From assembly GCA_934098435.1 (NCBI GenBank), contig CAKOOV010000004.1, positions 26,096-90,095 of the forward strand: a stretch of 64,000 bases of DNA, written 5' to 3'. Origin of the DNA: an uncultured Bacilli bacterium. GTDB lineage: Bacteria; Bacillota_I; Bacilli_A; RF39; UBA660. Made by a program: the position numbers and the translations under genes. The notes under the pieces are model-generated. The model saw only the letters and a list, made by a program, of their open reading frames with translations, ran no database searches and was not told the origin of the DNA. Positions 1-64,000 of this stretch are shown here, piece by piece (position 1 is the stretch's first letter; each line of letters begins with the position of its first letter).

Positions 1-838
1 CATTTATATTAACTAGATTGTCTTCATTAATACCTGGTAGATTTAAGTTAGAAATATTTTCTATATTACTTTTAGTTTCTTGTATTTTAGTACTTGTTTC
101 TTTTTTTGAAGTATTATCTTCTTTATCAATATTATTTTTTAATGTAATAAAATTTTTGTTATCAATAAATATTTTTGTTTTATCTACTTTTTTAGGATCA
201 TAAGAATTAGTTATCCAAAATTCATATAATATTTTAAGAATTGGTACTACCATGGCTTCATCTTCTATTTTTGATATTTTATCTTCTTCTATTTTGATAT
301 TGTTTTCTAGTATAAAGATATCATCTAGAATTGAATGTTGTTTATCTATTAATGCATCTTGACTTATTAGTGTATTATATGTTTTTGGATATGTATTTTG
401 GTTAATTAGTTTTAATAATTTAGTTCTTTTAGTAACTAAATTATTATAATCACTTTCTTTTTCAAATAGTAAATATAAAATATCTCTTATACTATGATCT
501 TCTTTCTTGATATCTTCATATAAGATATTACGATACTTACCCATGGTATCACTATTGAAATTAGATAATAGTGTATCTTCAAGTAATATATTATCTACTT
601 CATATTCATCTTTTGTTTCATTTAATTCTTCTAATTTTCCTTTGAAACTATCTATTCTTTTTCTTATGTTAAGATATTTTCCTTTTAGAGTTAGATATCT
701 GCATACATTGTTATATCTTTCTTTATATTCAAGTAAGTCATCATTATTAATATTATTATCTTCAAAGTACTCGATAATTTTTTCTAATCTTACTTTTTCT
801 TCTTCGATAGTGGCGGTAATATAATCAAACTTATCCAT
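1..838 (-). CDS. Partial helical, charged protein (3' end beyond the window); last visible gene of the F1-like ATPase operon
   Basis: Absent from the ORF track because it runs off the left edge. My minus-strand translation from ATG 838-836 (MDKFDYITATIEEEKVRLEK...) stays open to position 1. The ATG overlaps the gamma-like stop (ATGGATAA). Confidence 0.7.
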   Translation of the reverse strand, partial: MDKFDYITATIEEEKVRLEKIIEYFEDNNINNDDLLEYKERYNNVCRYLTLKGKYLNIRKRIDSFKGKLEELNETKDEYEVDNILLEDTLLSNFNSDTMGKYRNILYEDIKKEDHSIRDILYLLFEKESDYNNLVTKRTKLLKLINQNTYPKTYNTLISQDALIDKQHSILDDIFILENNIKIEEDKISKIEDEAMVVPILKILYEFWITNSYDPKKVDKTKIFIDNKNFITLKNNIDKEDNTSKKETSTKIQETKSNIENISNLNLPGINEDNLVNIN

Positions 839-1616
839 CTTCTTCCTCCCTACCTGCTAATTTTTTGTAATTTTCTACTGTTTTTCTAACTAGTTTATCT
901 TTTTTTTCTTTTCTTTCTATATTAGCTCTTTCTATTTCTATTTCTTCTATTTTATCTAGGGCTTCACTAGTGATTTGATTTCTAATAACATTTTCTGCTG
1001 CTCTACTAATGCATTCGCACATCCTAAGCTGATATAATACATAAAATGATAATAAACTATGAAGCATACTAGTGATATCTGTTTCAATAACGAAGTCATG
1101 CTTAGTATCATATTCTCCATCAAATTCAACTGGAAATAAGGTTAGTTTTTTAAATACGAATGAAGTACTAGAATTATAATGATTATAGTATAGATTTATT
1201 TCACTATATGTTCCATTATCAATAGCATCATTTACGGCTTTTTCTATTTTGTTAAATTCTTTATAAAATTTATCTTTTTCTATTTTTAGTATTGTTTTAT
1301 CATCATGGTATATTATTTTCTTTCCAATAATTATTTTGTAATCATTTTTATCTTGTTTTATTTGCCTAGCTACTTGGGAATTGAAATTACCACAGAAGCC
1401 ATAATCGTTGGCTATATATATGTTTAATTTGTCCATTTTTGAATCTGGAGTAATGACTTTTTTATCAAGAACTAAATTTTTATTATATACGATATTCTTT
1501 ATTATTTTTGTTATTTCTTCTCCAACGTTACGATAAGCTTCTGCTTCTCTTTTTGAAGCATCTACACGAAGTAAAGAGTGGAAATTCATGACTTTAACTA
1601 CGTTTTTTATTCTCAT
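831..1616 (-). CDS. F1 ATPase gamma-like subunit
   Basis: N-terminus IKNVVKVMNFHSLLRV and C-terminal helix ISRAAENVIRNQITSEALDKIEEIE resemble the gamma termini. Start moved to ATG 1616 behind AAGGGTGG. It overlaps the upstream ORF. Confidence 0.75.
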   Translation of the reverse strand: MRIKNVVKVMNFHSLLRVDASKREAEAYRNVGEEITKIIKNIVYNKNLVLDKKVITPDSKMDKLNIYIANDYGFCGNFNSQVARQIKQDKNDYKIIIGKKIIYHDDKTILKIEKDKFYKEFNKIEKAVNDAIDNGTYSEINLYYNHYNSSTSFVFKKLTLFPVEFDGEYDTKHDFVIETDITSMLHSLLSFYVLYQLRMCECISRAAENVIRNQITSEALDKIEEIEIERANIERKEKKDKLVRKTVENYKKLAGREEEDG

Positions 1617-2121
1617 CATTACCACCCTTTCTTATATATTTATTAGCTATTACTACGGTTTTTAAATTGTTAAGAAGGTTATATGTTAAATATAGGAATA
1701 GGAATATCATAACAAATACAAGAAGTAATAACATCCACATATCCATATATTCATTTACGATATATTCATGTATTAGATATATTATTTTTATTCCTCCTAA
1801 AGCTATTAAAGATAGAAGTGTATGAATGATAATTTTTTTATCTTTAATTAATAAGAAACTTAGTAAGTTTAAAAATAGTACTATTATAATTATATATATA
1901 TCAACATCAATAAAGGATACCATTAAATAGACCATGAAAATGTAATTAATTATTGATGATGATACACTAATTATTTCTTTATTACTCATACCACCAAGTA
2001 TGCCATATAATTTAACTCTAGTTTTTTCTGGATCAAACTTTTTTATTAGTATTTTTAGAATAGCATATAAAGAAATGATAACAATTAAACCTACAAAAGC
2101 AAAATAAAATACATTTTCCAT
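1594..2121 (-). CDS. Integral membrane protein (about 5 TM segments), unknown family, embedded in the ATPase operon
   Basis: Hydrophobic segments throughout and a basic C-terminal tail. It starts 2 nt after the epsilon-like stop and overlaps the gamma-like start. No Arg lies within the hydrophobic segments. Confidence 0.65.
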   Translation of the reverse strand: MENVFYFAFVGLIVIISLYAILKILIKKFDPEKTRVKLYGILGGMSNKEIISVSSSIINYIFMVYLMVSFIDVDIYIIIIVLFLNLLSFLLIKDKKIIIHTLLSLIALGGIKIIYLIHEYIVNEYMDMWMLLLLVFVMIFLFLYLTYNLLNNLKTVVIANKYIRKGGNDENKKRS

Positions 2122-2123
2122 AA

Positions 2124-5033
<2,910 letters not shown>

Positions 5034-5034
5034 A

Positions 5035-5793
5035 TTACGCATTCCCTTCATTCAAACTAAAATCATATATTTTATTACGATATAATATTTTAATACCTTT
5101 ATAAATACTATCTGATACTTTAGTTTTTATTCTTTTATCTATATAATCATAATTAATATTCTTATTAGGTACTAATACGGTGATTGTTGGATCATTTAGT
5201 TCTATTAATCTATTTAGGTAATCAATAAAATCTTCCATATTGAAATTATTACTAGATAAGAATATTTCATATACTTTATGTTCTTCTTTAGTAAGAAACT
5301 TATTTAAATATTCTTCTCTTTCATCAGGTAACATTATTTCTATTTTATATATTTCTTCTGGTGTAAATTTATTTCTTAGATTAATACAAAAATCATACTT
5401 ATTATCACTCTTAATATTAGCTAAAAAGTCTTTAATTAAATCTTCATAATTAATAATAAATTTTTCTTCTATTTTCTTATTAATAGCAAAAATATTTTTA
5501 TCAAGATAATTAGTTTCGGTAAGCAAATCAATAATACTATTATCAAAATCATATGTAGGCTTACCTTCTCTAGTTTTATTTTCCTCTAACCCATTTTTCC
5601 TTTTTTCTAATTCTTCTTCTAATTCGGATAATTTTTTTTCTTTTTCATCTATTAGATAATCATATTGTTTTAATTTATCTACAAAATATGATTTTGATTT
5701 ATCATCTATTGTTTTAACTGTATTTTTAAGTATTAAACTCATAGCTAAAACAAGTAGGATAATAACGACAAAAGAGATAATAAATGTTTCCAT
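5035..5793 (-). CDS. Peripheral-stalk-like protein (N-terminal TM helix, coiled coil, C-terminal globular domain); possible b/delta substitute
   Basis: The architecture occupies the b and delta position between the c-like and alpha-like genes: METFIISFVVIILLVLAMSLIL, then a charged KKLSELEEELEKRK helix, then about 150 aa. No sequence motif recognised. Confidence 0.5.
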   Translation of the reverse strand: METFIISFVVIILLVLAMSLILKNTVKTIDDKSKSYFVDKLKQYDYLIDEKEKKLSELEEELEKRKNGLEENKTREGKPTYDFDNSIIDLLTETNYLDKNIFAINKKIEEKFIINYEDLIKDFLANIKSDNKYDFCINLRNKFTPEEIYKIEIMLPDEREEYLNKFLTKEEHKVYEIFLSSNNFNMEDFIDYLNRLIELNDPTITVLVPNKNINYDYIDKRIKTKVSDSIYKGIKILYRNKIYDFSLNEGNA

Positions 5794-5794
5794 A

Positions 5795-6794
<1,000 letters not shown>

Positions 6795-6820
6795 AAAGTT
6801 CCCACTTTCCTACTATATCA

Positions 6821-6849
6821 AGTATATCATTTTACGTTTTATAAGTCAA
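6821..6849 (-). promoter_or_regulatory. Sigma-A type promoter of the 6794..1 operon
   Basis: The minus strand reads TTGACT, a 17-nt spacer, then TGaTATACT. It lies directly after the terminator of the upstream gene. Confidence 0.7.
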
Positions 6850-6870
6850 TTATTATTTAAATAAAGGCAA

Positions 6871-6896
6871 GAAAAAAAGTACATAATTATGTACTT
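6871..6896 (-). terminator. Intrinsic terminator of 6915..7997
   Basis: Perfect palindrome AAGTACATAATTATGTACTT followed by a T-run on the minus strand. Confidence 0.8.
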
Positions 6897-6914
6897 AACT
6901 ATATTAAATAATAT

Positions 6915-7997
6915 TTATTTGATTATTTCTGGTTTTAATTTTATATATCTATTATTTTCTAAATAACGTAATCTAAAGTTAGAATCTTTATCTATATTAT
7001 CAATATTGTATATAAGTATATATTCTTCATAATCTTTGGTATTTAATATATTATTATAGTAACCATTACCTAGGTCTGTAAAGTAATAGTAGTATTTTAA
7101 ACTAGGAATATATTCGTTATTTTTTCCTTCAAGTATAAAGTTATCAAGATTTAATTTATAATTATTATTTTTTCCTTTTAATGATATATCAATAATTAAA
7201 TAACTATTATTTTTACTAGTTTGTTTTCTTTCACTTATATAACTATCATTTACTTTTATATTGAAGTTTTTAGTACTTAGTGTATTACCTTCGGTTAATG
7301 TTTTATTGATAACATATTTGTTGAAAGGGAATATGATAATAAGAATAAGAAGAATAATTCCAAATATTATATTAAGCATAAATTTATTTTCAATATAATA
7401 GTATTTTAATTCCCTACTTAGTTTATGGCCTCCTCTTTTAATACCATCACTTGATAAATCAATATTTACTTCTACTTCTTCATTATCTTTTGTATCTAGT
7501 TTTAAGTCTTTTAGGTCTTTAGAAAAATTAAATTTCTTTATATCAAAGCCTAATCCTCTTATAAGTAGAGGAATGCATAAAATGAATAATCCCCAATAAT
7601 TAAATCTACTAATATCACGTAATAATCTAATATTTCTACCTGACATAGTACTTGTTTCTAGTATTTTAATATTACTATATAAATATACAAATAATATACC
7701 TGATATTATTGATACTAGAATAATAAGAATATATAATAGTCTTGGCTTTTTCTTAAAACGCATAAGGAAATATACTACTATTGATAATATTATAATAAGA
7801 ATAATACTTATAATTATAAAGGAATTAATATAATTAGCCGCTATTACCTCTATATTACCATTATTAGCTATATATTCGCTAAAAAATTTAAGAATATTAT
7901 TAGCCATTACTGTTATATATACCATAAGACTAAATAATATTAAATGAATAAATCTAAAATGCTTAATTAAAAAAGCATAAGGTCTTCTTAGTATCAT
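6915..7997 (-). CDS. Multi-pass membrane protein with a C-terminal extracytoplasmic domain
   Basis: Several hydrophobic segments. Start moved to ATG 7997 (MILRRPYAF) with RBS GAGGAG, because the promoter -10 lies at 8022-8027, inside the track's longer ORF. Confidence 0.7.
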   Translation of the reverse strand: MILRRPYAFLIKHFRFIHLILFSLMVYITVMANNILKFFSEYIANNGNIEVIAANYINSFIIISIILIIILSIVVYFLMRFKKKPRLLYILIILVSIISGILFVYLYSNIKILETSTMSGRNIRLLRDISRFNYWGLFILCIPLLIRGLGFDIKKFNFSKDLKDLKLDTKDNEEVEVNIDLSSDGIKRGGHKLSRELKYYYIENKFMLNIIFGIILLILIIIFPFNKYVINKTLTEGNTLSTKNFNIKVNDSYISERKQTSKNNSYLIIDISLKGKNNNYKLNLDNFILEGKNNEYIPSLKYYYYFTDLGNGYYNNILNTKDYEEYILIYNIDNIDKDSNFRLRYLENNRYIKLKPEIIK

Positions 7998-8021
7998 ATT
8001 TATCTCCTCTATTATAATTAA

Positions 8022-8050
8022 ATTATACAATAAACAAATATATTTATCAA
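8022..8050 (-). promoter_or_regulatory. Sigma-A type promoter of 6915..7997
   Basis: The minus strand reads TTGATA, a 17-nt spacer, then TATAAT. Confidence 0.65.
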
Positions 8051-8062
8051 GTATAAATATTT

Positions 8063-8121
8063 AAATTAAAGACAAATAATTTTGGCTTTAATTTACCTCT
8101 TAAGACTATAGGCTTAAGAGG
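8063..8121 (+). repeat. Tandem hairpin pair, locus 1 (conserved-apex hairpin family)
   Basis: aaattaaag-ACaaataattttGG-ctttaattt (8063-8094) and cctcttaag-ACTATAGG-cttaagagg (8096-8121). Located between a terminator and the next promoter. Confidence 0.8.
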
Positions 8122-8149
8122 ATAAAAAGAAAAAAGACACTTAGTCTTT
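8122..8149 (-). terminator. Intrinsic terminator of the LysM gene
   Basis: Minus strand AAAGAC-TAAGT-GTCTTT followed by TTTCTTTTT. It overlaps the stop codon. Confidence 0.7.
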
Positions 8150-8578
8150 ATAAACTATTAGTTGTCCCTCAGATAAGTATATATTATTATTTTCTCTTAA
8201 TAATTTATCTATATTAGCATTTAATAATTTAGCTACTGATACTATAGTATCATCTTTCTTAGTAAAATAATATTTTACATCTTTTTTAGGTACTAAAATA
8301 GTATTATTAGGATAAATATAATCATTTATATTAAGACCATTTAATAATGCTAATAGATTATAATCAGTATTATATCTTCTAGCTATATTATATAGGTTAT
8401 CCCCTTTTTCAATTGTATAAACTTCAAAATATTCTTTAGTAGTAGGAACTATTATATTACTTCCTACACCAAAACTACTATTAGGATTTAATCTTCTTAA
8501 TTCTTCTATTGTTGTACCATATCTATTTGCTAAAGACTCAATAGTATCGTTTAATTTTATTTGATAAATATCATACAT
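8141..8578 (-). CDS. Protein with three LysM repeats
   Basis: Three LysM-like units: YQIKLNDTIESLANRYGTTIEELRRLNP, YTIEKGDNLYNIARRYNTDYNLLALLNGL, YFTKKDDTIVSVAKLLNANIDKLLRENN. Confidence 0.85.
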   Translation of the reverse strand: MYDIYQIKLNDTIESLANRYGTTIEELRRLNPNSSFGVGSNIIVPTTKEYFEVYTIEKGDNLYNIARRYNTDYNLLALLNGLNINDYIYPNNTILVPKKDVKYYFTKKDDTIVSVAKLLNANIDKLLRENNNIYLSEGQLIVYKD

Positions 8579-8607
8579 ATTATTACCTCCATGATAATAT
8601 ATGTTAT

Positions 8608-9564
8608 TTATACCTGTTTGTGAACTAATTCTCCTTTAGGACATCTATTTCCCCAAGCATCTATTACTTGTTTATCTTTGATAACTTTTATTATTTCACA
8701 GTTATTAGAACATCCACGACATTCAATACCTTTAGTTTCATATACAATATCTTCTATATCAAAAGAAAATTCTGACTCTTTACCTTTCTTAGATAATATC
8801 GCTACTCCTAAGGCTCCCATTAAATGAGAATTTTCATCTACTATTATTTTACTTTTAGTTATATCTTCAAATGCTTTTATAACCCCAATATTTTTAGATA
8901 CTCCTCCTTGAAATACTATTGGTGGTTTTATTTTTTTACCTTTACCAACATTATTTAAATAATTATTCACAATAGCATAGCATAGTCCCGCGATAATATC
9001 TTCTTTTTTATGACCAATTTGGGATTTATGTACTAAATCTGACTCTGCAAAAACAGTACAACGTGCCGCTATTTTAGTAGGATTTTTACTAGTTAAAGCA
9101 ATTTTCCCAAACTCTTCTATAGGTATACCTAGCCTTTTTGCCTGACTAGAAAGAAATGAACCTGTACCTGCCGCACAAAGTGTATTCATAGCATAGTCAC
9201 TAACAATACCATTATCTAATAGTATTATCTTAGAATCTTGTCCTCCTATTTCAAAAATAGTATGTACATCTTTATAAATACTAGTTGTCCCAATTGCATG
9301 AGCGGTTATTTCATTTTTTATGGTATTAGCCCCTAATAAAGTCCCTATTAATTTTCTAGCAGACCCTGTTGTTCCTACTCCTACTACTTTGTATATACTT
9401 GTATCTGTTTTATTTTTTAATTCTTTAACTACTTTTTTACTAGCTATTATTGGATTTCCCTCTGTATATAAATAACTACTAGCAATAATATTATTATCTT
9501 CATCTATTACTACTCCTTTAGTAGAAATACTACCTATATCTATTCCTAAATATGCTTTTTTCAT
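8608..9564 (-). CDS. BadF/BadG/BcrA/BcrD-type ATPase (2-hydroxyacyl-CoA dehydratase activase-like) with a Cys-rich C-terminus
   Basis: GIDIGSISTKGVV, CAAGTGSFL, RCTVFAESD, plus a CRGCSNNCE...RCPKG tail. Confidence 0.8.
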   Translation of the reverse strand: MKKAYLGIDIGSISTKGVVIDEDNNIIASSYLYTEGNPIIASKKVVKELKNKTDTSIYKVVGVGTTGSARKLIGTLLGANTIKNEITAHAIGTTSIYKDVHTIFEIGGQDSKIILLDNGIVSDYAMNTLCAAGTGSFLSSQAKRLGIPIEEFGKIALTSKNPTKIAARCTVFAESDLVHKSQIGHKKEDIIAGLCYAIVNNYLNNVGKGKKIKPPIVFQGGVSKNIGVIKAFEDITKSKIIVDENSHLMGALGVAILSKKGKESEFSFDIEDIVYETKGIECRGCSNNCEIIKVIKDKQVIDAWGNRCPKGELVHKQV

Positions 9565-9597
9565 TTTTCACCTCATCTTAATTATATGAGATAAAAT

Positions 9598-9632
9598 TTA
9601 AAAAAGATGTCGAACTTAGACATCTTTTTTCT
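9598..9632 (-). terminator. Intrinsic terminator after the dCMP deaminase gene
   Basis: AAAAAGATGTC-gaactta-GACATCTTTTT with flanking A/T runs. Confidence 0.8.
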
Positions 9633-10101
9633 TTTTTAAACATTTATATTTAACACCGCAGGCATCAAATAATCTTTTTGATGCTATAACACCATTGGTA
9701 TTAGCATACTTATCTTCTAAATAATAAACTTCTTTAATACCACTTTGAATTATTTCTTTAGCACATTCATTACATGGAAATAAATCAACATATATTTTAG
9801 CCCCTTCTAAATCTTTATTACTTCCACGATAATTTAAAATAGCATTTCTCTCAGCATGAACTACATATAAATATTTTGTTTCTAACTCATCGCCTTCACG
9901 ATCCCAAGGAAAATATTTATCGTCATAGCCATTAGGGGTTCCATTATAGCCTACTGATAATATTCTGTTATCATTACTAACAATACATGCTCCTACTTGA
10001 GTATTGGGATCTTTACTTCTTTTAGCCGCTAATTGAGCTACTCCGATAAAAAATTCATCCCAAGTTAAATAATCTTTTCTTTGTTTATTTCTTTCTTCCA
10101 T
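9616..10101 (-). CDS. dCMP deaminase (ComEB-type cytidine/deoxycytidylate deaminase)
   Basis: Zinc motifs HAERNAI and PCNECAK. Confidence 0.9.
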   Translation of the reverse strand: MEERNKQRKDYLTWDEFFIGVAQLAAKRSKDPNTQVGACIVSNDNRILSVGYNGTPNGYDDKYFPWDREGDELETKYLYVVHAERNAILNYRGSNKDLEGAKIYVDLFPCNECAKEIIQSGIKEVYYLEDKYANTNGVIASKRLFDACGVKYKCLKKKKDV

Positions 10102-10115
10102 TTTTATACCTCCAA

Positions 10116-11114
10116 TTACTTATCAACTTTTTCAAGAAGTGATTTCATTTCTTTTAATTTCATCTCCAATATTTTCTTGTCTATTAATTTTAATCTATAC
10201 TCAGAAATCATAGTTTGTGACATATTTTTACTGAGTGAATATTCAACTACTTCTTTGTCTTTTGAACTACACAAAATAATGCCAACACTAGGATTTTCAT
10301 AATCTTTTTTTACATTTCTGTCTAACGCTTCTAAATATAAATTCATTTTTCCTAAATACTCTGCCTTAAATTCTCCTAGTTTTAATTCAAATGCTACTAA
10401 ACATGATAATTCACGATTATAAAATAATAAATCAATAAAGAAATCATGATTGCCGATTTGCACTTTATATTCATCCCCGATATAAGTAAAATCATTTCCT
10501 ATTTCTAGAATAAAATCTTTTAAATTTCTAATTATAGATTTTTTTAAATCCATTTCATTATATTCATTCGGTAAGTCTAAAAACTCTAAACTATATGTAT
10601 CTAACAATCTAGTATTTGGATAATCGTCTTCATCAACTGTTTTCTTAATCGTTGGTAATTGCTTACCTTCAGACAATATAAATCTTTCATAATAGGATGA
10701 TGTTATTTGACGATCCAATTCTCTTTTTGAATAATTATTTTTAATAGCTAGTTTTAAATAAAAATATCTTTCTTCTTTAGTCTTTGCACCACTTAAAATA
10801 AGCAAATTATTAGTCCATGATAATTGCGTCACCAGTGGTGTCGCAATCTCGTCTTCTTTATATGTACTATAAAATTGTATCATCCGCTCGAGATTTCGTT
10901 TTGTAAAGCCTCTCAGTTGTGGATAGTTACTTTTCATAAATCCAGCGGCTTTTGCAACAATTTTATCACCATAACCACTATTTGATTTCAAATCGTACAA
11001 AAACTTTCCAATGTCTAAATATAATAAAACCATTTCTTCATTAACTTTTTTATATGCTCTACTTCTTCTATTTTCAATCATATTGACTATTTGATTAAAG
11101 TCAATATCTAACAC
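10116..11114 (-). CDS. YhcG-like PDDEXK nuclease (DUF1016 family)
   Basis: Family-typical N-terminal region (RSRAYKKVNEEMVLLYLDIGK) and C-terminal core (IDLLFYNRELSCLVAFELKLGEF). GTG 11114 sits behind GGAGGTGA. Confidence 0.75.
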   Translation of the reverse strand: MLDIDFNQIVNMIENRRSRAYKKVNEEMVLLYLDIGKFLYDLKSNSGYGDKIVAKAAGFMKSNYPQLRGFTKRNLERMIQFYSTYKEDEIATPLVTQLSWTNNLLILSGAKTKEERYFYLKLAIKNNYSKRELDRQITSSYYERFILSEGKQLPTIKKTVDEDDYPNTRLLDTYSLEFLDLPNEYNEMDLKKSIIRNLKDFILEIGNDFTYIGDEYKVQIGNHDFFIDLLFYNRELSCLVAFELKLGEFKAEYLGKMNLYLEALDRNVKKDYENPSVGIILCSSKDKEVVEYSLSKNMSQTMISEYRLKLIDKKILEMKLKEMKSLLEKVDK

Positions 11115-11264
11115 ATATATCACCTCCACAATGTAATTCTTTGTAAATTAATTATATCATTTTATAAATGATTTTACTAGTACTTACATTTATTTTACAT
11201 CTTTTAAATCTTTATTATAGATTAATTTATAATTTATTGGTATAATATAAGAGGATGTGATAGA

Positions 11265-11960
11265 ATGAATAATAAAATATTAAACAAAATATTAATGATA
11301 TTTAAAAGTATTTGGATAATATTTCTATTAATATTGTTTTCAACTATTTTCTTCTCTATATTTAATATTAATCCTAATAATATTAGTGATAAGATGTATG
11401 TAGTTTATCTTACAACATCAGAATTAGTATTAACACTTATATTTTTTATTATATATGGGAAGACTTTAGTAAATGACTTTAATGAATTTAAAAAAGATAT
11501 TAATGGTAATTTGGAATTTGCTTTTAGATATTGGGTTGTTGGGTTTATGGTTATGGTTGTAAGTAATTTGTTTATTACTTTAGTACTTGGTAAAACTATT
11601 GCTGGTAATGAGGAGGCTGTTAGAAATTATATTAAAACCGCTCCTATATTAATGGCTATTAGTACTGTTATATTTGCCCCTATTAACGAGGAGTTGACTT
11701 TTAGGAAGAGTATTCGCGATGCTATTAGTAATAAATGGGCTTATGTTTTATTAAGCGGACTTATTTTTGGAGGTTTACATGTAATTGGTTATATTGAGTC
11801 TCCTATTGATTTATTGTACTTAATACCATATTGTTCTTTAGGAATAGCATTTGCCTTGTTGTACTATAGAACTAATAATATATTTTCTTCAATATCTATG
11901 CATATGATGCATAACTTGCTTTCAATCATTGTATATCTTTTAGGAGTAGCTCTTATATGA
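11265..11960 (+). CDS. CPBP (CAAX/Abi) family intramembrane metalloprotease
   Basis: EELTFRKS (EExxxR) and HMMHN motifs; multi-pass membrane protein. Confidence 0.85.
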   Translation: MNNKILNKILMIFKSIWIIFLLILFSTIFFSIFNINPNNISDKMYVVYLTTSELVLTLIFFIIYGKTLVNDFNEFKKDINGNLEFAFRYWVVGFMVMVVSNLFITLVLGKTIAGNEEAVRNYIKTAPILMAISTVIFAPINEELTFRKSIRDAISNKWAYVLLSGLIFGGLHVIGYIESPIDLLYLIPYCSLGIAFALLYYRTNNIFSSISMHMMHNLLSIIVYLLGVALI

Positions 11961-12802
11961 AGAAATTTATAAGATTTCTTTTTATACTATTGCTAGTGAT
12001 ATTACTTATTCTTATCTATGGTAGATATGAAGGTACTAGCGGACTTATTACTAAAGAATATAAGATAGATACTAGTGATATTGATAACTCTTTTGATGGT
12101 CTTAAAATAGTTCAATTTAGTGATCTTCATTATTTAAGAGTAGTGAATAAAGACATGGTCAAAAAAATTGTCAATGAAATTAATTTGATTAATCCTGATA
12201 TTGTTATTTTTACTGGTGATTTAATTGATAAGGATTTTAATCCTACAGATAGTGAAAAAAATGATTTAATTACTCTTCTTAGTAGTATTAATAGTAAGTA
12301 TGGTAAATATGCTATTATTGGTAATCATGATTATGTAAAAAAGGAAGGTATTATTGAAGATATATATAAACAAAGTGATTTTATATTACTACAAAATAGT
12401 TATGATATTATATATGGTAATGATAAAGATAAATTATTTATAGGTGGACTTGATACTTATAGTTATGATAAAGCTGATATTGATAAAGTTATGAATTACT
12501 TTAATGATAATGATGATATTAATTATAAGATAATTTTAGTGCATGAGCCTGATTATATTGATACTATTACTAGTAAATATAATGTTAATTTAGTATTAGC
12601 AGGTCATTCACATAATGGTCAGGTTAATATACCTTTTATCAAGAATTTCTTCTTACCTTATGGTAGTAAAAAATATTATGATAATTATTATATGGTTGAT
12701 GATACTCCTATGTACGTATCTAGCGGTATAGGAGAGTCTAGAGTTAATTTAAGATTGTTTAATAGACCCTCTATTAACTTTTATAGAATAAATAAAATAT
12801 AG
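11957..12802 (+). CDS. Membrane-anchored metallophosphoesterase (YkuE-like)
   Basis: SDLHY, GDLID, GNHD and GHSHNGQ motifs. ATGA overlap with the upstream gene. Confidence 0.88.
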   Translation: MKKFIRFLFILLLVILLILIYGRYEGTSGLITKEYKIDTSDIDNSFDGLKIVQFSDLHYLRVVNKDMVKKIVNEINLINPDIVIFTGDLIDKDFNPTDSEKNDLITLLSSINSKYGKYAIIGNHDYVKKEGIIEDIYKQSDFILLQNSYDIIYGNDKDKLFIGGLDTYSYDKADIDKVMNYFNDNDDINYKIILVHEPDYIDTITSKYNVNLVLAGHSHNGQVNIPFIKNFFLPYGSKKYYDNYYMVDDTPMYVSSGIGESRVNLRLFNRPSINFYRINKI

Positions 12803-12827
12803 AACTGCTATGGTTCTATATTTTTTT
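12798..12827. terminator. Bidirectional intrinsic terminator between convergent genes
   Basis: TATAGAAC-tgctatg-GTTCTATA followed by TTTTTTT, with an A-run on the other side. Confidence 0.8.
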
Positions 12828-12842
12828 AAAATAAATATATTT

Positions 12843-12896
12843 CATAGCATAGACTTTGGGCTATGCTATGTCTCTTAAGACCTTAGGCTTAAGAGG
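12843..12896 (+). repeat. Tandem hairpin pair, locus 2
   Basis: catagcatag-ACTTTGGG-ctatgctatg (12843-12870) and tctcttaag-ACCTTAGG-cttaagagg (12871-12896). It begins 4 nt from the lon stop. Confidence 0.8.
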
Positions 12897-12899
12897 ATG

Positions 12900-15194
12900 T
12901 TACTTAAATAAGCTTTTATATATATCTTCATAATCCTCTACTAAAATAATATTTAATCTATCTTTTACTTCACTAGGAAGAGATGATATTTCTTTTGAAG
13001 ATTCAAGTGGTAAATATACTGTGTCTATACCATTAGTAACAGCAGATATCAATTTTTCTTTTAAGCCCCCTACGGGAAGTACTTTGCCACGAAGGGTTAT
13101 TTCTCCAGTCATTGATACTTTATTACTAATTATCTTATTTTTTAATAGGCTTAATATTGATGTAACTATAGTAATACCTGCAGAAGGTCCATCTTTTGGT
13201 ATGCCACCTTCTTCTAAATGAAAGTGAAAATCTACTTCTTCAAATATTTTATAATCTATTTTAAACATAACACTATTTGCTTTTATATAACTAAGAGCTA
13301 TATATATACTTTCTTTAATTACATCTCCTAAGGCACCAGTTAAAGTAATATTTCCTTTACCTGGATATAAAGTACAAGTAACTTTAAGAATACTACCGCC
13401 ATATGGTGTATATGCTAATCCATTTACTATACCCGTCTTATTATTTTCATCATTCATAGAGTTATTATATTTATATGATCCTAAATATGCTTCAATATCT
13501 CCAGTATCAACAATAACTTTAGTACTCTTTTCTTTAGCTATTATTACTTTTCTAATTACAGCATCTATTTGTCTGTATAGGTCACGAGCTCCTGCTTCTT
13601 TAGTATAAGAAGTTATTATTTTTTCAATAGCATTATCAGTAAACTTAATATTTTTTACTTTATAATCTTCTAGAAGATTAGGAATTAAATGATATTTAGC
13701 TATATTTATTTTTTCATATATGGTATAACTTGATAATTCTATTATTTCTAATCTATCTAATAATGGTGCTGGTATAGCACTAATATTATTTGCAGTTAAA
13801 ATGAATAATACTTTAGATAAATCAAATTCTTCTTCAATATAGTTATCACAAAATTTTGAATTTTGTTCTTTATCTAATATTTCTAATAAAGCTGAAGCTG
13901 GATCTCCTTTATAATCTTTAGTAAGTTTATCTACTTCATCTATTAGAAATAATGGATTATTGGATTTGGATTTTTTCATTTGTTGTATTATTTTACCAGG
14001 AGAAGCTCCTATATATGTCCTTCTATGACCTAATATTTCTGCTTCGTCATTTATACCTCCTAATGATACTTTGACAAAGTCTTTATTTAGGGCTTTAGCT
14101 ATAGAACTTGCAAGAGATGTTTTACCTACTCCAGGAGGACCTACTAAACAAAGAATTGGACTATTAGAGGTATTAGTTTTTTTCTTTACTGCTATATACT
14201 CTACTATTCTTTTTTTTACTGAATCTAATCCAAAATGAGTATTGTCTAGTACTTCTACTATTTTTTTAATATCAGTATTATCTTTTGATTCTTTATTCCA
14301 TGGAAGAGATAGAAGCCAATCTATATATGTTCTAATTGTTGTTACTTCAGGAGATGAAGGACTTGTTAAAGAATATCTTTCTATTTCTTCGTTCAATCTT
14401 TTTATTATATTATCTGGAAGAGACATGGTATTCATTTTAGCTCTTATTTTATTTATATCTTCTTCTTTTAAATCAACTTCTCCTAATTCTTCTTTTATTA
14501 GTCTTATTTTTTCTTTGAGCATATACTCTTTTTGTTCTTCTTCCATACGTATTTTTAAATTATCTTCGATTTGATTTTCTAGTCTTACAGTCTCTATTTC
14601 TTTGGATAAATCCTCTATTATACTTTTTATTCTAAGCATTGGATTTGTCATATTAATATATTTTAATATATCAGTATATTCTAATGGTAATTCTGAAATA
14701 ATAATATCAGATAATTTACTTATATTTTTTACATCATTTATACGTCCTAAAACGGTATTAGACATATATGGAGATACATCTATATATTCATCTAATTTTC
14801 TATATAATATTCTTTTTAAAGCACTTGCTTCTATTTCATTATAATCATATTCTTTAGTAGGTACTACAAAGGCTGATAATGTATTTCCTATTTTAGCATA
14901 ACTAGATATTGATACTCTATCGATACCTATTAATACTACTCTAGTTATTCCATTAGGAAGATCTATCTTAGATTTTATTTTACTTAAGATACCAATTTCA
15001 GGAAGTTCATTTATATCTGGTTCTTCTTCAAGAGGGTCTAAAAGATTTACTAATAATAGATGACTATCATGTTGTTTTTCCGCTAAAGAAAGAACTCTTT
15101 TATCTTCATCATTAGTAAATTCTAATCTTATTTCATTGTAAGGTAATAAGACCATTTTGCGTAAATATAATATAGGTAAATTTGTCTCAACCAT
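12900..15194 (-). CDS. lon: ATP-dependent Lon protease
   Basis: GPPGVGKTS Walker A and protease-domain PKDGPSAGIT. Start moved to ATG 15194 (MVETNLPILYL) behind GGAGGT. Confidence 0.95.
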   Translation of the reverse strand: MVETNLPILYLRKMVLLPYNEIRLEFTNDEDKRVLSLAEKQHDSHLLLVNLLDPLEEEPDINELPEIGILSKIKSKIDLPNGITRVVLIGIDRVSISSYAKIGNTLSAFVVPTKEYDYNEIEASALKRILYRKLDEYIDVSPYMSNTVLGRINDVKNISKLSDIIISELPLEYTDILKYINMTNPMLRIKSIIEDLSKEIETVRLENQIEDNLKIRMEEEQKEYMLKEKIRLIKEELGEVDLKEEDINKIRAKMNTMSLPDNIIKRLNEEIERYSLTSPSSPEVTTIRTYIDWLLSLPWNKESKDNTDIKKIVEVLDNTHFGLDSVKKRIVEYIAVKKKTNTSNSPILCLVGPPGVGKTSLASSIAKALNKDFVKVSLGGINDEAEILGHRRTYIGASPGKIIQQMKKSKSNNPLFLIDEVDKLTKDYKGDPASALLEILDKEQNSKFCDNYIEEEFDLSKVLFILTANNISAIPAPLLDRLEIIELSSYTIYEKINIAKYHLIPNLLEDYKVKNIKFTDNAIEKIITSYTKEAGARDLYRQIDAVIRKVIIAKEKSTKVIVDTGDIEAYLGSYKYNNSMNDENNKTGIVNGLAYTPYGGSILKVTCTLYPGKGNITLTGALGDVIKESIYIALSYIKANSVMFKIDYKIFEEVDFHFHLEEGGIPKDGPSAGITIVTSILSLLKNKIISNKVSMTGEITLRGKVLPVGGLKEKLISAVTNGIDTVYLPLESSKEISSLPSEVKDRLNIILVEDYEDIYKSLFK

Positions 15195-15220
15195 ACCAAA
15201 TACCTCCATATATAATAAAA

Positions 15221-15258
15221 ATGTATCCTTATTTATACAAGATTAAATAAAGATACAT
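15221..15258 (-). promoter_or_regulatory. Terminator-like 15-bp hairpin in the lon 5' leader
   Basis: Minus strand ATGTATCTTTATTTA-atcttgta-TAAATAAGGATACAT followed by TTTTTATT. It lies 8 nt upstream of the lon RBS and downstream of a candidate promoter (TTGATA-16-TGaTATTAT, 15281-15308). Confidence 0.55.
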
Positions 15259-15314
15259 CACTTCCTTTTCTTGATTAAATATAATATCATAAATAAAAAA
15301 TATATCAAGAGTTT

Positions 15315-15343
15315 TTGACATATTTTTTACATTTTGTTATAAT
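15315..15343 (+). promoter_or_regulatory. Consensus sigma-A promoter pointing antisense into 15349..16398
   Basis: The plus strand reads TTGACA, a 17-nt spacer, then TGtTATAAT. Confidence 0.5.
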
Positions 15344-15348
15344 TATTT

Positions 15349-16398
15349 TTATTTATGAAAGTCCATTTTATTGATAATATATTTATCTTCTTTTTTATTA
15401 ATAACTATTTTTCCTAATTTGTATTCAAAATCAGAATTTTTACATGATGATAGATTATCTGTAGTACATTTATTATTCTCTTTTTGATCTGTCTTTTCGG
15501 TAATATATTCATATGCTATATTAACATCTATCCTACTATCAGTTACATTGGCTATTTCAAAGTTATAATTACCTGTATATAACGTTCTATAGCCTTTACC
15601 AGAATAACCTCTACAATAAAGATTTCCATCTATTTCATAATAATTATCATACATTTTAGGATTATTATAATCTGATAATTTTAAGTTTGTATCAATAAGA
15701 CTATTATCCATAAAATCAAGTAAATATTTTTTTAGTTCTTCTAAACTTTTAAATTCTGATTTCCAATATTCTCCTTCAAAAGTACCATTGCCTTCGGTAA
15801 ATTTTATTTTCTTTTCTTCTGTAGTTTTACCGCAATAAGGCATAAGTCTAGTTTTGTCATAGTAATCATTAGCTCTACTAATTAGTTCTGATACTTTTTT
15901 ATAGACATTTGTATCAACAGTTGACTTTTTTATGTATGTTGAACAAACATACCCAGTATAATTATTATCATGCTTTTTATAAGTTACTTTATACCATTTA
16001 TCACAATTGTCTGTTTTATCTAATTCTTCTTCAATAGTTATTTTTTGATAACATGAAAGTCCATCAATAATATCCCCAGTAGTAGAGTTTCGTACATTTA
16101 ATAATGATGTATTATCATCACATGATACGTAACCAATATTTTCCTTTTCTTCTTCTTTATTTATTTGTTCTTTTTTTTCTTCTTTATTTTCAATAGAATT
16201 ATTATTTACATTATTATTTTTTTTATTTATCATTAGATAAACTATTAGTGATATTATGATAATTACTAACAAGAGCAATAAAACATATAATTTTTTTCTA
16301 TTATTATTATTATTATTTATTTTATTTATAGTTTCTTCCTCCTTTATTGAATTATCTTCTTTAAAACTATCTTCTATTTGTTTTTCTATATCATTCAT
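15349..16398 (-). CDS. Membrane-anchored protein with an SH3b-like domain
   Basis: One TM (LYVLLLLLVIIIISLIVYLMI). SH3_3-like LNVRNSTTGDIIDGLSCYQKITIEE...KWYKVTYKK...GYVCSTYI. ATG 16398 sits behind AGGAGG. Confidence 0.7.
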   Translation of the reverse strand: MNDIEKQIEDSFKEDNSIKEEETINKINNNNNNRKKLYVLLLLLVIIIISLIVYLMINKKNNNVNNNSIENKEEKKEQINKEEEKENIGYVSCDDNTSLLNVRNSTTGDIIDGLSCYQKITIEEELDKTDNCDKWYKVTYKKHDNNYTGYVCSTYIKKSTVDTNVYKKVSELISRANDYYDKTRLMPYCGKTTEEKKIKFTEGNGTFEGEYWKSEFKSLEELKKYLLDFMDNSLIDTNLKLSDYNNPKMYDNYYEIDGNLYCRGYSGKGYRTLYTGNYNFEIANVTDSRIDVNIAYEYITEKTDQKENNKCTTDNLSSCKNSDFEYKLGKIVINKKEDKYIINKMDFHK

Positions 16399-16469
16399 AT
16401 AAGGCCTCCTACTAAATATAATATACCACATCTTCTATAAAAAGAATAGTATTTTTATATTTTTAGGAA

Positions 16470-16492
16470 GTAAAAGATACCAGTGGTATCTT
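16470..16492 (-). terminator. Hairpin at the spo0A 3' end
   Basis: AAGATACC-agt-GGTATCTT overlapping the stop; the T-run is short. Confidence 0.55.
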
Positions 16493-17255
16493 ATGCATAT
16501 TGTTTTATATATTCTAACCTTAATTTGTCCGCTACGGTTACAATAAATTCAGAATTAGTTGGCTTAGCTTTATCTATATCGACGCTATGACCAAATATTT
16601 CTTCCATAAGGTCCCAATCGCCTCTATTCCAAGATACTTCTATGGCATGTCTTATAGCTCTTTCTACACGTGATACTGTTGTATCAAATTTTGTAGCTAA
16701 TTCTGGATATAATTCTTTAGTTATTCCCCCTACAATATCAGGATTATCATATACCATAGATATAGCTTCTCGGATATATTGATAGCCTTTTATATGTGAT
16801 GGCATGCCTAGTTCATGAAGCATTTTACTAATAGATATTTGTAAGTTATTACTTAAAATATTTATACTTTTTTTACTACTAGTAGTAAATGTATCTATTA
16901 TTTTATCTTCTAAATCTGGTAAATCAAATGGCTTTAAAATATAATATATAGCTCCAAATTCACTTACTTTCCTTATGGTATCTGGTGCATTATATGATGT
17001 TGCCACGATGATGTTTTTATTTATATTGTTTTCTTTTAAATTTCTAAGAACCGCTATTCCGTCTTTTTTTGGCATTATTAAGTCTAATACTATAAGATCA
17101 TATTCTAATTTTCCTTCTTTGATTATTTTAAGTCCTTCTTCACCATTATGGGCACTACCAACAATATCAATTCTTGGATTATCTTCAAAGTAATCATTAA
17201 CCATTTCTACTAAATTAACATTGTCATCAATCATTAAAACCTTAATTTTTTTCAT
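16491..17255 (-). CDS. spo0A: Sporulation master response regulator Spo0A
   Basis: Receiver domain ([13 protein letters not shown]) plus the Spo0A-specific C-terminal DNA-binding region ([31 protein letters not shown]). Confidence 0.95.
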
Positions 17256-17310
17256 ATTTCTCTTCCTTCTTTCTTACTTTTTCATTATATTACTTCTAAT
17301 AATCAAAACG

Positions 17311-17317
17311 TGTCGAA
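17311..17317 (+). promoter_or_regulatory. 0A-box-like site upstream of spo0A
   Basis: Exact TGTCGAA about 55 nt upstream of the spo0A start codon. Confidence 0.4.
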
Positions 17318-17333
17318 TGATGTCACATAAGAA

Positions 17334-17367
17334 CTAAAAATAGAGAAATATTTAATACTTCTCTATT
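17334..17367 (-). terminator. Intrinsic terminator of tpiA
   Basis: AATAGAGAA-...-TTCTCTATT followed by TTTTT on the minus strand; overlaps the stop. Confidence 0.75.
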
Positions 17368-18067
17368 CTATATTATTAATCATTCTTTCTACTTCTTTTA
17401 CGTTAGATGACATATTACCTATAAGCACTCCATCAACATTATCTATATTTAATATTTCATTAATATTTCCACTATCAACAGAACCACCATATATTATTAT
17501 TGGTTTCTTATTATATTTATCTTGTAAGTACTTAGATGTAAAATTTATTACTTCTTTTATTTTATCGATTCTTGGTAGTGTTCCTGTTCCCACAGCATAA
17601 ATTGGTTCATAAGCAAATACTATAAAGTCAATATTCGTAATGTTTTTTAAGTAAGCACTAAGTAAGTTTGGTATTACTTCTTTATAGTCTTCATCAATAT
17701 CTTCTCCAAAGCATAATATGGGAATAATATTTGAATCTAAGGCCGCTATTAACTTTTCATTAACAATACTCTTATTTTCATTAAATTCCCTAACTCTTTC
17801 ATAATGTCCTATTAATGAATATACAATTCCTAATGATTTTAATTGGTTTGTAGATATTTCTCCTGTATGCTTTTCATCTATACTATAATTAAAGTTTTGT
17901 GCTCCAATAGGCCATACGGAATTATTTATGAAGGCTTCTAGGTAAATATTAGAGGGACAGATAATGATATCATTATCTGTTTCAATTTTGTTGGTCCTAT
18001 CTATATAGTTATATAAATCATCATATAATAGACTCATCTTATGATTAAGTATAATTAGTTTTTTCAT
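17363..18067 (-). CDS. tpiA: Triosephosphate isomerase (short, divergent)
   Basis: LNHKMS (catalytic Lys), IGHYERV (His), AYEPIYAVGTG (Glu), YGGSV. Confidence 0.85.
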   Translation of the reverse strand: MKKLIILNHKMSLLYDDLYNYIDRTNKIETDNDIIICPSNIYLEAFINNSVWPIGAQNFNYSIDEKHTGEISTNQLKSLGIVYSLIGHYERVREFNENKSIVNEKLIAALDSNIIPILCFGEDIDEDYKEVIPNLLSAYLKNITNIDFIVFAYEPIYAVGTGTLPRIDKIKEVINFTSKYLQDKYNKKPIIIYGGSVDSGNINEILNIDNVDGVLIGNMSSNVKEVERMINNIE

Positions 18068-18188
18068 TTTTCGCTCCTATTCTCAATATAACTATTTATA
18101 GGTACATAAATAATTATATCTTAATTATTTTTTTATTATTTTAACTTAGTATCAAATTTGATGTTACTTATATAAAATATTATATTAT

Positions 18189-19370
18189 TTACTCTTCGTT
18201 AACATCATCAATGGCTTCAATACCCACTAAAAAGCCATCTTCCATATATTTAAGAGTGGCTCCCCCACCAGTAGATACATGATAAAAACTATCTTGATAT
18301 CCTAATTTATTAACTGATGAGGCAGTATCTCCTCCTCCTACAAGAGTTTTTATTTTATTTTTGTCTAAATATTTTAGTAATTTATTTGTACCATTTGTGA
18401 AACGATTGTCTTCAAACATTCCCATAGGTCCATTTATTATTACTCTCTTTGCACCGCTAAGATCTTTGTAAAAACTTCTTAATGTTCTATTTCCAATGTC
18501 ATAACCAATATCTTTATTATTAAATTCTTCAATATCTTTTATTATTACTTTATCATCTTCTAATACTGCAAAATCACTTGGTAAATTAATTTTATTAGGA
18601 TATTTTTCTAACATATTCTTAGCAAAGGCTACTTTGTCTTCACTTACAATAGAATTTCCTATATTATATCCTTTAGCTTTTAAGAAAGTAAAAGACATTG
18701 CTCCCCCTATTAGGAGTTTATCACATTTTTCTAATAATCTTTCTATTAAAACTATTTTATCATCTACTTTTTTGCCCCCCATAATAACTATAAATGGATG
18801 AGTATTACTATTTAGAATGTTATTTAATTTTTTTAATTCTTTTTCTACTAAAAAGCCTATTCCACTTGGTAAATATTTTGGTATTCCTGTAACAGAAGCA
18901 TGATTTCTATGACAGCTACCATAGGCGTCATTAATAAATATATCTCCTAGACTAGCCCAATACTTTGCTAAGTTAAGATTGCAGTTTGATTCTTTCTTTC
19001 CTTCTATATCTTCAAAGCGAGTATTTTCCACTAATAAAACTTCACCATTCTTTAAATTGTCAACCATTTCAGTTAATTCCTTACTTTTGGTATCAAAAGA
19101 AAATTTAACTTCACATTTTAGATAGTTAGATAGCATGAAAGCTACAGGATATAAACTATTATCTTTCTTATCTTCAATGGTTTTTACTTTGCCTAAATGA
19201 GATAGTAATATAACTTTAGCATTATGATTTATAGCATATTTTATAGTTCTAATACTAGCTTTTATTCTTGTATCATCTAATATTATTCCATTTTTTATTG
19301 GAACATTCAAATCACATCTAATAATAACTCTCTTATTTTCTAAATTAAAATCCTTTATTGTTTTTTTCAT
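18189..19370 (-). CDS. pgk: Phosphoglycerate kinase
   Basis: RCDLNVP, LSHLGK, GGGDTA and STGGGA motifs. Start moved to ATG 19370 (MKKTIKDF) behind AGAGGT. Confidence 0.95.
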   Translation of the reverse strand: MKKTIKDFNLENKRVIIRCDLNVPIKNGIILDDTRIKASIRTIKYAINHNAKVILLSHLGKVKTIEDKKDNSLYPVAFMLSNYLKCEVKFSFDTKSKELTEMVDNLKNGEVLLVENTRFEDIEGKKESNCNLNLAKYWASLGDIFINDAYGSCHRNHASVTGIPKYLPSGIGFLVEKELKKLNNILNSNTHPFIVIMGGKKVDDKIVLIERLLEKCDKLLIGGAMSFTFLKAKGYNIGNSIVSEDKVAFAKNMLEKYPNKINLPSDFAVLEDDKVIIKDIEEFNNKDIGYDIGNRTLRSFYKDLSGAKRVIINGPMGMFEDNRFTNGTNKLLKYLDKNKIKTLVGGGDTASSVNKLGYQDSFYHVSTGGGATLKYMEDGFLVGIEAIDDVNEE

Positions 19371-19435
19371 AATAGTACCTCTATTTAATTTTATCACAAA
19401 ATGACATTTATTAATAGATATAAATATAAAATTGA

Positions 19436-20509
19436 CTATTTGGTAGTCAATTTTTTTACTTTTTTTACTTCCTCTATGTAGTCATCGTCAATAATATCAT
19501 TTTTATTACTAATTGGATACATAGTCAAAATATTCTTAGTATTTGGTAGTGTTACCACTCTTAAATAGTTTTGATTATTTATACCAATATTTGGATAATA
19601 AATTATATATATATCATTAAATATTAATTTATTAATTTTGTTTTTAGGTGTTAGTTGTTTTTGTATGTCGTTAAATAATTTATATATATCTATATTGGGA
19701 TTAAATATTGTACCATCTGAGCCTAAATCATGACCTTCTAGAATATGATCCAAAGCTACATATTCATCATAATCTAATATTTGGTTTATTGTATAGCCAT
19801 ATTCTATTTCTTCATATGGAATATTAAAATATGTATTAGTTAATTTACTAATATATAATAGTATATAGCTTTTTACTTTTACATTACTTTTATTAACAAG
19901 AGCCGCTAAAGACTGATATTCTCCTGTCTTAAATAGCAACGTAACAAGTAACCTTTCAGCATACCATGCTGTATTCTTTTCTATTTCATTTTTACTATTT
20001 TTATTCTTTTTTATTAGTTGATTAAAATAAGTTTTTGCCTCTTCAATATTTCCTAATTCTGCTTCTAGTCTACCTAATTCCAATAAGGCATGATTTTTGT
20101 CCTTACGATTATCAGCCTTTTTTAATATTTCTACAAAATTCTTTTTAGCCTTATTTTTATCACCATATTTTGATTCTATTATTCCTAATTCTAATAAGGC
20201 ATAATTTCTATCTTTGTCATCATAACTATATTGTAATATTTCATTAAAACATTTTTTAGCCGTAATAATGTCTTTTTCTCTTACTGCTATTTTTCCAAGT
20301 TCTAATAGTGCATAATTTCTATTTCTAGTGTCTAATAGTTCTAAAAGCATTTTTTTACCTTGATTTGTTTCTCCTAAATTGATTAATAATCTTGCATATT
20401 CAAATTTTATTTCATAATCATTTGGATGACCTTTATATAATGCTTTGATGGTATTTATATCTTCTTTTTTTATAGCTTCATTTAACATAGAACGCATATA
20501 ATTTTTCAT
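19436..20509 (-). CDS. TPR-repeat protein with an uncharacterised C-terminal domain
   Basis: Repeated RNYALLELGKIA..A.K.F.EIL units, about five copies. Confidence 0.7.
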   Translation of the reverse strand: MKNYMRSMLNEAIKKEDINTIKALYKGHPNDYEIKFEYARLLINLGETNQGKKMLLELLDTRNRNYALLELGKIAVREKDIITAKKCFNEILQYSYDDKDRNYALLELGIIESKYGDKNKAKKNFVEILKKADNRKDKNHALLELGRLEAELGNIEEAKTYFNQLIKKNKNSKNEIEKNTAWYAERLLVTLLFKTGEYQSLAALVNKSNVKVKSYILLYISKLTNTYFNIPYEEIEYGYTINQILDYDEYVALDHILEGHDLGSDGTIFNPNIDIYKLFNDIQKQLTPKNKINKLIFNDIYIIYYPNIGINNQNYLRVVTLPNTKNILTMYPISNKNDIIDDDYIEEVKKVKKLTTK

Positions 20510-20622
20510 AATTAATTCCTCTTTCTTTTTATACCTTTGCGGTTTCCATGTATTTTAGCACAAAATTATATTTTTGGCAAATATTTCTTTGTTTTTATTA
20601 ATAATATATATTGAGGGATAAT

Positions 20623-21543
20623 ATGAAAAATATAATAGAATACTACTATAATATAAGAATAGATGAATTATATAATAAAAAAGATTATTATTTTTTTGAT
20701 ATAAATGGTAGCTATTATATATTTAAACCTTATAGTAGTTCTTTAGAAAGAAGTAATGATATTTATAATATTAATATGTTTTTAAATAATATGATTAAGA
20801 TGGATAATATTATACTAAATCGATATAATGAACCCACTACTAATATTAATAATATTAATTATATATTGGTTAGAAGAAATGATAAATATCCTTTATCATT
20901 AATAAATATAGCTAATATGGCTAATATGAATAATATGTATTTATTAAATATGCATAACTTGGAGAGAAATAATTGGGAAATACTATGGAGTAATATGATT
21001 GATTATTATGAAGAACAAATTGGGGAAAACTCTAAGAAATACCCTTTGATTAGAGAATCAATTGATTATTATATTGGACTTACAGAAAATGCTATTTCAT
21101 ATGTTGTAAATACTAAAAATAATATACATAAAGAAGTTAGTGATATGATGGTTTTATCACATAGTACTTTAGAAAAAGGTTTGAATGATCCTGAGAATAT
21201 TATATTGGATCACAAAGCTAGAGATGTAGCTGAATATATTAAATGGTCTTTTTTTAATAATAATGAAAATATTTTTAATGAGCTTGATGAATATTTTAAA
21301 TATAATTACTATTCTTTTTATGGAATACAAATTCTTTTTGGAAGAATTCTTTATCCTAGTTTTTATTTTAATGTTTATGATAAAATTATAAGTAGGAAGA
21401 TAGATGAAAAGGAACTTAATATAATTATAAGTAAGAATAAAGAATATGAATACTACTTATATCAAGTTTATTTATATTTAAATAAATATTATAATTTAGA
21501 TGCACCTGAATGGATAAAAAAACAAGGAACTAATCCTCGTTAA
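20623..21543 (+). CDS. YutH/CotS-like spore-coat-kinase-fold protein (tentative)
   Basis: N-terminal IIEYYYNIRIDEL..DYYFFDINGSYYIFKP resembles the CotS/YutH family. It neighbours a yutI-like NifU gene as in Bacillus. No clear catalytic HxD seen. ATG 20623 sits behind GAGG. Confidence 0.4.
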   Translation: MKNIIEYYYNIRIDELYNKKDYYFFDINGSYYIFKPYSSSLERSNDIYNINMFLNNMIKMDNIILNRYNEPTTNINNINYILVRRNDKYPLSLINIANMANMNNMYLLNMHNLERNNWEILWSNMIDYYEEQIGENSKKYPLIRESIDYYIGLTENAISYVVNTKNNIHKEVSDMMVLSHSTLEKGLNDPENIILDHKARDVAEYIKWSFFNNNENIFNELDEYFKYNYYSFYGIQILFGRILYPSFYFNVYDKIISRKIDEKELNIIISKNKEYEYYLYQVYLYLNKYYNLDAPEWIKKQGTNPR

Positions 21544-21766
21544 TTACTTTTATAACTTCAGGTATTTCATTAATTAATGCGGTTTCTATACCATCCCCTA
21601 AGGTTGTATCTGCAAGTGGGCATCCACGGCAAGCCCCTATTAAAGTTACATAAACTACACCATTTTCAAAACGATTGAATTTAACGGAACCACCATCATT
21701 TTCTAAATATGGCCTTATTTTATCTAATACTTCATTTATTTTTTTTACTATTTTTTCATTTTCCAT
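21530..21766 (-). CDS. NifU-like Fe-S cluster protein (YutI type)
   Basis: IRPYLENDGGSV and GACRGCPLADTTL (CxxC) motifs. Confidence 0.9.
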   Translation of the reverse strand: MENEKIVKKINEVLDKIRPYLENDGGSVKFNRFENGVVYVTLIGACRGCPLADTTLGDGIETALINEIPEVIKVINED

Positions 21767-21870
21767 TTTTCATCACCTATAGTTATTATATATTTTTTTT
21801 ATTAAAAGTACAATAAATATATACTAAAAAACATAAAAAAGTGGTATAATAGCACCAGTGAGGAAATAAT

Positions 21871-22227
21871 ATGGAAAAAGTTAAAAAAGAAGACATTATC
21901 AAAGTAACTGTTACTGGTGTACAAAAGTATGGGGCTTTTGCTCAATCTGATGAATACGATGGTCTTATTCATATCTCAGAAATATCTTACGGATATGTAA
22001 AAAGTGTTAATGATTATTTAAAAGTTGGAGATAAAATATATGCCGAAGTCGTTGATGTTGATGATAACGATAATCATTTGAAACTTAGTATTAAAGATAT
22101 AGATTATAAAAAAGATGGCCAAAGACTTAAAAGAATGGCTGAAACTAAGAATGGTTTTAAGCCTCTTAAAGACAATCTTGATATGTGGATAAATGAAAAA
22201 ATTAAAGAAATAACTGATAAGATGTAA
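21871..22227 (+). CDS. S1 RNA-binding domain protein (YugI/GSP13-like)
   Basis: S1 fold signature VTVTGVQKYGAFAQ...GLIHISEIS..YVK...D.LKVGD. Confidence 0.85.
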   Translation: MEKVKKEDIIKVTVTGVQKYGAFAQSDEYDGLIHISEISYGYVKSVNDYLKVGDKIYAEVVDVDDNDNHLKLSIKDIDYKKDGQRLKRMAETKNGFKPLKDNLDMWINEKIKEITDKM

Positions 22228-22255
22228 AAAATAAAAAAAATATTAACTAAATCTC

Positions 22256-22285
22256 TTGACAAAGTATACTAATAAATGGTATATT
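22256..22285 (+). promoter_or_regulatory. Promoter of tRNA island 1
   Basis: TTGACA, an 18-nt spacer, then TGgTATATT, about 22 nt upstream of the first tRNA. Confidence 0.7.
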
Positions 22286-22307
22286 ATTGAGTGTCCAGAG
22301 ATAATAT

Positions 22308-22384
22308 GGGCGATTAGCTCAGTTGGTTAGAGCACTTGCCTTACAAGCAAGGGGTCATAGGTTCGAGTCCTATATCGCCCACCA
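22308..22384 (+). tRNA. tRNA-Val (anticodon TAC), CCA encoded
   Basis: Cloverleaf read by hand: acceptor GGGCGAT/ATCGCCC, anticodon stem CTTGC/GCAAG, loop CTTACAA, GGTTCGAGTCC T-arm. Confidence 0.95.
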
Positions 22385-22391
22385 TTTTTTT

Positions 22392-22467
<76 letters not shown>

Positions 22468-22474
22468 TTTTTTT

Positions 22475-22558
22475 GGAGGGATAGCGAAGTGGTCAAACGC
22501 GGCAGACTGTAAATCTGTTCCTTCGGGTTCCATGGTTCAAATCCATGTCCCTCCACCA
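22475..22558 (+). tRNA. tRNA-Tyr (anticodon GTA), long variable arm, CCA encoded
   Basis: Acceptor GGAGGGA/TCCCTCC, anticodon loop CTGTAAA, variable arm TCCTTCGGGTTC. Confidence 0.95.
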
Positions 22559-22570
22559 CTTTTTGGTTAT

Positions 22571-22645
22571 TGCCTCGTAGCCAAGCGGTAAGGCACCACA
22601 CTTTGACTGTGGCATTCGTAAGTTCGAATCTTGCCGAGGCAACCA
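22571..22645 (+). tRNA. tRNA-Gln (anticodon TTG), CCA encoded
   Basis: Acceptor TGCCTCG/CGAGGCA, anticodon loop CTTTGAC. Confidence 0.93.
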
Positions 22646-22654
22646 TTCTATTTT

Positions 22655-22730
22655 GCTTCGTTAGCTCAGTTGGTAGAGCATTTGACTTTTAATCAAAGGG
22701 TCTGGAGTTCGAATCTCCAACGAGGCACCA
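22655..22730 (+). tRNA. tRNA-Lys (anticodon TTT), CCA encoded
   Basis: Acceptor GCTTCGT/ACGAGGC, anticodon loop CTTTTAA. Confidence 0.95.
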
Positions 22731-22742
22731 TATTTAAAAACT

Positions 22743-22771
22743 ACTAGTTATGTTATAACTAGTTTTTTTAT
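22743..22771 (+). terminator. Intrinsic terminator of tRNA island 1
   Basis: ACTAGTTAT-gtt-ATAACTAGT followed by TTTTTT. Confidence 0.85.
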
Positions 22772-22841
22772 TGTTATTAACTAAATAAAAAAAGAGTTTT
22801 CCTGATATCATTATTGCTAATAATTATCAAGAAAATTCTTT

Positions 22842-23639
22842 TTAATTATAATTTCCTAACTCTTCTGTTTCCCAGCTAAAGCAACCACCTTTGCCAACTG
22901 CGTGAAATAAAGAATCTACTGAAATTGTATAATAATCATATTTGATTTTATTATCTTCTATGTAAGTGTAAATAACATCAGGAATTTTTTTAAGACCTAC
23001 TGAAATATATTTTTGTTTGTTTTTCGTAAAATCATCATAGGTAACTTCGTAGTATGAAATTTCACGTCCAGCATTTTTATTTATTTTATCCCATGTTTCT
23101 AAGTCTTTTTCATAATATTTTTCCACTATACTTTCATATGATGTTCCCGCTAATTGTAATAATTCTTCTTCAGATATTACTTTATTGTTTTTTAAATCAA
23201 TGTTAGTCACTGCCATCATATTAGTGCAAGTTCCCATTTCGTTAGATTCATTAATTTTATATAAAATTGATAAAATATTTTTATTAATAAAATATTTTAA
23301 ATTATATTGTGCATTAAATGATTCACTATCTGATACATGAATATTATCAATTACTTTTTGCTGGTCTTCATAAAATTGTTTTGTTATACCTTCATCTAAG
23401 TTTTTTAGTTTGACTTTTTTAGTAGATACTTTAGAATTAAATACAACATCCTCTAATTCTATGTAATCATCTGCATTGTAATCTTTAATAACTTTTTCTT
23501 CTACTGACTCTTTTATTTCCGGTTTAGTTTCATTTTTGTTTGAATTTCTATCAAATAGTATGAATAAAATTAAACCCAAAATAATTATACTCAATATAAT
23601 AACCAAAACTCCAAGAATAGTATTTTTTTTCATTTTCAT
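22842..23639 (-). CDS. N-terminally anchored extracytoplasmic protein; paralogue of 6057..6794
   Basis: TM ILGVLVIILSIIILGLILFILF. The C-terminal region (EELLQLAGTSYESIVEKYY ... IPDVIYTYIEDNKIKY) parallels 6057..6794. Confidence 0.7.
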   Translation of the reverse strand: MKMKKNTILGVLVIILSIIILGLILFILFDRNSNKNETKPEIKESVEEKVIKDYNADDYIELEDVVFNSKVSTKKVKLKNLDEGITKQFYEDQQKVIDNIHVSDSESFNAQYNLKYFINKNILSILYKINESNEMGTCTNMMAVTNIDLKNNKVISEEELLQLAGTSYESIVEKYYEKDLETWDKINKNAGREISYYEVTYDDFTKNKQKYISVGLKKIPDVIYTYIEDNKIKYDYYTISVDSLFHAVGKGGCFSWETEELGNYN

Positions 23640-23693
23640 TTACCTCCTAATATAAATTTTATCATATATATATTATTATTTCAATATATACTG

Positions 23694-24419
23694 TTATATT
23701 ATATTTTCCCGCAAATTATGATATTCTATTATAAAATTTATATTTTTTAGATAATTAGATAATAATATTTCAAAATGGTTTATAAATAACTCTTTACTTA
23801 TTGTGTCTATACTATTAAACATTGATAATAGCATATATTCACGGTCTCTATTTATAAAGCAAATATCTCCTAATAATTGGGCTATTTTTTTTATGCTTTG
23901 TGGATTATTTATATTATATTTTTCTACTTTAATATCAATTGTATCTAGTTCATACATTAATTCTCTTTTTAATGCAAATATATTATTATAGAAGTTGTTT
24001 ATAATCATTAAATTAAACTTATTATAAAAGTAATTAATATTATCATTATCAAATATATATTTTTTAGATAATAATATTTTCCCATGGTCATTATTAACAC
24101 ACATATCAAATATTTTTTCTAATAGTTTTATATTATTGATAATACTTAACAAATATGTTATAAAGCTGTCTAATATACTAAGAAATTGTTCCTCACTAGT
24201 AAGATAACCTTTTTTTACTACCGTATTTATATTTATTTTTACTTTGTTATTATCTAAATTATCTATATAATTATCTAAGGTATTTCCTAATAGAAAGGTG
24301 AAAATTAATTGCTTGTTTTGAATATATTCTGAATTTAATACAATTCTTAATATTTTTTTCTTCTTTAATTGATATTCGTTATCTGTTTTTTTGTCTTCTA
24401 AATCTATTATGTTTAACAT
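23694..24419 (-). CDS. Hypothetical protein
   Basis: Long ORF. ATG 24419 sits behind AAAGGGGG. No motif recognised. Confidence 0.55.
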   Translation of the reverse strand: MLNIIDLEDKKTDNEYQLKKKKILRIVLNSEYIQNKQLIFTFLLGNTLDNYIDNLDNNKVKININTVVKKGYLTSEEQFLSILDSFITYLLSIINNIKLLEKIFDMCVNNDHGKILLSKKYIFDNDNINYFYNKFNLMIINNFYNNIFALKRELMYELDTIDIKVEKYNINNPQSIKKIAQLLGDICFINRDREYMLLSMFNSIDTISKELFINHFEILLSNYLKNINFIIEYHNLRENII

Positions 24420-24587
24420 TATATGCCCCCTTTCTTGTAGCATTATCTACAATAACATAAAATTCTATCTTTTTATTATAGTATTAATTTAAAAGGCATT
24501 TTTATGTTCTATATATGAATATAATTAATTAGTAGTTAACTATGAGCAAGAAAAAAAGTCAGATATGTGAACTGACTAATTTAATAT

Positions 24588-24866
24588 TTATTTAATTTTT
24601 TTTAAAATATAGTATTTGCAATCAACTGCACAATATTCTTTTAGATATTTTTCTAAGTTATTATAATTATTTATATCTTTTACTTTTTTATTATTTGGAT
24701 CATAAAATCCTTTTAATCGCAATTTATTATAGGCTATATCCCCTACTATATAGTCATAATCCTCATAAAAATCTGTATAATGGCTAATGAAATCATCTAA
24801 TTCAAAACCATTTTTATAATCTTTTACTATTTCATATTTATTTTTTTCTACTTCTATTATTTTCAT
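24588..24866 (-). CDS. YutD-like protein (DUF1027)
   Basis: DYDYIVGDIAYNKLRLKGFY matches the YutD family signature. Confidence 0.8.
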   Translation of the reverse strand: MKIIEVEKNKYEIVKDYKNGFELDDFISHYTDFYEDYDYIVGDIAYNKLRLKGFYDPNNKKVKDINNYNNLEKYLKEYCAVDCKYYILKKIK

Positions 24867-24877
24867 TTTATCACACC

Positions 24878-26563
24878 TTATTCATAATTTTTGGCAAATG
24901 CTGATTTTATTTGTTCATATTTTGCAAGACTTGAAGATGAGTTCCATGTTATAAATCCTCCATCCAATCCATTATCATATAATGCTTTCACTTGGTCTTC
25001 TATTTTAGAAGCATTGTATATTACTGTTGGTTTCCAATATGGAGTATCATACGCTGTTATCCATGTTCTGGCTACTGCAGGAGTTGGTATTTCTTTTTGC
25101 CTTAGTGCTGCACCTTTAGCCCAGTTATTCATTGTTTGATATGGATTGCTCCAAGTATCTACATTTCTCCCAAAGTGATCTGTATATGGCATGGAGCTTA
25201 TTGCATCTACTATATTGGATATAGCAGGCCAATATTGTCCATATGCTGTTACATATTCTCCTGAACATTCTCCAAATACATCTACTGATAAATATACTCC
25301 TTCTTTATGTAATTGATCAGTGGCATAAAATAGAAAGTTTTGTACGGCTTCAGCTTTTTCTTCATCATATTTATTTTTGAAATCTGAATTGCCACTAATA
25401 GACATATTATAAGCATCTTCAGGAAATCTCACATAATCAAATTGAATTTCATTGAATCCCATTTCATGAACGGCTTCTTTGGCTAATTCAACATTATATT
25501 GCCAAGCTCCCCTACTATAGGCTGATGGCCATAATCTATTTGATGCTTTCGATGAAATACAGTCTTCTGGATGATCTTTTCCATAATGTGTGTCATTGAA
25601 GACAACTATTCTACCTATAGCATATATACCTGCTTCTTTTATTTTATCTATAGCATTTTTATATGCATTATTATCGTTCATAGCGGTAGCATATGCTGTC
25701 GGTGACATTTCTTTAGCCACTTCAGAGGAATATGCTAGAGCACCATCTTTGATATCCACTACTATGGCATTGACACCGTTTTCTTTTGCTATTTTTAGAT
25801 AACTATCAATATTTGATATTGTTGCGGCATTTAAATACATAGCTTTAGCGTTTTTCATAAGTGGATTATCTTTAAATTGTGGCTTTTCATATGGATAATA
25901 ATCTAATGTAGAGGCTTTTCCCCCATGTAATTCTCTGCCTGGATATTTTCGATCTTTATGAGTATCATAAACTGAATTTTCATTATAATTAGCAATTGCC
26001 TCTTCTTCAGTATCAACTAAATATTTACTATATACATAGCCTGTTATATCATCTTTGCTTATTTTATACATATTAACTGTTCCATCTTCATTTAATATGT
26101 CATAGCCAGTTATATTTATTTCGTTTCCTTTTTTTATGAAAGAACTTATTTTTGAATCTTTTTCATTTTCATATACTGTTACTGATGTTCTTACATATTT
26201 TGTTTTTTCTAATACGCTATCTTTGATATTATTTACTAAATTTCTACTATCAACATAATAATTAGTATTATTATATTCTATTTGTGTATATTTAGCATTA
26301 CCTTCTTCGATTGTTTTATCAAAGCTTGTAACTTTCGTTCCACGTACTTGTTTTTTATCTTCTTTAAAATTATTGTTTTCGTCATAGTTATATAAAGCTA
26401 CCTCACTTTTATCTGAAGCTAGATACATGTTTTTCTTATCTATAACTACTTTTTTTACACCTTTTAATAGAAATAATACTGCTAATATTGCTATGATGAT
26501 AATACTTAAAAGAAGTATTAGTCTCCCTACTTTTATTTTCCTTTTTCTTCTTTTTTTTGTCAT
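24878..26563 (-). CDS. Membrane-anchored putative glycoside hydrolase (TIM-barrel, DUF4015-like) with N-terminal SH3-like repeats
   Basis: Signal anchor and two bacterial SH3-like segments. C-terminal region with NAIVVDIKD, FNEIQFDYVRFPE, YLSVDVFG. Family assignment is from memory of the motif pattern. Confidence 0.6.
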   Translation of the reverse strand: MTKKRRKRKIKVGRLILLLSIIIIAILAVLFLLKGVKKVVIDKKNMYLASDKSEVALYNYDENNNFKEDKKQVRGTKVTSFDKTIEEGNAKYTQIEYNNTNYYVDSRNLVNNIKDSVLEKTKYVRTSVTVYENEKDSKISSFIKKGNEINITGYDILNEDGTVNMYKISKDDITGYVYSKYLVDTEEEAIANYNENSVYDTHKDRKYPGRELHGGKASTLDYYPYEKPQFKDNPLMKNAKAMYLNAATISNIDSYLKIAKENGVNAIVVDIKDGALAYSSEVAKEMSPTAYATAMNDNNAYKNAIDKIKEAGIYAIGRIVVFNDTHYGKDHPEDCISSKASNRLWPSAYSRGAWQYNVELAKEAVHEMGFNEIQFDYVRFPEDAYNMSISGNSDFKNKYDEEKAEAVQNFLFYATDQLHKEGVYLSVDVFGECSGEYVTAYGQYWPAISNIVDAISSMPYTDHFGRNVDTWSNPYQTMNNWAKGAALRQKEIPTPAVARTWITAYDTPYWKPTVIYNASKIEDQVKALYDNGLDGGFITWNSSSSLAKYEQIKSAFAKNYE

Positions 26564-26620
26564 TTTTACCACCTATGTATAGTATACCATATTTAGACAT
26601 TTTTTACTATTTTTTTAAAA

Positions 26621-26650
26621 GAAAAAAATAGAAACTGATTGTTTCTATTT
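26621..26650 (-). terminator. Intrinsic terminator of 26645..27064
   Basis: AAATAGAAAC-tgatt-GTTTCTATTT with a T-run on the minus strand. Confidence 0.8.
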
Positions 26651-27064
26651 ATCTAACATATTTAGTAAATTTATTTTGAACATATCTCTTTCGGCATGAG
26701 ATTTTGATACCATTACTCCTTTATAAGTTGATAGTTCTTTTTGATGTCCTTCACTTAATATTTCTTCTGGAGTTAATGTATCTAGCATTACTAGTTTTTG
26801 GTTTTCATATACTGTATAATATAGTTTTACATCACCATGTACTTTAGCAAACATTCTATCTGTTGGTAGCTTTAATTCATATTTTGTAATACCATCTTTG
26901 GTATTTTTTGATACTACTACACCTTTAAACTCTCCATCTCTAAATGATGGATAAAAATCAAATACTAGTTTTTTATATGCTAACATATTATATTTTTTTA
27001 TAGCACGTTCTTTTTTTCTGAATTCATTTTCATTTAAATATTCTATAACAAAACTATTTTTCAT
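26645..27064 (-). CDS. Hypothetical protein with a RelE/ParE-like C-terminal pattern (tentative)
   Basis: ATG 27064 (MKNSFVIEY) sits behind GGGGGGA. KYELKLPTDRMFAKVHGDVKLYYTVYENQKLVMLDTL resembles the RelE/ParE core strands. Confidence 0.35.
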   Translation of the reverse strand: MKNSFVIEYLNENEFRKKERAIKKYNMLAYKKLVFDFYPSFRDGEFKGVVVSKNTKDGITKYELKLPTDRMFAKVHGDVKLYYTVYENQKLVMLDTLTPEEILSEGHQKELSTYKGVMVSKSHAERDMFKINLLNMLDK

Positions 27065-27142
27065 CCCAAATCCCCCCAGATTCAAAGCAAAATGTATTAA
27101 AATAATATCATAATTTGGTTGAAAAGTCAAGAAAAATCGTTT

Positions 27143-28036
27143 TTATATGATGGAATCTCCTTTAAAATTTGGTATAAAGCTGTCACTTTGGCTTTCTTCT
27201 TCTTGCGTAAAACAGTTTCTTATTCCTAAATCATAGGCATAATCTATTAGTTCATTATATTCTTGTTTAGTTACTCTTCTGTTTAACTCTTTATATTTTA
27301 ATTCTTTAATTGGAGTATATTGATTCATTATACTTAGTATTATATTATCTTGGTACTTTGTATATAAGTATTTGATTATTTTTTTAGAATCTTCAATATG
27401 ACCTGGTAAAACTAAGTGCCTAACTATTAGACCTTTTATTAATAATTCATTATTATATTTTGGTTTTCCTACTTGTCTATACATTTCATCAATAGCTTTA
27501 GTAACTATATCATAATAATTTGATACATTGGAATATTTTCCTAAATTGTTATCATAGTATTTAAAATCTGGTAAATATATATCTATTAATCCTTCTAATG
27601 ATTTTAGAGATGATACTTTTTCATATCCTGATGTATTATATACTATTGGTATATTTAATCCTTTCTTTTTTGCTAATATTAGTCCTTCTTTTATAAGTGG
27701 TATATAATGCGTTGGTGTAACTAAATTTATATTGTTGGCTCCCATTTCTTGAAGTTCTAAGCAGATATTGCTAAAACGTTCAATACTTATTTCTTCTCCT
27801 TTGCATATATGGCTTATTTGATAATTTTGACAGTATATGCATCCTAAGTTGCAATATGAGAAGAAAATGGTTCCTGAACCTTTATCTGATGATAGTATTG
27901 GTTCTTCCCACATATGCAAGTGATAGCCTCCTATTTTTATTTTATTTGAGGCTCTACAAAAACCTACTTCTTTATTGTTTCTATTTACTTTACATTCTCT
28001 TGGACATAGTGTACAATTATTTAATTCTTCCTTCAT
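27143..28036 (-). CDS. Radical SAM enzyme (PflX-like activase family)
   Basis: CNLGCIYC (Cx3Cx2C) plus the N-terminal CTLCPRECKVNR cysteine motif. Confidence 0.85.
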   Translation of the reverse strand: MKEELNNCTLCPRECKVNRNNKEVGFCRASNKIKIGGYHLHMWEEPILSSDKGSGTIFFSYCNLGCIYCQNYQISHICKGEEISIERFSNICLELQEMGANNINLVTPTHYIPLIKEGLILAKKKGLNIPIVYNTSGYEKVSSLKSLEGLIDIYLPDFKYYDNNLGKYSNVSNYYDIVTKAIDEMYRQVGKPKYNNELLIKGLIVRHLVLPGHIEDSKKIIKYLYTKYQDNIILSIMNQYTPIKELKYKELNRRVTKQEYNELIDYAYDLGIRNCFTQEEESQSDSFIPNFKGDSII

Positions 28037-28061
28037 ATAAATCACAAGATATATTTTATAA

Positions 28062-28087
28062 CAAAAAATAGACTTTTTCAAGTCTAT
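28062..28087 (-). terminator. Intrinsic terminator of 28084..29025
   Basis: Minus strand ATAGAC-ttgaaaaa-GTCTAT followed by TTTTTTG; overlaps the stop. Confidence 0.7.
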
Positions 28088-29025
28088 CTAGTTCCAAGAA
28101 TAAAGCAAACTACCATTCCTAATAATAACATAATTGTAGCTATATTAATAAATCCTTTACTACTATTTTTTTTAGGAATGTCTAATTTAATGCTAGGCAT
28201 AGTGGAAGTAAATTCTAAATTATCCCCTATTAATCTATTTTCTTTAACTACTGGAAGTGGTAATTTTTTTATTTTTTCTTCACTTATACCATTGCATTCT
28301 TTTATTTTTTCGATATCTTTTTTATCTCTTTCTCTATTTAATAATAATTTATCTCCTATAATGCATTCTAGTGATTCGGTCATATATTTTTTATTATCTG
28401 AAGATACATATGGTACGATATAGTCACTTAGTTTGACATTGATATTTTTTATTCTTCCGATTCTTCTTTTACAATCAAAATTATATTCTATAATACCATT
28501 GTCTTTTTCTTCAAAAGCGAATATATTTACTTTTACGCCATCGATAACTACTTGAAAGCCATAATCAATATTATTAACGGTATAAGTTAAACTATCTCTT
28601 TTAGGATCATATAAATCTTTTTTTCTAAATACTTCTCGCATCATTGCTATGTCTTTTTTGTTACATAATAAATCTAAACTTAAATGTTTTCTTCCTGAGT
28701 CTTCGTTTAATAGTACATAAGGTACTAATCCTCCGCATAAATATGTTTTAGCGGTTGTTTTGTTTAATTTTTCTATTTTATTATATGTATCTAATAACTG
28801 AGTATAAGTAAATCCTATTTTATCTAGGTAAGCATTATATGATTCTATACTGTTATTAAACACGGTATCTATTTTTGTTTTGATAATATTTATATCTTCT
28901 ACTCTATTTAGAAAAACACTATATAATTTATTAACATTATTTTCTGGGACATCCATACCCATTCGATCTAGTTCTTGTAATCTATTTTCTATATATGATA
29001 TTATTATTTTATTTTTTTCTTCCAT
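28084..29025 (-). CDS. Tail-anchored protein with a degenerate nucleotidyltransferase-fold-like core
   Basis: CGGLVPYVLLNEDSGRKHLSLDLL resembles hG[GS]-x(n)-DhD of Pol-beta-type NTases, but only one Asp is retained. C-terminal TM IATIMLLLGMVVCFILG. Confidence 0.4.
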   Translation of the reverse strand: MEEKNKIIISYIENRLQELDRMGMDVPENNVNKLYSVFLNRVEDINIIKTKIDTVFNNSIESYNAYLDKIGFTYTQLLDTYNKIEKLNKTTAKTYLCGGLVPYVLLNEDSGRKHLSLDLLCNKKDIAMMREVFRKKDLYDPKRDSLTYTVNNIDYGFQVVIDGVKVNIFAFEEKDNGIIEYNFDCKRRIGRIKNINVKLSDYIVPYVSSDNKKYMTESLECIIGDKLLLNRERDKKDIEKIKECNGISEEKIKKLPLPVVKENRLIGDNLEFTSTMPSIKLDIPKKNSSKGFINIATIMLLLGMVVCFILGTR

Positions 29026-29116
29026 GACGCTCACCTACTATATTATAAGTTAATTATAACATATCAAAAGTTATGATGTAAATATAAATAGATTAATTTC
29101 CTTAATTTTCTTATGA

Positions 29117-30901
29117 TTATTTGTTTTTGTCATTAACTAAAGTGTTTATTTTTTCTATTAAAGTATTTTTGTCTATTGGTTTTAGAATGTAGTCATCAAA
29201 ATTGTTTTCTTTATATTCTTCAGTATATTCTATGTTATTATTTTTTGTTAATAGAATTACCTTGGTATTGAAACCTTTAATTTCTTTTAATTTTTTTAAT
29301 ACTTCTTCTCCATCTATATATGGCATTTCTTCATCTAATAATATTAAATCATACTTACTTCCTTTTCTTATTTTATCTAAGGCTTTTTTTCCTAGATTTG
29401 TAGTTTCTACTTTGATATGATATTTTGTTAGTATTTTGTTTATTAATTTTAGACTTGATTCGTTATCATCCACTAGTAAGATTTTTTTATTATCTAGATA
29501 TTTTGTATAATCTTTCTTTTCTTTTTTATTTGTTATATTTATTTTTTGATCTAGTATTATTGTTACTACCGTACCTTCATTATATCTACTTGTTAATAAT
29601 AATGTTCCTCCTAGAGCTGCTATTAGTTTTTTGGTATTATATATATTTCCTTCGGTATTTACTTTTTCTATTTCTTCTGTTTTTATACCGATAGATGAAT
29701 CTTCTATTTTTATTATTAATCTACATACATCGTGTTTGATAATAGTATTTACTGATAGTTCTATAAATCCTTCTTTAGTATTATTATAAGAAGAGTCAAT
29801 AATTGTGCTTAGGGCTTTTTTTAGGTTTATGCTATCACCATATAAACTTACTGGTAGATTGTTATCGATATTTATTCTAAATTCTATATCTTTTGCTTCT
29901 ATTTTAGTTTTATACATACTTACTATTTCTTTTAATAATAGTTTTATATTGTATTTTGTTTTTACTGTTTTGATTTTATTTAATTCTATTTTATCTATAT
30001 TATATATTTTATCTGACATATTATATAGTTTATTGTTTGATGATATTATTTCTCTTGCATAGTATTTATTTTCTTCAATATTATTACTATCTAATATATT
30101 ATTTGATGATATATTTATATCTTTTGCTATATCTTTTATTTCTCCCATCATATTATATATTAACATACTTTTTTCTTCATTTGCTTCATCAGCCATTTTC
30201 TTAGAAGCATGAATTTCTTCTAATAATTTTTTATCTGGATTTTCTATTGTAAAATACATTATTACTGTGATGAAAGTGTCCATTGTTATGGCAAGTAATA
30301 ATTCTGGCATCATTTTTTGAATAAATGTTATAATAGTTCCTACAAATAAATAGGCATATATTGGTAAGTATTTTTTACTTATTATATTTTTGAAATTTTT
30401 TATTAAACATATTATTGTTAAAAATATTGTTATGAATATTCCACTATAAACTACATTAACAGCAGGCCCATAGGAATACATAACATAATTATTTCTATAG
30501 TTAAAATATACTGGCAACACTGCTACTAATATTGCAATTATTATAATCAAAGTTATATATAGTCTTAATACATTTTTCATGTACTTTTTTAATTCTTCTT
30601 CATTCTTTTTTGCGGAAGATATTAGAAATACATAACTACCAAATACTGCTCCCCATACTATTAATCCTATTAGAAACAGTTTGTTTAATATTGTGTAGAA
30701 TATTATGTTTTCTTTTGCATAACCGGCAAATATAGTGCAAAATATCTCTAATATTATTCCTATAAAATTTATTATAATGAGGCGTGAATAAATTTTGTTT
30801 TCTGGTGTTTTAATTCTATCTTTGGAAAAATATGCAATCATTAAAAGGCTACTATAAAGTAAACTTGATATTGTGAAAAAAATCGTACTATTTATTTTCA
30901 T
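29117..30901 (-). CDS. Multi-pass membrane hybrid sensor kinase-like protein with a receiver domain; the phospho-acceptor His appears to be missing
   Basis: About 6-7 TM segments. The dimerisation-box region EEKSMLIYNMMGEIKDI aligns with KS.FLANMSHEIRTP, with Gly at the His position. HATPase-like EDSSIGI and LGGTLLLTS are present. Receiver domain: LLVDDNESS...LILLDEEMPYIDG. Confidence 0.7.
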   Translation of the reverse strand: MKINSTIFFTISSLLYSSLLMIAYFSKDRIKTPENKIYSRLIIINFIGIILEIFCTIFAGYAKENIIFYTILNKLFLIGLIVWGAVFGSYVFLISSAKKNEEELKKYMKNVLRLYITLIIIIAILVAVLPVYFNYRNNYVMYSYGPAVNVVYSGIFITIFLTIICLIKNFKNIISKKYLPIYAYLFVGTIITFIQKMMPELLLAITMDTFITVIMYFTIENPDKKLLEEIHASKKMADEANEEKSMLIYNMMGEIKDIAKDINISSNNILDSNNIEENKYYAREIISSNNKLYNMSDKIYNIDKIELNKIKTVKTKYNIKLLLKEIVSMYKTKIEAKDIEFRINIDNNLPVSLYGDSINLKKALSTIIDSSYNNTKEGFIELSVNTIIKHDVCRLIIKIEDSSIGIKTEEIEKVNTEGNIYNTKKLIAALGGTLLLTSRYNEGTVVTIILDQKINITNKKEKKDYTKYLDNKKILLVDDNESSLKLINKILTKYHIKVETTNLGKKALDKIRKGSKYDLILLDEEMPYIDGEEVLKKLKEIKGFNTKVILLTKNNNIEYTEEYKENNFDDYILKPIDKNTLIEKINTLVNDKNK

Positions 30902-30959
30902 TTTATACCTCGCTATTCTATAGCAATTATAGCATAAATTAAAAAGAAAAGAAAGTGTG

Positions 30960-32783
30960 TTACTTGCTTTTCTCTAATATTTTAATTCTTGTTTTTTCAA
31001 CTTGCTTATAATCTATTTTTCCAACTGAGGTAAGGGGTAAATCTTCTTCAAAAATAAAATCTTCAGGCTGTGAATAAGAAGGAAGTTTATCTTTACATAA
31101 TTCTATTAATTCCTTTTTTATTTTTTCAAGTTCTTTCACTTGTTCTTTTTTTATAACAACGTGTGCTTCAGGCGACGCACCATATATCTCACTTGGAATA
31201 GAAATAACACAACATTTATCAACATTGGGATGGCCTATTATTACACCCTCAATGTATGCTGGATATAGTTTGAAACCTCCGTGAGGTATTATTCTTTTAT
31301 ATCTTCCTTTAAAGAATAAAAATCCATCTTCATCAATTAATCCTATATCTTCAGAATGAATCCATTTTTTTCCATCATTATGCACTTTTATAACTTTAGA
31401 TTCTTCTTCATCATTATTTAAATAACCAAGCATTTCTGTTGGACCAGTTATACATATTTCTCCTTCTTCACCATATTTTAATTCTTCACTTGTTCCTCTT
31501 TTAAAAATACCATAAGTATTAAGTGGAAGTGGAATGCCTAAACTGTTTGTTTTATTTACACCTACTAAACAAACTCCGGCGGTAGAAGAATTTTCTGTCA
31601 TACCATAACCTTTCTCCGCTATAGAAGAACTATTGTGTTTCTTTAAAAAGTCATTAACATAAAGTTCTGATTCTTCGGAAAAATAGTCTCCTCCTATTCC
31701 AATGTTTTTTAGACAACTCCAATCCATAGAATCGGCTTTCTTATCGTGAGCAAAATGTTCAACATAAGTTGGAACAGTAATGGTATGATTTGGTTTATAT
31801 TTAATCATAAAGTCAGTAAATTCTTTTGGTGATAATATTGGTGCAATTATATTAGTCATACCTAAACACATTGGCATGTGAATAGTAACAACAATACCAT
31901 ATGCTACAAATGGAACTATACCATTTAAGAAAGTATCTCCTTTATTATAATTGGCATTTAATGATTTATATTGGATGGCCATAGCATTAAAGTTTTCGTT
32001 AGATAATTTTACTGTCTTAGGTACTCCAGTTGTTCCTCCAGTATGTACTAAAGCAGCAATAGTGTTCTTTTTATATCTAGGATATTTTGGATAACGATAC
32101 TTTGGTGTATTCATCATATTATTCCATGATATATATTTTTCTTTTTGTTTTATTTTTTCTATTTTGGTATATAATTCTATGTTTTCTTCTTTTGTCTTTT
32201 TGTAAGATATTATATCAAATGGAAATAATAATGAATTATATGGGCTTAATGTGATGATATTTTCTACTATATTATCAATATCTTCATCTTCCATACATTT
32301 ATCAAATTCAGGTAAGAAATTGTCCATAACTACTACTATACTTGATTCTACTTCCATAAGATATTTTTTTATTTGTTTATAATCGCTTCTTACGTCTATT
32401 GGGTTTATTATTGCTCCTAGTTTATTTAAGGCGTAAAATAATATTTCAAATTCGGGATTAGCAACTGATATAACAGTTACTACCTCTCCTTCACTTATAC
32501 CAAGATTGTATAATCTTCTTGATGTCTCATCTATTTTTTCGATGAAGTCTTTAAAATTTATTTTTTTTCCATAATAGTTTATTGCTTTTGTTTTTAAGTT
32601 ATCTTGATTTTGACTTACCATATATTGATAGGTAGTTAACTCTGGAATACTAGCAGTTATGGCTTCTTTACTATAATATTTCTGCCATGGTTTATCAATT
32701 GTGGCATATCCTGTTATTTTATTTTCTTTGTCTAATTTATAGTTTTTATTCATTTCACTATAAATATCAATATTCTTTATCAT
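30960..32783 (-). CDS. AMP-dependent synthetase/ligase (acyl-CoA ligase family)
   Basis: AMP-binding signature LVHTGGTTGVPK, plus GYGMTE and the C-terminal lysine region VGKIDYKQ. ATG 32783 sits behind AAGGGGGAA. Confidence 0.85.
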   Translation of the reverse strand: MIKNIDIYSEMNKNYKLDKENKITGYATIDKPWQKYYSKEAITASIPELTTYQYMVSQNQDNLKTKAINYYGKKINFKDFIEKIDETSRRLYNLGISEGEVVTVISVANPEFEILFYALNKLGAIINPIDVRSDYKQIKKYLMEVESSIVVVMDNFLPEFDKCMEDEDIDNIVENIITLSPYNSLLFPFDIISYKKTKEENIELYTKIEKIKQKEKYISWNNMMNTPKYRYPKYPRYKKNTIAALVHTGGTTGVPKTVKLSNENFNAMAIQYKSLNANYNKGDTFLNGIVPFVAYGIVVTIHMPMCLGMTNIIAPILSPKEFTDFMIKYKPNHTITVPTYVEHFAHDKKADSMDWSCLKNIGIGGDYFSEESELYVNDFLKKHNSSSIAEKGYGMTENSSTAGVCLVGVNKTNSLGIPLPLNTYGIFKRGTSEELKYGEEGEICITGPTEMLGYLNNDEEESKVIKVHNDGKKWIHSEDIGLIDEDGFLFFKGRYKRIIPHGGFKLYPAYIEGVIIGHPNVDKCCVISIPSEIYGASPEAHVVIKKEQVKELEKIKKELIELCKDKLPSYSQPEDFIFEEDLPLTSVGKIDYKQVEKTRIKILEKSK

Positions 32784-32850
32784 TTGGTATTCCCCCTTCA
32801 AATAATTGATATATGTATTATATTATTCTATTTCTGATTAGTCAATTGTT

Positions 32851-35037
32851 TTAATAATTCTTTATATTATTTATTAATTCTACTACTTCATTATAAGTTT
32901 CATCTAGTAATTCTAGTCTATATGATCTTATACCTAGATTTTTATAATAATTTATATTATCTAGATAGTTTATTTTTTTATGATGCATTATATGGGTTAA
33001 ACAGTTATTGTGTAATACTCTATATCTATTTTTGTTTATATCTTCTAGATAATATATATCTTCTTCTTTACATGGACATATATTTAATTCTTTGATAGGA
33101 CATGACTTAGTTAACATGTTTTCTATTGTTCCATATATTATTATTTCTACTTTATCTAGTATATAGTCATCTAAGTAGTTATAGTTTATTTCAGGAGATA
33201 GGGTTACTCTTTTTACTCCTTTATCTAGTAAGTATTTTATACTATAATTATTTACTACATTTAAGTAATAATCACTAATTAGATTTGTATTTTTATATTT
33301 ATAGATAGCTCCTAGTTCTGTAGCTAAGATATTATTACTATCATAATTATAGTTATTTACTACTCTTGGTAATCGTAAATATACTTTATTGTTATCTTTA
33401 TATTCTTGATATAACCCACTATCTACATAGATTCTATCTATATTCATATCTAAGGCTGCTTGTACTTGATCTTTAGTTCTAGCTAGAAGGGATACTTCTA
33501 TATTATAGTTAGTATCTTTTTGATAATTTAGATTATATTTATTTATTATGATATTTCTTTTAATAGAAGTTCTCTCTTTAATAAGTTTATTACATAATTC
33601 TCTTCTTATGTTATTTAAGTCTTTCATATTTACAAAGATATCTTTATTTATATTGATATTTATATTATTACATATAAATGGAGTATTACCTAGTTTAGTT
33701 AGTTTTTCTTTTACCTCTTCACTTGTAGTGCTTCTTTTGATTGGAGTATCTACTTTTATTTTATCTTTTACTATGTTATTATTGTTATCTTTAAATATTA
33801 TGATTAGATAATTATTTTCTAGGGTTACTTCTATATCTACCGGTATTTTCTTTATGCTAGTGGATAGTATTTCTTTATCTAAATATGGACTTGATGTTTT
33901 TACTAATATGTCTTTATCTTTTAGGTTTATTTTGTTATCTAGATAGATTATATCTCCTTTACTAGCTTCGTTTATAAGAAGATTTTTTTCGTTATAAATA
34001 AAGTTAGCAATCATACCTTTATTTGACTGTTTGAATCTTAGTCCATCTTCTTGATATAGATTATCTGATAGTTTTATTTTTATTTTCTTTGGTGTTATAT
34101 CTATTACTTTTCCTATTTCTAATCCTTGATGATTTGATGATGATATATTCATTACTTTATCACTGAATAAATAACCATTTGTAAAGTTTCTATTAAATAG
34201 TATTTTTAAATTGTTTTCTTCTTCTTTGGTTATTATTTCTTTGTTATTTTTTTGATAATTATCTATTAGTTTTCTATATATTCTTGTTATATATCCTACA
34301 TATGAAGGAGACTTCATTCTTCCTTCTATTTTGAAACATGTTATATCTGAATTCATTAATTTATCGAAATTATGGATGGTATTTAATTCTCTAGTACTTA
34401 AAAGATATTTATCTTCATTACTTATATATTTACCGTTCTTTATTAATTTATATGGTAGTCTACAGGGCTGAGTACATTCTCCTCGATTTCCACTTCTTCC
34501 TCCATTCATATAACTAAATAGACAGCAGCCGGAATAGGAATTACATAGGGCTCCATGAATAAATACTTCTTTTTCGATATCGACGTTAATATTTTCTATT
34601 TGTTCTAAAGTCATTTCTCTATCTAATACTACTTTGGTTACTCCTAAAGCTTTTAAGGCTTTTATTCCTTCGTTATTATGGTTATGTAATTGAGTTGAAG
34701 CATGAATTTCAAAATTGGGAAATGTTTGTCTTACTAGAGATATCATTCCTATATCTTGCATTATTAGTGCATCTACTCCAATTTGATATAGATAATTTAT
34801 ATATTCTATAAATTCTTCTACTTCATTATTATATATTATTGTATTTACTGTTATATATATTTTTACTCCATAAAGATGGGCATATTCTACTGCTTCTTTT
34901 AATTCTTCATTGGTAAAGTTTCCGGCAAATGCTCTGGCTCCAAATGATTTTCCTCCTAAATAGCAGGCATCTGCTCCATTATTTATAGCGGCTTTTAAGC
35001 ATTCTATATTTCCAGAAGGGCTTAATAATTCTTTCAA
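32851..35037 (-). CDS. Peptidase U32 family protein (long form)
   Basis: U32 signature EVFIHGALCNSYSGCCLFS. TTG start behind AAAGAGGTG. Confidence 0.85.
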   Translation of the reverse strand: MKELLSPSGNIECLKAAINNGADACYLGGKSFGARAFAGNFTNEELKEAVEYAHLYGVKIYITVNTIIYNNEVEEFIEYINYLYQIGVDALIMQDIGMISLVRQTFPNFEIHASTQLHNHNNEGIKALKALGVTKVVLDREMTLEQIENINVDIEKEVFIHGALCNSYSGCCLFSYMNGGRSGNRGECTQPCRLPYKLIKNGKYISNEDKYLLSTRELNTIHNFDKLMNSDITCFKIEGRMKSPSYVGYITRIYRKLIDNYQKNNKEIITKEEENNLKILFNRNFTNGYLFSDKVMNISSSNHQGLEIGKVIDITPKKIKIKLSDNLYQEDGLRFKQSNKGMIANFIYNEKNLLINEASKGDIIYLDNKINLKDKDILVKTSSPYLDKEILSTSIKKIPVDIEVTLENNYLIIIFKDNNNNIVKDKIKVDTPIKRSTTSEEVKEKLTKLGNTPFICNNINININKDIFVNMKDLNNIRRELCNKLIKERTSIKRNIIINKYNLNYQKDTNYNIEVSLLARTKDQVQAALDMNIDRIYVDSGLYQEYKDNNKVYLRLPRVVNNYNYDSNNILATELGAIYKYKNTNLISDYYLNVVNNYSIKYLLDKGVKRVTLSPEINYNYLDDYILDKVEIIIYGTIENMLTKSCPIKELNICPCKEEDIYYLEDINKNRYRVLHNNCLTHIMHHKKINYLDNINYYKNLGIRSYRLELLDETYNEVVELINNIKNY

Positions 35038-35074
35038 GATTTCACCTCTTTCATATAGTATAGCATATTTTTAA

Positions 35075-35116
35075 GCAAAATAAAAGAATGCATTCTCTGA
35101 CAAGTAATGCATCCCC
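35075..35116 (-). terminator. Leader terminator/attenuator upstream of the U32 peptidase gene
   Basis: Minus strand ATGCATT-acttgtcagag-AATGCAT followed by TCTTTTATTTT, about 35 nt before the RBS. Confidence 0.5.
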
Positions 35117-35396
35117 AAGTTTTTGAATAACTACTCGGAATTAATGTCAGTTAATTCAAAATAGCTTCTTATCTTCGAGTTTCTCTCTCATACATATATG
35201 TACATCCAATAGATAGATAAGAATTAAGGCCTCTACCTCAATACCCAAACAAATATACTCGCAAAGCATAAAATTTCTAAACAGTAAAACTTCTACCATC
35301 AAGATTTGATACCCTTACAAATGTTATCTTTATTGAAGATAAATTATAGGTATTTTTTTATGCTTTGCTTTGTATGTTTATCTATTAGACAATTCA

Positions 35397-35425
35397 AGTG
35401 TAAACCATTTTTTTGTAAATGTCAA
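35397..35425 (-). promoter_or_regulatory. Candidate promoter of the long U32 leader
   Basis: The minus strand reads TTGACA, a 17-nt spacer, then TACACT. Confidence 0.45.
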
Positions 35426-35454
35426 GTGTTTTTAATAAAAAAATGAAAAAAATG

Positions 35455-36375
35455 TCATTTTTTTTCTATTTGTTCAATTATTTGTCTTATTTTTCTGAAT
35501 CTATGATTTAGTCCTGACTTACTTATTTCATTTCCTGTTTCTAGAGATATTATTTCCGCTAATTCTGATAGAGAACTTTCTTTATATTTCATACGATATT
35601 CTATTACTTGTTTTAATTTATCATCCAATAAATCTACCATATCTAATTCATATAATTTTTCTATATCTTTTATTTGTTTATTAGCGGTCATAAATACTTT
35701 ATCAATATTTGCTTGTTCACAATTATTTAGTCTGTTTGTCATATTTTTATGATCACGATATATTCTTATATCTTCGAAGTACATTACTGCTGAGAAGGCT
35801 TTTATTATTCTTAAGAAGTCGGATATTTTCTCAGCTTCTTTTATATATACTGTATAGTTTTTTTCTCTTTTTATTATTTTACTATTTAAATCATAGGTAT
35901 TTAATAGTTTATTTACGTACTCTGAATATTCTTTTGTATCTAATATGAATTCTAAATGATACCTTGATGTTTTTGGATCATTTACTGAGCCTGATACCAG
36001 GAATATTCCTCTTAAATAGGCTCTTAATGAATCTTCGTCTGATGTTATATATTCTTTTGGTATACTTAAATATTTGTTATTATCTATTATTGAAAGATCT
36101 TCTAGTAATTCTTTATTTTTTTCAGTTACATTTAATATATAAGTAAAGCCTTTACCTAGTTTTTTATTTCTTATGGTTATTTTTGGTGTTATACCATATA
36201 TATTTTTTATTAATTTAAATGTTCTTCTGGCAACTGCATTGCTTTCTATTGTTATACTTATATTTGGCGTTAATACGGCTGCTATACGCATGATAGCTGA
36301 TAGTTCTGATATATCTTCTAATCTTGTTGTTTCTAATCTTGTTACTTCTTCTTTTACAGTACTAGTAAAACTCAT
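35455..36375 (-). CDS. whiA: DNA-binding protein WhiA
   Basis: Typical N-terminus MSFTSTVKEEV, LAGLIDADG-derived middle domain, C-terminal HTH (SLSELAEI...SKSGLNHRFRKI). Conserved position after yvcK. Confidence 0.9.
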   Translation of the reverse strand: MSFTSTVKEEVTRLETTRLEDISELSAIMRIAAVLTPNISITIESNAVARRTFKLIKNIYGITPKITIRNKKLGKGFTYILNVTEKNKELLEDLSIIDNNKYLSIPKEYITSDEDSLRAYLRGIFLVSGSVNDPKTSRYHLEFILDTKEYSEYVNKLLNTYDLNSKIIKREKNYTVYIKEAEKISDFLRIIKAFSAVMYFEDIRIYRDHKNMTNRLNNCEQANIDKVFMTANKQIKDIEKLYELDMVDLLDDKLKQVIEYRMKYKESSLSELAEIISLETGNEISKSGLNHRFRKIRQIIEQIEKK

Positions 36376-36376
36376 A

Positions 36377-37327
36377 TTATTCTAACTCCTTTACAATATA
36401 ATTAAATATAGCTAAAGCAGTACGATATGGATTATGTCTTACTTTATCTTCTTCTATTTCTAGTAGTTTATCTTCTATAACTTCAACATTTAAGTCTTTT
36501 AATTTTTCATAATCTGTTTCAATAGGACTTGCTTGTTCCTTTACATATCTTTCTTTAATATTATCTGGTACCATTTCATTATTTACTAATACAGTATCGA
36601 TAAAATTATCTTCAACATAGGAATTTATTTTGTTTATGCAATCTGATACTTTATAATTATCTGTTTCTCCGTGTTCGCTCATTATATTGCATACATACAT
36701 TTTTTTAGCTTTAGATGTTTTTAATACTTCTTTTACTTCTTCAGATAACAAGTTTGGTATTATGCTTGTATATAGACTACCTATACCTAATATTATTAAG
36801 TCTGCTTCTTTTAAGGCATTTAATACTTCTTTGGTTGGTGTTACTTTGTTTTTATATTCTATGTAATCTATTTCTTGTCCTGCTTTGGTTATTTTGCTTT
36901 CTCCTTCTATTATATGACCTTCTTTAGTATGAGCTATTAATATTGGATTATCTTCAGTAAATGGTAGTATTCTACCTTTTATATTGAATATTTTTGACAA
37001 TGATGTTAATGATTCGGTTAAATTACCTGTTATATTATATAGAGCCGCTAATAAGAGATTTCCTACTGGATGGTTATTTAAATTACTATCGGTAGTGAAT
37101 CTATATTGTAATAGTTCTTCTATTAATGGTTCTACTTCTGATAATGAAACTAATACATTTCTTATATCTCCTACGGCAAATATATCAAATTCTTCACGTA
37201 ATTTACCACTTGATGATCCGTCATCTGCTACAGATACGATAGCAGTTATATCTAAAGGAAATTGTTTTAAGCCTCTTAGTAGTACTGATAGACCTGTTCC
37301 GCCTCCTAAAACAACTATTTTTTTCAT
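36377..37327 (-). CDS. yvcK: YvcK-family gluconeogenesis / cell-shape factor
   Basis: KIVVLGGGTGLSVLLRGLK, plus the family-typical GPGSLYTSI-like GIGSLYTSIIPNLL. Confidence 0.9.
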   Translation of the reverse strand: MKKIVVLGGGTGLSVLLRGLKQFPLDITAIVSVADDGSSSGKLREEFDIFAVGDIRNVLVSLSEVEPLIEELLQYRFTTDSNLNNHPVGNLLLAALYNITGNLTESLTSLSKIFNIKGRILPFTEDNPILIAHTKEGHIIEGESKITKAGQEIDYIEYKNKVTPTKEVLNALKEADLIILGIGSLYTSIIPNLLSEEVKEVLKTSKAKKMYVCNIMSEHGETDNYKVSDCINKINSYVEDNFIDTVLVNNEMVPDNIKERYVKEQASPIETDYEKLKDLNVEVIEDKLLEIEEDKVRHNPYRTALAIFNYIVKELE

Positions 37328-37411
37328 ATTCCACCTCTTAACCATTATACTATAAATTATTTTAAAAATAAAGTATTGTTACTTATATGAAAGAAAAAGA
37401 AGATAATTTTG

Positions 37412-38173
37412 TTAATTTTCTTCTTTTGATTTTCTTTTTTCTTGTATTTGAGAATTTATATCTAATATTAATTTAGATGGTGCTATTTTGATTAAGAAGC
37501 GATTTAGTTTCATGTTTGGTGGAACTATTATTAATTTATTTTTGAACATACCATCTATAGCTATTTTACTTGCATAATCACTTGTTAATGATGAGATGTT
37601 AAACTTTACATCTGCTACATTATTGAAATTAGTATCTACGGGTCCTGGACAGAATATGGATATTTTGACATTTGAATTATCTTTTCTTAATTCTTCATAT
37701 ATTGCCAATGATAAGCTTACTATATAGTTTTTAGTAGCGTAATATGTTGCCATATATGGTCCTGGCATTAATCCTGCCATGGATGCTACATTTAGGATTC
37801 TTCCGTAATTTCTTTTGGCAAAATCTTTTAAGAATAGTTTTGTTAATATATGATATGCTTTTATATTTAAATCTATCATATTCATTTCTTTATCTAAACT
37901 TGTTTCGGTAAATTTACCTGCATCTCCAAAGCCAGCATTATTTATTAATATATCAATATTTTCAGATTTTACTTTTTTATATAGTTCTATACATTCTGCT
38001 TCTTTGGTTAGATCATAGCCATAAGTTGCTATTACGTTTTTATCTTCTTTAAATACTTTATCTAATTTTTTTTTATCTTTGGATACTAATATTAGTTTGT
38101 AATCAAAACTAGATAGATACTTAGCCATATCTCTTCCCATTCCTGAAGAAGCTCCTGTTATTAATACTTTCAT
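37412..38173 (-). CDS. Short-chain dehydrogenase/reductase
   Basis: TGASSGMG cofactor motif, NNAG, catalytic YxxxK (YYATK). Confidence 0.9.
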   Translation of the reverse strand: MKVLITGASSGMGRDMAKYLSSFDYKLILVSKDKKKLDKVFKEDKNVIATYGYDLTKEAECIELYKKVKSENIDILINNAGFGDAGKFTETSLDKEMNMIDLNIKAYHILTKLFLKDFAKRNYGRILNVASMAGLMPGPYMATYYATKNYIVSLSLAIYEELRKDNSNVKISIFCPGPVDTNFNNVADVKFNISSLTSDYASKIAIDGMFKNKLIIVPPNMKLNRFLIKIAPSKLILDINSQIQEKRKSKEEN

Positions 38174-38211
38174 AGTTAATCCTTTCTATTAAAAGAAATA
38201 ATCACTAGTGA

Positions 38212-38610
38212 TTATTTTTCTTCTAATTTATCTATTACTTCTTGTGCTGCAGAAATTACTTTTTCTCTTAAGTCATTAGCCATTCCTTCAAGTACTGGGG
38301 TACCTTTTTCTTTGGCTAATTTTACTAAATCTTCTGCCTTATCTTGTAGTTCTTTTCCTTTTTTCTTAGCAGCTTTTAGTACTTTTTCTTTATTTAAATC
38401 TTCTAATTCATTTGTTACTTCTTCAACTTTATCTTTAAATTCTTTCTTGATATCTTCTACTTTCATTTGATCAACATCTTTAATGATATCATCAATTTTT
38501 TTCTTGATATCTTTTCTTAAATCTGCTCCTTTTTTTGGTGCAAATAATAGGGCTAATCCTGCTCCTACTGTTGCTCCTAATGCTATTTTTCCTAATCCTT
38601 TTTTACTCAT
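38212..38610 (-). CDS. YtxH-like protein
   Basis: N-terminal amphipathic/TM GKIALGATVGAGLALLFAPKKG, then a charged helical region. Confidence 0.75.
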   Translation of the reverse strand: MSKKGLGKIALGATVGAGLALLFAPKKGADLRKDIKKKIDDIIKDVDQMKVEDIKKEFKDKVEEVTNELEDLNKEKVLKAAKKKGKELQDKAEDLVKLAKEKGTPVLEGMANDLREKVISAAQEVIDKLEEK

Positions 38611-38878
38611 TTTTATCTTCCTTTCTTTTAAATAACTTCTCTATTAATAAAGCAATATTATCTACTATTTTATCTGTTATAGTAGTAAACTTTCCTGTTA
38701 CTAGGCCAATCATTTCAAATAGGCTATCTAGTGTTTTTACTTTTACACTAATATTATCAACAACTTTTTCTATTTTATTCAGTGTAATGATAAGCTTTAT
38801 AGTTAATATTATTAATGTTACTAATAATATAGCACCTAAAATATATAATATTGTTGGTAAAACCATTTCCACTGTCAT
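38603..38878 (-). CDS. Small membrane protein (DUF948-like)
   Basis: One N-terminal TM plus a helical region. Typically paired with a YtxH-like gene. Overlaps both neighbours. Confidence 0.6.
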   Translation of the reverse strand: MTVEMVLPTILYILGAILLVTLIILTIKLIITLNKIEKVVDNISVKVKTLDSLFEMIGLVTGKFTTITDKIVDNIALLIEKLFKRKEDKNE

Positions 38879-39933
38879 TATTTCTTATCCTCCTCGTCAT
38901 CATACATTGAATCTATTAGATTAAATATATCGTTTGAATCGTCGGTCTGTGTAATATCTTCAGTGTTTTTTAGTATTTCATTTATATCTTCCTCGTCATG
39001 GGTTAAGTTTTCAAATTCTTTAGTATCTTCAAGAAAATCTTTATCTTCTAGTTTCTGTTTATTTTCTTTAAGTTTTGTTGTTTGTCTTGTTTTTGGTTCT
39101 TCTTTTACTTCTATTTTTTCGGCTTTAGCTTCTTCTTCATTATGATCTACTATCTTTACTTCGTCTGTTATATCTACTGTTTTGGTTTCTTCTTTTTTTG
39201 GTGGTTCATAACTTACACCAAAGTCAAAATAATTATCCTCGGCATCTCCTAATGATATGTCCTCTGCTGGTCCTTCTTCAGTCATGCTTGCTAAAAGATT
39301 ACTATTATCTATTGTTTGTTTTTTATTAGCATTTTTAGTTATTTTTACTTCTTGATATAATTCACAATTTTCGCACATAACATTTTTTAAATCATCAGTT
39401 AATGTACCAAAAGCTTTATTTCTTACTGTTTCAAAATCTACTTTTCTTGATGGTCTTTGTATTTCATAAGAGCTTTCGTCTTGAACCTTTACTTCATCTT
39501 TAGTGTAGTTTTTGTCCAATACTCCATATACTGGAGATATTACTGGTGTTGGTTTGAATTTTTTTGGTTTTGGTTCTTCTTTCTTTGAATACAATTCAGA
39601 TACAGGCTTTTCTTTTTCTCTTTCTTTTTGAAGAACATTTTGTTTACTATATCTTAAATCTGGAACTAAATCTGAATCATCCATATCTATTGGGAAGGCA
39701 AAGTTACTTGATGTTCTTGTTTTTACGATTTCTCTATCACTTATAACGTTTGTCTTTGGAACTGGTTCTTCTTTTACTTTTTTTGCTTCTTCTCTTTTTT
39801 GTTCTTCCTCTATTTTATTACGCATAAAAGTTGGCAATTTATGTTCCTCTTTTTCTTCTACTTCTATTTCTTCTGTTTCTACTACTTCTTCTTCATCAGA
39901 GAATAAGTCTTTTACTTTATCAAAAAATTTCAT
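38878..39933 (-). CDS. Highly acidic, low-complexity protein
   Basis: E/K/D-rich 351-aa ORF with N-terminus MKFFDKVKDLFSDEEE. No domain recognised. Confidence 0.55.
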   Translation of the reverse strand: MKFFDKVKDLFSDEEEVVETEEIEVEEKEEHKLPTFMRNKIEEEQKREEAKKVKEEPVPKTNVISDREIVKTRTSSNFAFPIDMDDSDLVPDLRYSKQNVLQKEREKEKPVSELYSKKEEPKPKKFKPTPVISPVYGVLDKNYTKDEVKVQDESSYEIQRPSRKVDFETVRNKAFGTLTDDLKNVMCENCELYQEVKITKNANKKQTIDNSNLLASMTEEGPAEDISLGDAEDNYFDFGVSYEPPKKEETKTVDITDEVKIVDHNEEEAKAEKIEVKEEPKTRQTTKLKENKQKLEDKDFLEDTKEFENLTHDEEDINEILKNTEDITQTDDSNDIFNLIDSMYDDEEDKK

Positions 39934-39947
39934 ACTGTCTCTCCTTT

Positions 39948-40592
39948 TTAATATTCTGGTAAATCTGGAATTTTGTTTTCTTCTTCTTGTACGTATTCGC
40001 TTAGATATTCAGAAAATTTACTTTTAGTATTGTCTGGTTTTTGTATTTTATATTCTTTATCAACGTTTGAACCATGTTCATCTTCCAGAATTTTCTTTAT
40101 TAGATTGTCATTATAATTGATACTATTTAATATAATCATACTATTTGCAAGAACATTTTCGATTTTTGTCTTTGGTGCATAAGATTCTATTTTAGCATAA
40201 TTATAAACTACTTTTATAAAGTATAAATCATTATCTTCTGTTATAACTACATATCCAACTTTATTATCTTTATTTATTTTGTGGTAATAATAACTATTGT
40301 TTACTTTATTATCATCTAAATTTAATGTATTTTGATAATAATAACTTACTGCATCAACATATAAATACATGAATGTATCTTCTGTTTTTAATTTTTGATT
40401 ATAGTCTTTATCATATACTTTTGATACTCCTAATGGTAAGTAATATGTATATCCTAGTGATGTTGTATTTTGGTTGTTATAATTATTATTTATAATTGTA
40501 TCTATAATAACACTATAGTCATCAACATTATCTATTCTAGTGCAGCCTGCACATAGTATTAGTATTAATAATAGTATAATTTTTTTTTTCAT
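39948..40592 (-). CDS. Lipoprotein
   Basis: Lipobox LLILILCAGC. Confidence 0.75.
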   Translation of the reverse strand: MKKKIILLLILILCAGCTRIDNVDDYSVIIDTIINNNYNNQNTTSLGYTYYLPLGVSKVYDKDYNQKLKTEDTFMYLYVDAVSYYYQNTLNLDDNKVNNSYYYHKINKDNKVGYVVITEDNDLYFIKVVYNYAKIESYAPKTKIENVLANSMIILNSINYNDNLIKKILEDEHGSNVDKEYKIQKPDNTKSKFSEYLSEYVQEEENKIPDLPEY

Positions 40593-40699
40593 ATCATACC
40601 TCTTCTACATTATAACAAAAAAAGGTAAAAATTGAAATAGTTTTTTTTATTTTTATATAAAAAGGATATTATTTATAATACTTTATTTAATAATATTAT

Positions 40700-40753
40700 A
40701 ATTTAGAGACCCTAGGCTCTAAATTTTTTCTAATGACCTTAGGCATTAGAAAA
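40700..40753 (+). repeat. Tandem hairpin pair, locus 3
   Basis: aatttagag-ACCCTAGG-ctctaaatt (40700-40725), directly abutting ttttctaatg-ACCTTAGG-cattagaaaa (40726-40753). Confidence 0.8.
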
Positions 40754-40777
40754 CGGCGAATAATGAAATGTGAGACG

Positions 40778-40801
40778 AAAAAAAGCTTATTATTATAAGC
40801 T
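40778..40801 (-). terminator. Intrinsic terminator of 40800..41081
   Basis: Minus strand AGCTTAT-aata-ATAAGCT followed by TTTTTT. Confidence 0.7.
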
Positions 40802-41081
40802 ACTTTAACATTTTTACAAAGGATAATTCTATGAATCCTAAAGACATTAATATTAAACTGTTAAATATAAATTTATTTTGAATAGTATTTGCTATGATAG
40901 ATAAATTTATAATATTAGTACTATTTCTTATCATATAACTTAATATTATACTTATTATAATAGTTAATATGCTAGATAATATAGTTATCTCACTAGTTAA
41001 TTTTAATACTAATTTTTTATCTTTAGTTACTATATATAGTATTATAGTTATGATTATTATAAATAATATTATATATAACAT
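40800..41081 (-). CDS. Small membrane protein (3 TM)
   Basis: Hydrophobic 93-aa ORF, 1 nt from the upstream gene. Confidence 0.55.
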   Translation of the reverse strand: MLYIILFIIIITIILYIVTKDKKLVLKLTSEITILSSILTIIISIILSYMIRNSTNIINLSIIANTIQNKFIFNSLILMSLGFIELSFVKMLK

Positions 41082-41082
41082 A

Positions 41083-41562
41083 TTAAGCTTCCTTCACTGA
41101 TACTTCTAAATCATATAGAAAATCATTTATATCATCAGAATATATTTTACTATTTTCTAGTACTTTTTTCTTTAAATAGTATGGAATAGTATTATCATTA
41201 TTAGTGGCTTCTTTAATCATATTATATATTTCATCACTTGTTAATTTGGAATTTATATTTTTATTTATTTTGTAATCAACTATTTTATTTAATACTATTT
41301 GTAATTTCTTATCTAATTCTTTAGAGTTTATTAATATATTCATTTCTTCTTCAGTAATATCCAGGGTATTTTTTACATCATAATATGTTTCGTTATATTC
41401 ATTATTATCCCCTGTTAAAAGATCTTTAATGGTTATTTTATTTATTATTTCATTTATACCATTATCACTTTTGACATTTATTATTACTGCATAAGTACTA
41501 GCTATGGTATATGCTAATGTTAATAATATTATTAGTAATACTACTAATAGTCTTTTTTTCAT
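41083..41562 (-). CDS. N-terminally anchored or secreted protein
   Basis: Signal/anchor LLVVLLIILLTLAYTIAST. Confidence 0.55.
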   Translation of the reverse strand: MKKRLLVVLLIILLTLAYTIASTYAVIINVKSDNGINEIINKITIKDLLTGDNNEYNETYYDVKNTLDITEEEMNILINSKELDKKLQIVLNKIVDYKINKNINSKLTSDEIYNMIKEATNNDNTIPYYLKKKVLENSKIYSDDINDFLYDLEVSVKEA

Positions 41563-41604
41563 GTTATCACCATTATTAGTATTTATTTATTTATTTTTAT
41601 TATA

Positions 41605-41637
41605 CAAAAAGAAATATAGTTTTTTTCTATATTTCTT
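41605..41637 (-). terminator. Intrinsic terminator of rnj
   Basis: AAGAAATATAG-(7 nt)-CTATATTTCTT followed by a T-run on the minus strand. Confidence 0.8.
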
Positions 41638-43276
41638 GCATAACTGTTATTATCATTGGTTTGTTACCTGTTTCTTTTATTAAGTATTTAGATAATTCGT
41701 CTCTAATTATATTTTTTACTTTGTTGTATTCGATATATTTTACTGATTTGGTATTCTTTATTATTATATCTTCGGATATTTTCTTTATTTCGTTTATTAA
41801 TTCATATGAATCTCTTACATAGACAAAACCTCTTGTTAATACTTCTGGTCCAGATATTATCTCTTTTGTTTGTTTATTTAATGTTACGGATATTATCATT
41901 ATACCGTTATCTGATAACATTTCTCTATCTTTTAATACTACTTCGCCAATATCATCTGATGAGTTTCCATCTATTAAAATAGATCCTGACGGTACCTTCT
42001 CAAAGGTATCTTTTAAAATACCATTTTCGATAGTTACAACATCGCCATTTTCTTTAAGTAATATATTTTCACTTGGTATACCCGCTAAAGAAGCAATATT
42101 AGCATTTTGAACTTGATTCTTATACTCTCCTCTTATTGGAAAATAGTATTTTGGATTCATTAAATCTATCATTGTCATTAAATCTTCTGATGAAGCATGA
42201 TGTGATAGATATTTTTTAGGGGATAATGTTACTACTTCTGCTCCAGTCTTAGATAATTCGTCTAATAAATGATAGTATGTTTTTTCTCTATTTTCATAGA
42301 TTGGTGTTGCTAAGAAGACGGTATCTTCTTCATTTAATTTTATAAATTTATCATAGCCATTAGCTATTTTCATAATGTTATAGTATGGTTTTTCTTTCTC
42401 ATTAGCATTTAATATTACAACGTTTTTATCATTTATATTTGATAAGTCTCCTATTATTTTTTTGTTAATAGTTAAGTATTTGTTTTCTAAAGCTGTATCT
42501 ATTATACTTTTTAGTCTTTTACCCATGATTACAACTTTTCTATTTGTTTTTTCTACTTCACTAAATAATTCTTGAATTCGATATAAATGGGTATCTGTTA
42601 CGTTAAATATTATTCTTCCTTCACTGGTATTTAGCACCTCTCTAATTAGAGTACTTATACGATGCTTAGGAGATGTGAATCCTTCTTTATCAGCATAGCA
42701 TGATTCGGTAAGTAGACATAAGACATTTTGTTTTCCTATATAGGCTAATTTTCCTATATCTGTCTTATATGGTCCTTTCATTATTGGATCGATAACGAAG
42801 TCTGATGCATAAAATATTACGCCATCTTTGGTATATATGGCATAACCAAAGTTATCAGGAGATGAATGTGATAATGACACAGGAAATATTTTTACTCCTT
42901 TGATATCTATAGGAATATAAGCTTTTATTTCTTTTAAATTATTTGTACTTATATGATATGTTTCAAATTCTTTTCTTACGACATCTATTGTATATTTTGA
43001 ACCATATACTGGGACATCTCCTAATTCAGGGACAATGTCTGATAATGCTCCGATATTTTCATCATGAGCGTGTGTTAGAAAAATTCCTTTTATTCTTTTT
43101 TTATTTTCTTTTAAATAACTTATATTTGGTATTATATAATCAATACCTAATGTCATTTCATCGGCATATTTTAATCCGGCTTCAAAGACAAAGATATTTT
43201 TATCTATTTCGATAACAAACATATTTTTTCCGTTTTCATCTAGTCCTCCTAATGAAAACATTTTTATTTTACTCAA
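41627..43276 (-). CDS. rnj: Ribonuclease J family protein (J2-like; motif II non-canonical)
   Basis: Metallo-beta-lactamase/beta-CASP layout starting KIKMFSLGGLDENGKNMFVIE. Motif II reads THAHDEN instead of HxHxDH. TTG 43276 sits behind AAAGGAGAA. Confidence 0.85.
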   Translation of the reverse strand: MSKIKMFSLGGLDENGKNMFVIEIDKNIFVFEAGLKYADEMTLGIDYIIPNISYLKENKKRIKGIFLTHAHDENIGALSDIVPELGDVPVYGSKYTIDVVRKEFETYHISTNNLKEIKAYIPIDIKGVKIFPVSLSHSSPDNFGYAIYTKDGVIFYASDFVIDPIMKGPYKTDIGKLAYIGKQNVLCLLTESCYADKEGFTSPKHRISTLIREVLNTSEGRIIFNVTDTHLYRIQELFSEVEKTNRKVVIMGKRLKSIIDTALENKYLTINKKIIGDLSNINDKNVVILNANEKEKPYYNIMKIANGYDKFIKLNEEDTVFLATPIYENREKTYYHLLDELSKTGAEVVTLSPKKYLSHHASSEDLMTMIDLMNPKYYFPIRGEYKNQVQNANIASLAGIPSENILLKENGDVVTIENGILKDTFEKVPSGSILIDGNSSDDIGEVVLKDREMLSDNGIMIISVTLNKQTKEIISGPEVLTRGFVYVRDSYELINEIKKISEDIIIKNTKSVKYIEYNKVKNIIRDELSKYLIKETGNKPMIITVMQEI

Positions 43277-43378
43277 TTTTATTTCTCCTTTCTTTACAAG
43301 TAAAAGACCTTTATAATTATAGCAAAAAAATGAAAAAAGTGCAAGAGGCATGTGTTTTGTTTGCCTAATGCACTATTT

Positions 43379-43672
43379 TTATTTTCTTTTTATTCTTTTC
43401 TTGACTTTATCTTTACTTCTTATAATCTTATTTACTGGATATGTATATGTTTTTGTGTCTTTGATTGTTCCACTAATGGTTTTGATGTTTTTATTACTAT
43501 ATTGGTTATTATGAATACTTGTATTTAATAATAAGGTTATGGCCGCTAAGGAAGTGGATGTTAATAATGTAATGAGTGGTGGTATATTTATATATAACAT
43601 TAATATTGTAATAATTAAAAAGATTAGTATTGGTATGATGGTATTATATATTTTATTTATTAGTTTTTTCAT
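43379..43672 (-). CDS. Small membrane protein
   Basis: Two hydrophobic segments and a basic tail. Confidence 0.5.
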   Translation of the reverse strand: MKKLINKIYNTIIPILIFLIITILMLYINIPPLITLLTSTSLAAITLLLNTSIHNNQYSNKNIKTISGTIKDTKTYTYPVNKIIRSKDKVKKRIKRK

Positions 43673-43715
43673 AATGTACCTCTAATAATATATATGATTA
43701 TAGGTTTTAAGGTAT

Positions 43716-43739
43716 GAAAAAAGAGGAATTGTTCCTCTT
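43716..43739 (-). terminator. Intrinsic terminator of alaS
   Basis: AAGAGGAA-ttg-TTCCTCTT followed by TTTT on the minus strand. Confidence 0.8.
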
Positions 43740-46434
43740 ATAAAGTATTTATTTGCTCTTTTACATTCATTAAGATTTTACTTACGATAGTGGCATCTGT
43801 TCCTCCGCCTTGGGCAAAGGACTTATTACCTCCTCCATTTCCTCCTGAACGTACTGATAAATCTTTTACTATTTCACCACAGTTAATACGATTTGATGTT
43901 GCTTTTGCTATATAATTAACTGAGTTATTTTCATTTACATTGGCTAATAGTACAAAATTATTATCTCCTATTTGATTACTCAAGGCCGAAGCTATTTGTT
44001 TTAATGATGTTATATCATAGCCATTAGTTATTGTTATTATTGTTGTTATTCCATTTATTTCTTCTTTTATTTCTAAGAAACTTGATAAATCACTTACTGA
44101 TTTTTCACTTTTTTTAGTAGTAAAGTCTTTCTCTAATTTCTTTAGTGATTCTCTTAATGTTTCTAATTCGTTTTTATTTATAACTATATCTCTGTAACTA
44201 GTTGGAATATCATTATTAATATTAAAGTTAAAGTTTAATTCAATATCTAATTCTTTAGCGGCATTTATTATTTTTTTTGCTTTATCTAATAATTTGATCA
44301 TTTCATCGTTGTATTTTTTTATTTCTTCTTCAAGAACTTTAGGGATATTTGCGTCTGTTGTTCCAATTATACGATAAGTATCCGCTCCTTTATTTTCTAC
44401 TATAGCAATAGCGAATTTATTTATATCTTTAGTATTTGATACATGAGTACCTGCGCATAATTCAATAGAGGGGCCTAGTGTTACTACTCTTACGGTACTA
44501 CCATATTTATCGTTAAATAAAGCCATGGCACCTTTTTCTTTTGCTTCTTTGATATTCATATATTCTATATTTGTTTCATAGCCCGCTTGTATTTTCTCGT
44601 TTACTAGATTTTCTACTTTTAGTATTAGTTCATCTGATAGTTTTCCTTGGTAAGTGAAATCAAAACGTAAACTTTCTTCATCTACTTTGGATCCTGCTTG
44701 ATGAACGGCATCTCCTAATAACTCTTGAAGGCTTTTTTGAAGTAAATGTGCTGCTGAATGATTCTTCATGATAGCTAATCTTTTTTCTTTAGATACATGG
44801 GTTAGTATTTTATCACCTTTATTTATTGTTCCTTCTAATACTTTAACTTCTAGTAAGTGTTGGCCATTTGGTGCTTTGATGACATTTGTTACTTCTAATT
44901 TACATTTATCATTTTTTAAATATCCTGAGTCTGATATTTGGCCACCGCTTTCGGCATAGAATGGATTTTCTTTTAAGAATATATAGCAGTCTTCACTACA
45001 TGTGTCTACAAAGCTATTATCTTTCATGATGGCTAGTACTTCTGTTTCTAATCCTAATTTATCATATCCGACAAACTTACTTTCTTCTTTATAATTTATT
45101 AATAATTCATTTTGAAGATTCATACTACTAATTAGTTTTCTATTTTTACGAGCTAACTCTTTTTGAGCGTTCATATAGGCTTTAAACTCTTCTTTATCTA
45201 CAGTAAATCCTTTTTCCATAGCGGCTTCTTCTGTTAGTTCTATTGGATATCCATATGTATCATATAATTTAAAGGCATCTTTACCACTAATAACTTTATT
45301 TTTGTTTTTGAATAGTTCTTCTAATTTCTTTTCTCCTGATAATAGGGTTTTTTGGAATAGTAATTCTTCTTTAGATATTAGTTCTTTTACCTTTGGCATT
45401 GTTCCTACTAATTCTGGATATATTTCTTTGTAGTTATCCACTACTACATCTACTAATGGTGATAGAAATTCTTTATTTATATTTAGTTTTCTACCCATTC
45501 TTGAGGCTCTTCTTAATAGTCTTCTTAATACATATCCTCTTCCTACGTTTTCAAATACTGCTCCATCTGATAAAGCAAATGTTAAAGTTCTTATATGATC
45601 TGCTATTACTTTGAACTGCATTTGACCATTATATGGAATGTTACATATTTCTTCTATTTTATGCATTATTGGCATAAATAAATCTGTTTCATAGTTTGTT
45701 TCTGTCTCCTGCATTATGCATGCTACTCTTTCTACACCCATACCAGTATCTATGTTTTTATGTGGTAACTCTGGATATTCTTCTCTTGATAGTCCTTCAG
45801 TAGCGTTAAATTGGCTTAATACGTTGTTCCATATTTCTATATAACGATCGTTTTCTTCTTCGTTTTGAAGCATGGATATGCCTCTTTTTTGTTTATCATA
45901 TTTTTCTCCTCTATCATAGAAGATTTCGGTATCTGGGCCTGATGGACCTGGTCCTATTTCCCAAAAGTTTGTATCTAGTTTTATTAGATGTGATGGTTTT
46001 ACTCCTAATGACAACCATATATTATATGTCTCTTCGTCATGAGTATATACTGTTATGTATAATTTGTCTTTATCCATTGCAAAATATTTCGGACTTGTTA
46101 ATAATTCCCAAGCCCAAGGAAGAGCTTCTTTTTTAAAATAATCGCCGATACTAAAATTACCTAACATTTGGAAGAATGTATGATGTCTAGCTGTTTTTCC
46201 TACTTCTTCAATATCACCAGTTCTAATACATTTTTGGCAACTTACTAGTCTTTTGTTTTTTGGTACTACTGTTCCATCAAAGTATTTTTTCAGTGGTGTT
46301 ACACCAGCATTTATCCATAATACTGTTGGATCATTTTGTGGAATTAATGATGCTGATTCTATATATGTATGCCCTCTTTCTACAAAAAAGTCTATGTATG
46401 TTTTTATTATTTCATTTCCTGTTAACTTTTTCAT
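43738..46434 (-). CDS. alaS: Alanine--tRNA ligase
   Basis: RHHTFFQMLGNFSIGDYFK, editing-domain HSAAHLL, C-terminal DHHA1-like GGGGNKSFAQGGG. Confidence 0.97.
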   Translation of the reverse strand: MKKLTGNEIIKTYIDFFVERGHTYIESASLIPQNDPTVLWINAGVTPLKKYFDGTVVPKNKRLVSCQKCIRTGDIEEVGKTARHHTFFQMLGNFSIGDYFKKEALPWAWELLTSPKYFAMDKDKLYITVYTHDEETYNIWLSLGVKPSHLIKLDTNFWEIGPGPSGPDTEIFYDRGEKYDKQKRGISMLQNEEENDRYIEIWNNVLSQFNATEGLSREEYPELPHKNIDTGMGVERVACIMQETETNYETDLFMPIMHKIEEICNIPYNGQMQFKVIADHIRTLTFALSDGAVFENVGRGYVLRRLLRRASRMGRKLNINKEFLSPLVDVVVDNYKEIYPELVGTMPKVKELISKEELLFQKTLLSGEKKLEELFKNKNKVISGKDAFKLYDTYGYPIELTEEAAMEKGFTVDKEEFKAYMNAQKELARKNRKLISSMNLQNELLINYKEESKFVGYDKLGLETEVLAIMKDNSFVDTCSEDCYIFLKENPFYAESGGQISDSGYLKNDKCKLEVTNVIKAPNGQHLLEVKVLEGTINKGDKILTHVSKEKRLAIMKNHSAAHLLQKSLQELLGDAVHQAGSKVDEESLRFDFTYQGKLSDELILKVENLVNEKIQAGYETNIEYMNIKEAKEKGAMALFNDKYGSTVRVVTLGPSIELCAGTHVSNTKDINKFAIAIVENKGADTYRIIGTTDANIPKVLEEEIKKYNDEMIKLLDKAKKIINAAKELDIELNFNFNINNDIPTSYRDIVINKNELETLRESLKKLEKDFTTKKSEKSVSDLSSFLEIKEEINGITTIITITNGYDITSLKQIASALSNQIGDNNFVLLANVNENNSVNYIAKATSNRINCGEIVKDLSVRSGGNGGGNKSFAQGGGTDATIVSKILMNVKEQINTL

Positions 46435-47006
46435 TTTGTCTCCTCCTTATATATTTTATATATATCTTTTTCTAATTGTTCTAATGTATCATTAGTTACT
46501 TCATAATCAAAATTGGTATAATTGTCCATAGCAGTTTCTGTTATATGGCTTTGTTGATTTGAAGATAAATCTGATTCAAAATTTATTCTATTTATGTGGA
46601 TGGCCACTACATTATCAAATTTTACTTTAACACTATCTATTTCTTTTGGTAATCTTATATCAGGAACTATTATAGCATCATAAAAATATGAATATATTTC
46701 TATATCATCTAATTGTCTTTCTATCAACATATCAGCTTTATTTAGCTTATTTCTAATAACATCAGTTCCTAATTCCTGCAACAACTGTCTTGGTTTTGTT
46801 TCTTCTTTGCCATCCCAACCAGTCATTTCACTAGCATAAAATTTTATATATTTTCCTGCTCTAGAGTATATTACTTTTTTTCCATCAGCTTCATAAAATT
46901 TTTTTAAGAATTCCGCGGTAGTATCCTTACCATTTCTTGCCTTTCCACTTAATAAGTATATTTTTGGATGTTTATTTGTTATTTCCATATTTACCAGACC
47001 TTTCAT
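46431..47006 (-). CDS. P-loop kinase, dNMP-kinase-like
   Basis: Walker A LLSGKARNGKDT. The stop overlaps the alaS ATG (ATGA). The true start may be ATG 46988 (MEITNK). Confidence 0.6.
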   Translation of the reverse strand: MKGLVNMEITNKHPKIYLLSGKARNGKDTTAEFLKKFYEADGKKVIYSRAGKYIKFYASEMTGWDGKEETKPRQLLQELGTDVIRNKLNKADMLIERQLDDIEIYSYFYDAIIVPDIRLPKEIDSVKVKFDNVVAIHINRINFESDLSSNQQSHITETAMDNYTNFDYEVTNDTLEQLEKDIYKIYKEETK

Positions 47007-47199
47007 ATTTCTTTTTTATTATACCAAATTATGACAAAGAAGTAAATTATTTTTATTTATTTAACTATTATTTACTTTACTTATCTTGACACTATTATCT
47101 TTGTACTTACTATGGTTTAGTATTTTTATTTAAAATGTTATATTTTTTTCTTTACCAAGTTATACTTAAATGGTATAATGAAAATATGAGGTGGCCAAT

Positions 47200-48138
47200 A
47201 TGAATAAAAAGAATAAATATGGTAAGGCTATATTAGTTACTGGCTTTATTGCAATTGTTGTGGTTACAATTTGTGCTTTTCAAAAGGATAAAATTGTTTA
47301 TAAATATTATGAATATACAATAGATAAGAAATATTCTAAAATTAATATTAATGACTATTATAAAGATGATAATTTTAATTATGTTGATGATTATACTGAA
47401 AGTGGAATTAAGAACAGAAATGATTTAATAAATTCTATTTACTATGCTATTAATAGTGGTACTGATTATATTGAAAGATATATTGATAGTGATTATACTA
47501 ATTATATTAATGATATTAATACATTAACTGCTTATAATGGTGCTGAATTTAAAAAGGTTATTTCAACTCTTAATAATTTTGTTCATCCTTATAATAGTTC
47601 TAATAATGTTAAAATTAGTTATGGTGGGGATTATAAAATAGGTATTACTATTAATAGGGCCTATACGCAAGATGAAATTAATGAAATTAATAATAAGGTT
47701 GATAAAATACTTAGTGAAAATGTAAATAATAATATGCCCCCTAAAGAAAAAATTAGAGTTATTCATGATTATATTATTGATCATACTGAATATGATAAGC
47801 TTAAATATGAAAATAAAAATGATGATACTTATAAATCTAATACTGCTTATGGTGTTTTAATCGAAGGATATGGTACCTGCAACGGATATGCTGATGCTAT
47901 GGAAATATTCTTGGATAAAATGAATATTATTAATTATAAAATTAGTAATGAAGAACATATTTGGAATTTGGTTTATTTAGATGGTAAATGGTATCATTTG
48001 GATCTTACTTGGGATGATCCTATTAGTGATATTAATATTAATAGAGATACTTACTTTTTGATTAGTACTAAGACATTAGAAAAAATTAATGATGGTACGC
48101 ATACTTTTGATAAAAATATATATAGCGAAGCTGTTTAG
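47200..48138 (+). CDS. Membrane-anchored transglutaminase-like cysteine protease-fold protein
   Basis: GYGTCNGYADAM (Cys), HIWNLVYLDGKWYHLDLTWDD (His/Asp). ATG 47200 sits behind GAGGTGG. Confidence 0.8.
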   Translation: MNKKNKYGKAILVTGFIAIVVVTICAFQKDKIVYKYYEYTIDKKYSKININDYYKDDNFNYVDDYTESGIKNRNDLINSIYYAINSGTDYIERYIDSDYTNYINDINTLTAYNGAEFKKVISTLNNFVHPYNSSNNVKISYGGDYKIGITINRAYTQDEINEINNKVDKILSENVNNNMPPKEKIRVIHDYIIDHTEYDKLKYENKNDDTYKSNTAYGVLIEGYGTCNGYADAMEIFLDKMNIINYKISNEEHIWNLVYLDGKWYHLDLTWDDPISDININRDTYFLISTKTLEKINDGTHTFDKNIYSEAV

Positions 48139-48788
48139 GGCTCCGCTAATTTTTTTATTATAAAGAATAATGCTCCTAATAAAGCACATAACATATCTTC
48201 CATGGTATCGTATAATCCTATATCTATATAGCCACCATATTCTTGCATAAAATCTATATTATTTATATAAAGAGAATTTATTTCTTTTTTTACGGCTTTA
48301 TTTTTGTCTTGTGAAAATAGTGTTGATGTTATACTTGTTACAATAGTATCTTTTTGCATATCTTTATTAAATACATTATCAATGGTAAATTCTGTTATTT
48401 CCCATAAGGCCGCTACGGCCATAGATAGTAATAGGGAAAATATTATTACTAACTTGTTATTATTATCTTTAGTTAATCTTTTTAGTATATATATTGATAA
48501 TGATGCTACTATAAATGAGCTTAGGGTATGCATTATATCATCATAATACCATACTTTATTATATATGTTATGTATTTCTCCTAATACTTCTGTTCCTATA
48601 ATAAATATATATATTAGTAATTGTAATTTATATGGTATTTCTAATTTTTTTGTAATATAATCCGCTAAAAATAATAGAAATAATGTAAATAATGATAAAA
48701 AAATAGTAGTTAAATTGAAGTTCAGTAGTGCTATTACTAATTCAACAATAACTGCTATTTTTATTATATTTAGTATTTTATTTTTCAT
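48135..48788 (-). CDS. Multi-pass membrane protein
   Basis: About 6 hydrophobic segments. ATG 48788 sits behind AGGTGAG. Confidence 0.6.
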   Translation of the reverse strand: MKNKILNIIKIAVIVELVIALLNFNLTTIFLSLFTLFLLFLADYITKKLEIPYKLQLLIYIFIIGTEVLGEIHNIYNKVWYYDDIMHTLSSFIVASLSIYILKRLTKDNNNKLVIIFSLLLSMAVAALWEITEFTIDNVFNKDMQKDTIVTSITSTLFSQDKNKAVKKEINSLYINNIDFMQEYGGYIDIGLYDTMEDMLCALLGALFFIIKKLAEP

Positions 48789-48829
48789 ATACTCACCTAT
48801 CATAAGTATATGATATTTATTTTTTTATA

Positions 48830-49552
48830 TTATTTGTTTTCTTTATCATTTATTTTAGGTAATGAACTAAAGTCATTATCTAAAATACGGAAACTATTTT
48901 GATATATTACTTTATCAAGTGTAACATCTATTTTGTAATAATCATTTGAAACTATTACATTTTCATCAGTTAAATCTATTTTTCCATAATTATCATTTGC
49001 TTTATCATAATATTCTAATAGACTTTGATATGAACAGTTTAAATATGACATTGGACTTAATTCTATCTTTTGACTACCAACTTCAATAGTGGTAGCTTCA
49101 GGGAAAAAGTATAGGTCAATACCATCATAATAAAAGGCATGATCTTGAGGGGTATTTATATTTTTTTGATTTAGATAATATAAATTATTTTTTTTATATA
49201 CTTCCGCTAAAGATGATATGCTATATACTTCGTCTTTTATTGGAAATATTATTGACATTGCTTTAGGGAATATTACATTATCTTTACCTTTTATGTATAT
49301 TGGTATGCTACTTAAATTTACTACTTCATCTTTGGGTTCATACTTTAATATAACATTTTTTTTGTTACGGGATATTTTTGCTTTATATTCTAACTTTAAA
49401 CCGGAAAAATATTGATATACATCTACTTCTTCTGTTTTGGCATATCTATTATTTTTATATTCTCTAGTATATAGGAATACCGCTATTAAAATAACTATAA
49501 TAAGAAATACTGGTATTAATATGTTATATTTTTCTTTTATGAATTGTTTCAT
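48830..49552 (-). CDS. N-terminally anchored extracytoplasmic protein (third gene of the surface-protein operon)
   Basis: TM ILIPVFLIIVILIAVFLY; 12-nt gap to the upstream gene. Confidence 0.65.
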   Translation of the reverse strand: MKQFIKEKYNILIPVFLIIVILIAVFLYTREYKNNRYAKTEEVDVYQYFSGLKLEYKAKISRNKKNVILKYEPKDEVVNLSSIPIYIKGKDNVIFPKAMSIIFPIKDEVYSISSLAEVYKKNNLYYLNQKNINTPQDHAFYYDGIDLYFFPEATTIEVGSQKIELSPMSYLNCSYQSLLEYYDKANDNYGKIDLTDENVIVSNDYYKIDVTLDKVIYQNSFRILDNDFSSLPKINDKENK

Positions 49553-49564
49553 TTTTTCACCTTC

Positions 49565-50983
49565 TTAATATCTAAATTTATAGTTAGAACTTAAATCTTT
49601 GATTATTATTCCATTTGATTTTATATTTGTTAAACTTAGAGATATGGAATCTTCTTCTTGTAGTCCTGTAATTGGTGCATGTCCTACTGTATTTCCGTTT
49701 AATGTTATTTCATCTGATGATACTACTTCACCATTCTTTGTTATGGTTAATGTACCTTTATTTAATGGATAACTATTATCTGTTGTAATTAGATAATCTA
49801 TTCCATCTTTGCTGGTTCTTGTTACTTTTAATGATACTTGTGGTTTTTTAGTAGTTATATTAACTTTATCAAATGTTTCAACGTGCATCTGATTTTCATC
49901 ATCTATATAACTATATTTAAATGTTAATTCATAATTTGTATTTGGAAATACATCATTGCTTATTTCATATGATGTTGAACCACTATTTAAATATATGGTA
50001 TCAATATTACTTGAATTTTCTTTTTTTACTTCCATATATACTGATGAATATTCTTTTTTAGGATCATATATTACATAATCAACACTAATTTTATTTACAG
50101 TACTTGTTACCGCTATGACGGATGTTCTTTTAGTAGCTTTCTTTATTTCTTCAATAACTACATTATTTTTACCTGTATTACCTTCGCTACCATTGCCACC
50201 ATTAGTGGTATTATTTCCATTAGCTATACTATTGTCAGTTACACCAGTTACACCATTATTAGCAGTTGTATTGCTTTCAGATGAGTTTCCTTTATTATTA
50301 TCTTCTTCTGGTATTAAATCTTCTTTAGTATAGGTATTAGAAGATCCTATTATTTTCTTTAAATCTATTTTATCGCTACCATATACTAATATTTCATTTG
50401 CTATATCAAATGTGTAATTTGATGTTACGATGGTAGTGGCAGAGAATGTTTTTAGATTTACTTTGTGATTTGTAAGTGTTGCATTTCCTACTTTATCTAG
50501 ATCTATCATTAGAAAGTCGGTTGTTGTTAATAATCCATCCGCTGATTTTATTTCTTTATCTACTACTAAATATTTACGATCTTCTAATTTATAGAATTTT
50601 GTTAGGGCTGTACTTTTTATTGTTGTTTCGCCACTGGTTATATTTATTTCATCGCCACTACTAATTTCATAATATTTTCCATAAAGCTTTAAAACTCCTG
50701 TGTCTTCATTATATGTAATAGCGGTATTGCCTAATTCGGTACTTATTTTATCTTGAATTAGATAATATTTTTTATTCCATTTGGTCTTTATAACTGCTGG
50801 TTTTTCTGTTTTTATTATGGTTTTGTCTTTATCAAATACTAATGTTTTTTCTTCTACTTTATATTCGTTTTTATCTCGTGATAAAAATAGGTTGATAACT
50901 AGAGAAAACATGACAATTATCAGTGCTGAAATTACTAATATTATGCCTATATTTCTCTTGTTTTTTTTATCATATTTTCTCAT
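49565..50983 (-). CDS. N-terminally anchored beta-rich surface protein with an FN3/Ig-like C-terminal region
   Basis: TM IGIILVISALIIVMFSLVINLFL, a Gly/Asn/Thr linker, and the FN3-like hallmark FPNTNYELTFKYSYID. Confidence 0.65.
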   Translation of the reverse strand: MRKYDKKNKRNIGIILVISALIIVMFSLVINLFLSRDKNEYKVEEKTLVFDKDKTIIKTEKPAVIKTKWNKKYYLIQDKISTELGNTAITYNEDTGVLKLYGKYYEISSGDEINITSGETTIKSTALTKFYKLEDRKYLVVDKEIKSADGLLTTTDFLMIDLDKVGNATLTNHKVNLKTFSATTIVTSNYTFDIANEILVYGSDKIDLKKIIGSSNTYTKEDLIPEEDNNKGNSSESNTTANNGVTGVTDNSIANGNNTTNGGNGSEGNTGKNNVVIEEIKKATKRTSVIAVTSTVNKISVDYVIYDPKKEYSSVYMEVKKENSSNIDTIYLNSGSTSYEISNDVFPNTNYELTFKYSYIDDENQMHVETFDKVNITTKKPQVSLKVTRTSKDGIDYLITTDNSYPLNKGTLTITKNGEVVSSDEITLNGNTVGHAPITGLQEEDSISLSLTNIKSNGIIIKDLSSNYKFRY

Positions 50984-50997
50984 TTATATCATCCTTT

Positions 50998-53900
50998 CTA
51001 TTTTCCTTCATATTTGAATGTCTTAGAATCACTAGTACTATCCCCTATTTTTAGAGCAGTTATTTTTCCATTTTTATCTTTATAATAGTATATTAATTTT
51101 ATATTGTTATTTAATCCTAACTTTTGATTCTCATCTGTTGTTACTTCTATGGTTGGATATTCATCTTTATCTAGTTTAAATACTAATTGATTACCAGTAG
51201 TGGTATTACTTTGTCCTATTAAGCCTGAACCTACTTTACCAAATCCTTCAACTGTCATTGAGTATTCAATACCTGCTATATACTCTTGTAAATTAGTTGC
51301 TCCTTTAAATGTTATTAATACTTTATTGTTTGATAGTGCGGTTGGAGTTACTGCTCCTAGGGAGAATCCTAATTCACTCTTTGTATATTGACTCTTTCTT
51401 GCGTATATTTTTGTTTCTTTTTCTTCATCAGGTAAAGAAATATTATTTCTATATATGTCTGATGATACATAAATTGAATAGTTGGTATCTGGTTTTAGAT
51501 TAGTGAATGTTATTTCTATTTGATTGCTACCATATTTAGCTAAATCAATGGTTTTACTACAGTTGTCTTCATTACCTGCTGGACATACATGGTTGTAATC
51601 AGCATCTTGTAATTCTATAAATAATAATCCATCTTTAATTACTTTATCTCTATCTTCTAATGTGATAATGTATTTAATGCCATATGTGAATCCTGAATCA
51701 TTTTTATTTACTATTGCTTCTTGTTTTATTGTAAATGATGGTTCTTTTAATTCATGGAAGTTTTGACCCGCTGTAATATTTTTATCAGACATTGTGTCTT
51801 CGAATAATTTTAATTCTTTACCTTTATCTGTTGTTATAGCAGTAACGGTAAGAGTATAATAATCGTTTCCATATACTAAATTATCTTTAGTTATATCTCT
51901 TGATAATATTGCTTTTCTTCCTTTACCGATGTTTTCATCATTTATTTCTTCATTAGTTACTTTTCCATCAAATATTAATTCTCCATCTGGATTATGTACT
52001 TGATATTTAATATCAAAGTTTTTGTTATTCTTCAAATATGTTGTTAAGTTCATTATTCTGTTTAGGTATACATTATCTATTGTTTTTGAATCATAATTAT
52101 AGGCTACCCTATCAAGTATTTCTTCTGCTCCTAAGGTTTTAAAAGTACCCATATATTCTACATAGCCTTCTTTTTCATAATCGAATAATGGTGTTTTTAC
52201 ATTTTCTCCATTTTTATTCATATCAGCAGATATTTTATAATAATATCTAGTATCTGGATCTAATCCTGCAAAAGATATCTCACTTTTTAGACTTTCATAA
52301 TCTGTTTCAATTGTGTCTACAGGAACGTATTCTTCTTTACAATTTTCTTCATCTTCACCGCAAGTTTTCATAGTATAAATATCTATATAGAATTTATATT
52401 TGCCATTTGTTTTAATGAAATCACTTTCTAAAACGTTATCACTTGCAGATACATATACGTTCATAGCAGTTCCATTAATTGTTGGTGTTGGTTTTGATGT
52501 TGATACTTTAGGTGTGATACTTGTAAATTTGAATTTATTATTATCTGTTTGAATATTTATTTTATCTAAAACTTTTGGATTTAATGTATATTTAGTATTT
52601 TTATCTCTAAATCCACTTAATCCCAAGTTAGCTATACCATCTTTCTTAATAAAGTCACCATATTTAATGAATTGATTTTTACTTTTATCAACAATATCTG
52701 TTGAGGTTATATACCACACATCGTTTTGATCTTTATCTGTTTTTACTTCATAGCCAAATATTCCTGTAGGTTTGTTTGAAGTTGCATACGCTCCGTTTGG
52801 ATTTAAATATAAATATTGGCCTGGCATTTCTAGTGATGTTGTTTGGAAAACGTATCCTAATTTAGAAGCATTTTTTTCATCTACTACTCCTAAACTTTGG
52901 AAGTAATCTCCTAATAGTGATTTTTGACTAAATCCTGTATATCCTGTATCATAAAATCCTACTAATGAAACCTGAATATCTTTACCTTTGAATGATTCTA
53001 TATCATTGTAATCAAGAATAATACATTTATTATCATCACAGTCAGATAAGTTTGATATAACTTTTTCATATTTATCATTACCTGATGTTAATGTTAGAAG
53101 GTATGTTGATATTCTATTTAAAAATTCATTGTCATCTAAAACTATTTTTAATCTATTATCAAAATTGCCATATACTAGTTTATATCCTATATTATAATCT
53201 TTTGAATCATAATAACCATCAAAATAGTATTTCCCTATTGATATCTTAGCAGGATCTGATGTTTTAGTATTTGCTCTTTTATAATTTAAATTATATATAT
53301 CAGAATTGTTTAAGTTTGAAATGGTAAATGTTTTTATATCACTACTTTTTTCAAATTCAATACTATTTTCTTCTTCACTATCATTTACTTTGTAGTAGAA
53401 ATTATATTTATCGTCTTCATCTTTAAATAAGGCATTATCTATATCTTCAACATAGTATTTATATGTTATTGAATCTTTGGTACTATTATCAACATATAAT
53501 TTAAAGATTGGATCTTTTTTAATTGAAGTGAATGCTTTACTTATAGGTTTATTTGATGGGAATACAGAATCATCTGCTCCATCGTTATTACTATCAATAC
53601 TTATATCATACGAAAAACTATATGTGTTTCCTCTAGTTAATTTTGTGTCTTCTACTTTATAATCAGTTCCATAGTCTAAGAAGAAATATGTTGTGTAATT
53701 TTCTGTAGTCGTAAAATCGATTGTTTTTGTTTCAATTAATCTATTTCTTTGATCCTTAGCGTAAAAGTTTAATTTAGTAATTGGATGTTCACCTTGGAAG
53801 TATGTTTCTATTTTAGCTTTATCGAATATTGCATTTACTTCATAACCTATTATTGTTGAACCATCTAATTTATTATCATAACTTACACCGTATTTTGCTT

Positions 53901-56595
53901 GCATATCAGCGTCTTTTACGGTATCGTTAGTTATTTCTGTTACCGCTATGGTTGGTTCTGCTACTTCGTCTTCTAGTAATAGCATAGCGGGTGTTTCAAA
54001 TACATATTTGTTATTTAATATATCAAATTTATTGGTACCGCTATTATCATAGGCATCTGTTACTTCAAGTGTATAATATCTACTTAATTTTCCTCCAGAT
54101 ATTTCTCTTAGGGCATCTAGGTTTTCTATTCCGAACATTTTTGAAGTTAAATCAAATTCTTTGTTATAATATCTTGATTTTATATCCTCTGTTTCAGTAA
54201 AGCTTCCTATTGGTGCTGTTTGAATATTATTCTTAGTATCACCTTTATATAAATTAAATGTTAAAGATGATATTTTATCGGCATAGTCACTATCTGGTAC
54301 AGTAGATATCATTTCGGTGCTAACTACTATTGGGGTTTCAAAACTATATTGTTTTTGCTTCCAATTTTGCATTTGCAATGCTTCTATTCCTTTTGTAGTT
54401 ACCGCAAAGCTTCCTATGTATTGACCTTTTTGTAAGCCTTTACCATTATACATATCTATATCGGCGTATACTTCAAATGTATATAAAGTATTTTCTTTTA
54501 AACCACTTAATGCTAGTTTATATTCCATTGTTTCAGGATCAAACTTAACATCTTTTATGGCTATTCTTGTAGTTGAATTACCACCATAATATCTAATTAT
54601 AAAGTCATTAACTTTATTCATTTCAGGCTTGTCTTTACATTCTCTTCCTTCATTTGGTATTGTACAGCCTTCATCTTTTATTTTTACTGTTCCGACTATT
54701 TGATTAAAGTCTACTAATTCTTCTTTGAATTCAATTGTTGGTCTACCTATTACTTGGAAATAATTACTTAGTCCTGTTTCTATTTCGTTATATTTATAGT
54801 TATCATTATATTCTACAATCATTTTAAAACAATAATCTGTTTTATCTTCTAAATTATTTTCCCCTAATTTTAATTTTTGTTCTTTTAATGTATCACTACT
54901 AAAAGTATATACTGGCTTAGCATTTAGTATTTCACCATCAGTTAAATCTTCTGCTTTATATATTTCATAAGTATATTTTGTTATACTTGAGTCTTCATCT
55001 TGTGGCTTTTCCATTTTTAAGGTGAAACTTTTATTATCATTATCTGTTTCTACTGATATTTCACCTAAAGTTGGTTTGTTTTTTAGTGTTTTATCTGATG
55101 TTTCTATTGTATATATATTTGCATAATTAGTATTTTTTAAAATAACTGAATCTACTTTTACTTGATATTTTGTATTGTGTGTTAATTCCTCAAAAGAAAT
55201 ATTATTATCTTCACCATTAGTTATAGTGATTGTATTGCCCACTTTATTTCCTTCGGTATCATATAACGATACATTAGCGGATTTGATATCATTATTTTCG
55301 CCAAATTCTAATGAATATGATAATGAATTTTGTGTTACCATTTCGCGAACTAAATTTAGTGTTAAACTTTCGGTTTTAAATGTTTTTTGAAAATATTGTG
55401 TACCATTATTATTATTTTGTTCTGATATTGTCATTAGATAATCACAATTTGGTGATAATGAATTTATATTTACTTCTTGTATATCAGGAGCATTAGCTAA
55501 TATTTTAGAAAACTCCCTTTCTCCTGTAGTTATGTTTGTCAATGTCAATAATAAATCATCTTTAATGAAATTTCCAGTATCTATTACTTGGAAACTTGCA
55601 TTTAAACTATGAGTATCTACTTTAGCAGAAATTAAATCTATTGATACTTCTTGCTTTAACACTGAATTTGTTGTATCTCCTTCGCCTGATTCTCCTCCTG
55701 ATGGATTATTTTCCTCATTATTTTCAGGATTATTTTTTACATCAGTTTGATTTTCACCTTTATTATCTCCACTACCATTAGTAGTGCCATCAGTAGTGCC
55801 ATCAGTATTTTTCTTGTCATCATTTGATTTTACTTTACCATCGCTAGGTTTGATATCAATATTTTCATTACCATCAATAGTCATCTCAGATAAAGAAAGT
55901 TTTGTTTCATCATTATAGATAACATTCTTATCGCCAAGATTTATTTTTGTATTATCTCCTATAAAAATAGTTGTTCCGTCTGCTACAGTTTGATAGCTTC
56001 CTTCTTGGTTTTCTATTTTTACTATACCATCTTCTACAAATAGTATTTCAAAATAATCTCCACTAACAGTGTTATCATTACCTGCTAATTTAACTCTTAT
56101 ATCTTTTCCTACAACAATATATTTATTTTCGGTTATTCTGCCAAGAAAATTATTAAATATTAGTGTTTTATCGGCTGTTTCAATATAATAGCTACCATTA
56201 TTATACTTAATTATTGATTTATCTGTAATATTGTAATATGGAACTAGATTTTTATTGAATTTATCTAAGTCAAGGATAACACCATTTTTCATAAATGACA
56301 TTGATTTATCTAAATAATGAATAAAGTTTTCTTTGCTGGTACTTACTTCTTTATTGTCTGCATTCTTAAAAACATATTCTTCTTTTACGTTTTCTTTATA
56401 AACTGTATTATCATTGAAATATAGTTTTTTGCTGCTTGATGCAGTACTATTTATTATATATCCTGCACTATAAAATTCTTTTTCTGAATCTTTTGTTAAA
56501 AAGATTACTCCTATAGTTAAAATTGTTAAAGTTACAATGCTTATAATTAAAATTATCCAAAAACTTTTATCATTTATTTTCTTCATTTTTATCAC
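50998..56595 (-). CDS. Giant (about 1865 aa) N-terminally anchored surface protein with multiple FN3/Ig-like repeats
   Basis: One TM (FWIILIISIVTLTILTIGVIFL). At least 8 occurrences of the L-x-P/x-x-T/D-x-Y-x-h-x-h strand motif, for example LSPNCDYLMTI, LTHNTKYQVKV, LKENTLYTFEV, LDPDTRYYYKI, LKPDTNYSIYV. Confidence 0.75.
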   Translation of the reverse strand: MIKMKKINDKSFWIILIISIVTLTILTIGVIFLTKDSEKEFYSAGYIINSTASSSKKLYFNDNTVYKENVKEEYVFKNADNKEVSTSKENFIHYLDKSMSFMKNGVILDLDKFNKNLVPYYNITDKSIIKYNNGSYYIETADKTLIFNNFLGRITENKYIVVGKDIRVKLAGNDNTVSGDYFEILFVEDGIVKIENQEGSYQTVADGTTIFIGDNTKINLGDKNVIYNDETKLSLSEMTIDGNENIDIKPSDGKVKSNDDKKNTDGTTDGTTNGSGDNKGENQTDVKNNPENNEENNPSGGESGEGDTTNSVLKQEVSIDLISAKVDTHSLNASFQVIDTGNFIKDDLLLTLTNITTGEREFSKILANAPDIQEVNINSLSPNCDYLMTISEQNNNNGTQYFQKTFKTESLTLNLVREMVTQNSLSYSLEFGENNDIKSANVSLYDTEGNKVGNTITITNGEDNNISFEELTHNTKYQVKVDSVILKNTNYANIYTIETSDKTLKNKPTLGEISVETDNDNKSFTLKMEKPQDEDSSITKYTYEIYKAEDLTDGEILNAKPVYTFSSDTLKEQKLKLGENNLEDKTDYCFKMIVEYNDNYKYNEIETGLSNYFQVIGRPTIEFKEELVDFNQIVGTVKIKDEGCTIPNEGRECKDKPEMNKVNDFIIRYYGGNSTTRIAIKDVKFDPETMEYKLALSGLKENTLYTFEVYADIDMYNGKGLQKGQYIGSFAVTTKGIEALQMQNWKQKQYSFETPIVVSTEMISTVPDSDYADKISSLTFNLYKGDTKNNIQTAPIGSFTETEDIKSRYYNKEFDLTSKMFGIENLDALREISGGKLSRYYTLEVTDAYDNSGTNKFDILNNKYVFETPAMLLLEDEVAEPTIAVTEITNDTVKDADMQAKYGVSYDNKLDGSTIIGYEVNAIFDKAKIETYFQGEHPITKLNFYAKDQRNRLIETKTIDFTTTENYTTYFFLDYGTDYKVEDTKLTRGNTYSFSYDISIDSNNDGADDSVFPSNKPISKAFTSIKKDPIFKLYVDNSTKDSITYKYYVEDIDNALFKDEDDKYNFYYKVNDSEEENSIEFEKSSDIKTFTISNLNNSDIYNLNYKRANTKTSDPAKISIGKYYFDGYYDSKDYNIGYKLVYGNFDNRLKIVLDDNEFLNRISTYLLTLTSGNDKYEKVISNLSDCDDNKCIILDYNDIESFKGKDIQVSLVGFYDTGYTGFSQKSLLGDYFQSLGVVDEKNASKLGYVFQTTSLEMPGQYLYLNPNGAYATSNKPTGIFGYEVKTDKDQNDVWYITSTDIVDKSKNQFIKYGDFIKKDGIANLGLSGFRDKNTKYTLNPKVLDKINIQTDNNKFKFTSITPKVSTSKPTPTINGTAMNVYVSASDNVLESDFIKTNGKYKFYIDIYTMKTCGEDEENCKEEYVPVDTIETDYESLKSEISFAGLDPDTRYYYKISADMNKNGENVKTPLFDYEKEGYVEYMGTFKTLGAEEILDRVAYNYDSKTIDNVYLNRIMNLTTYLKNNKNFDIKYQVHNPDGELIFDGKVTNEEINDENIGKGRKAILSRDITKDNLVYGNDYYTLTVTAITTDKGKELKLFEDTMSDKNITAGQNFHELKEPSFTIKQEAIVNKNDSGFTYGIKYIITLEDRDKVIKDGLLFIELQDADYNHVCPAGNEDNCSKTIDLAKYGSNQIEITFTNLKPDTNYSIYVSSDIYRNNISLPDEEKETKIYARKSQYTKSELGFSLGAVTPTALSNNKVLITFKGATNLQEYIAGIEYSMTVEGFGKVGSGLIGQSNTTTGNQLVFKLDKDEYPTIEVTTDENQKLGLNNNIKLIYYYKDKNGKITALKIGDSTSDSKTFKYEGK

Positions 56596-56612
56596 CGATA
56601 CCTATCATATAA

Positions 56613-56641
56613 ATTATATCAAAATGGTACTTAAAAGTCAA
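56613..56641 (-). promoter_or_regulatory. Strong sigma-A promoter of the giant-protein operon
   Basis: The minus strand reads TTGACT, a 17-nt spacer, then TGaTATAAT. Confidence 0.7.
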
Positions 56642-56666
56642 TTAACTCATTATATTTTGCTATGAT

Positions 56667-56709
56667 AATTTTGATGGTATTTTCATGGTAAATTTTGATA
56701 AATTTTGAG
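56667..56709. repeat. Three direct repeats AATTTTGA(T/G) upstream of the giant-protein promoter
   Basis: Copies at 56667-56675, 56691-56699 and 56701-56709. Confidence 0.5.
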
Positions 56710-56727
56710 TTTTTTTTAATTTAGTAG

Positions 56728-56755
56728 TTTACAAATGGAAAATATATGGTATAAT
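56728..56755 (+). promoter_or_regulatory. Promoter of tRNA-Lys(CTT)
   Basis: TTTACA, a 16-nt spacer, then TGgTATAAT. Confidence 0.65.
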
Positions 56756-56767
56756 ATTGATTGTGTT

Positions 56768-56843
56768 GGGGCGTTAGCTCAGTTGGTAGAGCAACTGACT
56801 CTTAATCAGTGGGTCTAGGGTTCGAATCCCTAACGCCCCACCA
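56768..56843 (+). tRNA. tRNA-Lys (anticodon CTT), CCA encoded
   Basis: Acceptor GGGGCGT/ACGCCCC, anticodon loop CTCTTAA. Confidence 0.95.
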
Positions 56844-56868
56844 TTTTGATTTTTTTTATAGAAATCTC

Positions 56869-56897
56869 TTGTAATGTTGTTTTTTATATGGTATAAT
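56869..56897 (+). promoter_or_regulatory. Internal promoter ahead of tRNA-Ile/tRNA-Glu
   Basis: TTGTAA, a 17-nt spacer, then TGgTATAAT. Confidence 0.6.
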
Positions 56898-56917
56898 GTA
56901 GAAGCAATTCAAAAAAT

Positions 56918-56994
<77 letters not shown>

Positions 56995-57000
56995 TTTTTT

Positions 57001-57077
57001 GGCCAGTTGGTGAAGTGGCTTAACACACTGCCCTTTCACGGCAGCATTCATGGATTCGAATTCCATACTGGTCACCA
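57001..57077 (+). tRNA. tRNA-Glu (anticodon TTC), CCA encoded
   Basis: Acceptor GGCCAGT/ACTGGTC (one G-U pair), anticodon stem CTGCC/GGCAG, loop CTTTCAC. Confidence 0.92.
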
Positions 57078-57087
57078 ATTTAAAATT

Positions 57088-57109
57088 AAAAAGCCTTATG
57101 GCTTTTTTT
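57088..57109. terminator. Bidirectional terminator (tRNA island 2 / DUF368 gene)
   Basis: AAAAAGCC-ttat-GGCTTTTT. Confidence 0.8.
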
Positions 57110-57893
57110 CTTTTTCTCTAAATATAGTGGATATTATTATTCCTATTGTTAATATTATTAGTCCTAATATAAGTGATGGTATGGTTACTTTATATTTGAA
57201 TGATTTTATTATTAATAATATTATGCTTGATAGTAATATTCCTAATATTATGCTATATATTTTGGTATTATATTTTTTAAATAAATAGTTTATTATTTTT
57301 ATAGTTATTATTAAACCTATTATTAATCCTATTATGAATGGTATTATTACTTTTATGTCTATTACATTGGCTATAGCTTCAATTATTATATTATATGTTC
57401 CCTCTATCATTAAGAGTGCTGATGAGCTTACTCCTGGGACTACTGTACCAATGGCTTCTGTTATACCGGATATGAAATATACTAATGAATCTATATAATT
57501 ATTTTGTTTTATATATGTATTGTCTATATTAATTATTGATATGAAAAAAAAGATTAGAAAACTTATTATTATAAGATAATTATCTTTTTTTTCTATTTTT
57601 TTTGTTATTGCTGGGGTTGTTCCTATTATTAATCCTATAAATAACATCATTACTTCAAAATAATATTTATTTAATGCATAGTATATTATTTTACTAAATA
57701 ATATTATTGATAATAATATACCTATTCCTATTGGAAATAGGTATTTAATGCTTTCTTTTTTATTTTTTTTGAAGTTTATGATATAATTTATTGATTTATC
57801 ATATACTCCCATAAGTATTGCTAATAAGGCTCCTGAAACTCCTGGTAATATTTTTCCTATTCCTATTATGAATCCTTTAATTAGATTATTCAT
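57096..57893 (-). CDS. DUF368 family membrane protein (polyprenyl-phosphate transporter family)
   Basis: Duplicated PGVSG(A/S) motifs (ILPGVSGALLAILMGVY and VVPGVSSSALLMIEG). Confidence 0.8.
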   Translation of the reverse strand: MNNLIKGFIIGIGKILPGVSGALLAILMGVYDKSINYIINFKKNKKESIKYLFPIGIGILLSIILFSKIIYYALNKYYFEVMMLFIGLIIGTTPAITKKIEKKDNYLIIISFLIFFFISIINIDNTYIKQNNYIDSLVYFISGITEAIGTVVPGVSSSALLMIEGTYNIIIEAIANVIDIKVIIPFIIGLIIGLIITIKIINYLFKKYNTKIYSIILGILLSSIILLIIKSFKYKVTIPSLILGLIILTIGIIISTIFREKEKKP

Positions 57894-58318
57894 TAGTGAA
57901 TTTCCTTACATATTCCTTTTTGTGGTTCATAAAAGCAATGATTTTTATATCTTCCCGCTAAAGGCTGATCCCACCAAGTACTTGTACATGCTGTATTTGC
58001 TTTTGGTGCATAAAACCATAAGGCGTTTGTAGCGGGATAATAATACTCTCCTCTTATTACTCTCTCTGCTAATGATTTTTCTAAGGCTGTTGGATTGCCA
58101 TAAAATAATGATGAGGAGGTTCCAGAGAATCCTCCTGGTTTTTGATATACCATTTCTGATATACTTCTGATGTCTTTGAATGTTAAGCAATCTGCTAAGA
58201 CTCTATTTATTCCAACATTACCTACCATAAGCATACCAAGGTTGCCTTCGCCAACTGCTTCTGCTCGCATTAACCTGGCTAGGATTTCTTTTTCTTTGTC
58301 TGTTGATTTTACTATCAT
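57893..58318 (-). CDS. SleB/CwlJ-type cell wall hydrolase
   Basis: ILARLMRAEAVGEG...VGNVGINRV and NALWFYAP match the Hydrolase_2 pattern. ATG 58318 sits behind GGTGAT. Confidence 0.8.
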   Translation of the reverse strand: MIVKSTDKEKEILARLMRAEAVGEGNLGMLMVGNVGINRVLADCLTFKDIRSISEMVYQKPGGFSGTSSSLFYGNPTALEKSLAERVIRGEYYYPATNALWFYAPKANTACTSTWWDQPLAGRYKNHCFYEPQKGICKEIH

Positions 58319-58361
58319 ACTTATCACCAATTAATTATATGAAAAAAAATAGCAATAATTG

Positions 58362-59636
58362 CTATTTTGTTAATAAATTTAATGCTTCATTTAATTGATT
58401 ATCATTTTCAATGGTTGGATTATTGTAATATTCTTCATTTAATGTTACTTCATTGGTTGGTGTTACTCCTTTTTCATTGATAAAGTTGCCATTTGGAGTA
58501 AGCCATTTTTGGGTTGTGTATTTTATCATACTTCCATCTAGTAATTTTTTTGTTTCTTGAACAGTACCTTTACCATAACTTGTAGTTCCCACTACTAAAC
58601 CATTATTATAACTTTCTTTAATAGCGGATGCTAGTATTTCTGAAGCTGATGCTGAAGATGAATCTATTAATACCGCTACTGGATAAGTTCTTTTTTCTTT
58701 AGTTGTATCTTTTTTCTTTGTTTTTCCTGTAGAGTCTTCTAATTGATATATTACTTTGCCTTTTTCTAAGAATAAACTACTAATATCTGTTACTGATGAT
58801 AAATAGCCACCACTATTTCCTCTTACATCTATAATTAGGCTGTCTATGTTTTCTTTTTCTATTTTATCTAAATTATTTTTGAATTGTTTATATGAGTTAC
58901 CAGAAAATAGTGATATAGCTATATATCCTATTTTTTTATCATTTTTTTCTAATACTTTACTTGTTACATATGGTATTTCTACTTTACTTAAATTAATAGT
59001 TATATCTATTTCTTTATTATCTCTTTCAACTGTTAATACTACTTTATCTTTTCCACTATTTTTGACATAGTTAGATATATCTGAGCTTTCTTTATCGGTA
59101 TAATCTTCGCCATCTACTTTGATTATTCTATCTCCTACTGATAGTCCCGCTTTTTCTGCTGGAGAATCTGGAAATACTTCTATTACTTTGATTTGTCCAT
59201 CATTATATTTAGCTATAGAGCAACCTATTCCCTCATATGATCCCTTGATTGTTTCATTGAAGTTTTCTGTATCATTAGTATCAGCATAACTTGTAAATGT
59301 ATCCCCTACTTTTGATATCATTCCTTCTACTGCTCCATCAACTAAAGCTTTTTTATCTAGATTTCCATAATAATTATCTACTATAGCATAGTAGGTATCT
59401 ACTACTTTAGATAAATCTTTGGTTACTCTTAAATAATTTTTACCAGTTATTAAATTTATACAACCTAGACACATAAGAAAACCTATTCCGATAGAAAACA
59501 ACATGACTATTATTACTTCTTTAGCACTATATTTTTCTTTTTCTTTGTTATCTTTCTTCTTATTTTCTTTTAATACTTTTTTCTTAGTATCTTTTTTTTC
59601 TTTTAAGTTATCTTTTTTATTTTCTTTTTTTGCCAT
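58362..59636 (-). CDS. S41 carboxyl-terminal processing protease with a PDZ domain
   Basis: PDZ (PAEKAGLSVGDRIIKVDG), RGNSGGYL, SASASEILA, GKGTVQ. ATG 59636 sits behind AGGTGAT. Confidence 0.9.
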   Translation of the reverse strand: MAKKENKKDNLKEKKDTKKKVLKENKKKDNKEKEKYSAKEVIIVMLFSIGIGFLMCLGCINLITGKNYLRVTKDLSKVVDTYYAIVDNYYGNLDKKALVDGAVEGMISKVGDTFTSYADTNDTENFNETIKGSYEGIGCSIAKYNDGQIKVIEVFPDSPAEKAGLSVGDRIIKVDGEDYTDKESSDISNYVKNSGKDKVVLTVERDNKEIDITINLSKVEIPYVTSKVLEKNDKKIGYIAISLFSGNSYKQFKNNLDKIEKENIDSLIIDVRGNSGGYLSSVTDISSLFLEKGKVIYQLEDSTGKTKKKDTTKEKRTYPVAVLIDSSSASASEILASAIKESYNNGLVVGTTSYGKGTVQETKKLLDGSMIKYTTQKWLTPNGNFINEKGVTPTNEVTLNEEYYNNPTIENDNQLNEALNLLTK

Positions 59637-59735
59637 AGTATCACCTAATATTAATTTTATCACAAAGCCAAAAAAAAAGATATAATTAATATCTTTATTA
59701 TACACTTTTATTATTATTTTTCATAAATAATTATT

Positions 59736-59789
59736 TAATCATGAGACTATAGGCTCATGATTACCTCGAAAGACCTTAGGCTTGCGAGG
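59736..59789 (+). repeat. Tandem hairpin pair, locus 4
   Basis: taatcatgag-ACTATAGG-ctcatgatta (59736-59763), directly abutting cctcgaaag-ACCTTAGG-cttgcgagg (59764-59789, one A.G mismatch). Confidence 0.8.
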
Positions 59790-59909
59790 ATATAGCAAAA
59801 GACCACCATTTATAGCATATCCCTATATATATAATCTTATATATACCATTCTTTACCCGTGCGGGAAAAGTGTTTCCCACACATACTCCAGAACCAAGTT
59901 CCAAATAAC

Positions 59910-61493
59910 TTATGAAGGTTCAACATCAATTTGAGGTTTTTCATCCACATAGAATGGATTACTCGAAGTTCCATTTCCTCCACTTATCGCATCAGATTTT
60001 AGAGAAACTACCGGACGCACCGCGTCACTATAACGGACAATGTCTCTGTTAACACTACCACCATAAAACACATAATCTACATAAGCATTACCGTCCGCGT
60101 ACGCAAATGGTGTCATCGTCCAATACAAACAATCTCTATTTGCAGAATATAAATAGTAACTATCATTTTCAATATATGTATTCGTTGCAAGATCAAATCC
60201 TGCTCCACCTCCCATTACTACTTCATCAGAAGTAATTAAAGCAATTGGATTAGTAAGGGCGCCATTGCCTAAAGTACTACTTGTAGTAAATCTATCATTC
60301 TTATTTTTACATTTTAATGTTGGTGCATGATCAACAAACGTTCTATTATAACCAGCATAAGCTGACTCATTAGTTCCTACTCCATTACCAGTTAATGTCA
60401 TTCCTCCAACATTATTTACTTGTACTACTTCTCTATCATTACAATATATAGCATCAGCGATATACTGACTATAACTACTTAAATTTTTTTGATACCATGT
60501 ATCTATTACTGTTTTAATAGTACTACTATTTGTATTAGCATGCGTAGCATTATATGTAGATGAACCAGTAGTTCCATACATATATCCTACATAGGCATTA
60601 TCATTATAATTATTATTAAAAGAAGACTTACTTATATACTGATTAGCAATAGGAGCATCAGGATTAGAAGTATATATCATTCTAATAGTTCCATCACCAT
60701 TTATTCTTATTATTTGCCACCAATTCTTAGCAAAATATACATAATTATTAGTAACATTACCTCTAAAATAATATGAATTACCCAGATCATCTTCTGCTTT
60801 ATATATACCGTTAGTATTATCTCCTAATCCAGTGGCAATTTGGGTGCCGCCAGGACCATCCGCTTCATATTTAACACCACTATTACCACTTACAGTAGTA
60901 AAATCAGGAGTATGTTCTGTATCTACAGAAAGTCCTAAATTAGTTAAAGTATCTAGTGCTGGATCATTATTAGTAGATGTATATATTGATTGTCCATCTA
61001 TTACTATTTGTGAATTAAATGTTTTTCCTATTTCGGTATTAGGTGTATCTTTACTTAGCCATACTCTTAGGGTTATATTAATACTTTCTTTGGCTTTTAC
61101 TACAACATTACTTTTAATAATACTATTTGTTAATGATGATAATACTACTGGACTACCATTATCTATGTTTAATTTTATATATTGAGAATTTATAGTGTTA
61201 GAACTAGTAGATAATAGTTTTACATCAAACTTATAATCTATATTACCTGTATTTTTAATTGAAAATACATATGGTGTTGTTTCTATTCCTTCTTCATCTG
61301 TCATAGGAAGAGCACTATTTAATGATATTGTATCTGATAATGATGTTGCTTCTATTTGTAATATTCCTGTGCTATAGTTACTTGGATTAGCCGCTACATC
61401 TTCTTTATAGAATAGTGAGTATGTAGTTGTAAATAAGGCTGCTAATACTAATATTATTGATGATACTATTATCATTATTTTCTTTTTATTCAT
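59910..61493 (-). CDS. Secreted protein with a SipW-cognate (TasA/camelysin-type) signal peptide and N-terminal beta-sandwich, plus a large C-terminal domain
   Basis: MNKKKIMIIVSSIILVLAALFTTTYSLFYKED...STGILQIEA parallels the TasA N-terminus (GGGTWAAFND...ASGTLDLSA). It lies downstream of sipW. Confidence 0.75.
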   Translation of the reverse strand: MNKKKIMIIVSSIILVLAALFTTTYSLFYKEDVAANPSNYSTGILQIEATSLSDTISLNSALPMTDEEGIETTPYVFSIKNTGNIDYKFDVKLLSTSSNTINSQYIKLNIDNGSPVVLSSLTNSIIKSNVVVKAKESINITLRVWLSKDTPNTEIGKTFNSQIVIDGQSIYTSTNNDPALDTLTNLGLSVDTEHTPDFTTVSGNSGVKYEADGPGGTQIATGLGDNTNGIYKAEDDLGNSYYFRGNVTNNYVYFAKNWWQIIRINGDGTIRMIYTSNPDAPIANQYISKSSFNNNYNDNAYVGYMYGTTGSSTYNATHANTNSSTIKTVIDTWYQKNLSSYSQYIADAIYCNDREVVQVNNVGGMTLTGNGVGTNESAYAGYNRTFVDHAPTLKCKNKNDRFTTSSTLGNGALTNPIALITSDEVVMGGGAGFDLATNTYIENDSYYLYSANRDCLYWTMTPFAYADGNAYVDYVFYGGSVNRDIVRYSDAVRPVVSLKSDAISGGNGTSSNPFYVDEKPQIDVEPS

Positions 61494-61548
61494 ATACTCA
61501 CCACCTATTATCCTTATTCATTATATCATATTTATTTTTTTATGTCTA

Positions 61549-62898
61549 TTATTCTATATATACTTTTACGGTACCTATAAATGCTGAATTCATATATTCA
61601 TTTGTAATGGTTTTGTAATCTACCCACATACCTATTTTTATATTGGCTTCTCCTGATTTTGGTAATTTTCCTTCATATATTTGATAGGCATTATTAGTTA
61701 ATTTTAGTCCTTTTACTTTATTAGTACCCTTTATATTATTATTTAGTAATGCTATATCTTGTTTTTTATTATTAATTGATACTAAATATTTTATATATTC
61801 GTTTGGTAATCTTTTATTTATATTGTATTTATTATAATTACTTGTTTCTTCTATAAGTATTAAATAATTTACATCTTTTTTATTATTATTTTTTAAGTTT
61901 ATATTCTTAATATCTATTAAATTATCAGTATTTACTTTTTCTGATTTACTATTATCTATTATCTCTAAGATATTGTCATCATAAATAATATGATCACTTT
62001 TTTCTACTATAATACTTTGTTTATCTTGAATTATTTCAGCAAAACCGTTTTCATAGTATATTATTGTTATATTATCATGAATTTTCTTTGTTTCTGTTGA
62101 TTTTATTTGTTTATTGTCCACTAATAAGTAATCATTTTCTTTTATTGTTCCATTTGAATAATATGTTTTATTTGATTCTTTCTTTGTTGGAAGTGAAACG
62201 ATACTTAAATTGGTATAAAACTTATCTACTGATGATGTTATATCGCCATCTCTTACGAAGAAACATACTTCACCCTTTGTTACTTCAAGACTACCATCAG
62301 ATAAGTATAATAGTTTTATTCCTAAATCTTTATTAGTTATCTCTTTAGCGGTTACTTTTCTGGTTTCTACTTTAGCCTCGAATGTTCCATCTTCTTTGAC
62401 GCCATAATTATTATTTACTCTAAATACTCTTAAATATGTTCCATCTTTATATTTTATTAATGCTGTTTTGTCAGAATAGAATATGATTATTCTATCTTTT
62501 AATGTTATTTCTTTTATTTTTATTACTACGCCGGTATTTGCTGTATTTATTTGCCTACTACTATCAAATAATTTAGTAGCGTATTCTTCAGTAATTGGTG
62601 TAGTATTATTTAAATTGCATTCGTCTGATATATCAACTGTTACTACTACATTACTATTATCAGTAGTAGTGTTGGTATTATCTTTATCTGATTTATATGT
62701 TGAACCAAGCATATTTCTAAATACTAATGATGTTGATATTATAAGTGTTGTTATTGATAATAATAATGTTATTATAAATATTAATCGGCCATTAGTCAGT
62801 AGAAATATTATAAATGGAGATTTATAGTTTTTTTCTTCCGCTACTGTGATTTTATTGTCTTTTATTTTTTTTACATAAAATTTATTTTTTTTGGACAT
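61549..62898 (-). CDS. Membrane-anchored protein of the sipW operon
   Basis: TM PFIIFLLTNGRLIFIITLLLSITTLIISTSLVF. The C-terminal segment (IKIGMWVDYKTITNEYMNSAFIGTVKVYIE) resembles the end of camelysin-like sandwiches. Confidence 0.6.
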   Translation of the reverse strand: MSKKNKFYVKKIKDNKITVAEEKNYKSPFIIFLLTNGRLIFIITLLLSITTLIISTSLVFRNMLGSTYKSDKDNTNTTTDNSNVVVTVDISDECNLNNTTPITEEYATKLFDSSRQINTANTGVVIKIKEITLKDRIIIFYSDKTALIKYKDGTYLRVFRVNNNYGVKEDGTFEAKVETRKVTAKEITNKDLGIKLLYLSDGSLEVTKGEVCFFVRDGDITSSVDKFYTNLSIVSLPTKKESNKTYYSNGTIKENDYLLVDNKQIKSTETKKIHDNITIIYYENGFAEIIQDKQSIIVEKSDHIIYDDNILEIIDNSKSEKVNTDNLIDIKNINLKNNNKKDVNYLILIEETSNYNKYNINKRLPNEYIKYLVSINNKKQDIALLNNNIKGTNKVKGLKLTNNAYQIYEGKLPKSGEANIKIGMWVDYKTITNEYMNSAFIGTVKVYIE

Positions 62899-62902
62899 TT
62901 TA

Positions 62903-63574
62903 TCACCTTCTTACTACTGTTACGTCACTCGCTTCTTTTTTCTTTTTTTTACCGATATTTCTTCCTAATTTTACGATATCATAAGATAGTATTGCTAGAC
63001 ATGGTATTAATACTACGATTATTAATCCACCTTTAGTTGCTAATATTTGTTGGATATATCCTATTTTTGGTATTTTAAATATTACTTTTCCTATTACGTT
63101 TTTATCTTCTGCTAAAGTGAAGTCTTCAGTATTATTGGCATCTCCTTTTGTTTGATATGTATATTTTCCGGTAGTTGAATCGTAATACTTATTTTTTATT
63201 CTATGTGTTACTATTATATTTGATAATCTTGGATCAGAAGTTACAAATGTTATTATATCCCCTACTTGTAATTCTTCTGCTGTTTTTTTCTTTGTTATTA
63301 CTACATCATTAGGCATTATTTCTGGTACCATTGATCCTGTTAGTACTACATAAGCATTATATGTAGGTGGAGTATTATCTCCTTTAGCTGCTCTTATTTT
63401 GATATCTGCTATATATACTAGTAGTAATGCTCCTATTAGTAGTAGCCAAATGAATATTGCATATGATATAATACTCGATATCATTTTTAATGGTTTCATT
63501 CTTTGCTTTATGATATGTACTTTATAATGTCTTACTCCAAAGTAATTAGTATTATTATTTGTATTTGTATCCAC
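62903..63574 (-). CDS. sipW: Signal peptidase I, SipW (ER/archaeal, S26B) type
   Basis: LTGSMVPEI (Ser), VTHRI (His), TKGDANN, C-terminal TM. GTG start behind TGAGGTG. Confidence 0.88.
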   Translation of the reverse strand: MDTNTNNNTNYFGVRHYKVHIIKQRMKPLKMISSIISYAIFIWLLLIGALLLVYIADIKIRAAKGDNTPPTYNAYVVLTGSMVPEIMPNDVVITKKKTAEELQVGDIITFVTSDPRLSNIIVTHRIKNKYYDSTTGKYTYQTKGDANNTEDFTLAEDKNVIGKVIFKIPKIGYIQQILATKGGLIIVVLIPCLAILSYDIVKLGRNIGKKKKKEASDVTVVRR

Positions 63575-63651
63575 GTTAAAAACACCTCATTTATTCTAAT
63601 GTAATTATACATTAATTTTATAAATATTACAATGATTTTTATTTAAAAAAT

Positions 63652-63680
63652 TTGACAAATAAATGTATGAATGTTAAAAT
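63652..63680 (+). promoter_or_regulatory. ssrA promoter
   Basis: TTGACA, a 17-nt spacer, then TGtTAAAAT, 11 nt before the GGGG 5' end. Confidence 0.75.
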
Positions 63681-63691
63681 ATTTATGTAAT

Positions 63692-64000
63692 GGGGTCGCT
63701 TTTGGCTTCGACGGAAATACGAGTGTTTAATTAGCAAGACGTGTTTCTCTACGTTAGTGGGATAAATTAAATATAACTGGAAACAGCTATAAAAACGCTG
63801 TTGCTTATGCCTAATCTATAGGTAGCAACAGGTTCTCCTAATTCTTTGTCTGTGAGAATTAACGAGGACTTATAAAGCAGACTATATTATAATGTTTGTT
63901 TAGGCATTATGATGAATAACTATAAACTAGCGAGTAATTATGATGGTGGATTGTCTATTTACTTTGCGAATTTGATAATCCAATAATCTTGTAGAAGGTT
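63692..64000 (+). ncRNA. ssrA: tmRNA (SsrA), 3' end truncated by the window
   Basis: 5' GGGGTCGCTTTTGGCTTCGACGG tRNA-like end. Internal tag reading frame GGA AAC AGC TAT AAA AAC GCT GTT GCT TAT GCC TAA (63779-63814). Confidence 0.9.

Follow-up and report, generated by a model that had tools for sequence, protein, structure and literature searches.

The window, as the whole 64,000-nt stretch of DNA analyzed here is called, derives from an uncultured human-gut member of the Bacillota; it is 25% G+C, its GC skew is negative throughout, and nearly all of its genes, which include those for Spo0A, Lon, WhiA, RNase J, and spore-related proteins, lie on the minus strand. Eight hairpins, all intergenic and all on the plus strand, are present as four abutting pairs at 8062-8121 (locus 1), 12843-12896 (locus 2), 40700-40753 (locus 3), and 59736-59789 (locus 4). 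The initial annotation had placed eight hairpins at four intergenic loci, and all of them were confirmed, but the first starts at 8062 and not at 8063. The stems are 8-10 bp in length and perfect apart from a single A•G mismatch in the last hairpin of locus 4; seven of the eight apexes read AC(Y)N(T)RGG within a closing G and C, and the eighth has AC..GG with 10 extra bases. The hairpins and adjacent features are as follows.

8022 to 8050, minus strand: promoter-like site of the next gene, TTGATA-17-TATAAT, 11/12 matches
8062 to 8095, plus strand: locus 1, hairpin 1; stem of 10 bp; arms TAAATTAAAG and CTTTAATTTA; apex AC-AAATAATTTT-GG (10-nt insert)
8096 to 8121, plus strand: locus 1, hairpin 2; stem of 9 bp; arms CCTCTTAAG and CTTAAGAGG; apex ACTATAGG
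8122 to 8149, minus strand: weak intrinsic terminator of the LysM gene, read from the sequence; AAAGAC-UAAGU-GUCUUU, then UUUUUUCUUUUU
12843 to 12870, plus strand: locus 2, hairpin 1; stem of 10 bp; arms CATAGCATAG and CTATGCTATG; apex ACTTTGGG
12871 to 12896, plus strand: locus 2, hairpin 2; stem of 8 bp at 12872-12895, or 9 if T•G is counted; arms (T)CTCTTAAG and CTTAAGAG(G); apex ACCTTAGG
40700 to 40725, plus strand: locus 3, hairpin 1; stem of 9 bp; arms AATTTAGAG and CTCTAAATT; apex ACCCTAGG
40726 to 40753, plus strand: locus 3, hairpin 2; stem of 10 bp; arms TTTTCTAATG and CATTAGAAAA; apex ACCTTAGG
40754 to 40777, plus strand: locus 3, candidate third module (variant last hairpin), CGGC-GA-AUA-[AUGAAA]-UGU-GA-GACG
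59736 to 59763, plus strand: locus 4, hairpin 1; stem of 10 bp; arms TAATCATGAG and CTCATGATTA; apex ACTATAGG
59764 to 59789, plus strand: locus 4, hairpin 2; stem of 9 bp with one A•G mismatch; arms CCTCGAAAG and CTTGCGAGG; apex ACCTTAGG

The LysM terminator overlaps the LysM stop codon and is upstream of the locus 1 pair in the direction of the gene, and the TTGATA-17-TATAAT site directly follows the pair in the same direction; the pair is located between terminator and promoter, as had been claimed for it. In the apex of hairpin 1 at this locus, the A•G mismatch is followed by a C-G and three A-U pairs and then a UAAU loop, and the differences between strains are confined to this apex extension. 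Hairpin 2 is a common last-hairpin module with a CC..GG base and has an identical stem in clusters L035 and L048. At locus 2, the apex of hairpin 1 is ACTTTGGG in the window and ACTTTCGG in some strains; hairpin 2 ends 4 nt from the stop codon of lon on the opposite strand, and the pair lies between this stop codon and a bidirectional terminator. The pairs of loci 1 and 3 come after canonical terminators. The (T)AATTTAGAG module of locus 3 is the first-hairpin module with the widest spread, and in hairpin 2 of that locus the second pair from the apex is T-A in place of the usual A-T (closing T-A, then G-C). On the minus strand, which is the sense strand of the genes, the last hairpin of loci 2 and 4 runs into a T-rich tail and gives rise to a terminator-like flag (at locus 4, for hairpin 1 with the tail AATAATTATT). 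Thus, of the two statements made initially, that the hairpins are distinct from bona fide terminators agrees with the separate canonical terminators at loci 1-3, whereas that they lack T-runs holds for the plus strand but not for the minus strand of loci 2 and 4.

Locus 3 probably carries a third, variant hairpin at 40754-40777. It would have tandem G•A pairs and a G•A-rich base, as in last hairpins, and is without the AGAC/GGCU apex; counterparts can be aligned after hairpin 2 in five relatives (L013, L037, L079, L081, and L120). Because standard energy folding predicts no hairpin at 40754-40777, it is counted here as inferred.

The apex had been considered improbable by chance, and this is borne out by the frequency of GACNNNNGGC, which occurs 8 times in the window as compared with an expectation of 2.1; a count of 8 was reached in 0 of 100 shuffles. 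Seven of these eight copies are those of the hairpins and are flanked by perfectly complementary arms of at least 8 bp, the chance of which is, by our own estimate, about 1e-4 per site at the composition of the window. The folding z-scores of the pairs at the window loci range from -3.3 to -6.2, and each hairpin has an energy of about -10 kcal/mol. A covariance model trained on 84 hairpins, from other genomes only, recovers all eight window hairpins on the plus strand, five of them with E <= 1e-3; the scores include 38 bits (E 1.4e-6) for hairpin 2 of locus 1 and 26 bits (E 1.2e-3) for hairpin 2 of locus 4. Reverse-strand echoes excepted, the scan of the window with this model gave no further match better than E = 0.1.

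Structure and Spread of the Hairpin Family

Each unit is a hairpin about 28 nt long whose AT-rich stem of 9-10 bp can have almost any sequence, and clusters are composed of two or three such hairpins, arranged head to tail with a spacing of 0-2 nt. The invariant top of the hairpin comprises A-U, G-C, A•G, and C-G, and the cap is usually a YWUA tetraloop and sometimes a longer helix. The longer apexes, found at 8062-8095 in the window and in the first hairpins of many relatives, always have A opposite G, then a C-G pair and further pairs, and therefore the constant core is a 5'-AGAC/GGCU-3' helix with one A•G mismatch. The 8-nt apex loop described initially is indeed conserved but is better described as this helix. 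The two pairs below the mismatch are G-C in 130/130 and A-T in 129/130 unique hairpins, although these values are in part forced by the search pattern. The 12-mer AGACYWTAGGCT occurs 143 times, all but about two of them within hairpins; it is essentially never found without complementary arms and never in coding DNA. Last hairpins often start with CC and end with GG, giving a G/C-clamped base, and frequently contain GA/GA, GAA/GAA, or GGA/GAA purine-purine internal loops. The AC..GG strand has an A-rich 3' flank (57-63% A) in both gene configurations and a 5' flank that ends in TT, the flanks being otherwise not conserved; a position weight matrix of the flanks of 60 unique clusters contains the A-richness and TT alone, with GTAG and GTGG absent.

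A scan with an exact pattern of one genome per species gave about 60 true tandem hairpin pairs among the matches listed, with very diverse stems. Tandem pairs are present in at least 16 related genomes, all of them low-GC (23-30%) MAGs titled uncultured Bacilli, Tenericutes, Clostridium sp. CAG:302, or Firmicutes CAG:321; together with the performance of the covariance model from other genomes, this upholds the expectation that the apex would be conserved in relatives. With a tighter pattern applied to metagenome contigs, true hairpins were found in 111 of the 120 loci among the matches listed, mostly from human gut; the copy numbers per genome from both scans are lower bounds. The pooled lineage DNA (1.39 Mb) contains 126 unique clusters; many loci are orthologues of one another, so that pooled counts are not fully independent. 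Beyond the ascertained cluster, the density is about one extra cluster per 22 kb, and the overall estimate is about one per 16-22 kb, with which the four clusters in the 64 kb of the window agree; the number of clusters per genome is therefore of the order of 100. All four window clusters are present in each of the eight other strain contigs examined.

The initial annotation had known of no described motif with this apex. No match to Rfam 15 was found at the window loci at gathering thresholds or at the loci of eight relatives at E <= 5, the literature searched for tandem hairpins and for REP/RAYT in Firmicutes did not contain the motif, and literature matches to the apex sequence were to primers and other unrelated sequences. 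The hairpins constitute a previously undescribed family of small modular repeats in a low-GC uncultured gut lineage. Several matches were discarded: a single match in a viral contig is a collagen-like coding repeat and not a hairpin, matches in GC-rich and Bacteroidota genomes are short tandem coding or other repeats that lack arms, and the AAGACCTTGGGCTTTGCCCAAA repeat of Anaerotignum and Lachnospiraceae is unrelated to the family. There are, in addition, isolated copies elsewhere. In a proteobacterial MAG of 63% G+C (L044), three hairpins with GC-rich stems and an AGAC..GGCT top abut one another, and the third of them lies outside what the search pattern imposed; two other genomes (L065 and L076) share a pair with compensatory differences. 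On the basis of these cases, the core may be recognized by something more widespread than the lineage.

Selection, Copying, and Genomic Context

Non-Watson-Crick positions in the stems, viewed on the AC..GG strand, are almost all G•A, A•G, and A•A, and G•T mismatches outnumber A•C mismatches by 13 to 3. When orthologous hairpins were matched by the homology of their flanks, independently of the hairpins themselves, 10 compensatory double changes were identified, 8 of them of the transition type, and changes from Watson-Crick pairs to G•T and to A•C numbered 3 and 0, respectively, on the AC..GG strand. The mismatch types and the orthologous substitutions therefore show that the AC..GG strand, which may be RNA or ssDNA, is kept foldable as a single strand by purifying selection. 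The mean identity of clusters is 92% as compared with 88% for 120-nt flanks that partly include coding ends. The family alignment gives a large covariation score, but with some circularity, since being a hairpin was the criterion by which its sequences were selected. Compensatory variation of the stems, proposed initially from the differences between copies in the window, is supported by the double changes at orthologous loci, but much of the diversity reflects different reusable modules and not drift of a single sequence.

The evidence for such modules comes from copies at unrelated sites. Clusters L022 and L048 belong to one genome, in which they lie on separate contigs beside different genes. 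They agree at all 56 nt (100% identity) of a segment that starts 1 nt ahead of hairpin 1 and closes with hairpin 2, and they are unrelated beyond these limits; identity of this extent at unrelated loci shows copying and not convergence. In many other non-orthologous pairs, the homology begins and stops at the edges of the hairpins. Individual hairpins (27-29 nt, 96-100% identity) turn up again in new combinations and in other genomes, some of them twice within a genome, although a few of these matches, involving AT-rich 9-mers, are possibly due to chance. Sharp homology edges and module shuffling therefore favor copying at the DNA level. No target-site duplication was detected, the longest word shared by the flanks being 6.6 nt as compared with 6.5 nt in controls.

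At the 3' end of lon, both the window and a relative (82% amino acid identity) have a cluster with entirely different modules, and cluster sites persist while their modules turn over. Decay is also seen: one relative has lost the 5' arm and apex of a first hairpin, and a different locus has a hairpin 2 with its apex deleted or replaced. Within the species the clusters are fixed, and across species they persist at syntenic sites. No insertion polymorphism was found among strains (the window plus eight strain contigs), and identical copies within a genome are few, so that nothing suggests mobility at present. The initial annotation had recommended a search for an IS200/IS605 tnpA or RAYT gene; in weak tblastn searches with four approximate Y1 queries, no Y1/RAYT gene was found (nothing at E < 0.009) in about 1.8 Mb of lineage DNA near hairpins, of which about 1.4 Mb is low-GC. 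A multi-context gene screen for an associated enzyme yielded only an array of ORF6N-domain paralogues, probably one locus per genome. The C-terminal half of the ORF6N paralogue has no Pfam match; the hairpin pair at this locus lies on the sense strand between two cistrons, bounded by a stop codon and the following ribosome-binding site.

Of the 126 unique clusters, one is inside an ORF. Clusters tend to have a stop codon a few tens of bases away or less, on one side or the other, and they occupy a non-essential part of intergenic spacers in either orientation. Relative to the AC..GG strand, the surrounding genes are (-,-) in 43 cases, (+,+) in 35, convergent in 15, and divergent in 9; GC skew on this strand is positive at 49 loci and negative at 46. 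Across the family there is, accordingly, no orientation bias with respect to genes or GC skew, and because the counts of 43:35 and 49:46 are nearly even, the uniform orientation in the window is a local feature. The common orientation opposite to the genes that had been noted from the window is real there but does not extend to the family, and the proposed test for a bias relative to replication gave none by GC skew. The neighboring genes are diverse housekeeping genes, among them polC, polA, ruvB, uvrA, uvrC, mutL, rmuC, recD2, lon, leuS, and those for RNase R and RNase J; a repair-gene regulon was rejected, as further neighbors are diverse.

When the gene reads the complement strand, a T tail follows the cluster in 22/58 cases and a separate terminator is present in 34/58; when it reads the AC..GG strand, the corresponding values are 7/51 and 25/51. 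An intrinsic terminator, consisting of a G+C-rich hairpin and a U-tract, is not formed on the AC..GG strand, where the 3' flank is A-rich. The clusters are not ordinary terminators, but some copies, such as those of window loci 2 and 4, may double as one in one orientation.

Upstream of hairpin 1, -10-like hexamers are in modest excess, which is due to one subfamily; there is none elsewhere. In this subfamily, found at 10 or more loci, a conserved leader, (G)CTTATATATAATAGATATGTAGATATA, is immediately 5' of hairpin 1 and contains TATAAT 15-17 nt before the hairpin; the sequence farther upstream is not conserved. At L070 (4560-4730), two hairpins come after the leader, then an A-rich stretch and an intrinsic terminator, and the whole is flanked by two other terminators; it has the layout of a small RNA gene. 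At other loci, a convergent gene lies ahead of this leader, which points into its 3' end.

Comparison with Known Repeats and RNA Motifs

Most of what is understood mechanistically about dispersed palindromic repeats comes from Proteobacteria. The family resembles the REP/BIME and REPIN-RAYT systems of that phylum in consisting of short imperfect palindromes, at about 100 or more strictly intergenic copies that are mostly 3' of genes, in its mosaic arrays, in the layout of stem, irregularity, and short stem-loop, and in the compensatory maintenance of the hairpins; long vertical persistence, the absence of target duplication, and a plausible role as stabilizer of mRNA 3' ends are further points of similarity. 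To our knowledge, REP-type Y1 transposases are rare in low-GC Bacillota. REPs, as defined for TnpA-REP/RAYT systems, have GTAG or GTGG 0-2 nt 5' of the hairpin, a fully paired basal stem of 7-20 nt that is G/C-rich at its base and is followed by a loop of 2-5 nt or by a second stem after a bulge of 1-3 nt, and a cognate single-copy Y1 transposase (RAYT) that is typically flanked by REPs (PMC6006769). In the hairpins described here, the length of the stem and the arrangement of stem, A•G, C-G, and tetraloop fit this description, but the base is AT-rich except in last hairpins, and neither GTAG nor GTGG is present in the 5' flanks of the 60 unique clusters. What is conserved is the apex, and not the stem or a 5' tetranucleotide, and the stems are diverse as well as AT-rich. 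In contrast with REP/REPIN arrays, the units are tandem and direct as opposed to alternating or inverted, no RAYT was found in the approximately 1.8 Mb searched, and the inverted REPs that form one long hairpin in a REPIN have no counterpart, all clusters being head to tail on one strand. Because the tetranucleotide and inverted-doublet definitions fail, the family is filed as a REP/BIME-like variant and not as a member. Of the three roles proposed in the initial annotation, that of a REP/BIME- or PATE-like element is the best anatomical fit, but with the reservation that GTAG/GTGG and a GC-rich base are lacking.

The likeness to PATEs of the IS200/IS605 type lies in two hairpins of the same orientation on one strand, with single-strand structure as the recognized form. 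As in these elements, there is no target duplication and the ends are sharp beside subterminal hairpins; in the leader subfamily, about 27 conserved nt before hairpin 1 and an end just after hairpin 2 recall a left-end and right-end geometry. However, the preference of the top strand of IS200/IS605 elements for the lagging-strand template is not seen (GC skew 49:46), no conserved target tetranucleotide was seen, no full-length parent IS or TnpA was found, and forms with three hairpins and with a single hairpin occur, with exchange of modules. The BOX elements of Streptococcus pneumoniae and the NIME/Correia-type mosaic repeats of Neisseria are likewise modular intergenic repeats of small genomes with a variable number of internal modules, stable stem-loops, and promoter-like sequence in some copies, but their conserved modules are 45-150 nt, whereas the present unit is about 28 nt with a conserved core of 8-12 nt.

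Tandem hairpins with covarying stems and a conserved loop are also found in ANTAR targets, the guanidine-II (mini-ykkC) motif, and the ThrRS operator. Such dual-hairpin RNA sites are read by a dimer or through loop-loop contact and are located in the 5' leaders of specific genes, in one orientation and in few copies per genome, whereas the hairpin family numbers about 100 loci of both orientations, for the most part on the 3' side of genes. An ANTAR target, with two short hairpins that have hexaloops (A1, G4) and of which the second overlaps a terminator in a 5' leader, was rejected; the loops are 8 nt (ACYWUAGG), or a tetraloop above A•G, most of the positions are 3' of a gene, and no terminator overlaps the hairpins. 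Comparison by eye indicated a misfit at the defining positions of tRNA anticodon or T-arm mimics, K-turns, SECIS elements, and IREs, and likewise of CsrA GGA sites, type I-F CRISPR repeats, integron attC sites, Xer/dif-like sites, and restriction sites (CCTNAGG).

Interpretation and Significance

The reading adopted here, tentatively and with a little less than even confidence, is that the hairpins are lineage-specific REP/BIME-like repeats that were dispersed by a structure-specific enzyme and have been kept as useful 3'-end barriers. Hairpin modules would have been dispersed by precise copying of a folded single strand without target duplication, and the AGAC/GGCU top would be read by a structure-specific protein, most likely an HUH/Y1-type or analogous ssDNA enzyme. 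Resident hairpins would then be retained because they are useful; in transcripts they may act as 3' exonuclease barriers or back-up terminators, by analogy with REP of Escherichia coli. The positions of clusters relative to genes match the behavior of REP. On the other side of the account are the lack of a Y1/RAYT gene in about 1.8 Mb (approximate queries), of the REP tetranucleotide, and of a GC-rich base; the tandem direct units; the compensatory changes at fixed loci, which suggest a function for the host that a purely selfish element does not require; the absence of replication-strand bias and of a sign of current mobility; and the promoter-like leader subfamily, including one copy with its own terminator and the look of an RNA gene.

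The main alternative, conceivable although rather unlikely, is that the hairpins are structured RNA modules, the AC..GG strand being transcribed from a promoter of its own or within the transcripts of neighbors to provide a multivalent site for a dimeric or oligomeric RNA-binding protein. Such a protein would read the A•G/C-G apex (compare the dual hairpins of ANTAR and the GGA hairpins of CsrA), and promoter-bearing copies would act as small RNAs or sponges. The substitutions are typical of RNA helices, with 8/10 compensatory changes of the transition type and G•U intermediates on one strand only, and tandem G•A pairs in internal loops, the TATAAT leader subfamily with at least 10 loci (including L070 with leader, two hairpins, and intrinsic terminator), the sense-strand intercistronic pair of the ORF6N locus, and the greater conservation of clusters than of flanks are all consistent with this. 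However, the random orientation with respect to genes means that about half of the copies would need a promoter of their own, which would often have to fit in 30-100 nt already holding the promoter of a neighbor; a general promoter signal is absent from copies that do not belong to the leader subfamily, the AC..GG strand has no terminator and an A-rich 3' flank, the sharp homology edges and module shuffling argue for copying of DNA, and no candidate protein was identified.

Two further explanations carry less weight. That the hairpins are locally evolved ordinary or auxiliary terminators or 3'-end stabilizers, the apex being a stable cap and not a recognition site, is improbable: the clusters are usually just 3' of a stop codon, a T-rich tail is present on the complement strand in 22/58 (window loci 2 and 4 included), and each pair has a stronger fold than the canonical terminators beside it, but a separate canonical terminator is found in 34/58 and 25/51 and precedes the pair at window loci 1 and 3, the T tail occurs in only 7/51 clusters of the other orientation, an invariant 8-base core with a destabilizing A•G is unexpected from stability alone, and identical 56-nt copies at unrelated loci indicate copying. 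A double-stranded DNA word, serving as a genome-maintenance operator or DNA-uptake sequence, in which the 12-bp AGACYWTAGGCT matters and the arms are incidental, is very improbable indeed. Neisseria uptake sequences are biased toward replication and repair genes, and such a word would fit the independence of orientation and the many replication and repair neighbors (polC, polA, ruvB, uvrA, uvrC, mutL, rmuC, and recD2). The reading is largely refuted by the virtual absence of the 12-mer without complementary arms and its complete absence from coding DNA; selection for pairing is shown by the strand asymmetry of mismatches and by the compensatory changes, extended-apex variants replace the center of the word, the neighbors are otherwise diverse housekeeping genes, and a spacing of 27-28 bp does not correspond to an integral number of helical turns.

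The REP/BIME-like reading, if correct, would place an apex-conserving family with 28-nt modularity in low-GC gut Bacillota without the REP hallmark and would thereby extend the current picture of dispersed palindromic repeats. The presence of about 100 strong hairpins in a genome of 1.5-2 Mb will influence where transcripts end, where operons are delimited, and how these genomes are assembled or annotated, and the core is a compact and very specific sequence marker for the lineage in metagenomes. The signature of substitution in a single strand makes the choice between RNA and ssDNA directly testable in existing gut metatranscriptomes. The family points to a hairpin-reading protein, by which its invariant tip is probably recognized. 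A more specific proposal, speculative and on balance doubtful, is that the AGAC/GGCU hairpins are the sites of a putative structure-specific protein other than a RAYT/IS200-type Y1 enzyme, either a new kind of enzyme that copies modules as small as 28 nt or a global RNA-binding protein, which may have about 100 genomic sites together with dedicated promoter-driven hairpin sRNAs. Either version, if true, would represent a new nucleic acid/protein system in an abundant uncultured lineage of the human gut.

Further features of the window and of other contigs

Further features of the window, and an RNA from another contig, are as follows.

Window 10116-11129, (-) strand: YhcG/DUF1016 PDDEXK-nuclease gene
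Window 22308-22727, (+) strand: tRNA cluster
Window 50998-56595, (-) strand: 1865-aa ORF
Window 56768-56991, (+) strand: tRNA cluster
Window 59845-59875, (-) strand: G+C-rich hairpin GUGUGGGAAA-CACU-UUUCCCGCAC
Window 63692-64000, (+) strand: tmRNA gene, truncated by the window end
L024 (a contig from outside the window) 7331-7455, (-) strand: DUF3800-I RNA (Rfam RF02969, 66 bits)

No hairpin cluster adjoins the tmRNA gene or either tRNA cluster of the window. In the relative L086, a tRNA gene is followed after 77 nt by a trio of hairpins. In L024 a leader-type pair, of the subfamily with a conserved TATAAT-containing leader, is found about 130 nt from the DUF3800-I RNA, which itself adjoins a 262-aa ORF.

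The hairpin at 59845-59875, located between the stop codon of a 527-aa ORF and hairpin pair 4, is unusual in DNA of 25% G+C and has no U-tract. The 1865-aa ORF gives only faint matches, to fibronectin-III and purple-acid-phosphatase N-terminal domains, and its product is a large uncharacterised protein, probably located at the cell surface. Three strain contigs share the YhcG/DUF1016 gene with the window, but strain contig L002 lacks it between the same neighbours, which makes the gene strain-variable.

A repeat that shares a word with the family

A separate repeat, AAGACCTTGGGCTT-TGCCCAAA..., whose tandem units recur roughly every 28 nt, is found in Anaerotignum, Lachnospiraceae, and Ruminococcus MAGs (L012, L039, L042, L074, L084, L098, L100, and L104). 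It has the word ACCTTGGG in common with the hairpin family but folds differently, as TTGGGC/GCCCAA, and was rejected as unrelated.

Hairpin pairs in ORF6N arrays

Tandem arrays of paralogous genes in relatives (L021, L029, L038, L110, L129, L140, L147, L152, L162, L170, L200, L202, and L238) encode proteins of roughly 290 aa that carry an ORF6N domain (PF10543); the window has no copy. The C-terminal half of these proteins matches nothing in Pfam, and a stretch FHDRFIIID...GAS looks, by eye, similar to a PLD nuclease. In 12 of the 22 gene copies, a hairpin pair on the same strand as the gene begins 5 nt before its ORF ends; roughly 14 nt past the pair, the next gene starts with its ribosome-binding site and ATG.

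Where an ORF6N gene of L238 reaches its 3' end, around position 1457, the arms of hairpin 1 do not pair, the 5' arm CATGAGTAAG being from one allele and the 3' arm CTCTATCATA from another. Either the two alleles crossed over at the conserved apex, or the hairpin is an assembly chimera.
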